Made by a program: the position numbers and the translations under genes
In this document: one piece after another, positions 1 to 35,080 of the stretch
Layout: each line of letters begins with the position of its first letter
Numbering within the stretch: the stretch's first letter is position 1
Notes under the pieces: generated by a model
Databases searched by the model: none
Told to the model about the DNA's origin: nothing
Seen by the model: only the letters and a program-made list of their open reading frames with translations
IMG/VR virus record: IMGVR_UViG_3300050330_000073
Location: 1 to 35,080 of that record
Origin: a virus
Taxonomy: Duplodnaviria; Caudoviricetes
Strand: one strand, 5' to 3'
DNA length: 35,080 nucleotides

Positions 1-1637
1 TGCACCGCAAGATGGCGGCCGCATTGGAGGAAGCGTTCGATCGAATTCGGAGCATTCAGGACTACGACAAGGAACACGAGAGAGGAGAGCGGCCGACTTG
101 GCCAATGATCGTTCTGCGGAGCCCGAAAGGATGGACTGGACCAAAGGTCGTTGACGGACTGAAGACAGAAGGTTCCTGGCGATCTCACCAGGTTCCGCTC
201 GCAGGTCTGGAGAAATCACCAGAGCACCTCAGGATGCTCGAAGCCTGGCTTCGGAGCTATCGGCCGAAAGAGCTATTCGATGAGCGTGGGTCTCCGGTTG
301 CGGCAGTGCGATCCGCGGCCCCTTCGGGATCGCGTCGAATGGGCTCGAACCCTCATGCCAACGGCGGCCTCCTCAGGCGTCCGCTCGATCTGCCACCCGC
401 GAGTGAATTCGAAGTAGCTTGTTCTTCACCGGGCTCGGCCGTTGCGGAACCGACGCGGGTGCTGGGTCAGCTTTTGGCCGAGGTCGCCCGCAACGAGAAA
501 AACAAGAACATTTTTCGACTCGTAGGCCCTGACGAGACCTCTTCCAATCGTCTAGACGCGGTCATCGAGGCTACCAATCGCAGCTGGGTGGCCGAGCTGC
601 TGCCTGACGATACGACTCTTTCGAGAGATGGGCGCGTGCTTGAAATCCTGTCCGAGCACACCTGCCAAGGATGGCTTGAAGGGTATCTGCTGACAGGTCG
701 CCACGGCTTGTTCTCCTGTTACGAGGCTTTCATTCACATCGTCGATTCGATGTTCAACCAGCACGCCAAGTGGCTCGACGCCAGTCGTAAGCTACCGTGG
801 CGAAAGCCAGTCGCGTCACTGAACTATCTGCTGACAAGTCACGTCTGGCGGCAGGATCACAACGGCTTCAGTCATCAGGACCCCGGCTTCATCGATGTTG
901 CGCTGAATAAGAAGGCTGACATCGTTCGAGTATATTTGCCGCCGGACGCCAACACGCTGCTCGCGACTGCTCACCACGTACTTGGAACATGGAATCGGAT
1001 CAACATCATCGTTGCAGGCAAGCAGCCGGGGCTGCAATGGCTCGACTACAATGAAGCTGAAGCGCACTGCAAACGCGGTATCGGAAAATGGGCTTGGGCA
1101 TCTAACGAACAGAATGGCGAACCAGACATTGTTTTGGCCAGCGCGGGGGATGTGCCAACACTAGAAGTAATTGCGGCCATCGCCATCCTTAAAGAGCATC
1201 TGCCCGAACTGAAAATCAGGATGTTGAACGTCGTCGATCTGATGACCTTGCAGCCGAATACGGTGCACCCGCATGGCCTCTCCGACCCCGACTTCGATCA
1301 GATGTTCACTGCAAGTCGCCCGGTCGTATTTGCCTATCACGGCTATCCTGCAACGATTCATCGGTTGACCTACAGGCGCGCCAACCATGCGAATTTCCAT
1401 GTCAGAGGGTTCATCGAGGAGGGCACAACCACCACCCCGTTCGATATGACAGTCTTGAACCGTCTGGATCGATACCATCTGGTTTGCGACGTCTTGAAAT
1501 ATTTGCAGCTATCGAACTCGGCGTCACATTCCCTTCGCGACCTTATGAAGAAAATGCTGGAGGAACATCATCGACACATCCGCATCACGGGGCAGGATCT
1601 CCCCGAGGTGCGCGATTGGCGATGGGCACCCTTGTAA
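1..1637 (+). CDS. xfp: Phosphoketolase (XFP family), 5'-truncated by the window edge
   Basis: XFP motifs WPMIVLRSPKGWTGP, GPDETSSNRL, LSEHTCQGWLEGYLLTGRHG, WRQDHNGFSHQDPGF, EEGTTTTPFDM. The frame is open back to the window start and the ThDP-binding N-terminus is missing. Confidence 0.95.
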   Translation, partial: HRKMAAALEEAFDRIRSIQDYDKEHERGERPTWPMIVLRSPKGWTGPKVVDGLKTEGSWRSHQVPLAGLEKSPEHLRMLEAWLRSYRPKELFDERGSPVAAVRSAAPSGSRRMGSNPHANGGLLRRPLDLPPASEFEVACSSPGSAVAEPTRVLGQLLAEVARNEKNKNIFRLVGPDETSSNRLDAVIEATNRSWVAELLPDDTTLSRDGRVLEILSEHTCQGWLEGYLLTGRHGLFSCYEAFIHIVDSMFNQHAKWLDASRKLPWRKPVASLNYLLTSHVWRQDHNGFSHQDPGFIDVALNKKADIVRVYLPPDANTLLATAHHVLGTWNRINIIVAGKQPGLQWLDYNEAEAHCKRGIGKWAWASNEQNGEPDIVLASAGDVPTLEVIAAIAILKEHLPELKIRMLNVVDLMTLQPNTVHPHGLSDPDFDQMFTASRPVVFAYHGYPATIHRLTYRRANHANFHVRGFIEEGTTTTPFDMTVLNRLDRYHLVCDVLKYLQLSNSASHSLRDLMKKMLEEHHRHIRITGQDLPEVRDWRWAPL

Positions 1638-1652
1638 GCGGAGAAGACGCAG

Positions 1653-2003
1653 TCACCGGAACAATGAGACGATCCAAGTTACGATCTTGCCGGCGAACAA
1701 GGAAACAACCCACCCGAGCGCGGTAATGATGCTGGTGCCAAGCGCAAAGGCTCCGGCGATCTTCCAACGCGTCACTGCGTAGCCGGCAACGATCGGCTCC
1801 ATCGTCGCAACGGTCCTTCCAAGCGGCTTCATGTCGGCCTCGATCTTCTCCACGCGCTGGCTGATGCTTTCGAGCTTCTCTCGGTTTTCGCGGTGCTGCT
1901 CCGCAGCCGAGCGGCGCACGTCCGCGACCGATGCGGAAAGATTGCGCACCTCGGCCTCGATGTTGCCGATGACTCGGCTGATCTCGTCCAGTCTATTCGG
2001 CAT
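1653..2003 (-). CDS. Lysis-region protein with coiled coil and C-terminal transmembrane helix (XhlA/holin-like architecture)
   Basis: 116 aa, heptad-like N-terminus, hydrophobic C-terminus (IAGAFALGTSIITALGWVVSLF), last gene after the endolysin. Confidence 0.6.
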   Translation of the reverse strand: MPNRLDEISRVIGNIEAEVRNLSASVADVRRSAAEQHRENREKLESISQRVEKIEADMKPLGRTVATMEPIVAGYAVTRWKIAGAFALGTSIITALGWVVSLFAGKIVTWIVSLFR

Positions 2004-2037
2004 TTAATGGGGATCCCGGTTGGGGAAAGCAGTGCCG

Positions 2038-2427
2038 CTACCGGCGCAGGATGCGCGCGACCTTTTCGATGGATCGACCACCGACATACGCGGTCAGGAT
2101 CGTGCCGACCCAATCCGCGATCATTCCGGTGATGGGATCGGTGGTGCCCAGGCCCAGCACCTTGTCCCAGACGATCACCTTCCAAAGATAGATGATGATG
2201 GGCAACGCGAGCAGCGGACGGATGATTGCCGTATACCAGCGTCCCTGCTCGGCGATGATGATAGCGGAGGCCTGCTTTCGCGCTTCGATCTCCGCCTCGA
2301 TCTCCTTCGCCGCGAGGTCGGCCGCGATCCGGTCCTGCGTGTTCGCGGCGTCAAGTTTGGCCTTGTAGGCATTGATCAGTCCGGTGATCACCGGCCCGCC
2401 AACGAGGCTCGCGAGCCAGGTCCACAT
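2038..2427 (-). CDS. Putative holin (3TM gene-transfer-release-like)
   Basis: 129 aa with amphipathic N-terminus, coiled segment, IRPLLALP TM segment and YVGGRSIEK C-terminal motif; lies in the lysis cassette. Confidence 0.6.
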   Translation of the reverse strand: MWTWLASLVGGPVITGLINAYKAKLDAANTQDRIAADLAAKEIEAEIEARKQASAIIIAEQGRWYTAIIRPLLALPIIIYLWKVIVWDKVLGLGTTDPITGMIADWVGTILTAYVGGRSIEKVARILRR

Positions 2428-2430
2428 CGC

Positions 2431-2820
2431 CTAGCCCCCCTCAGCCGGCGCAGGATCCTCGGCGAGCTCGGCCTTGTGCCGCTTGTCCGAAAGGTTGCGC
2501 AGGAACTGGAAAAGCGCCGTCACCGTGATCAGGACCAGCGGCCATGCCCAGGGCGGCACCTGCGCGGCGATCGAGCTCACGTCGACGCCGCTCGCGATCG
2601 GAGCGATGAAGTCGTATCCGCTCACCGCGACGCTCGCCGCGACCACGATGGCGGACGAGAGCTTCTGCTTGATGCCGGCGAATTTCTGTCGCGCAGCTGC
2701 GAGGAAGCTCTCCTCCCGCTCGTAGAGTTCGCGGAAGGCCGGTCGCGATTTCAGGACGGCGCGAATCCAGAACCAGTAGACCGCGACGAAGGTCGCGGCC
2801 ACAAGAACGAACATCAGCAT
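2431..2820 (-). CDS. Lysis-cassette membrane protein (holin-like, about 3 TM)
   Basis: Three hydrophobic segments, charged C-terminus, AAGGAG RBS, directly downstream of the endolysin. Confidence 0.55.
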   Translation of the reverse strand: MLMFVLVAATFVAVYWFWIRAVLKSRPAFRELYEREESFLAAARQKFAGIKQKLSSAIVVAASVAVSGYDFIAPIASGVDVSSIAAQVPPWAWPLVLITVTALFQFLRNLSDKRHKAELAEDPAPAEGG

Positions 2821-2835
2821 TGTGTGCTCCTTGGA

Positions 2836-4167
2836 TCAGACTGCGATGGGGACGAGGTTCGGCGTCGGCGCTTCCTGACGGCGCGCCTGCCACCGATTGA
2901 GGGCGTAGACGGCACCGCCGATTGCGCCGGCGCCGACAACAGCAATCCCGGCGGTCTCCCACGGATGCGCCGCGACCCAGTCCCAGAAGCCGACGCTTCC
3001 GGCGGCGCCGCCGGCGGGCACGCCCTTGGTGATGATGTCCTTCGCCGCCTTGGGCGGCGGAACGACACCCTTGGCCGGCAGCTCGCGCTTCGCGAGGGGC
3101 GGCAGCACCAGTTCGCGCTTGGCTTTCGGCGCGGGCTCGACCACCGGAATCGTGGTGAACCCGATCTGGGCCGGCTGCGGGTAGGCCTTGGGCCAGGTGA
3201 AGGCCGTGACAACCGAGGGATCGAAGACCTCGTCGCACACCATGTCGCGCTGGTTGCCGCCGCGACCGACCAGGCGGCCGTCCCTGGTGCGACCGACCAC
3301 CAGGAAGACGTGGCCACCACCGTCGCGCCTCTTGGTAGCGATCGCGCCGATGGCGGCACCCTTCAGGCGAACACCGTAGCGCGCAAAGTCGAGCGCCCAC
3401 AGACTATCGTTTCCAGGAAGCCCGGAAGCGATGAGCGTGTAATTGACCGTGAGCGCACACCACGGCATCGAGTCATGCTTGTATGTGCGAGCGATGTTGC
3501 CGCCGCAGGCTTTCGCCATGGCGACAATGGCCGGGTTGTCCACGGATCCCGGAAACTCGTAGAGGCCGAGGATCGCGTTCATGCGCGCGAGCCAGGGGGA
3601 CGTGCCGGCAACCACGGTCGGTGCCGGGCTGGGCATGACGCCTTGCGCTCTACCCGCCATTGCGAGCGATACTGCTTTGACCTCGGCGACGCGCCTGCCC
3701 CAGCCGCGACCGAACACCGGCCAGGTCCGCAAAGATTTCAGGAAGGCGAGACGCTCGTCGCAGATCGCGGCGACCAATACCTTGGGGTCCCGGGCGCGCG
3801 CGTAGGCGATCACTTGATCGGTGACGATGCTGGTGTTGTCGGACAGGCCGACCACGCGGCGCAGCACCTTGCCGCTGCGGCCGATCCCTGAATTCACGCC
3901 ATAATCGAAGATGCTGTAATCGACGCCGGCTGGCAGATCGTCGCAGCGCTGCACGTCCCAGTAGCGCTTGCGGTAGATCGCCTTCGCCTGCTCGATCGAC
4001 ATGGCACGCACGTCGGCCGCGGTGGCGTCCGGCTTGATGTGCTTGCGGTAGTCGGCGATCGTGATCCCGAAATTGGTCGGTCCGCCCGGGTCGGAAGGAT
4101 GATTGGTGTAGCCGCCTTCCGATACGAGCAGGCGCCGCAGCGCCTCGTCATAGGTCGAAGCCGCCAT
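2836..4167 (-). CDS. Endolysin: GH108 lysozyme, peptidoglycan-binding region, TIGR02594/CHAP-like cysteine peptidase domain, C-terminal TM
   Basis: EGGYTNHPSDPGGPTNFGIT (GH108 motif), FDYGVNSG, FGRGWGRRV; second domain with PWC, GGHV and GGNQ; hydrophobic C-terminal segment. Confidence 0.88.
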   Translation of the reverse strand: MAASTYDEALRRLLVSEGGYTNHPSDPGGPTNFGITIADYRKHIKPDATAADVRAMSIEQAKAIYRKRYWDVQRCDDLPAGVDYSIFDYGVNSGIGRSGKVLRRVVGLSDNTSIVTDQVIAYARARDPKVLVAAICDERLAFLKSLRTWPVFGRGWGRRVAEVKAVSLAMAGRAQGVMPSPAPTVVAGTSPWLARMNAILGLYEFPGSVDNPAIVAMAKACGGNIARTYKHDSMPWCALTVNYTLIASGLPGNDSLWALDFARYGVRLKGAAIGAIATKRRDGGGHVFLVVGRTRDGRLVGRGGNQRDMVCDEVFDPSVVTAFTWPKAYPQPAQIGFTTIPVVEPAPKAKRELVLPPLAKRELPAKGVVPPPKAAKDIITKGVPAGGAAGSVGFWDWVAAHPWETAGIAVVGAGAIGGAVYALNRWQARRQEAPTPNLVPIAV

Positions 4168-4183
4168 TCGTCGTCTCCAAATG

Positions 4184-4205
4184 AAAAAGCCGCCCGGAGG
4201 CGGCT
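4184..4205 (-). terminator. Rho-independent terminator between the fibre gene and the lysis cassette
   Basis: Minus strand AGCCGCC-tccg-GGCGGCT followed by TTTT. Confidence 0.75.
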
Positions 4206-4232
4206 GCTGGCGTGGGTGGTTGGTGGCAGGGA

Positions 4233-5564
4233 TCAGGGCACGTACTGGCCCCAGAAGTGCGACTGGTCGCTCTCGATGTAGCCGTCGTTGGTCGCGAAAT
4301 GGACGCGCACTTCGATCACGTCGTTCGCCGCAAGCGGCGTGAGGACCGAGAGGTTGTAGGTGGTGACATCGTCGACCGGCGCACCCGAGGCCGCGCGGCC
4401 GCGGCCGAGCTCGGCGCCGTTCTTGTAGAACGTGGCGATCACCTTGGTTGGCACCGTCGCGTTGGCCTTGAAGCGCAGCGAGAAGCCGAACACGTAATTG
4501 CCGACGAACGGTGCCGTGAAATTGTTGTTGCTGCCGTTGAAGGCGCTCTGGTCGTTGGAGTCCGTGTTGTTGAACTGGACCTTGGTCCAGGTGTTGGCGG
4601 CGATATAGTTGTCGAAGTTGGTGTAGGCAGAAAACTTCGGCGCAAGCGGCAGCTTCAATCGACCGGTGTTGCGGTCGACCACGAAGCTGGTGAAGTAGTT
4701 CGAGCCGTCGGGCGAGACCTTGACGGTGAAGTCGTCGTCGCCGAGGAGGCCGAACAGCGCGCGCGCCGAATAGTTGCTCTGGAAGGTGAGCGCGACATCG
4801 TCGCCGGCCGCCGCCTTGTTGAAGGTGAAGCGGACATCGTCCGCCTCGCGGTCGAACAGGAACGCAGTGCCTTTGACGATCAGCGCATTATTGGCGTCTG
4901 CGGTGGCGCCGCCGAGAGCGATGTGCCCGGTGTCCTTGTCGATCGAGATCGCGAGATAGAAGGTCGAGCCGTCAGGCGATACCTTGACGGTAAAGTCGTC
5001 ATCGCTGAGCAACCCGAACAGAGCACGCGTGCTGAACGCGTCCTGGAAGGTGAAGCCCGCATCCTTCGCGGCCGCACTCTTGTTGAGCACAACCCGCATG
5101 TGACCGGTGCCCGGCGTCACGTCGTCGTGGCTGAGCAACACTCCATCCGACTTCACGGCAAGGCGGTTGGTTGCGTCCGCGGTGGTGCGGATACCGAGCA
5201 GCGCCAGGTTCTGGATCGCCGAGACGGCGGACAGCGCATCGACCCAGGCCGAGCCGTTCCAGGCGAGCAGCGCAGCCTCGTCGACCAGCCACGCGAGCCA
5301 GCCGACGCGGGGAATAAAGAAGCGCCAGGCGCCGTCGAGCCAGGCGGCGATGTGGTTGGCATGGCCTGCCCAGGCGCCGGTCGGGCCTGCGGCCACGATG
5401 TAGCGCGCGCCCTCCGCCGGCGAGCCCGGCGGGGCACTAAGGCTGCGGTCGAGCACCGCGAGCTGGACGAGCGCGTCGAGGTCGTAGAGCGCCTCGTTGA
5501 CGGTGACGTGCTTCTGCGCCTGGTCCGCCGCAAGCTGCGGCAGGGCCAGATTGGGCGTCGGCAT
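4233..5564 (-). CDS. DUF2793 tail fibre-like protein with an internal repeat and a C-terminal C1q-like domain
   Basis: N-terminal QAQKHVTVNEAL...PPGSPAEGARYIV...GAWAG (DUF2793), two copies of RALFGLLxDDDFTVKVSPDGS, C-terminal PKFSAY...FTAPFVGNYVF (C1q-like). Confidence 0.82.
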   Translation of the reverse strand: MPTPNLALPQLAADQAQKHVTVNEALYDLDALVQLAVLDRSLSAPPGSPAEGARYIVAAGPTGAWAGHANHIAAWLDGAWRFFIPRVGWLAWLVDEAALLAWNGSAWVDALSAVSAIQNLALLGIRTTADATNRLAVKSDGVLLSHDDVTPGTGHMRVVLNKSAAAKDAGFTFQDAFSTRALFGLLSDDDFTVKVSPDGSTFYLAISIDKDTGHIALGGATADANNALIVKGTAFLFDREADDVRFTFNKAAAGDDVALTFQSNYSARALFGLLGDDDFTVKVSPDGSNYFTSFVVDRNTGRLKLPLAPKFSAYTNFDNYIAANTWTKVQFNNTDSNDQSAFNGSNNNFTAPFVGNYVFGFSLRFKANATVPTKVIATFYKNGAELGRGRAASGAPVDDVTTYNLSVLTPLAANDVIEVRVHFATNDGYIESDQSHFWGQYVP

Positions 5565-5573
5565 AGGTAGTCC

Positions 5574-8500
5574 TCAGAGGGTGGAAAGGGTTTCGGCGGC
5601 GGTGCCGCGGCCGTAGGCGCGCGAGGCCTGGGCGACGCGCCATGCGAGCGACCCCGGCGGCGCGCCGAAGTCGGCCGTCTGCTGAGCGGCGGTATAGAGC
5701 GCGCTTTGGCCGGTCACACGAACGGTGCGCACGACGTCTGCGCCATCGAGGATCAGGACGTCGTACTCTTCGGTCTCTTCGCCGAGCGGCACTTCATTGA
5801 GCCAGGAGTCGCCGCCCACACGCGTGCGCCTGATCCACGCGAGCTGGACATCGCCCGACGATGGATCGCGAACGGCCTTGAGCTGCACCGGCGCGAACGG
5901 CCGCAGACCGTTGCCGGTGTCAGTGAAAATGATCTCGCCCGACAGGTCGCCGCTCGGTCCCTGCGGAACCGGCGCGTAGCGCCAGGCGATCTCGATTCCG
6001 ATCCGCGAGACCGGAAAATTCGGGCGCGGCTGGCGTGCTGGGTCGAGCAGGATGAAGCGGCTTCCAGCAGGGTGGCTTGCGATCTCGTGCTCGGTGCCGC
6101 GCTGGCCGCGCAACAGCCGGCTCAGCCGATAGCGGCCCTCGGCAATAAGTTCGGCATTGGCGAACTGGATAACCTCGTCGCCGACGAGCGCAGCATTGCC
6201 GCCGGCGAGCACCCGCTCGTCGGGGAGGCTCTGCAGCGAGCCATAATCGAGCTGGACCTCGACCATATTGACGCGATCCCATCGCCAAGCCGGGCCGGCC
6301 GCAAGCTCGGTGACAGTCTCGCCCATGATGGACGGCAGGCCGGCGACGGCTGCGACCACGTAATCCAGCGCATCGGCGGTCGGCTGGAACAGCGTTGCGC
6401 CGCGGAAGCGGCCGGTGCCGGCCGGGCAAGCCGCCACATAGAAGCTTGGCGCCGACGCGTCGTGGCTGTCGATCATGATCGGCATGTCGAGGAGTTCGAT
6501 CCGGACCGGCGCGACCGGCTCGGGGACTGAGGGAGGCAGCACGCCGCTGTCGGTCGGCGCGGTATAGAACTCCGGGATGCCTCCGTCGGTCGCAACGCCC
6601 CGCAGCAGCACCAGCCCGGGCTTGCCGTAGGTCACGGCGGTGAGCCGGATACGGCGCCACACGCCGTCGATCGGAATTTCCACGATATCGGTCGGGTCGA
6701 AGCGCACTGCGCGGGTCGGCAGCCGCAGGTCGACGGCCTCGCGGCCCTGCCACATCTCGCGCAGGGCCCGCTGCCCGATCGCCTGCGCCTGTTCGACCGT
6801 GAGTACGATCGGGAAGCTCAGCGTGTTGACGCTTTCCGATTGACCCACCTGCTTGCGCACCGTCACTGTCGACGATTGATAGTCGCGGCCCTCGTCGATG
6901 TGGACCACGTCGACCGCGATCGGCAGCTCGGTGTCCTGGGTGCGCTCGACCTTGACGCGCGAACGGTCGCTGTCGTTCTCGCTGGCGCCGAGGTCGTTCG
7001 GATCGAGCGTGATCGGCGCACCGGCCCCGCGCTTGACGAACACCAGCACGCCGTCGCGCTCGACCGCATCGAAAAAGTACGCAGTCTGCAGGACGGCGAT
7101 CATGTCGCGCACCGCTTTGCGCTCGGTGACGACGTAGCCGACCACTTCGTCATCGAGCGCCGTCACGTCGAACTCGGCCTCGGCAAGTCCCGCCCGCAGG
7201 CAGAGGTCGCGGACGATCTCGGCGAGCTGCATGTTTCCGATTTTCCCCTCGATCCAGTGGCCGAGCCGAAAGTTTTCGCCGTCCGACCAGACGTTGGTGA
7301 GCGCCGGGAAGAACGGATAGGGCCGCGCGTCCCAGCACCAGACGAACCGGCGCTCGACCATGGGGCCGGCGTAGACCGACGAGGTCGGGTTGTTGGCCGG
7401 CTCGTTCCAGAACTCTTCGGTGGCCTCGATCGCGGCGCGCTGCACCACGCGGTCGACCGCGCGGTTCGAGTAGTAAGGCGCGAAGCTCTCGATCGATTTC
7501 GGGTCGATGAAGACGTTGGGCTGGTTGGTCGCGCAGTTCACTGTGGGGAAGCCGTACTCGGTGAACCAGATCGGCTTGCCGCGCGGCACCCAGGCCGTCG
7601 CAGGACCGGTCGGCACGCCCGAAACGCGCGGGACGTGCTCGTTCTCCCACCAGGTGCGAATGTCCTTGATGGCCCAGAAGGGATCATCGATCGGGGAGCG
7701 CTGTGGGTCGAGGCCGCGGCGATCGAGGTCGCGGTCGGCCTGCGTCGCGTAAAAGTAATCGATCAGCTCGCCCGACGCCCAGCCGACTCTGATCGCGTCC
7801 TTGTCGTAGACCGCGCGCGGCAAATCGGTGAGCGGGAAGTATGCATCGATCCCGACCACGTCGATGTTCGGGTCCGCCCAGACCGCATCGAGCGGGAAGT
7901 CGACGTTCGCGTCACCACGGTCGTGGTAGCGGTACTCGGACCAGTCCGCCGCATAGGTGACGATGCACTCCGATCCGAGCGTCGCCTTCGCTTCGGAGGC
8001 GATCTGCTGCCAGAACGGCACAGTGGGATAGTTGCCGCCGCCGTCGCGGATGCGGTTGAGCGCCACCATCTCGGAGCCGACCACGAAGCCGTCGACGCCG
8101 CCCGCGCCCTCGGCAAGCGACATGCAGTGCCGGATGAAGCGAAGGTAGCCGTCGGCGCGCTCGAAGAAACCGGACACGTCGGCTGCCGCGCCGCCGATCC
8201 GGCCGCGCCAAGGGAACGGCGACGGGTCGGGCGGTGGGATGTCCATCATCAGGAACGGGTACAGCATCACCTTGTAGCCAAGGCTGCGCAGATGCTGGAT
8301 AGCCCGGATCACCGATCCGTCGCTGATTGTTCCTCCATAGTAGAGTCCGATAGAGCCGTCCGGCTTTGTGTACGATGAGACGAGCGGCCACCCACCTGAT
8401 CCTCCGATGACAGGGCGACCAATGCCCATCACCGACCAGAGATACGGCGTCGTGTCCGGCAGCCGGTCCGGGTAGATCGCGTATTCGGCCTCGGGCCGGA

Positions 8501-9398
8501 TCGAGCAGGTCGCGACGTCCACCGACGTGCCGAACCAGGCGTAGACGACGCTGACCCACTCGACGTTCGGCACCTCGCGCTTGAGGTTCTCGATCGAGAC
8601 CGCGAAATCGGCAGCTTTTCGGCCGGCATTGCTGTTGATGTTGGAATTGCGCACGCGGCTGCGCACGACGTTGGGCTCGTAGGCCCATTCGCCGCTTGCC
8701 GGGATCAGGCAGACGCTGCGGACGAGATGGCGAGCATCGGCCACGTCCGCGCGCGAGCCGCGATAGACCTCGATCTCAAAGTTCGGGAAGCGGTTGCCGT
8801 AGGGCGTGAGGTAGAGGTTTTCGAGGACGACGTAAGATAAGCCACGGAACGCCGGCGTGCGGTCCGTGCCTTCAACGGCCTGGATCAGAGGGTCGGTTGA
8901 TTGCGTCTCGTCTCCATAGTAGGTGCGGATTTCGTCAACGTGCTCGGGATCGAGCGGGGTCTTGTCGAGCCAGATGCGATAGATCGAGGTGACCGGCGCC
9001 TCGCAGATCCCGAGCGCCACGTCGGCATAGTAGTGGTAGCTCGTGCGCGTGATGGTCTGGGTGCCGCCGCCACCACCGCCGCCTTTGCCGCCGCCTCCGA
9101 CCGTCTCGGTCTCGGTGCGAACCACTTCGCGAATGCCGCGGACCCAGATGATGTTGGCGGGCACGCGCATGCGGCCCCAGACGACCGGGATAGTCTGGCC
9201 ATAGGCCGATCCCGATAGGTTGAGCTCGGTGAGGCGCGCGCCTTCGACCGTCCGCCGGTCCTGCTGCGGTCCAAACAGTTCCCGGTCCAGGATGCCGCCG
9301 ACATAGGCGCCGAACAGCGCGCCGAGCGACTGACCGAGGCCGCCCGCGACACCGCCGCCGAGCACGCCGCCGGCGAGCGTCAGAACGAGTTGGGCCAC
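5574..9398 (-). CDS. Baseplate multidomain protein (RcGTA g15 'megatron'-like: N-terminal adaptor, GTA TIM-barrel, phage tail domain)
   Basis: 1274 aa with YRGS...SVCLIPASGEW, FPWRGRI, GSEMVAL, TYAADWSEY, GIDAYFPL, KPIWFTEYG, NQPNVF, WDARPYP, LLRGQRGTE, WIRRTR; last baseplate position. Confidence 0.9.
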   Translation of the reverse strand: MAQLVLTLAGGVLGGGVAGGLGQSLGALFGAYVGGILDRELFGPQQDRRTVEGARLTELNLSGSAYGQTIPVVWGRMRVPANIIWVRGIREVVRTETETVGGGGKGGGGGGGTQTITRTSYHYYADVALGICEAPVTSIYRIWLDKTPLDPEHVDEIRTYYGDETQSTDPLIQAVEGTDRTPAFRGLSYVVLENLYLTPYGNRFPNFEIEVYRGSRADVADARHLVRSVCLIPASGEWAYEPNVVRSRVRNSNINSNAGRKAADFAVSIENLKREVPNVEWVSVVYAWFGTSVDVATCSIRPEAEYAIYPDRLPDTTPYLWSVMGIGRPVIGGSGGWPLVSSYTKPDGSIGLYYGGTISDGSVIRAIQHLRSLGYKVMLYPFLMMDIPPPDPSPFPWRGRIGGAAADVSGFFERADGYLRFIRHCMSLAEGAGGVDGFVVGSEMVALNRIRDGGGNYPTVPFWQQIASEAKATLGSECIVTYAADWSEYRYHDRGDANVDFPLDAVWADPNIDVVGIDAYFPLTDLPRAVYDKDAIRVGWASGELIDYFYATQADRDLDRRGLDPQRSPIDDPFWAIKDIRTWWENEHVPRVSGVPTGPATAWVPRGKPIWFTEYGFPTVNCATNQPNVFIDPKSIESFAPYYSNRAVDRVVQRAAIEATEEFWNEPANNPTSSVYAGPMVERRFVWCWDARPYPFFPALTNVWSDGENFRLGHWIEGKIGNMQLAEIVRDLCLRAGLAEAEFDVTALDDEVVGYVVTERKAVRDMIAVLQTAYFFDAVERDGVLVFVKRGAGAPITLDPNDLGASENDSDRSRVKVERTQDTELPIAVDVVHIDEGRDYQSSTVTVRKQVGQSESVNTLSFPIVLTVEQAQAIGQRALREMWQGREAVDLRLPTRAVRFDPTDIVEIPIDGVWRRIRLTAVTYGKPGLVLLRGVATDGGIPEFYTAPTDSGVLPPSVPEPVAPVRIELLDMPIMIDSHDASAPSFYVAACPAGTGRFRGATLFQPTADALDYVVAAVAGLPSIMGETVTELAAGPAWRWDRVNMVEVQLDYGSLQSLPDERVLAGGNAALVGDEVIQFANAELIAEGRYRLSRLLRGQRGTEHEIASHPAGSRFILLDPARQPRPNFPVSRIGIEIAWRYAPVPQGPSGDLSGEIIFTDTGNGLRPFAPVQLKAVRDPSSGDVQLAWIRRTRVGGDSWLNEVPLGEETEEYDVLILDGADVVRTVRVTGQSALYTAAQQTADFGAPPGSLAWRVAQASRAYGRGTAAETLSTL

Positions 9399-9761
9399 CG
9401 ATCACGTCTCAACTTCGAAGGTGAGGTTCGGCAGGCGGTTTCCGAACGGCGTGATGTAGAGCCGCTCCATCATCACGTAAGCGAGACCCCGATAGGCGGG
9501 CGTGCGGTCGGCGCCTTCGACGGCCTGGATGAGCGGGTCCGGCGTCTGCGACTCGTCCCCGAGATAGACCCGCATGTCACCAACCTTGTCGTCCTCGAAG
9601 GCATTTCCGTCGGCGAACACGCGGTTCACGGCTGCAATCGGGCCGGCGCAGAGACCGACCGCAACGTCTGCGTAATAGTGGTAGCTGACATTGGTGACGG
9701 TCGTGCCGCCACCACCGCCGCCGCCTTTGCCGCCGCCGCCGACCGTCTGCGTCTCGGTGCG
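9061..9761. repeat. 59-bp near-identical repeat pair (9061-9119 and 9703-9761) shared by the two paralogous baseplate genes
   Basis: Manual alignment gives 54/59 identity; both copies encode RTETxTVGGGGKGGGGGGGT. Confidence 0.85.
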
Positions 9762-10037
9762 GACCTCCTCGTCGAAGCCGCGCATCCAGATGACGTTGGA
9801 GGCCATCCGCCCCTTGCCGTAGAGCAGCGGGATCACGGCGCCGTAGCTCGACGACTGCACGCGCAGGTCCTGCATGCGCGCACCGTAGACGGTCTGGCTG
9901 GCGGTGCCGCCGAACAGTTGCTGGTCGACGATGCCGCCGACATAGCCCCCGACAAGCCCTCCGATCGCACCGCCAAGACCGGGCAGCAGCAGATTGCCAA
10001 GGACGTAGCCGCCGACCGTGAGGACGATCTTCGCCAC
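9402..10037 (-). CDS. Stand-alone paralogue of the megatron N-terminal domain (211 aa)
   Basis: Collinear with about the first 212 aa of 5574-9398 (YHYYADVA, DPLIQAVEG, RTPAY/FRGL, TPF/YGNR); GTG start with GGAGAG RBS; stop 3 bp before the megatron start. Confidence 0.88.
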   Translation of the reverse strand: MAKIVLTVGGYVLGNLLLPGLGGAIGGLVGGYVGGIVDQQLFGGTASQTVYGARMQDLRVQSSSYGAVIPLLYGKGRMASNVIWMRGFDEEVRTETQTVGGGGKGGGGGGGTTVTNVSYHYYADVAVGLCAGPIAAVNRVFADGNAFEDDKVGDMRVYLGDESQTPDPLIQAVEGADRTPAYRGLAYVMMERLYITPFGNRLPNLTFEVET

Positions 10038-10063
10038 GAACCGGCTCTCCCAAATCAGAACCG

Positions 10064-10088
10064 CGAACCTTTAGTCCGCCGAGGCGTT
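10064..10088 (+). promoter_or_regulatory. Candidate sigma-EcfG (general stress response) promoter for the inserted cargo
   Basis: CGAAC-N16-CGTT, one mismatch from the alphaproteobacterial GGAAC-N16/17-CGTT consensus, about 70 bp upstream of the ATG at 10161. Confidence 0.35.
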
Positions 10089-10160
10089 GAGAATAGGCGT
10101 GATCTGTCAGTCCGCGCCGAACTGGCAGCAGACCGCGCCCCACTTATCGAGAACGGCAAG

Positions 10161-10902
10161 ATGGAAGCTCCGGTCGCCAAACAGGCCAAGCTCTACCGAA
10201 TGGTGACCGACCAGCACGTTTGCCCATTTGGCCTCAAATCGCGCGATTTGCTCGAACGAGAGGGCTTCGCGGTCGACGATCATCTGCTCAGGACACGCGC
10301 CGAGACCGATCCGTTCATGGCCGAGCATCATGTGAAGACGACGCCGCAGACGTTCATTGCAGGTCAACGCGTCGGTGGTTACGACGATCTCCGGCGCTAC
10401 TTCGGTAAGGCCGTCCGAGAATCCAACACGGTCAGCTATCAGCCGGTCGTCACGGTATTTGGGGTGGCCGCCTCGATGGCAGGGGCCGCGAGTTGGGGAA
10501 CCTTTGGCGAAATCTTCACGGTTCGAGCCGCCGAATGGTTCATTGCATTCAGTATGTGCATCCTTGCCATCCTGAAGCTGCGCGACCTCGAGAGCTTCTC
10601 CAATGTTTCTAGGTTACGACCTGCTTGCACAGCGGGTAGTGCGCTACGCCTATGTCTCTCCCTTTGCCGAAGCGCTAGCCGGCGTCCTGATGATCGCCGG
10701 CGCCCTGATGTGGCTTGCCATCCCCACGGCGCTCTTCATCGGCGGCATTGGCGCAATCTCGGTTTTCAAAGCGGTGTACATCGATAAGCGCGAGCTCAAG
10801 TGCGCCTGCGTCGGTGGCGACAGCAATGTCCCGCTCGGTTTTATTTCACTAACCGAGAACCTGATGATGGTCGCGATGGCGATTTGGATGCTTGTGAAAT
10901 GA
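10161..10902 (+). pseudogene. Glutaredoxin-MauE/DoxX-family redox membrane protein, frameshifted near 10602
   Basis: 5' part MEAP...LYRM...HVCPFGLK...TTPQTF...GGYDDL...ESFSN. The 3' part is in another frame: MFLGYDLLA...KRELKCACVGG. Adding 2 nt (AATG to AATATG) restores ESFSNMFLGYDLLA. Confidence 0.8.
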
Positions 10903-10921
10903 TCCAAGAGAGGAACAAGTA

Positions 10922-11431
10922 ATGTCCTACGCCCGCTTTGCGGCGATGATCGCCACTTCGACCGTGGTCATGTTCGGTCTGATGTATCTCAACACATTTG
11001 CGCTCGATCACGTTTTTTACAGCCAGACTCGAACCTGGATGGCGCTGCTGATGGGCACCGTCATGGCCATCATCATGCTTGGTTTCATGTGGTCCATGTA
11101 CAATGACAAACGCGTCAATGCATCCATCATTGCCGGAAGCGTGGTCGTCTTCGCGGCTTCACTGTGGCTCGTCCGCAGTCAGCAGACGGTGTCCGACGTG
11201 AGCTATATGAAAGCGATGATCCCGCACCACTCGATCGCGATCATGACGAGCGAGCGCGCCCATATCCGAGACAAACGCGTGCGCGAACTTGCCGACAAGA
11301 TTATCGAAGCGCAGGTTCGAGAAATCGGCGAGATGAAATCGCTGATTACCGACCTGGAACGAAATCCCCCGCCGGCCAATGCGCCTGACCTCTTGTCTTA
11401 TCGCCAGCGCGGCGCTCCTGCGCCGAAGTGA
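10922..11431 (+). CDS. DUF305 (ferritin-like, putative metal-binding) membrane protein
   Basis: Met-rich TM N-terminus, YMKAMIPHHSIAI and IIEAQVREIGEM motifs, GAGGA RBS. Confidence 0.85.
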   Translation: MSYARFAAMIATSTVVMFGLMYLNTFALDHVFYSQTRTWMALLMGTVMAIIMLGFMWSMYNDKRVNASIIAGSVVVFAASLWLVRSQQTVSDVSYMKAMIPHHSIAIMTSERAHIRDKRVRELADKIIEAQVREIGEMKSLITDLERNPPPANAPDLLSYRQRGAPAPK

Positions 11432-11435
11432 CCTT

Positions 11436-11870
11436 TCACGTGAGAAGGAGGCTCGGAATTCGGAACGCATGGCGGAGCTTCGCTCGCCACCAGGGTGAGA
11501 AACCGTGTTCGACCACTTTGCCGGCTTCACGGTAGCAGTGGATCAGGCCGCCACCCGGTGCGACATAGGCACAGTGATGCGCCGGTCCTTTGCCGACGCC
11601 GAACAGCAGGATGTCACCGGGCAGAGCGTTGGCCGGTTCGATCTCCTCGCAACGCTCCTTGAAGCCGAGATACATGCGAGGCTCGGCGCGATAGAGGTGC
11701 CAGGTCTCCGGGTAATCCAGCGGAATCGCGATCTCCCCGACAAACGGCTGGGCGACGCCGCGGATGAAGCCAATGCAGTCGCAGCCGACTCCTTTTAGCG
11801 ATGCCTGATGGTGCCACGGCGTGCCGAGCCAGCTCCGCGCCTCGGCGATCACTGCGTCCCGGGTGAACAT
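11436..11870 (-). CDS. NlpC/P60 phage cell-wall peptidase (TIGR02219, RcGTA g14-like)
   Basis: ARSWLGTPWHHQAS.KGVGCDCIG, PGDILLF, HCA and LIH motifs; the ATG at 11870 overlaps the upstream TGA (TGATG). Confidence 0.9.
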   Translation of the reverse strand: MFTRDAVIAEARSWLGTPWHHQASLKGVGCDCIGFIRGVAQPFVGEIAIPLDYPETWHLYRAEPRMYLGFKERCEEIEPANALPGDILLFGVGKGPAHHCAYVAPGGGLIHCYREAGKVVEHGFSPWWRAKLRHAFRIPSLLLT

Positions 11871-12709
11871 CAGCCCTTGATCGGATAGGAAAAGACTTTG
11901 TCGTTGCCGGGGATGTGTGGCTCGCCGCGGAAATTCAGGATGTTGCCGAACCGGGCGTGACAAGTCTCAGGAGTCTTGTCGCAGCCCGCGACAAGACGGA
12001 CCTGGTCGTCGACGGCGATCGGGCGCGGCATCGGCGTGAACAGCCGGATCGATTGTCCATTGTGCTGGAGCACTTCGGTCGCGGCGCCAGCGTTCGCGCC
12101 GGTCAGGAAGGTGCAGACGCCGAAGGTGTAGAAGCCCGTCGGCCGCGCAGTCGGGACCGTGAAAGTATCGCCGCTCGATACCGCCGAAATCGCGAGCTCG
12201 TCGGTCAACGGTCCGAGCACGACCTTGCACTCGGCGCTGCCGAGGTCGGTGCGGCAGAGCCGCGAATAGAGCTTGCCCGCGACCTGCTGAAGCCGGTTCG
12301 CGATGCCGCGGATTTCTGCGGAGAAGCGGTTGTCGGCGCGCTTGACTTCGCCGAGCCAGCCGCGACGAAGGAGAACGCGCCCTTGCGACAGGTCCGCCCA
12401 GTTGACGAGGAAGATGTCGATCCTGGCGCCATCGAAGAGGCCGGCGGTCAGGTCTTCGGCCTTGAGCGCGTCGTCATCGAGGAATCCATCGACATCGAGG
12501 TTGTCGACCGAGAGGTCCGAGCCGGACTTGATGGCGCTCGGCAGGAACCCGGTCGCGGCGACATAGGTCACGCTATCGATGACGAGGTTGCGGTCATGAT
12601 CGGTGAAGCCACGCACCCAGTCGTCCGTGCGTTCGAGCCGCCAGCAGGTCGCAAGCGTCGTCACCTCGCCTGCGAGATGAGTGGCGAGGGCTGCAGAGAC
12701 GCTTTTCAT
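11870..12709 (-). CDS. Baseplate hub protein DUF2163/TIGR02218 (RcGTA g13-like)
   Basis: TTLATCW, GFTDHD, CRTDLGSAEC and AGCDKTPETCHARFGNILNFRGEPHIPG motifs with conserved Cys. Confidence 0.92.
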   Translation of the reverse strand: MKSVSAALATHLAGEVTTLATCWRLERTDDWVRGFTDHDRNLVIDSVTYVAATGFLPSAIKSGSDLSVDNLDVDGFLDDDALKAEDLTAGLFDGARIDIFLVNWADLSQGRVLLRRGWLGEVKRADNRFSAEIRGIANRLQQVAGKLYSRLCRTDLGSAECKVVLGPLTDELAISAVSSGDTFTVPTARPTGFYTFGVCTFLTGANAGAATEVLQHNGQSIRLFTPMPRPIAVDDQVRLVAGCDKTPETCHARFGNILNFRGEPHIPGNDKVFSYPIKG

Positions 12710-12785
12710 GAGCTATATTCTGTCCCTACAAGTTTGCGCGTCCGCGGGCAAAGTCGCGCCCCAAGCCGAAAGCGAGAACGTTCCG

Positions 12786-13751
12786 ATGCACAGCAATTCC
12801 ATTGACCGCTGGCAACACGAGCACAGGTTCCTTGGCGAGAGGCATCATCACCATGAACGCCGCACCTGGTTCGTGGTCGCCCTGGCAGCCCTGATGATGG
12901 TTGTCGAAATCGTCGCCGGCACAATCTTTGGCTCGATGGCGCTGGTCGCGGACGGCTGGCACATGTCGACGCATGTGACCGCGCTTGCGATTACGGCGCT
13001 CGCCTATGGGTTTGCGCGCAGGCACGCACACGACGTGCGCTTCTCATTCGGGACCGGCAAGTTGGGCGAGCTGGCCGGGTTCTCAAGCGCGATTATCCTC
13101 GCACTGGTGGCGCTGTTCATCGGATACGAGTCCGTGGGCCGGCTGTTTGCACCCGTGCCAATCCGGTTCGAGGAAGCGACTCTCGTGGCGGTGATCGGTC
13201 TTGCGGTGAACCTCGTCAGCGCGTGGCTGCTTTTCGACAGGAGCCACCATCATGCCCATGACGATCACGATGACGAGCGTGATCGTTTGCACGACCACCA
13301 ACACTCGCACGACACCAACATTCGGTCCGCCTATCTGCATGTCCTTGCGGACGCGCTGACCTCGGTACTCGCGATCGTGGCGCTGCTCTCGGGCCGCTTC
13401 TTCGGCTGGGCTTGGCTCGACCCAGTAATGGGAGTTGTCGGTGCGGTCGTGATCGCGTCCTGGTCCGTGGGACTTATCCGATCCGCCGGAGCGGTACTGC
13501 TCGATACAGTGCCAAGTCAGAAACTAATGCGGATGGCGCGCGAACGGCTCGAAACCGGAGGCGACCGCGTTTCAGATCTCCACCTATGGCGTCTCGGGCC
13601 CGGACATCTTGGAGTGATTGCGTCCGTTATCACCGATCACCCTGAGCCTCCGGCAGCCTACAAAGAGCGGCTGGCAGAGATTGAAGGGCTGTCGCACATC
13701 ACAGTCGAGGTCCATTGTTGCCCAGATCACAAGCGCGCCGCTGCGGCGTAG
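12786..13751 (+). CDS. dmeF: Cation diffusion facilitator, DmeF-like Co(II)/Ni(II) efflux transporter
   Basis: H.H.FLG..H...ERRT N-terminus, GSMALVADGWHMSTH, FSFGTGK, His-rich loop, NIRSAYLHVLADALTS, DLHLW, SHITVEV. Start taken at ATG 12786. Confidence 0.85.
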   Translation: MHSNSIDRWQHEHRFLGERHHHHERRTWFVVALAALMMVVEIVAGTIFGSMALVADGWHMSTHVTALAITALAYGFARRHAHDVRFSFGTGKLGELAGFSSAIILALVALFIGYESVGRLFAPVPIRFEEATLVAVIGLAVNLVSAWLLFDRSHHHAHDDHDDERDRLHDHQHSHDTNIRSAYLHVLADALTSVLAIVALLSGRFFGWAWLDPVMGVVGAVVIASWSVGLIRSAGAVLLDTVPSQKLMRMARERLETGGDRVSDLHLWRLGPGHLGVIASVITDHPEPPAAYKERLAEIEGLSHITVEVHCCPDHKRAAAA

Positions 13752-13769
13752 TCATACTCGCACGCGCGC

Positions 13770-14357
13770 TTACGCTCGGATTTCCACCAGCGCGATCGAG
13801 GAGACCTGCTGGATGTGATAGGCGACCGCGACCACCGGCAGGTGATCGGTGTCGAAGCGAACCGGCACGTCGAACAGGAAGTCCGCATAGGGCTGCGCCG
13901 CGGGCGTCGATGTGAAGGTGACAAGGCCGGTCAGTTCGTCGACATCGACGGACACCGGGTTGCCGTTCACGCGAACGACCACAGTCCCGGCCTCGGGCTT
14001 GGTAATGCTGCGCTGCTCGGCGGTTGGCCCGGAGTCGTACTGTTTCGTAAGCTGCCACACCAGCGGATCGGCCGTCGCCGCGAGCGGCTGTGCCTCCGCT
14101 TCAAAATCATTCCAGTCCCGGAAGCGGAAGCCGTAAGCGCGTCCCTTGCGCGCGCGAAAGAAGGCAATCACCTCGGCCATCTGTTCGCGGGTACGGATGC
14201 CGGTCGAGATGTCGTACTTGGCGCGCGCCGCCGACCAGTTGATGTTGCGCTGCTCGAAGCCGGAGGCGACCGCGATGATGTCAGTCGAGAACTCCGGGCC
14301 GCCGGTTGCGCCGCGCGCCACTGCGTCGGGGAAACGCACGTCATGGAATCCGGTCAC
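13770..14357 (-). CDS. Distal tail protein DUF2460/TIGR02217 (RcGTA g12-like)
   Basis: FHDVRFP, GGPEFST, SGFEQRN, FFRARKGRAYGFRFRDW, FDVPVRFDTD; GTGA overlap with the tape measure stop. Confidence 0.92.
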   Translation of the reverse strand: MTGFHDVRFPDAVARGATGGPEFSTDIIAVASGFEQRNINWSAARAKYDISTGIRTREQMAEVIAFFRARKGRAYGFRFRDWNDFEAEAQPLAATADPLVWQLTKQYDSGPTAEQRSITKPEAGTVVVRVNGNPVSVDVDELTGLVTFTSTPAAQPYADFLFDVPVRFDTDHLPVVAVAYHIQQVSSIALVEIRA

Positions 14358-17300
14358 AGGTTGCGCTCCGCGCGCCGCAGCGCCGCAGCCATGTCGGCGG
14401 TGATCTGGCTCTGCGCCCGCCGGAACGATGCGGCGTCCGGCGTCGTGACCGCGAAGTTGAGGACGATCGGTGCAGCCTTGTCACCGCGCTGGTAGGACGC
14501 GGCCTCGGTGCGATTGAGCACGCGCTCGCCGCGCTGGAGGATTGCCGGCACTTCGTCGGGCGAAAGGAACGCGCCGTCATGCAGGCGCGGCGCATTCCGG
14601 AAGACGTGCGCCGGCGCCCAGTGCGGTGTCCCGCCCGCCCCGACGACGCCGCCCTCGTGGAACTTGAAGCCGAACAGGCCTCCGAAGAGGCCGCCGACAT
14701 TGTTGAGCGTCGTCAGGTTCGTCCCGAACAGGAAGTTCTTGAGCGGGTTGAGAACCGCGAGCTTGAGGATTTCCTTCTCGATGTCGGCGAGTGCCGCGCG
14801 TCCGGCGTCCGCCCAGGACTTCCAGTCTGTCTTGCCCTGCGCGATCAGGGTCGCAAAGTGGTTGAAGGTCGTGTCGGTCATGCTCTGCAGAGACTGCATC
14901 GCGCCCTGCGAGCGAGCGAGTTCCTGGTTGAGGCGTTCGATGAAGCCGGCATTGGCGAGGATCGCCTGGCCTTCGGCGCTCGCAAGCTCGATGCCCTTCT
15001 GGCGCAGCTGCTGCTCGGCCTGCAGCTGCGCAATGATGATCGCCCGCTGCGACTCGCCCTGGCCGGTCAATTCGATCTGCTTCTGCAGCAGCTCGATCTG
15101 GTTCTTCTGGCCTTCAAGCGTCTGGAGCGCCGCGGCACGAGCCTGTTCCCCGTGCAGCCGCGCATAGGCTCCGCGCAGCGCATCGATGACGCGCGCGAGC
15201 GTGCCCTTTGCGTCTCCCTCGGCAAGCGCCTGCGCGATGATCAGCGGACGAAGCGCCTGCTCGACCTGCATCAGGCGCTGCGCCTGCTCGCTTGAGATCG
15301 TGCCGGCCGCGACCGCATCGTTGAGCTTGCGCTGCGCGGCGGCTTCGGCTGTCAGATCGGTCGCGGACTTCGCCGATTGCGCGGCTTGCTCCGCGATCTG
15401 CTCGCGCAGGAGCTCACGCGCTCGGGTCTCGACATCGACGCCGTTCTGCACGGCTTCGGTCAGAGCCTTACGGCGGACCTCCGCCTGCTGGGCGGCGGTG
15501 GCTCCTTTCAGCCAGGCATCGGCCAGACCAAGCGTCGCCTTGGTATTGACCTCGACCACGCGCGACTGGTCGATGTGCGCCTGCGTCGCCTCGGCGCGCG
15601 CCTTGGTGCCGGCTCGCGTGATGTCGGCTTCGGCAATGGCAACCGGGATCGCCTGTCCGGCAAGCTCAAGCCGCCGCCTTTCCTCAGCGATGGTAGCCTT
15701 CTGCGCCGGGGTCTTGGCCTGGAGGGCCTGGATTTCGAGTTCATCAAGGCGGCGGGCTTTCTCGGCGGGATCGAGCCAGCTGCGGATCGCCCGCGTGACG
15801 GCGTCATAAGCGGTCTCGACCTGCTTGAGATCGGCAACCTTCTGTCGAATGAGCGGGTCGTCGAGCGCGGAGCGGAGTTGCGCCTGGCGGGCCTTGAGCG
15901 TCTGCAGCTCTTCGAAGCCGGGCGTGAGGTCGCGGGCAACCGTGCCGGCGCGGACCGAGAGCTCGTTGGCCTTCGCGTCCTTGGCCCGGACTTCAATGTT
16001 GGCGAGCTTCGCCTCGATCTTGGCGATCTCGGCGTCGACCTCGGCCAGCATCCGCGTGTTGAAGTTGCGGGCCTGGGCGGCAAAGCGGGTCGGCGGGTTC
16101 TCGATCAGCGTCTGCAGGCGCGCGCGCTCCTGCTGAAGCTCCTTCAGCCGCTGTTCGATCGGTGCTCCGTCGAGCACGCGCGAGATCGCCCGGCCCATGG
16201 CGTCGTAGGCGTTCGACGCCATCCGCCCGACGAAGTCCCACGCGCGGCCGAGCGCGGTGGTCGCTTCTGCGGCGTTGACGAGGCTGCCCTTGAGCGCATC
16301 GAGCAGAACGCGCTGGGCTCCCGTGAGATCGTTGTGGTCGGCGAGCGTGCGGACATACTGCCGCGTCCGGTCGTCCAGAAAATTGAGCTTGTCGTTGAGC
16401 GCGTCGGCGCCCCGGACCGGGTCGGCGAAGGCGCCGGCCAGCTCCTTGGTCGCGGTCGCGACATCCGTGCCGGTGGTCGCGGCGTAATTTTTGACGACCT
16501 TGATCAGGCCTTCGAAGTTCGTGACCGCGATCTTGCCGGTCCGCAGGAACGCGGCCTCCATCTCGCGCGCGGCGGCGACCGAGATGTTGCCGGCCGAGGC
16601 CGACTGCTCCGCGATGCGCTCGATCTGGCCGACGGTCGCGCCCGCAGCCCTGCCGGTGCCGGCAAGCGCAACCTCGAGCTCCTTCTGCGACTCGATGTAG
16701 CGGTAGTAGGAATAGCCGACCGCGGCGCCAAGCGCCGCGATGCCGATCACGACCGCGGTCGTGGGCGTGATCAGGCTGGTGAGGCCCTGCCAGACCCCGC
16801 GCAGGATGCCGCTCACGCCCGCGCCCGGGCCGAAGATCTGCGCGATCTGCGAGCCCTGCTGCATCAGCACCATCAGCGGGCGCTGGCCGCTCGCGAGCGA
16901 GACGACCACGTCGTTGAGCTGGTAGCTGAGATTGACGAGCTGGTTGGACGTCAGCTTGCCCGCCGCGCCGATCGCTCCAAGCGCCCTGGCCGTGCCATCG
17001 AAGCGGGCTTGCGCCAAGCCATGCGCAGCTGCTTGCTCCGCGGCGGTAATCGCGCCGGCCTTGAATAGGCTGTTCGCTTCCGCGATCTCGGCATTGAGCC
17101 TGGCCTGTGCAGTGCCGAGCGGATCGATCTGCGCGCGGAGCGCCGCGGTGCGAGCAGCAAGGTCTTCGGCAGCCCTGGCCGACTCCTCAAAGACGGCCGC
17201 GGACTCGCGCGCAGATTTCGGGGACGTCCCGACCCCGAGGACCGAATTGAAGTTGCGTTGCGCCTGGTCGGCAGCGCCGGCTTGCCGTGCCGCCTCCGCC

Positions 17301-17470
17301 AGGCGCTGCAGACGCTGGGCCTGCCGGTCTGTGGCGGCGCCCGTCGCATCCATGCTGGATGCGACGCCGCGGAACGCATCCTGCCCTGCCTTGCCGACCT
17401 CGTCGAATGCGCGCTTGACGTCCGCCTTGCCCTCGACGCCGAGGCGGATCGAGACCTGCGTCGTGCTCAT
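14354..17470 (-). CDS. Tail tape measure protein (1038 aa)
   Basis: Ala/Gln-rich helical protein with lambda-H-like NLSYQLNDVVVSLASGQ.P..VLMQQGSQI and C-terminal FHEGG...EVPAILQRGERVL; lies between chaperones and Dit. Confidence 0.92.
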   Translation of the reverse strand: MSTTQVSIRLGVEGKADVKRAFDEVGKAGQDAFRGVASSMDATGAATDRQAQRLQRLAEAARQAGAADQAQRNFNSVLGVGTSPKSARESAAVFEESARAAEDLAARTAALRAQIDPLGTAQARLNAEIAEANSLFKAGAITAAEQAAAHGLAQARFDGTARALGAIGAAGKLTSNQLVNLSYQLNDVVVSLASGQRPLMVLMQQGSQIAQIFGPGAGVSGILRGVWQGLTSLITPTTAVVIGIAALGAAVGYSYYRYIESQKELEVALAGTGRAAGATVGQIERIAEQSASAGNISVAAAREMEAAFLRTGKIAVTNFEGLIKVVKNYAATTGTDVATATKELAGAFADPVRGADALNDKLNFLDDRTRQYVRTLADHNDLTGAQRVLLDALKGSLVNAAEATTALGRAWDFVGRMASNAYDAMGRAISRVLDGAPIEQRLKELQQERARLQTLIENPPTRFAAQARNFNTRMLAEVDAEIAKIEAKLANIEVRAKDAKANELSVRAGTVARDLTPGFEELQTLKARQAQLRSALDDPLIRQKVADLKQVETAYDAVTRAIRSWLDPAEKARRLDELEIQALQAKTPAQKATIAEERRRLELAGQAIPVAIAEADITRAGTKARAEATQAHIDQSRVVEVNTKATLGLADAWLKGATAAQQAEVRRKALTEAVQNGVDVETRARELLREQIAEQAAQSAKSATDLTAEAAAQRKLNDAVAAGTISSEQAQRLMQVEQALRPLIIAQALAEGDAKGTLARVIDALRGAYARLHGEQARAAALQTLEGQKNQIELLQKQIELTGQGESQRAIIIAQLQAEQQLRQKGIELASAEGQAILANAGFIERLNQELARSQGAMQSLQSMTDTTFNHFATLIAQGKTDWKSWADAGRAALADIEKEILKLAVLNPLKNFLFGTNLTTLNNVGGLFGGLFGFKFHEGGVVGAGGTPHWAPAHVFRNAPRLHDGAFLSPDEVPAILQRGERVLNRTEAASYQRGDKAAPIVLNFAVTTPDAASFRRAQSQITADMAAALRRAERNL

Positions 17471-17785
17471 TCAGTCTGAGTCCCGGGCGTAGGCGCGGAC
17501 GATGATCGGTTCGATTTCGGGGAGGATGTCGACGAGCAGCGGGTTCAACGCGCCCATCGCGTCGGCGAGCAGAAGCACGGCTGCAAAGTCGAGCGCATAG
17601 ACGCCGCCCATGACGGCGCGGACCTGCCCGGCCGCCCGCTTGAGGACGCCCCACGCAACAATGCCCTCGGACGTCGCCGGGGCGTGTTCGTTGTAGGGGC
17701 ACGCTGCGCAGGTCTCGGGGCATGCTGCGCAATAGCCGTCGCCCCCGCCGAAGTGCCATTCGGCGAGGGCGATCAGACGTTTTTT
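17471..17785 (-). CDS. gpT-like C-terminal extension of the tail assembly chaperone, reached by -1 frameshift
   Basis: The -1 frame after the slippery site reads RLIALAEWHFGGGDGYCAACPETCAACPY...RDSD and stops 1 bp before the tape measure start. Confidence 0.75.
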   Translation of the reverse strand, partial: KKRLIALAEWHFGGGDGYCAACPETCAACPYNEHAPATSEGIVAWGVLKRAAGQVRAVMGGVYALDFAAVLLLADAMGALNPLLVDILPEIEPIIVRAYARDSD

Positions 17786-18126
17786 TCGGCGTCCTGGATG
17801 ATGGCCGGCCCGACATAGAGCCGGTCGATGGCATCGAACACCGGCCAGAGTTCGAGCGCGGCGTCGATCGTCTCCTTCGAGGGCTCGACCGGATTGCCGT
17901 CGGTATCGCCGATCCCCTCCCACGCGGCGATGCCGGAATGGGTGAGCGAGCGTGTGAAGGCGACGCCGGCTTTCACCATGGCGTCGTCGCCGCCGGCGCG
18001 CAGCACGTCGGCGGCGGCCGTGCGCGCCAGCAGGATGGCGGCGACCGACACCGGCCGGAACTGCACGCGGACGCCGGGCAGCATGTCGAGCCAGAACGGC
18101 TCGCGATCGAAGGCGAGTTTGAGCAT
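17773..18126 (-). CDS. Tail assembly chaperone (gpG-like)
   Basis: 117 aa between tail tube and tape measure, GAGG RBS, ends in EKNV over a slippery heptamer. Confidence 0.8.
   Translation of the reverse strand: MLKLAFDREPFWLDMLPGVRVQFRPVSVAAILLARTAAADVLRAGGDDAMVKAGVAFTRSLTHSGIAAWEGIGDTDGNPVEPSKETIDAALELWPVFDAIDRLYVGPAIIQDAEKNV
17779..17785 (-). other. Programmed -1 ribosomal frameshift slippery site A-AAA-AAC
   Basis: Minus strand GAA AAA AAC GTC TGA, an X-XXY-YYZ heptamer in the correct phase. Confidence 0.8.
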
Positions 18127-18195
18127 CGGAACCTCTTGGAGTGGAGCGCGAATTCCCGAACGGAGCGCAATCGCTCATGGGATCAGGCGAATGGA

Positions 18196-19137
18196 TCAGT
18201 AGGCAGTCACGTCGTTGGTGAGGACGGCGGTCAGCGATTTTTGCAAGACCGGGTCTTCGGCCGCCTGGAAGGCGAACGCAGCCTGGATGCCGCCAGGCCC
18301 GGTAATCGGCTGCTTCGGCTTCGGCAGGTAGACTTCGTGCACGGTGAACAGGAGCGACTTGTTGGCATCGATCGCCCAGCCGAAGGAGAGCTCGCACGCG
18401 GTGCCGGCGACTGCCTGGTCGAGCAGCACGGTGTCAGCGAAGCGGATGTTGACCGTGCCTGACACGCCGACCATGGCGGGGTCGGCGTCCTCGATCCGGC
18501 CGTCCGGGCGGATGACCTCGACCTTGTCGAGATTGTTCGTGTAGGTGAGCTCCGCCGAGACGATCTGCCCGAGCGCGGTGCCGTTGCGCTTGATCTCGCC
18601 CATGAACTGCGAGAAGCGCTCGATCACGGCTTCACTCGGAGAGCCGGCACCAGACACCGCCGCCTTGGTCTCGCCCTGCGCGATCAGGCTCATGGTGGCG
18701 TTGAGGAGCCCCGAGCGCTGCAGCTGGATTTTCATGGAATTGGCGCGCACGCCGAAGTTCATCCCGTAGCTCGGGACCTCCGGCATGCCGATCTCGATCG
18801 CCATGGACGGCAGGGTGAGCGCGCCTGAGACGAAGGTGTGTGTGAAGACGCCGGTGTTGTCGACCGACGTCGGGGCGCCCAGAAGGAGCTTCAGCCAATA
18901 GCCGAAGTTGCGCAGATCGACAGGGACGACCGCATCGCCCTCGTTGTTGACGACGTCGCGGCTCGGCGGCAGCGGTTCGCGCCCGTAGCCGAGGAGATCG
19001 CTCGCGATCAGGTTCTGCTCGTCGCCGAGCGCCGAGGAGACGAAGGGGAGCTTCTTGTAGCCGGCTACCGGCGGCGTGCCGTAGGTGGCCTCGAATGCGG
19101 CAGCCATGACGGCGTTGGCGCCGCGCGCGCGTGCCAT
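18196..19137 (-). CDS. Phage tail tube protein
   Basis: 313 aa, MARARGA...FEATYGTPP N-terminus, beta-rich, AGGAGG RBS, canonical position. Confidence 0.85.
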   Translation of the reverse strand: MARARGANAVMAAAFEATYGTPPVAGYKKLPFVSSALGDEQNLIASDLLGYGREPLPPSRDVVNNEGDAVVPVDLRNFGYWLKLLLGAPTSVDNTGVFTHTFVSGALTLPSMAIEIGMPEVPSYGMNFGVRANSMKIQLQRSGLLNATMSLIAQGETKAAVSGAGSPSEAVIERFSQFMGEIKRNGTALGQIVSAELTYTNNLDKVEVIRPDGRIEDADPAMVGVSGTVNIRFADTVLLDQAVAGTACELSFGWAIDANKSLLFTVHEVYLPKPKQPITGPGGIQAAFAFQAAEDPVLQKSLTAVLTNDVTAY

Positions 19138-19162
19138 GGGACCCTCCTAAGTTTGATGGAAT

Positions 19163-19597
19163 TCAGTTCAGTGGATCGGTCGTGCCGTAGACCGCAACGA
19201 TCGAAGTATCGGCCCAGCGGCCGGCGCGTGCGCCTGCGGTCTCGACATCATCCGTCGAAGGCGCTTCGGCCTCGATGAAGTCGCAGAGCCCGCCGAGCGT
19301 GCGGTCCCCGGCAACAGCGGAACCGATCGCGCCGAGCAAATCGTCGAGCACTTCCTCGCGAGGCTGCGAAGAGGTCTCATAGGCGGCGATCTCGATCGGG
19401 ATACGGTGCGTATAGATGTAGGTGAGCGGCGACAGCATCACCTCTGGCTCGCCCGGATCACCGTCGCGGATGATGGCGAGGCCACCCGGCGCAATGCGCT
19501 CAGGCTTGGCCAGGTTGCGCTTCACGTCCGCGTCGGGCAGCGCGGCCGCGACAAGCGCCTTGAGCGCATCGAGCACCTGTTCGCGCTTGCTCGTCAT
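19163..19597 (-). CDS. Putative tail terminator/completion protein
   Basis: 144-aa acidic protein (IIRDGDPGEP...DRTLGGLCD) immediately upstream of the tail tube gene. Confidence 0.7.
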   Translation of the reverse strand: MTSKREQVLDALKALVAAALPDADVKRNLAKPERIAPGGLAIIRDGDPGEPEVMLSPLTYIYTHRIPIEIAAYETSSQPREEVLDDLLGAIGSAVAGDRTLGGLCDFIEAEAPSTDDVETAGARAGRWADTSIVAVYGTTDPLN

Positions 19598-19677
19598 CGC
19601 AGGCCCGCCACGAGGATCGCGATCACGAATGCGAACGACAGCAATGCCGCGAACATCGCGACGCGTTCCTGCTTCAC
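19594..19677 (-). CDS. 27-aa single-TM microprotein MKQERVAMFAALLSFAFVIAILVAGLR
   Basis: Fills the intergenic gap exactly. GTG overlaps the upstream TGA (GTGA), TGA overlaps the downstream ATG (ATGA), and a GGAGG RBS precedes it. Below the ORF track cutoff. Confidence 0.65.
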   Translation of the reverse strand: MKQERVAMFAALLSFAFVIAILVAGLR

Positions 19678-20336
19678 CTTCCCCTCCAGTGGCTCGCGAT
19701 CGTGCCGGGCACTCGGTCTGCCCAACGCTGTGCGGCGCTGCCGATATCGAGGCGCTTCCGAAGCGTGACCTGCGGCACCAGGATGAACACGACGACCGTC
19801 GAGCGGCCCTTCAAACGCGTGAACTGCGCGCCGCCACGCGTGCGGCCGATGTTCGGCCGCGCCAGTCCTTTCTTGCTCAGCCGTGCATGGTCGGCGACCA
19901 AGAGCGAGGGCTGCCCGCGGCGATACACGAAGCGCAGCCGCAGGCCGGTGCGCCGCTCCCAGCCGCCCGGCGTGATCCGCTTCATGGCGCCGGTCGCACT
20001 GATGCCCTTCACGCCCGCGGCTGGCGTCGGAATTGCGAGCCAGAACCCGCGGCTCGATTTGATCGTCACGCCACGGTCGAACGCATCGACGATGTTGGGA
20101 GCCTTCGACCAGACGAACGAAGCCGCCTCGAGGCTGACTGCGCCTTCCGGGTAGGTCTTCCCGCGCCAGGTGTTGGCCAGGCGCTGTCCAAGGCCCGCGT
20201 CGGCGACGTCGGCGCGCAGGTCGGATTTCAAGCCCTCCGTCACCTCGCGCATGGCGCCGGTGACGGAACGCGCAGCTTCGGTCTCAACCTCGGCCAGGCC
20301 CTTGACGAGGTCGTCGGTCTTGAGCGTGAAGCGCAT
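19674..20336 (-). CDS. Neck/tail completion protein (DUF6441-like)
   Basis: 220-aa basic protein with GLGQRLANTW, GFWLAIPT, FILVPQVTLRKRLD; lambda Z-like position. Confidence 0.72.
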   Translation of the reverse strand: MRFTLKTDDLVKGLAEVETEAARSVTGAMREVTEGLKSDLRADVADAGLGQRLANTWRGKTYPEGAVSLEAASFVWSKAPNIVDAFDRGVTIKSSRGFWLAIPTPAAGVKGISATGAMKRITPGGWERRTGLRLRFVYRRGQPSLLVADHARLSKKGLARPNIGRTRGGAQFTRLKGRSTVVVFILVPQVTLRKRLDIGSAAQRWADRVPGTIASHWRGR

Positions 20337-20340
20337 CGGA

Positions 20341-20658
20341 TCAGGGCGGCGGCGCGGTCTCGCAGGTCCAGACCAGGCCGAGGCTGTCCGCGACCGGAGT
20401 GGCGAGGACCTCGAACACAGCGCCGTCGATCTCGACGGTGTCGCCCGAAGCAGGATCCGAGACTTCCGACCGGCGCACGTCGATCAGCATTGTCGGCAGG
20501 ATGGCCCGGCTGTCGCCAAAACCGACGGCCTGGTCGGGCCTCTTGATGATGACGCGGACCACGACGCCGTCGCCCGCACCGCCCGCGCGCCAGAGCGCGT
20601 CGCGGGCGATATTCAGGTCGGCAAACAGCGCGTCGGTTGCAGCCGCAAACGGATCCAT
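20341..20658 (-). CDS. Head-tail joining protein (gpFII-like)
   Basis: 105-aa beta-rich protein directly after the major capsid gene. Confidence 0.75.
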   Translation of the reverse strand: MDPFAAATDALFADLNIARDALWRAGGAGDGVVVRVIIKRPDQAVGFGDSRAILPTMLIDVRRSEVSDPASGDTVEIDGAVFEVLATPVADSLGLVWTCETAPPP

Positions 20659-20667
20659 GACGGCGAT

Positions 20668-21690
20668 TCAGTTGCTGGTCAGGATTTTGACCGCGAGACG
20701 AGGCCGCTTGTTCACCGGCAGGGGCGAAGCCTCAGTCTTGACGTCGATGGCGCTGCCGTCCTGCCGAGCGATCTGACGGGCATAGATCGGCAGCCCCATC
20801 GTATTGACGGTCTCGATCAGGTTTGCCGGTGAACCGTAGGTGACGAAGGTATCGAGGGTGCCGAGCGGGAACGCGATGCCCTCGTTCGCCGGGATCAGCG
20901 TCTCGGTCGCACCGGTCGAAAGCGTGACCGTGGCATTGTATTCCTCGAACACGATGCCGGAGAACGGGAAGCGCCGGCGGGTGTCCTCGCGCAGCGGCTG
21001 CGCGCCGGTCGAGGAGAAATACTTGTAGGCCTCCTCGACCTTGGCGTGCCCGATCAGTTTGTCAAAGAAGCCGGGGCTGACCAGCGCGAGCACGCCGTTC
21101 ATGGTCTCGCCCTTGAGCTCGGTCTCCACGTTGCGCAGGACCTCGCGGCACTTCCCCTGCACGTTGGTGCCGGCGGTCCCGAGCACGAAGTCGACCGACT
21201 GCTGGACCAGGCCGAACTCGTCGAAGTAGTCGTAGAGCGCGACGCCGGCGCCGTCCTTGACGATGCCACGGAGCGCGTTGATCTCCATGTATTCCCGCGT
21301 CTGCGCGTGCTTGGCGCGCATGCGGGTTAGCTTGCGTTCCATGACGGTTGCGAGCGGGTCGGCCGCGTCGGCGACGCCGAAGCCTCGGACGCCCTGGATG
21401 TCCTGCGGCGTGATGACGTCGTCGTGCGGAATCCACGGCACCGTGAACGATCGCATCGAGCGCGTGTCTCGATTGGCAACCGTTGCCGGCCCGCCGAGTG
21501 GCACGGCTGGCAGCAGGTTGAGCACGCCCTCGGCCTGCTCGATGATGACGCTGCGCTGGGTCACGCCTTCGAAGCGGAACAGGCCCATCTCGCCGAGCCG
21601 CGTGTAGATGTTGGGCAGGATGTTGATGGCGGTGGTCATCTCGGCGAGCGTGTAGCCGCCCGCGTCGAAGGGATTGATTATCGGGGCCAT
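20668..21690 (-). CDS. Major capsid protein (lambda gpE family)
   Basis: 340 aa, MTTAIN.LP, IQGVR.FG, TREY..INALRG, PLPVNKRP; GAGGAG RBS before ATG 21690; follows gpD. Confidence 0.9.
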   Translation of the reverse strand: MAPIINPFDAGGYTLAEMTTAINILPNIYTRLGEMGLFRFEGVTQRSVIIEQAEGVLNLLPAVPLGGPATVANRDTRSMRSFTVPWIPHDDVITPQDIQGVRGFGVADAADPLATVMERKLTRMRAKHAQTREYMEINALRGIVKDGAGVALYDYFDEFGLVQQSVDFVLGTAGTNVQGKCREVLRNVETELKGETMNGVLALVSPGFFDKLIGHAKVEEAYKYFSSTGAQPLREDTRRRFPFSGIVFEEYNATVTLSTGATETLIPANEGIAFPLGTLDTFVTYGSPANLIETVNTMGLPIYARQIARQDGSAIDVKTEASPLPVNKRPRLAVKILTSN

Positions 21691-21706
21691 TCTTTTGGGT
21701 CTCCTC

Positions 21707-21749
21707 AAAAAGGGACCGGCCCCCGATGGAGGTCCATCGAGGCCCGGTC
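21707..21749 (-). promoter_or_regulatory. Strong stem-loop plus U-tract between gpD and the capsid RBS
   Basis: Minus strand GACCGGGCCTCGATGGA-CC-TCCATCGGGGGCCGGTC then CCTTTTT then GAGGAG; 16 of 17 positions can pair. Confidence 0.65.
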
Positions 21750-21771
21750 AGGCAGGGAGGTTCAGGGAAGA

Positions 21772-22161
21772 TCAGGCGGTATCGCGGGTGACGATGCCGG
21801 CCGCGGCGAGCTGTGCGTGCTTGGCGGTCTTTTCGGCCGCCTGGTCGACGGACGCGTCGAAAACAAGCGCGGCCTTGGACACGATCGCGGGCCCGCGCGC
21901 GACCACGAGGCCGGTCTTGTCGGCCGCGGTCGCATCGACCGCCTCGATCAGAACCGCCACAGCTGTCTCGGCGCCCTCGTCACCCACGACCTGGGCGGCG
22001 GGCGAGAGCCGGTACTTGCCGGAGGCGGTGATCTTGCCGAGCACGGAACCGAGTGCGTAGTCCGTGCCGGATTTCAGCGTGATCGTTTCCCGGTTGTAGT
22101 TGCCGTTGAGCTCATACTTGAGCAGATCGCCGAGCGTCGGCGCTTTGGTAAGAGTGGCCAT
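21772..22161 (-). CDS. Head decoration protein (lambda gpD-like)
   Basis: 129 aa, GSVLGKITASGKY...DEGAETAVAVL; AAGGAG RBS before ATG 22161. Confidence 0.85.
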   Translation of the reverse strand: MATLTKAPTLGDLLKYELNGNYNRETITLKSGTDYALGSVLGKITASGKYRLSPAAQVVGDEGAETAVAVLIEAVDATAADKTGLVVARGPAIVSKAALVFDASVDQAAEKTAKHAQLAAAGIVTRDTA

Positions 22162-22182
22162 GTCTGGGGCTCCTTGTGGCAA

Positions 22183-23454
22183 TCAACCGCGGGCCGCTGC
22201 GGCGCGCTCGCGCGCGCGCCGGACGATCGGGCTGTCGCCGGCCGTCGGGGTGGAGGGCGCTGCGGCGATAACGCTGGTCGCCTCGGTGCGTGCCGCGAGC
22301 GTGTCGAGCACCGAGCGACGAAGCGCGTCCGCCGAGACGCCCTTTCGCAGCGCATCGGCTGCGTCGACCGTCACCCCGAGCCGGGCCGCCTGAGCCGCGA
22401 CCGCGGCAATCTCCGCGAATTCTGCGCGAAGCTTGTCCGCGGGCGCCGACGCTGGTTCCAGCGCCGGGGGCGTAGGATCAGGAATTGCCGCAGGTGCCGG
22501 CTGAGGCTCGACCGGCTGTTGCGGCGCGTTCGGCTCGTCTGGAATCTGTTCCGTTTCGTTCGTCGCCATGGACGGACTCCTCTTCTGTCTCGGGTTGGTG
22601 GATGGGCGCGCGGTCGCCGCGCGATCGAGTTCAGCGGCCATCTCGGCAATGGCAAGGTCGAGCGTGCCCATGCGGTCGGCGAGGCCCGCGCGGATCGCGA
22701 GCTCGCCGCGATAGATCGCGGCGTTCGTCCCGCGCGCTGCTTCGCTTGTCAGCCCGCGGTTGACCGAAACCAACGCGCAGAACTCGGAATAGAGGCGATC
22801 GACATCCGCCTGAATTGTCGCTCGGGCGCGCTCGGAGAGCGGCTCGTGGGCATTGCCGTCGATCTTCTGTGTACCCGCGAATACGAAGGTCCAGGCCAGT
22901 CCCGCCTTGGCGTCTGCCCCGCTCTCGTCGATGTGCATCGCAACCACGCCGATGGAGCCAACCTCGCCGGTGCGCGTCACGTAGAGCTGATCGGCCGTGC
23001 TCGCGATAGCGTAAGCCGCGGACAGCGCGCATTCGTTTGCCACCGCCCAAAGCGGCTTGGCGCTCGCGTCCCTGATCGCTTGAATCTGTTCGACCAGGTC
23101 GAACAGGCCGCCGACCTCTCCTCCGGGCGAATCCACATCGAGGACAACACCGCGCACACTGGGGTCGCTCATCGCGCCGGCAATCGCATCGGCAATCTCG
23201 CCGTAGGACACCAGGCCGCTCGCTGCGTCGAGGTAGCCGGAGCGGCTCACCAGGGTGCCGATGACCGAGACCACCGCGATCCGTTCGACCGTCACGGAAA
23301 CCATCGGTGCCGGGTCAGCCTGGGCTTCGATCGGTTCTCCGGCACCTCCCGCGAGACGCGGCGCCAGCACGCCGAGGATCACTTCGAGCTTGGCGCGGGC
23401 GATCATGAGCGGCGTCCCGAATACGCGGGACGCTATATGAGGCAGGTTGCGCAT
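22183..23454 (-). CDS. S49 prohead protease with C-terminal scaffold region (lambda gpC/Nu3-like)
   Basis: LDVDSPGGE, SAAYAIAS (catalytic Ser), VGSIGV, GTQKIDG; Pro-rich linker then helical C-terminus. Confidence 0.92.
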   Translation of the reverse strand: MRNLPHIASRVFGTPLMIARAKLEVILGVLAPRLAGGAGEPIEAQADPAPMVSVTVERIAVVSVIGTLVSRSGYLDAASGLVSYGEIADAIAGAMSDPSVRGVVLDVDSPGGEVGGLFDLVEQIQAIRDASAKPLWAVANECALSAAYAIASTADQLYVTRTGEVGSIGVVAMHIDESGADAKAGLAWTFVFAGTQKIDGNAHEPLSERARATIQADVDRLYSEFCALVSVNRGLTSEAARGTNAAIYRGELAIRAGLADRMGTLDLAIAEMAAELDRAATARPSTNPRQKRSPSMATNETEQIPDEPNAPQQPVEPQPAPAAIPDPTPPALEPASAPADKLRAEFAEIAAVAAQAARLGVTVDAADALRKGVSADALRRSVLDTLAARTEATSVIAAAPSTPTAGDSPIVRRARERAAAARG

Positions 23455-23459
23455 GATGG

Positions 23460-23795
23460 TTAGATCAATGCTGAGCGGACGCGCTCGGTGACAGCCGCGA
23501 GGTCGACTCGAATTTCCGTATGGCCGCAGCGCGCAACCACGGTTTGGCGACCTGCGGTGTCCAAGGGCGAGGTACCCAGAATTTTAGCAGCGCGACACGG
23601 TGGAAGACCGGCCGTCCCCAGTTCGACGATGGCTGCGAGATGAACGATATCCCTGAGCGTGTATTCGCGGCGGATTCCCGCTTGTGACTCACGAAGGGGG
23701 GCGAAGTGTTCACGCTCGATCCATTGATGCAGGCAAACAGGCGTGATGCCCACGGCCGCGCAGGTTTCGTGGATCGTAAAAGTACGTTCGGTCAC
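23460..23795 (-). CDS. MerR-like helix-turn-helix protein inserted in the head operon
   Basis: FTIHETCAAVGITPVCLHQWIER...GIRREYTLRDI...ELGTAGLP pattern; GTGA overlap with the portal stop. Confidence 0.65.
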   Translation of the reverse strand: MTERTFTIHETCAAVGITPVCLHQWIEREHFAPLRESQAGIRREYTLRDIVHLAAIVELGTAGLPPCRAAKILGTSPLDTAGRQTVVARCGHTEIRVDLAAVTERVRSALI

Positions 23796-25261
23796 GGCTG
23801 CGAATTCTCCTGATTAGGAAGCTGATCGGGCTCCGATGGCATAGCGGCATCCGAGGCATTGCTGCCGAACACCAGTCCAAGGCCCTTTTCGCGTGCTCGG
23901 TCTGCAGCAATCTCGCTGTCGACCTGCTCGGCGTCATAGCCGCGCTCGGCCAGCGCCTGCGTGCGGCTCTTGAGACCAGCGTCGATCTGCTCGATCTCGG
24001 CGCGAGCGTCTTTCAGCGGATCGACCCAGTCCCACTTCGGCGGCAGCCATCCGCACGCCAGATACTCGCGCCAGCGCTGGTCGTAGTCCGGCAGTGCGAG
24101 CGTGCCCGCAAGGACCGCGGTGTCCATCCAGCGTGCCCAGACCTGGCGGCACAGCTGCCAGACGATGACGGCATGCTGATAGGCTTCGATCCGCCGTCGG
24201 AATTCCAGCAGCGCAAGGCGCGAGTTCGAATAGTTCGCCTTGAGCATGTCGTTCGAGAGATACGCATACGGCACGCCGAGCGCGGCCGAGACCTGTAGCA
24301 ATGTCCGGTATTGGAACGGCTCGTAGGTCTGGCCGACGTCAGCCGGCGCCGAAGTCTGCACCTCCTCGCCGGGCTCCAGCATGGTGATCTGGCCCGGCTG
24401 CAGATCTATCGTGCGCTCGTCATTCTGATCGCGTCCCTCCGCGGCATCGAGTGGTTCGGCCGGCGCCGGCGTCGTGATGAAGAGCGCGTGCATCGCCGCG
24501 ACCTTCTTCCGGTCGAGCTCGGCGTCATCGTACTGGTCGAGCAGGAAGAGCTTCACGATGCCGGCCGCGAAGCGCGACACGCCACGAAGCTGACCGGCGT
24601 CCACCGGATCGATGACGTGCACGATCTCGAAGGCCGGCACGCGCACGATGTCGCCAGCGAGTCCGGGATCGGTGATGTCGCCCGGATGCCGTCGCAGGAA
24701 ATGATAGGCGACGCGCCGGCCGATCCCGTCGAATTCGATGCCCTGGCGGATGACATTGCCGCCGGGAATGATTTCGTTGCGATTGAGCGGCAGCATCTCC
24801 GAGGGGAGCATCTGCAGCTGCAGCGGCACCGTGAGACCGTCCTGCGGCCGGCGCGGCCTGAACCGAAAGAACACCTCGCCCGCGATAAACACCTCGCGCG
24901 CGGCGCGGCGCTGCAAACCATAGAAGTCGGTGAAGCCCTCCGCATCGGCTTCATCGGTCCAGCCGAGCCAGAGATCCTGGACCGCTGCTTTCAAGCCGGC
25001 GTCCTTGATCAGTGACGACGGCTTGATGCCGGCGCCGACCACGTTGCCGGCCCAGCTCTCGATCGCGTTCGCGGCGTAGCCGTTGTTGCGGATGAGCCAG
25101 CGCGCGCGGGCCGTGATGTCTGGACCGGCCGCCGCGATCAGCGTGTTGAGATGCGCCCGGCTCGGCTGGAATCCTTTCAGTCGCCGGTTTGCGAGCCCGG
25201 CCTCGAACCCGCCAATGAATGCTCCGACACGCCGCCGGAACTGTTGCAGCGAAGCGAGCAC
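23792..25261 (-). CDS. Portal protein, lambda family (gpB)
   Basis: RARWLIRNNGYA, VVGAGI, GIEFD..GRRVAY, GQLRGVS, ANYSNSR.ALLE, WDWVDPLKD. Confidence 0.95.
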   Translation of the reverse strand: MLASLQQFRRRVGAFIGGFEAGLANRRLKGFQPSRAHLNTLIAAAGPDITARARWLIRNNGYAANAIESWAGNVVGAGIKPSSLIKDAGLKAAVQDLWLGWTDEADAEGFTDFYGLQRRAAREVFIAGEVFFRFRPRRPQDGLTVPLQLQMLPSEMLPLNRNEIIPGGNVIRQGIEFDGIGRRVAYHFLRRHPGDITDPGLAGDIVRVPAFEIVHVIDPVDAGQLRGVSRFAAGIVKLFLLDQYDDAELDRKKVAAMHALFITTPAPAEPLDAAEGRDQNDERTIDLQPGQITMLEPGEEVQTSAPADVGQTYEPFQYRTLLQVSAALGVPYAYLSNDMLKANYSNSRLALLEFRRRIEAYQHAVIVWQLCRQVWARWMDTAVLAGTLALPDYDQRWREYLACGWLPPKWDWVDPLKDARAEIEQIDAGLKSRTQALAERGYDAEQVDSEIAADRAREKGLGLVFGSNASDAAMPSEPDQLPNQENSQP

Positions 25262-25474
25262 TCAAAGTCCCTTCGAAGCAGAGGTCAGGATCCGGCGACG
25301 CCGGCCGCCTTCACCGGCGGCGGCAATCCGGCGTTCCAGATCCGTGATGGCGGCCGCCATCTCGGCGTCGGTGGCATATGTGACGCGCCGACCGTCGATC
25401 TCGACCGTCCGCACGCCACGGAAGCGCGCCGCCAGCAGCACATCGCGTTGCGCGGTCATCTCTTCGAGAGTCAT
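25262..25474 (-). CDS. Head-tail joining protein gpW-like
   Basis: 70 aa, GVRTVEIDGRRVTY; between terminase and portal. Confidence 0.85.
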   Translation of the reverse strand: MTLEEMTAQRDVLLAARFRGVRTVEIDGRRVTYATDAEMAAAITDLERRIAAAGEGGRRRRILTSASKGL

Positions 25475-25480
25475 TTTGGT

Positions 25481-27493
25481 TCAGCTCAGATAGGTCGATC
25501 GGAAAACGCGGCGTGCACGGCGCCCGGGGCGGCGTCGGATGACACCCGCCACCGTCTCGCCCACCGCCTCAGGCTCAATGGCCTGGTCGGAATTTGCGTC
25601 GGCCGAGATTCCGACTTGCTGCTCGAGGTCGCGCCACATGGCCTCGGTCCAGCGATCGGCGCCGGCGATCCACGCGGCCGCGCGGGCATAAACCCTGCAA
25701 TCGAGTGCTTCGTTGCGCTCGCGCAATTTCTGCCATTCGAGCCGGCTGAAACCGCGCTTGGTCTTCACCGTGACAAGCTGCTCGGCGACGAGCTGCTTTA
25801 CCCACTCGGCTTCGGCGCCGCGCGGCAGATGGACGAAGCCCACCGGATGCCGCGCGCCGCTGGCGATCTCCTCGTCAGTCGGAGCCACCAGGCGCAGGAA
25901 CCGATAGCTCTCGCTCTTGAACGTGGCGACCGCGATCGTCCACAGCCGCGCCCCGCGTCGAAGCTTCTTGCCGCCCTCGGTGACGTCGACGTGCGTCGGG
26001 CCCGCGACTGGCGCCGTCCGGTTGAAGCCATCGACGCCCTTGATGGGCGCGACCTGGGCGTGGCCTGCCTTGCGGGCCCACGCATACACGGCCGGCGCTT
26101 CGTAGCCGGTGTCGATCGCGAGCTTTGCAAGGCCGAGCCGCGTACCCTGCGCATGCAACCACGTGCGATCGAGAAGGAGACCAAGCTCTGCCCAGGTCTC
26201 GGCTTGCTCGGGCCCGCCCTCGACCACGATGTGGTCGACGAGCCAGCTTTCGAGCCCACGACCCCAAGCCCAGACATCGACCTCGATGCGGTCCTTCTGG
26301 ACGTCGGCACCGGCCGTCAGGAACAGGCCACCTCTCGGCACGGTGCCGATCTGCCAGGACTCGCGGCGCTCGTAGAGGCGCTGCCAATCCGGCGCCTCGC
26401 CGGTCTCGACCCAGGTCTCGCCAAGCACGCTGTTCTTGAAACTGCGCCTGGCTTCGTCGGTGGTCGCCGCTTCGCACAGCCGCGCGATGTGCTCCCAGGA
26501 AAGCCAGCCGACCGGCGAGTACAGCGCCGAAATATGGAATCCGATAGTGCCCGGGTCTTCCGAGTCCGCAGTCGCGCGCCACTTCCCGGCCTCGAGCATG
26601 GCCGTCTTGTGATGCTCCTCGACCCGTCCATCGCAGGACGAGCAGATATAGTGTGCGGTGTCGGGCTTGCCCTTGTCCCAGCGCAGCCGTTCGAACTTGA
26701 GCCACTGCATGTCCCGGCAGTGCGGACAGGGCACGAAGTAGCGGCGCTGATCGGATGCCTCGTACTCACGCTCCACCCGCGACAAGCCATGGATCGTCGG
26801 CGTCGATCCCAGCAGGACTTTCGAGCGCCACGAGAAGGTGCGGGTGCGCGCTTCGGCAAGAGCGACCGGATCGCCCTCCTCGTCGGCCGAGGGCGGGTAG
26901 GCATCGACCTCATCGAGGAACAGGTAGCGCGCCGGCATCGAGCGCAAGCCGACGGCGCTGTTCGCCCCGGTGATCACCAGGAGTCCAGCAGGAAATTCCT
27001 TCGAGAGCACCGTGTTGCCTGCATCACGCGAGCGCGCCGGCTTGACGCGCTCGCGGAGCGCAGGGCTCTCATGGATCAGGGGCTCAAGGCGCTGGCGGGA
27101 AAAGCGCTTGGCGAGCTCGACGGTCGGCTGCACCGCGAGCATCGGCCCCGGTGCATGATGGATGACGTATCCGATCCAGTTGTTGCCGCCTTCGGTGAAG
27201 CCGACCTGGGCCGATTTCATCACCACGATGCGGCGCGCCGGATGCATCGGCGACAGCGCGTCAACAATCTCCCGTATGTAGGGCGTGCGATCGGTGCGGT
27301 AGCGGCCGGGCTCGGCCGACGCGCGCGGGCTCAGCACCCGGTGGCGGTCGGCCCATTCCGAGACAGTCAGCGCCGGATCGGGGGTGAGCCCGTCGCGCCA
27401 GGACTGGCCAAGCTCGTCGGCGCCCTCGAACCCGAACAGATCAGCGGAGCTCTGGCCGGATCTCGGCGAGCTCGGCGAGGTGACCGCGGACAT
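25481..27493 (-). CDS. Terminase large subunit (lambda gpA family); start codon uncertain
   Basis: VMKSAQVGFTE (Walker A variant), YLFLDEVD (Walker B), STPT, CPHC...CSSC, LTAGADVQ, AIDTG, RNEALDC. Confidence 0.95.
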   Translation of the reverse strand: MSAVTSPSSPRSGQSSADLFGFEGADELGQSWRDGLTPDPALTVSEWADRHRVLSPRASAEPGRYRTDRTPYIREIVDALSPMHPARRIVVMKSAQVGFTEGGNNWIGYVIHHAPGPMLAVQPTVELAKRFSRQRLEPLIHESPALRERVKPARSRDAGNTVLSKEFPAGLLVITGANSAVGLRSMPARYLFLDEVDAYPPSADEEGDPVALAEARTRTFSWRSKVLLGSTPTIHGLSRVEREYEASDQRRYFVPCPHCRDMQWLKFERLRWDKGKPDTAHYICSSCDGRVEEHHKTAMLEAGKWRATADSEDPGTIGFHISALYSPVGWLSWEHIARLCEAATTDEARRSFKNSVLGETWVETGEAPDWQRLYERRESWQIGTVPRGGLFLTAGADVQKDRIEVDVWAWGRGLESWLVDHIVVEGGPEQAETWAELGLLLDRTWLHAQGTRLGLAKLAIDTGYEAPAVYAWARKAGHAQVAPIKGVDGFNRTAPVAGPTHVDVTEGGKKLRRGARLWTIAVATFKSESYRFLRLVAPTDEEIASGARHPVGFVHLPRGAEAEWVKQLVAEQLVTVKTKRGFSRLEWQKLRERNEALDCRVYARAAAWIAGADRWTEAMWRDLEQQVGISADANSDQAIEPEAVGETVAGVIRRRPGRRARRVFRSTYLS

Positions 27494-28004
27494 GCGTCTC
27501 TATGAGTTTCTGGACCGCGTGCGCTTCGACGCCAAGATCGGCCGCAATCAGGGCCGCGACCCGCGCCGGCCAGTTGAGCCAGGAATCCCGTTCCTCTCGC
27601 GCGAGCCGGAACACCAGCGCCGTCGCGCGCGCGCGATCGACGAGCTCGCCCTTCATGCGCTGTAGGCGCAGCCGCGCGAGATGGGCCTTAGCGATTTCGT
27701 GGGCGGTGCGGGCCTGAACGAAGGTGACGTTGCCGCCGGCGGGAAGACCCTGCTCTTTCAGCGTCTCGCGCACCGAGCCGAGCGCCGCATCCGCTACGGG
27801 ACGGAGCTTCTCGGTTGCCGGCGCGGCCCTCGTTTTGCCTTTGCCGCGCGCCGGGTCCGTGGAGCGCTGCCAGGCAGCGTCGGCTTTGGCGGGATCGATG
27901 GTGCCGTCCGGTTCAAGCGGGATGCGGCCAGCCTTTGCGGCCTTGAGCACGGCCACGTGGCTGACGCCACGCGACTTCGCATATGCGCGGATCGAGATTC
28001 CCAT
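27441..28004 (-). CDS. Terminase small subunit (Nu1-like)
   Basis: N-terminal HTH MGISIRAYAKSRGVSHVAVLKA and coiled coil with KGELVD; immediately upstream of gpA. Confidence 0.82.
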   Translation of the reverse strand: MGISIRAYAKSRGVSHVAVLKAAKAGRIPLEPDGTIDPAKADAAWQRSTDPARGKGKTRAAPATEKLRPVADAALGSVRETLKEQGLPAGGNVTFVQARTAHEIAKAHLARLRLQRMKGELVDRARATALVFRLAREERDSWLNWPARVAALIAADLGVEAHAVQKLIETHVRGHLAELAEIRPELR

Positions 28005-28124
28005 TCAGGTCAGGGCCAGTTTGCACCGCGACATGCCGCTGAAAAAAGATGTCGTCCGCGCGATTATTGACTTGGCTCGCGCTGAGAGCAGCGCGTGTAT
28101 GGCGTCATCAAAACGGAGAGCGCC

Positions 28125-28487
28125 ATGACCAAGGTCCTGCCGAGCAACAACGAAGCCTGGGGATTTTTCGGCACCATCCGCCACCACGTCGATCCTGAGC
28201 AGGCTTGGCCGATTGCGTTCAAGGCCATTGCGACTGCCACTGGCTGTGCCGGCGACGGCGTTCGGGACTTTCTCGACAGCCGCCATGGCCGGCATTTCGC
28301 GGACGATGTGGCGAGCAGACTGTTCGAAGGGTGCGGCTTCGCCGAGGCGATTGATGCCGCGGTGCATCGTTGGATGAATTGGACGATCGACCGCCGCACT
28401 TCTCGCGAGACCGGCATTCCACGCGGACTGCCGTACCTCGTCGGCTTCGTGACCGATTGCGAGATCGTGGCGGAAGCGAACGCGTAA
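28125..28487 (+). CDS. Hypothetical phage protein
   Basis: 120 aa, GGAG RBS, WGFFGT...VRDFLDSRHGRHFADDV; antisense to the late genes. Confidence 0.75.
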   Translation: MTKVLPSNNEAWGFFGTIRHHVDPEQAWPIAFKAIATATGCAGDGVRDFLDSRHGRHFADDVASRLFEGCGFAEAIDAAVHRWMNWTIDRRTSRETGIPRGLPYLVGFVTDCEIVAEANA

Positions 28488-28495
28488 GCGCGCGG

Positions 28496-28565
28496 CTTCT
28501 GGCTCCTGCCGCCCCGCGTTGATGCGGGGCTTGGGGTCGTAGAAGGGTCGCGATGGTCGCGGCTC
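28496..28565 (+). other. Candidate structured RNA leader upstream of the DUF3489 gene
   Basis: Nested stems CTTCT/AGAAG, GGCTCC/GGGGTC, GCCCCGC/GCGGGGC, plus a second hairpin GGGTCGCGA/TCGCGGCTC. Confidence 0.4.
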
Positions 28566-28585
28566 GACTGCGAAGGAGCCATACC

Positions 28586-29155
28586 ATGGTTCGACTTTCC
28601 GATTCTCAAGCCGTTGTTCTCGGCGCCGCCTGTCAGCGGGCGGACCGATCAGTCTATCCCCTCACCACCAAGCTGCCGGGAGCCGCGGCCGCCAAGATCC
28701 TCAGTAGTCTACTGAAGAAGGGCTTCATCGAAGAGCTGCAGGCCAAGCCCAAGGACACTGTGTGGCGTGAGGACAAGAAGAAGGGCCGTCTAACGCTGCG
28801 CGTCACGCCAGCAGCCTTCGAAGCCCTCGGCATCGCTCAAGATGGATCGAGTGGCGAGAGCGAGACCAAGGGCGTTGCACACAGTGAGGCGGACACCGGC
28901 GCGGAGCGGAAGCGCAAGGCGAGCAAAGCACGGGAGAAGCCGACCGCCTCGCGGTCGAACAGCAAGCAGGCCCAGCTCATCGAAATGCTCAAGAGCGCGG
29001 GCGGCGCGACGATCGACGAGATCGTGAAGAAGTTCAACTGGCAGGCGCACACGGTCCGTGGCGCGCTCGCCGGCGCTCTAAAGAAGAAGCTCGGGCTGAA
29101 CGTTCAGTCCGAGAAGGTCGAAGGCCGCGGCCGCGTCTACCGCATTTCAGCCTGA
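28586..29155 (+). CDS. DUF3489 domain protein (basic, putative DNA-binding)
   Basis: SKQAQLIEMLKSAGGATIDEI...WQAHTVRGALAGALKKKLG...RVYRI; AAGGAG RBS before ATG 28586. Confidence 0.88.
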   Translation: MVRLSDSQAVVLGAACQRADRSVYPLTTKLPGAAAAKILSSLLKKGFIEELQAKPKDTVWREDKKKGRLTLRVTPAAFEALGIAQDGSSGESETKGVAHSEADTGAERKRKASKAREKPTASRSNSKQAQLIEMLKSAGGATIDEIVKKFNWQAHTVRGALAGALKKKLGLNVQSEKVEGRGRVYRISA

Positions 29156-29169
29156 TTGGAAGGCAAGCG

Positions 29170-29201
29170 AGCGCCGCCGGATTCAAACCCGGCGGCGCTT
29201 T
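29170..29201 (+). terminator. Terminator hairpin between the convergent DUF3489 and methyltransferase genes
   Basis: AGCGCCGCCGG-N8-CCGGCGGCGCT, an 11-bp perfect stem followed by a short T run. Confidence 0.7.
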
Positions 29202-29206
29202 GCCGT

Positions 29207-30511
29207 TCACGTGATCAACCGCTCGTCCTTCAGCGCATCGAAGGTGCGGCCATCGTCCGCAAATGTCGCCGCGCGTCCGGCATGGCGCTGCCAGCGCTCG
29301 ATGATGACGTCGCAATAGCGTGGGTCGATTTCCATGGCGACGCAGACGCGGCCAACGGACGCGGCCGCGATCAATGTCGATCCGGAGCCCGCGAACGGCT
29401 CATAGACGAATTCGTCCTTGGCGCTGTTGTTGACGATCGGCCGGCGCATGCACTCGACCGGCTTTTGCGTTCCGTGTTCGGTGGCGTCGTCGTGCTCACC
29501 GGTGGCGATGGTCCAGAGTGTAGATTGATCGCGAGCTCCCTGCCAGTGGCCGGTTGAGCCCTTGCGTACCGCGTAGAAGCACGGTTCGTGTTGCCAGTGA
29601 TAATCGCCGCGGCCCAGCACGAGGCGAGGCTTCGCCCAGACGATCTGGGTCCGGATCACGAAGCCGCACGCATCGAGACTCTCGGCCACGGTGCGCGCGT
29701 GGATTCCCGAGTGCCAGACGTAGGCGACCTCGCCGGGGAACAGGCTCCAGGCCTCGCGCCAGTCGGCGCGGTCATCGTTGCTGACCTTGCCGATGCGCGC
29801 TGTGACCGAAACCCCGGATTCGTTGCGCCAATTGGGATCGTACTCGACCCCATAGGGCGGGTCCGTCACCATCAGGTGCGGCCGCGCGTCGCCTAATAGT
29901 CGCTGAACATCGGCTGCAACCGTGGCGTCGCCGCACAACAGGCGATGCGCTCCAAGCAACCAAAGGTCGCCCGGACGTGTGACCGCTTGCGTCGGTCGTT
30001 CGGGAACAGCGTCCTCTTCCTCGGATGCTCCGCCCGCGTCGAGAGCGTCGAGCAGCCGGTCGAGTTCGTCCTCGGCGAAACCCAGCAGGTTAAGGTCGGC
30101 ACCGTCTTCCTTGAGCCGCTCCAGCTCGGCAGACAGCAACTCCTCGTCCCAGCCGGCATTGAGCGCGATGCGGTTATCGGCGAGCCGGAACGCGCGCGCC
30201 TGGGCGTCGGTCAAATGACCGAGCCGGATGACCGGGACCTGCTGCAGCCCGAGCCGCTTGGCGCCGAGAATGCGGCCGTGGCCCGCGATCAGGACGCCGC
30301 GCTCGTCGACGAGGCAGGGAACGTTGAACCCGAACTCCGCAATCGAGCCGGCGATCTGTGCGACCTGCTCATCGGGATGCGTTCGAGCGTTCGCCGCATA
30401 CGGCAAGAGCCGCTCGATCGGCCAGCTCTCGACCTGCAGCGAATCAGTCGTCGGCAGGGATTGCAACCCCGCGCTGGCGCGCGACTGCTTCGAAGGTTTG
30501 GCCTTCGCCAT
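29207..30511 (-). CDS. ParB/Srx-domain amino-DNA methyltransferase (beta class, DPPY); start uncertain
   Basis: PYAANARTH...SIAEFGF...IAGHGR...ADNR; HRLLCGD; VTDPPY; HGTQKP; YEPFAGSGST. Confidence 0.92.
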   Translation of the reverse strand: MAKAKPSKQSRASAGLQSLPTTDSLQVESWPIERLLPYAANARTHPDEQVAQIAGSIAEFGFNVPCLVDERGVLIAGHGRILGAKRLGLQQVPVIRLGHLTDAQARAFRLADNRIALNAGWDEELLSAELERLKEDGADLNLLGFAEDELDRLLDALDAGGASEEEDAVPERPTQAVTRPGDLWLLGAHRLLCGDATVAADVQRLLGDARPHLMVTDPPYGVEYDPNWRNESGVSVTARIGKVSNDDRADWREAWSLFPGEVAYVWHSGIHARTVAESLDACGFVIRTQIVWAKPRLVLGRGDYHWQHEPCFYAVRKGSTGHWQGARDQSTLWTIATGEHDDATEHGTQKPVECMRRPIVNNSAKDEFVYEPFAGSGSTLIAAASVGRVCVAMEIDPRYCDVIIERWQRHAGRAATFADDGRTFDALKDERLIT

Positions 30512-31832
30512 CGAGTTTCACTGGTCGGTCAGGAAAGAGCTTGCGCCACCGGCGGAGAGCAACGTCGACGTATTCGGGCGCAATCTCGATTGCCCTCATC
30601 CGTCGGTCGGTGCGTTCTGCCGCGATGATACTGGTGCCCGAGCCGGCGAACGGCTCGTAGACGATGTCCCGTTCGTTGCTGTAGGCGCGCATCACGAATT
30701 CCGGCAGCGCGACCGGGAACACCGCGGGATGCTCGGTCTCAATGCCGCGCGCCTTGTGCCGCGTGATGCGGATGACGTTGTCCGGGATGCGCGTGTCTTG
30801 AACGCCCTGTCCGGCATGCGTCCACTCGCCGACATGCCCGTCCTTGTGGCGAATGCCGCCATGCGTGTCGTTGACGTGGCCGGCCCATTTGCAGGGCACG
30901 ATCTTGTTCGGCTTGCGGGCCTTGCGATTGAAGTGAAAGACGAACTCGAAGGCCGGCGCCAGCCGGCCGTTCCAATCGCCTGGTAATCCCGGTCCCTGGT
31001 CCCAGACGTAGAAGCCGAAGCGGCGCCAGCCCTGCTCGCGCATCCAGTCGAGCCAAGTCTGCCAATAGGGCTGCCACTCGTTCTCGCGGTGGATCAGGCC
31101 GAGGTTGACGAGGACCTGCGCGACGTCCGTGATCGGCAATGCGGCGAACACGCCGCGCATCAACGTGTCCCAGTCGCTGACGCCGCCCGTCGTGTAGTCC
31201 CGCTGATTGCCGTAGGGCGGCGACGTGAAGACGAGCGCCGCGCGTTCGCCATTCATCACGCGCGCCACGGCCGACGGGTCCGTGCCGTCGCCGCACAGCA
31301 GGCGGTGATGGCCGATCAGCCAGAGATCGCCGATTCGCGAGATCGGCTCGCGAGGCGGTGCCGGCATCTCGTCTGCGGCATCCTCGCCAGCATCAGCGGT
31401 GGCTTCCTCCCCGCTCAGCGGCGCCATGAGCGCATCGAGCTCGGTCTCGGAGAAGCCGGTGAGCGCAAGATCGAAGCCTTCGCCATTCAGGGCGTGAAGC
31501 TCGGCCGCGAGCAGTTCGTCGTTCCAGCCGGCGTTGAGCGCGAGCTTATTGTCGGCAATGACGTAAGCGCGCCGCTGAGCCGGCGTCAGGTGACCGAGGA
31601 CGACGACCGGCACCGTGTCGAGACCAAGCTTGCGAGCAGCAAGCAGCCGGCCATGGCCGGCAACGATGCCACCCTCCGCGTCGACCAGGATCGGATTGGT
31701 CCAGCCGAATTCGACGATCGAGGCCGCGATCTGCGCCACCTGGTCGCCGTCGTGAGTCCGGGCGTTGCGCGCGTACGGGCTCAGCCGATCGAGCGGCCAA
31801 TGCTCGACCGCGTCGGGCAGTCGGGGTTTCAT
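30444..31832 (-). CDS. ParB/Srx-domain amino-DNA methyltransferase (beta class, SPPY)
   Basis: PYARNARTH...SIVEFGW...VAGHGR...ADNK; HRLLCGD; FTSPPY; HPAVFP; YEPFAGSGTS. Start taken at ATG 31832. Confidence 0.92.
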   Translation of the reverse strand: MKPRLPDAVEHWPLDRLSPYARNARTHDGDQVAQIAASIVEFGWTNPILVDAEGGIVAGHGRLLAARKLGLDTVPVVVLGHLTPAQRRAYVIADNKLALNAGWNDELLAAELHALNGEGFDLALTGFSETELDALMAPLSGEEATADAGEDAADEMPAPPREPISRIGDLWLIGHHRLLCGDGTDPSAVARVMNGERAALVFTSPPYGNQRDYTTGGVSDWDTLMRGVFAALPITDVAQVLVNLGLIHRENEWQPYWQTWLDWMREQGWRRFGFYVWDQGPGLPGDWNGRLAPAFEFVFHFNRKARKPNKIVPCKWAGHVNDTHGGIRHKDGHVGEWTHAGQGVQDTRIPDNVIRITRHKARGIETEHPAVFPVALPEFVMRAYSNERDIVYEPFAGSGTSIIAAERTDRRMRAIEIAPEYVDVALRRWRKLFPDRPVKLDGEGQTFEAVARQRGVAIPADD

Positions 31833-31858
31833 TCGGTTTGGTTCGCGGTGTCCCGCGG

Positions 31859-31980
31859 CGGGTGGTAACTGGCTTCGGCGGGTTACCACGCGCGGTTACC
31901 AGGTCGGCCTAGCCAAAAAACGCGCGCCGTTGCGCGCCTCTAGGGCACACAGGCGCCAACGTCGGGTGGTAACTGGTAAC
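31859..31980. repeat. GGTAAC/GTTACC repeat cluster (candidate cosB R sites)
   Basis: CGGGTGGTAACTGG at 31859-31872 and 31963-31976; core GGTAAC at 31864, 31968 and 31975; inverted GTTACC at 31882 and 31895. Confidence 0.7.
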
Positions 31981-32000
31981 TTAGATTTTGCGGCTGGCTG

Positions 32001-32057
32001 TAGCGAAATTTCGGGCCATTGCCCCCCGCATACCATTTTGCGCCAGGGAGGACCCGT
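32001..32057 (-). other. Lambda-like cos site (cosQ-cosN)
   Basis: Minus strand ACGGGTCCT-N20-CGGGG-N16-TTCGCTA versus lambda ACGGGTCCT-N21-CGGGG-N17-TTCGCTA as recalled. The cosQ heptamer GGGTCCT lies at 32049-32055. Confidence 0.75.
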
Positions 32058-32139
32058 GCGTCGGTCTTGCTGATCGTCGAGCGCGCCTCGCCCGAGCTTG
32101 ACGCGAAATTACGCTGAACCGGTCAACTGCGTCTCGCCG

Positions 32140-32167
32140 AAAAATGTCTCACCAAAAAATGTCTCAC
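32140..32167. repeat. Tandem 13-bp direct repeat AAAAATGTCTCAC (candidate late-promoter regulator sites)
   Basis: Exact copies at 32140-32152 and 32155-32167, degenerate GTCTCGC near 32131; upstream of cos and the late operon. Confidence 0.6.
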
Positions 32168-32264
32168 GTTCCAAAATGATCTTGACAGAAGAATCGGGTA
32201 TTGAATCTCCGCTGCGCTCCATTGTTCCCGAAATCAGGTGGCAACACGGCCAAGTCGAGATCAG

Positions 32265-32651
32265 CTAGAAGCAATCCTTAGCACTACGAGAATCGCCCCA
32301 CGCTTGTTCCGTAGCCCACCAAATGATCCAGCCGCCACCGACGATCAAAGCGGCAAGCGCGAGCCAACCGTAGAAGTTTGCTGACGCGAGGCCGGATGCA
32401 AGCACAAGCACAGGAAGGATCATGGCGAGATAGTACGGTCCCGTGTAGCGGCAGTGCGTGCGCCCGCAACGCTTTGCATTGAGGATGCACGCTGTGCCCA
32501 TCCAAATGAGCGCAGCGGACCAAACGGCCGCGCGTGCCGACACCGGGGCGAACAACGCAGCGACTACGGCACCTTTAGGGAGCCACCACGCGATGATGCT
32601 GGTATGGGCCTTACCGAGCCAGTCCCTCGCGGATTGGGCTGCAACGTTCAT
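32265..32651 (-). CDS. mer-associated Cys-containing membrane protein of unknown function
   Basis: Starts 4 bp after the merA stop; about 4 TM segments; ACILNAKRCGRTHCRYTGPYY motif. Confidence 0.75.
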   Translation of the reverse strand: MNVAAQSARDWLGKAHTSIIAWWLPKGAVVAALFAPVSARAAVWSAALIWMGTACILNAKRCGRTHCRYTGPYYLAMILPVLVLASGLASANFYGWLALAALIVGGGWIIWWATEQAWGDSRSAKDCF

Positions 32652-32655
32652 TCAA

Positions 32656-34083
32656 CTACCCGGCACAGCAGGACAGTTTCGCGACATCTTTCTCGAATCC
32701 CAATGCCGCAAGCTTCAAGCCTTCGACGGTTGTGAGATACGGAAAGATCGCGTCGGCAAGATCGTTGGTCGTCAGACCCTGCTGGATGGCGAGCGCCGCA
32801 GTCTGAATGCTGTCGCTTCCTTCGGGCGCGAGAATGTGCGCGCCCAGGAGTTTGCGGTTCTTTCTGTCGGCAACAAGCTTGATGAGGCCGCGCGTATCTC
32901 GCGCCGCCAATGCGCGCGGCACGGCACTGAGGGGTAGCACGGACACTCTCACGTCACGGCCGGCGGCTCGGGCCGCGCCTTCGGTCAACCCGACGCTTGC
33001 CACCTGCGGATCAGTGAATACGACCGACGGCATAGCCGTGTTGTCATAGCGCAGGCTGTTTCCGTTGAGAGCGTTCTTGGCCGCAAGCTTCGCACCGTAA
33101 GCAGCCATGTAAACGAATTGATCGTGGCCGGTGACATCGCCCGCCGCATACACGCCAGGGCGCGTGGTCTGCATTCGATCGTCCACCTGAATGCTGCCGT
33201 TTGCCGCTTGCGCGATCTTGGCTTCTCTCAAGCCAAGCCCCTCGACATTGGGGGCGCGACCCGTCGCAACTAAAATGCGCTCGGCTGTCAGCGTCGTATC
33301 CCGAGCTTCGCGCGTGACGACAAGAGCCGCTCCAGCTTCAGTCTGCCGCGCCTGCTTGTAAGTGACCCCGCACTCAAGAGCGATGCCTTCGTCTCGGAAA
33401 TAGCCTGACAGAGCATCCGAGATTTCCGGCTCCGCCGCCGGCAACAGGTGGCTGCGGCAAACGACTGTGACTTTGACGCCCATGCGCGCAAACATCTGCG
33501 CTAGTTCAGCGCCGATGTAACCCCCGCCGATCACAAGCAATGACTTCGGGAGGCATTCAAGGGATAGCGCGGTGGTGCTTGTCAGATACTCGACAGCATC
33601 AAGACCGGGGATCGAGGGCACTGCAGGCCGTGCGCCCGTGACGATGATAAGGCGCGGCGCCTTGATCAGATCGCCATTGATGGCCACGCCACCTTCGGCA
33701 AGGCGGGCCTGCCCTTCGACGTAAGAGATGTTGTTATAAGCCGGTAAAAGATCGGCGTATTTCGATTGGCGCAGGCTCGAAACGAGCTCGTCTTTCTGCT
33801 GGACGGTCGCTGTCCAATCGCCCACCTGCCCTTTGGCCCTGATGCCTGCGAAGCGCGCGGCGGCGCTGGCCTGATGCTGTGTCTCAGCGGCCCGGATTAG
33901 TGTTTTTGACGGCACGCAACCGATGTTGACGCATGTGCCGCCAAGAGTGCCATGACCAATCAGAGCCACCTGCGCACCTTGTTCTGCCGCAGTGATCGCC
34001 GCCGAAAAGCCTGCCGACCCCGCACCGATGACGGCGAGATCAAATTGCTTGCCGCGATTTCCAGACGCGCAACAGTCACTCAT
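32656..34083 (-). CDS. merA: Mercuric reductase lacking the NmerA domain
   Basis: GAGSAG, GGTCVNIGCVPSK, IGGGYIG, YAAGD, FPYLT and C-terminal LSCCAG. Start at ATG 34083 (MSDCC), overlapping the upstream gene. Confidence 0.96.
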   Translation of the reverse strand: MSDCCASGNRGKQFDLAVIGAGSAGFSAAITAAEQGAQVALIGHGTLGGTCVNIGCVPSKTLIRAAETQHQASAAARFAGIRAKGQVGDWTATVQQKDELVSSLRQSKYADLLPAYNNISYVEGQARLAEGGVAINGDLIKAPRLIIVTGARPAVPSIPGLDAVEYLTSTTALSLECLPKSLLVIGGGYIGAELAQMFARMGVKVTVVCRSHLLPAAEPEISDALSGYFRDEGIALECGVTYKQARQTEAGAALVVTREARDTTLTAERILVATGRAPNVEGLGLREAKIAQAANGSIQVDDRMQTTRPGVYAAGDVTGHDQFVYMAAYGAKLAAKNALNGNSLRYDNTAMPSVVFTDPQVASVGLTEGAARAAGRDVRVSVLPLSAVPRALAARDTRGLIKLVADRKNRKLLGAHILAPEGSDSIQTAALAIQQGLTTNDLADAIFPYLTTVEGLKLAALGFEKDVAKLSCCAG

Positions 34084-34327
34084 GATTTGACGCCTTCTTT
34101 GCTGGCCCGCAGCACGCTTGAGCATTGATGCCGCGACGCCGGAGCCACAGGACGCAGCCGACCGCACCGGCAATCAGCACGGCTGCGATCAGCACGTATC
34201 CCGAATAGGAGAGCCAAGCTGCGAGCGCCGTCACGCTGATGCCCGCAATAATCGCTGGCGTGGCGCAGCAAACCACCGCAAGGGCGCCAACGAGCACTGC
34301 TCCAATTGTGGTACCGGCTGCTTTCAC
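34076..34327 (-). CDS. merF: MerF-like two-TM mercury transporter
   Basis: 83 aa, AVVCCATP in TM1, YVL before TM2, C-terminal CC pair; between merP and merA. Confidence 0.7.
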   Translation of the reverse strand: MKAAGTTIGAVLVGALAVVCCATPAIIAGISVTALAAWLSYSGYVLIAAVLIAGAVGCVLWLRRRGINAQACCGPAKKASNHE

Positions 34328-34334
34328 CGGAGGC

Positions 34335-34619
34335 TCAGCCTTTCGGAGAGGACGGATAGCCGGCGTTCGTCGTCGCTGTCGTCAGCGCCTTCACGTTGGT
34401 CTTTGCGTCGTCGAAGGTCACGATGGCAGTCTTGTTTTTGAATGACACCGAAACCGCTTTGACACCCGGCACGGATTGCAGGCTCGATTTAACGGTGTGC
34501 GGGCACGCGGCGCAGTACATGTTCTGCACCGCGAGCGTCACCGTTTTTTCCGCTGCACGAGCAGACGAAGGACCGATGATGCCGAGCGAGAGCGTAACAG
34601 GGATGACGTACTTCATCAT
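34335..34619 (-). CDS. merP: Periplasmic mercury-binding protein
   Basis: Signal peptide, MYCAACP HMA motif, C-terminal ATTNAGYPS. Confidence 0.93.
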   Translation of the reverse strand: MMKYVIPVTLSLGIIGPSSARAAEKTVTLAVQNMYCAACPHTVKSSLQSVPGVKAVSVSFKNKTAIVTFDDAKTNVKALTTATTNAGYPSSPKG

Positions 34620-34636
34620 TTGATTTGCTCCATTGG

Positions 34637-35050
34637 TTAGGACAGCACGTAGGGGGCGACATAGTCGAAGGCCCAGGCGGCAAGAACAATGACGGTCGCC
34701 GCAATGAGCGCGATCTTAACGAATCTGTTAGGCAATGGCCGTGCGCAAGCCTCACCCTCTGCACAGGCGACCTTTGACGAGCGATAGACCAACCAATAGC
34801 CGGTGCCGATGAAAGCGAGCGTGGCCGCAATGAAATACGGCTGATAGGGCGCAAGCTGCGTGAAGTTTCCAATCCATGCGCCACTGACACCAAGGCTAAA
34901 GAGAACGACCGGCAAAATGCAGCACGACGATGCGGCGAGCGCACCGATGATCCCGCCCGCCGCCGCCAGCTTTTGACCCTTGCCGGGCGAGGCGTTGGCA
35001 GGGCGATCGCTCAATGCAATAGAACCCATGGCGCTGCGCGTTTCGCTCAT
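34637..35050 (-). CDS. merT: Mercuric ion transport protein
   Basis: AASSCCILP...LGVSGAWIGN..L.PYQPYF, ACAEGEACARP, three TM segments, GAGGA RBS. Confidence 0.94.
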   Translation of the reverse strand: MSETRSAMGSIALSDRPANASPGKGQKLAAAGGIIGALAASSCCILPVVLFSLGVSGAWIGNFTQLAPYQPYFIAATLAFIGTGYWLVYRSSKVACAEGEACARPLPNRFVKIALIAATVIVLAAWAFDYVAPYVLS

Positions 35051-35080
35051 TTCGTTGTCCTCTCTGGATCGCGGGCGGTA

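Follow-up and report, generated by a model that had tools for sequence, protein, structure and literature searches.

The window and its two antisense inserts

The window analyzed here, that is, the whole stretch of 35,080 nucleotides of the virus record IMGVR_UViG_3300050330_000073, carries a phage baseplate operon on its minus strand, which the preliminary description took to be a contiguous Dit-hub-peptidase-megatron block split by two antisense inserts. Both inserts proved to be real, but the actual block consists of Dit, hub, peptidase, a duplicate of the megatron N-terminus (megatron-N) and the full megatron. The features are as follows:

1 to 1,637, plus strand: xfp, partial
5,574 to 9,398, minus strand: full megatron, 1,274 aa (NF048004)
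9,402 to 10,037, minus strand: megatron-N, 211 aa, 55% identical to the megatron N-terminus; conserved flank
10,038 to 11,435, plus strand: insert 1 (1,398 bp), in the peptidase/megatron-N slot, which measures -1 to 6 bp in empty relatives
10,161 to 10,902, plus strand: glutaredoxin-MauE fusion gene, frameshifted near 10,602; the Grx frame ends at 10,787 and the MauE part is the ORF 10,603 to 10,902
10,922 to 11,431, plus strand: DUF305 protein (PF03713), with a weak CopM-like match under the cut-off
11,436 to 11,852, minus strand: NlpC/P60 peptidase (TIGR02219); conserved flank, with final codons unlike those of empty relatives
11,870 to 12,709, minus strand: baseplate hub (TIGR02218); conserved flank
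12,710 to 13,769, plus strand: insert 2 (1,060 bp), in the Dit/hub slot, which mostly measures 2-3 bp in empty relatives
12,786 to 13,751, plus strand: dmeF, CDF-family Co(II)/Ni(II) efflux transporter, intact (NF033827, 464.5 bits, cut-off 250)
13,770 to 14,357, minus strand: distal tail protein, Dit (TIGR02217); conserved flank
32,150 to 35,080, minus strand: mer cassette (merT, merP, merA, two small ORFs), in the DUF6362/methylase slot

Insert 1 extends from the stop of the peptidase gene (11,436) to the start of megatron-N (10,037), and insert 2 from the Dit stop (13,770) to the hub start (12,709). As first described, the cargo is antisense to the phage genes, the DUF305 stop (11,431) lying 4 bp from the peptidase stop codon and the dmeF stop (13,751) 18 bp from that of Dit, and all the flanking phage ORFs are open, as are the structural ORFs in general; the window does not include an early region. 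The inserts are also lower in GC (0.575 and 0.614) than the phage core (0.664 +/- 0.015): none of the overlapping core windows is as GC-poor as insert 1 (0/519) or insert 2 (0/526), and GC3 amounts to 0.71-0.73 in the cargo vs. 0.75-0.88 in the flanking phage genes. No IS, terminal repeat or target duplication was detected above chance, again in agreement with the initial observation. The longest direct or inverted repeats between insert ends are 5-6 nt, no more than in random window pairs, and no transposase match was obtained among 46 scanned window ORFs or 82 hand-picked insert ORFs of relatives. An IS or composite transposon was rejected, as there is no transposase, terminal inverted repeat or target duplication.

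The cargo had been correctly identified as Grx-MauE plus DUF305 and dmeF, but grx-mauE is not intact. Near 10,602 the window has two bases fewer than three relatives, and the gene therefore reads as two ORFs; the fusion is uninterrupted in L019, L090, and L138 (247-250 aa). This cassette, one of the window's two, is decaying. Its version in relatives is csoR-grx-mauE-DUF305, and both window cassettes are devoid of a metal-sensing repressor: dmeR is absent upstream of dmeF, which starts only 76 bp from the hub start, and the pair formed by an RcnR/CsoR repressor and dmeF is kept in the DUF6441/terminator and L314 cassettes of relatives. Judging from its family membership, DmeF would confer Co/Ni tolerance on the lysogen.

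Since the window comes from just one virus record of metagenome type, the fusion of host genes into a phage contig by misassembly, an objection raised in the preliminary description, was considered. Its probability is negligible: contigs from four studies (four runs; X2 is possibly the source sample itself) span the junctions and the frameshift site with no differences and no gaps, and homologous cassettes occupy these junctions in diverged phages as well.

Occupancy of the junctions in related phages

Repeated gain of genes at these exact junctions without any transposase had been proposed, and the table of filled and empty sites in the relatives confirms this proposal. The Dit/hub junction is filled in 14 and empty in 45 of 59 distinct cases and the peptidase/megatron-N junction in 16 and 43 of 59, respectively, these counts being phylogenetically non-independent and the longest ORF standing for the gene in five inserts that are unannotated or of unknown content. 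The neighbouring junctions were found to be filled in 1/52 (TMP/Dit), 1/62 (hub/peptidase), and 2/51 cases (megatron-N/megatron). Both junctions are cargo hotspots. They hold 23 distinct cassettes (11 and 12), 19 of which are antisense. Only two to three of the 23 are metal-related, the rest being involved in defence, toxin-antitoxin functions or transport, or unknown: examples are type I RM, HipBA, PD-T4-7-like, PD-T7-5-like, HNH, NOV_C, YnfA, YbaL, LysR-SDR, and ArsR-MFS. Six of the cassettes are hardly annotated or not at all, and occupy slots elsewhere holding defence systems; the two junctions provide easy anchors for accessory-gene mining. The identical fixed cargo which had been envisaged as evidence to the contrary was not observed in the relatives, the slots of which are empty or filled by unrelated genes.

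The distribution of the cassettes is patchy. Carriers of one cassette are scattered over the phage trees, and each of five tests on flank genes rejected their grouping into one clade (p-AU 2e-4 to 6e-41). A single slot holds different cassettes inside one clade; a relative 88-94% identical over the window's phage genes carries mer and xfp with both baseplate slots empty; and filled and empty-type joints are both present in run X8. When 401 genomes were searched with the hub and 30 loci retrieved, these contained no further filled slot. The idea that an overlap between stop and start codons might block insertion was suggested by the one-base overlap at 21 of the 43 empty peptidase/megatron-N junctions; it is not supported, since close kin are filled (L028 and L092 beside L027 and L122).

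Origin and probable exchange of the cassettes

The mer cassette, the merR gene of which lies just outside the window as seen in relatives, is, on the evidence of its sequence, the clearest recently swapped cassette. Five relatives carry it at 99-100% identity, while inside flank DNA common to empty relatives the identity with L194 falls from 97 to 78%. With the L019 contig, the identity falls from 94-99% to 72-88% near 2,200-2,500. These steps within conserved flanks, at the mer and xfp ends, indicate homologous recombination, and the wholly unknown route of capture initially assumed was therefore not upheld. The mer slot elsewhere holds a Fic, HipA, AbiEii, TauE or IS110 gene. In run X17 the mer region had no cover, an observation that does not amount to proof of its absence. 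The xfp gene may be host DNA, since it lies beyond the last phage gene; in one relative, ackA and a P-type ATPase gene come after it.

Since the slots of the relatives are empty or hold unrelated genes, the inserts most likely represent ordinary accessory genes that can be swapped, and not a new capture system. We consider it probable that they are accessory cassettes in recurrent slots of the baseplate operon, likely moved by homologous recombination and not by a transposase or a capture enzyme. A block of host genes would enter a junction a single time, probably through illegitimate recombination, as the breakpoints lie within the final codons of the upstream gene and at the start codon of the gene that follows. 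The antisense orientation, towards which the cassettes are biased, is likely favoured because it would permit expression of a cassette in the lysogen without transcription of the downstream tail and lysis genes, and would put no terminator on the late transcript. Co-occurring prophages would then exchange filled and empty alleles, plausibly via a Sak4-like annealing protein and an exonuclease: Sak4-like and RecE/Cas4-like proteins are encoded in L178, the Sak4 gene was seen only in relatives (the window being without an early region), and a large serine recombinase occurs in three of the five records of relatives. The evidence for such exchange consists of the patchy distribution and of crossover-like steps at mer and xfp; at the two baseplate slots, it is presumed. 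The cassettes also erode, as shown by the absence of both repressors from the window and by the frameshift in its grx-mauE gene.

At the window's baseplate slots, no donor tract was seen at 100-bp resolution. In 100-bp windows, their flanks are 76-99% like those of empty close relatives, and are not closer to those of the carriers L019 or L138. The first 30 nt of hub are somewhat more divergent in the filled sites (0.76 vs. 0.85), the figure for the second junction being distorted by mis-registered rows; this extra divergence at the start of the downstream gene could reflect short tracts or an adaptation of the translation start. The ten closest DmeF proteins show 76-88% identity, and the best plasmid matches obtained in the search for a direct cargo donor only 67-74%.

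The window and L019 have both cassettes in common and their DmeF proteins form one well-supported clade, which would be expected if the cassettes were old single insertions inherited vertically with many losses, the window's pair coming from a common ancestor with L019. Old vertical inheritance likewise predicts that shared cassettes (DNA identity 71% for dmeF, 77-85% for the grx block, and 64-68% for ynfA) should show about the same divergence as the carrier phages, which they do, and some empty junctions, measuring 11-63 bp, resemble deletion scars. This history is nevertheless improbable given that the clean 2-3 bp junction is present in many close relatives and is common also to distant clades, and a repeated return to it would already presuppose recombination with an empty allele; the different cassettes found in one slot within a single clade and the recent exchange directly visible at mer also argue against it. 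A dedicated capture or exchange system, integron-like or boundary-sequence-like, that uses conserved short linker arms at the ends of the slots is far less likely still. It is suggested by five Dit/hub inserts with unrelated cargo in one distant clade (L035, L038, L095, L100, and L101), which share about 60-85 bp beside the hub start (68-81% identity), three of them also sharing about 40 bp past the Dit stop. These arms are missing from the window's inserts and from every peptidase/megatron-N insert, their degenerate state fits remnants of one ancestral insert, and no recombinase gene is present at the slots. No boundary motif common to the window's inserts and other cargo was found, and an integron-like cassette array was rejected because there is no shared end motif and partial common ends occur in the one distant clade only. 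Exchangeable accessory cassettes remain the preferred explanation, and the family supplies natural pairs of filled and empty alleles with which moron exchange could be tested.

Metal cargo and comparison with known systems

Short-pattern scans of viral contigs, which do not amount to a census, gave nine dmeF-like loci (at least 56% identity), all antisense among phage late genes; eight of them lie in the late operon of the window's phage family, at two junctions. The two dmeF groups of the family show a mutual identity of only 60-65% and are separate in the tree. The residual surprise is that dmeF is, according to this comparison, a gene captured independently at two junctions of the family. 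Other metal or metalloid cassettes also recur there (dmeRF, csoR-grx-mauE-DUF305, mer, and ars), and arsR-arsC-arsC-MIP, a second CDF gene, and a lone DUF305 gene are present at other junctions. The four cargo sites had been credited with a mostly metal or stress theme; xfp, however, is no metal gene, and a metal theme is not supported for the two slots themselves. The recurrence of these cassettes likewise agrees with the idea of a lineage acting as a metal-resistance vehicle, a claim for which there is otherwise little support. It seems unlikely that metal cargo is the main business of the family and makes it a specialised vehicle of heavy-metal resistance, since two to three of 23 slot cassettes are metal-related, most of the junctions are empty (45/59 and 43/59), mer occurs in only three of the 54 loci spanning its slot, and the window's grx-mauE is broken. 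We tentatively suggest, as a possibility, that this uncultured family of Hyphomicrobiales temperate phages may carry metal resistance, so far unrecognised, through sludge, sediment, and freshwater communities: dmeF would have been captured twice independently, in addition to mer, ars, and csoR-grx-mauE-DUF305 cassettes, with several of them stacked in one genome and shuffled between co-occurring prophages, in one clade via short shared arms. Should lysogens prove to become tolerant to Co/Ni or Hg, the family would offer a clear example, from environmental Alphaproteobacteria, of metal resistance carried by phages. A literature search made mainly among openly available papers listed none that deals with these slots or with a dmeF gene in a prophage. 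The dmeRF operon of Sinorhizobium meliloti (PMC6044271) encodes the same DmeF family of Co/Ni efflux proteins, and relatives of the window carry the complete repressor-dmeF pair; the S. meliloti operon is bacterial and includes its regulator, whereas the window's dmeF is phage-borne and without dmeR.

The Dit-hub-peptidase-megatron block is shared with the RcGTA-like tail modules of Rhizobiales prophages such as vB_MseS-P1 and M. nodulans LC1-LC5 (PMC11409702), from which the window's family differs by its lambda-type head module (terminase, portal, capsid) and by megatron-N, found in 75 of 75 testable loci. The best hub match of the family among 50,697 deposited phage records reaches only 45%. 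A gene transfer agent was ruled out by the lambda-type terminase, portal, and capsid and by the primase, helicase, and serine recombinase genes of relatives, seen in 40-55 kb records.

The preliminary description regarded the locus as a candidate for an undescribed system, which is mostly unsupported: swappable accessory genes in phages are a well-known general phenomenon, and the pattern fits morons and phage variability hotspots. Like the morons of lambdoid phages such as HK97 gene 15 (Cumby et al., 2012, PMC3594210), the cassettes lie between genes adjacent in relatives, differ in base composition from the flanking phage genes, occupy a tail-operon position, carry no mobility genes and likely benefit the lysogen. 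Morons are described there as having their own promoter and terminator, whereas the window's cassettes stand tail-to-tail with a phage gene, with no room for a terminator; the host group and the Co/Ni cargo also differ. No sigma-70 consensus site was found upstream of either cassette in a scan covering alphaproteobacterial promoters poorly (one -10-like word occurs at 12,714), nor any terminator-like site at the 3' ends, where 4 and 18 bp separate the convergent stops. The strict definition of a moron therefore applies only partly. A shared promoter word at the slot end beside the downstream phage gene was rejected, the pattern occurring in 4 of 40 rows, duplicates included.

The antiviral hotspots of P2/P4 (Rousset et al., 2022, PMC9122126) are likewise fixed loci between conserved genes with varied cargo including defence, and homologous recombination has been proposed in their exchange; these hotspots adjoin cos and are defence-dominated, whereas the slots described here lie within the baseplate operon, are usually empty and have mixed cargo. 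The regions of genomic plasticity of Pseudomonas Mu-like phages also consist of variable islands between conserved core genes, and in that study (PMC4378225) no common recombinase target was found at their flanks either. With 11 and 12 cassettes, the two junctions are hotspots in the sense of iLund4u, different islands occurring in one conserved neighbourhood in many genomes, and thus resemble the 13.7K variable-island hotspots reported with that tool in phages and plasmids (bioRxiv 10.1101/2024.10.15.618418).

Gene layout and the two baseplate inserts

The window is a single virus record of 35,080 bases. On its minus strand lie genes for two ParB-methylases and for a lambda-type terminase, portal, protease, decoration protein and capsid; the tail is encoded by the tube and tape measure genes and by a Dit-hub-NlpC/P60-megatron block of RcGTA type, and a DUF2793 protein and a lysis module are also present. 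The features interrupting or extending this layout are as follows.

Features of the window
9402-10037, minus: stand-alone duplicate of the megatron N-terminus (megatron-N), 211 aa, directly before the full megatron
10038-11435, cargo on plus: insert 1 (grx-mauE and DUF305, peptidase/megatron-N junction), cargo stop 4 bp from the phage stop
12710-13769, cargo on plus: insert 2 (dmeF, Dit/hub junction), cargo stop 18 bp from the phage stop
23460-23795, minus: MerR-like HTH gene, an insert at the portal/protease junction

Since relatives encode a primase, a helicase, a Sak4-like annealing protein and a RecE/Cas4-like exonuclease (locus L178), as well as a large serine recombinase in three of five records, the family consists of temperate phages, and a gene transfer agent is ruled out. 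Named relatives come from Xanthobacteraceae, Rhodoplanes, Bosea, Ancylobacter and Methylocystis records; the top hub match among deposited phages is only 45%. The megatron-N duplicate, 55% identical to the megatron N-terminus, was found in all 75 testable loci of close relatives and may be an extra baseplate subunit.

The antisense inserts ending close to the phage stops were found as the preliminary description had reported them: their GC content is below that of every same-sized phage core window, and their end repeats do not exceed chance, in agreement with the stated absence of terminal repeats and target duplications. Misassembly is refuted by contigs of four runs from four studies (one possibly the window's source), which span the junctions without differences. 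The description had overlooked the megatron-N duplicate next to insert 1, a frameshift and the absence of repressors. Near 10602, the glutaredoxin-MauE gene lacks two bases compared with the relatives' loci L019, L138 and L090, and is thus frameshifted, in an identical form in all four runs. The CsoR/RcnR-type repressor heading this cassette in L138 and L090 is absent from the window and L019, and the window's dmeF has no dmeR.

Occupancy and cargo of the junctions

Relatives were gathered with hub, methylase and holin-like queries, and junctions were measured if each of the two flanking genes reached 55% identity or more, identical 100-nt flanks being counted once and the window included. In this tabulation, proposed in the preliminary description, both slots were either empty or filled with differing cargo: Dit/hub was filled in 14 of 59 distinct junctions and peptidase/megatron-N in 16 of 59, versus 1/52, 1/62, 2/51 and 0/24 at neighbouring junctions (nominal Fisher p = 1e-3 to 4e-5, the rows being related and not independent). 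Cargo also occupies terminase/portal (9/28), tube/chaperone (9/34), DUF6441/terminator (4/32) and DUF6362/methylase. Of 16 distinct portal/protease junctions, 2 were filled; homologues of the window's MerR-like gene precede the methylase in other relatives. Dit and megatron-N served as queries in later scans, which, like a 401-genome search, brought up mostly the same phages; these results are not part of the counts.

The 30 filled junctions were grouped by hand into 23 distinct cassettes. Those related to metals are dmeF (two phages), csoR-grx-mauE-DUF305 (four phages) and possibly ArsR-MFS; defence or toxin-antitoxin cassettes comprise type I RM, HipBA, PD-T4-7-like and PD-T7-5-like systems. 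Five more have nuclease-like matches, some weak, and the remainder consist of YnfA, YbaL, LysR-SDR-hydrolase, Lrp-hydrolase and MarR blocks and six unknowns. In 19 of the 23 cassettes, the gene beside the upstream phage stop runs antisense, often at most 20 bp from this stop. The cassette architecture previously noted is thus a general one in the family, whereas the proposed metal theme concerns a minority of the cargo at these two slots. Among 82 insert ORFs of relatives, picked by hand, none was recognised as a transposase; one IS110 gene is located at the methylase slot of L187. At adjacent junctions the cargo includes a RES-Xre pair and the Tiamat gene TmtA.

Other cargo observed in relatives' loci
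Baseplate junctions, defence systems: Tiamat TmtA, L097:6728-11275; PD-T4-7-like, L026:3906-4841; PD-T7-5-like with DEDDh exonuclease, L046:5935-8595; full type I RM system, L091:11265-18913
The two slots, unannotated single-gene cassettes (candidate new defence genes): L028:11280-11987; L083:11402-11995; L092:11465-12268; L095:7845-9269; L104:11361-11972
Other late-operon junctions, antisense toxin-antitoxin pairs: BrnT, L004:5296-5996; ParE-Phd, L030:2983-3592; PIN-Phd, L037:2588-3554; RES-Xre, L089:11917-13111

Metal cargo and the ends of the window

Two scans of viral contigs yielded nine dmeF loci at 56% identity or more, all antisense, and five at 44-45%. Among the nine, one is L019, one lies ahead of the lysin gene in a prophage that has a P2-type tail gene, and seven are dmeR-dmeF cassettes at DUF6441/tail terminator in more distant members of the family. 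Of the five weaker loci, four adjoin P2-type genes (portal or terminase) and four begin at the end of a contig.

Cargo blocks in relatives
L311-L313 and L315-L318 (dmeF near 4001 in L311), antisense: dmeR-dmeF cassettes, a second CDF gene being present in two
L025:252-2401, antisense, tail terminator/tube junction: arsR-arsC-arsC-MIP arsenic operon
L254:10791-16511, after the last phage gene: xfp, ackA, a small membrane protein gene and a P-type ATPase gene in one block

The DmeF proteins of the Dit/hub and DUF6441/terminator groups are 60-65% identical, and in the tree they are separated by proteins nearer the window's DmeF, including named Microvirga proteins, which indicates that dmeF was captured independently at the two sites. 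The phage with the arsenic operon (also L090) has a grx cassette as well, with PAP2, CrcB and EamA genes nested inside; a lone DUF305 gene fills another junction. The recurrence of metal cargo in the family, given here as counts without a background rate, is the most interesting residue. In other relatives, what follows the last phage gene is an RM system, a set of sugar genes or a different P-type ATPase. In runs X2, X7 and X8, the depth of the mer contigs (window 32000-35080) was two to three times that of the baseplate-insert contigs; although contig depth is a rough measure, this is consistent with several co-occurring elements sharing mer.

Probable movement of the cassettes, and known systems

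L173, L174, L176, L194 and L198 share the mer cassette at 99-100% identity, and this near-identity runs about 100-150 bp into flanking DNA also held by empty relatives before falling (78% in L194). Compared with the L019 contig, the window shows 94-99% identity over 1701-2200, falling to 72-88% farther on. Both steps take the shape of the homologous-recombination traces that De Paepe et al. (PMC3945230) describe. At the two baseplate slots, carriers of the same cassette do not form one clade in the Dit, hub, peptidase or megatron-N trees, and one relative (the contig of L010, L198 and L254), 88-94% identical over the window's phage genes and sharing mer and xfp, has both slots empty. Cassette exchange at these slots is inferred, since no homologous-recombination tract is visible there and shared cassettes have diverged as much as their carrier phages; this leaves old inheritance with repeated loss as a possible, though less likely, explanation.

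The first entry of a cassette into a junction would by default involve illegitimate recombination. No boundary motif common to the window's inserts and other cargo was found. In one distant clade (L035, L038, L095, L100 and L101), Dit/hub inserts with unrelated cargo have short degenerate ends in common, consisting of about 60-85 bp adjoining the hub start and, in three of the five, about 40 bp after the Dit stop; these could be remnants or swap arms.

In the literature that was searched, no paper deals with these slots or with a dmeF gene on a prophage; PMC13626063 and PMC9658991 contributed just one citation, to a Citrobacter phage with metalloid resistance. The window's inserts are like the morons described in PMC3594210 in position and base composition, but differ from them in having no terminator of their own, while the slots resemble the variability hotspots outlined in PMC9122126, PMC4378225 and bioRxiv 10.1101/2024.10.15.618418. 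Based on this combination of features, the two inserts are classified here as hotspot cassettes with moron-like behaviour.
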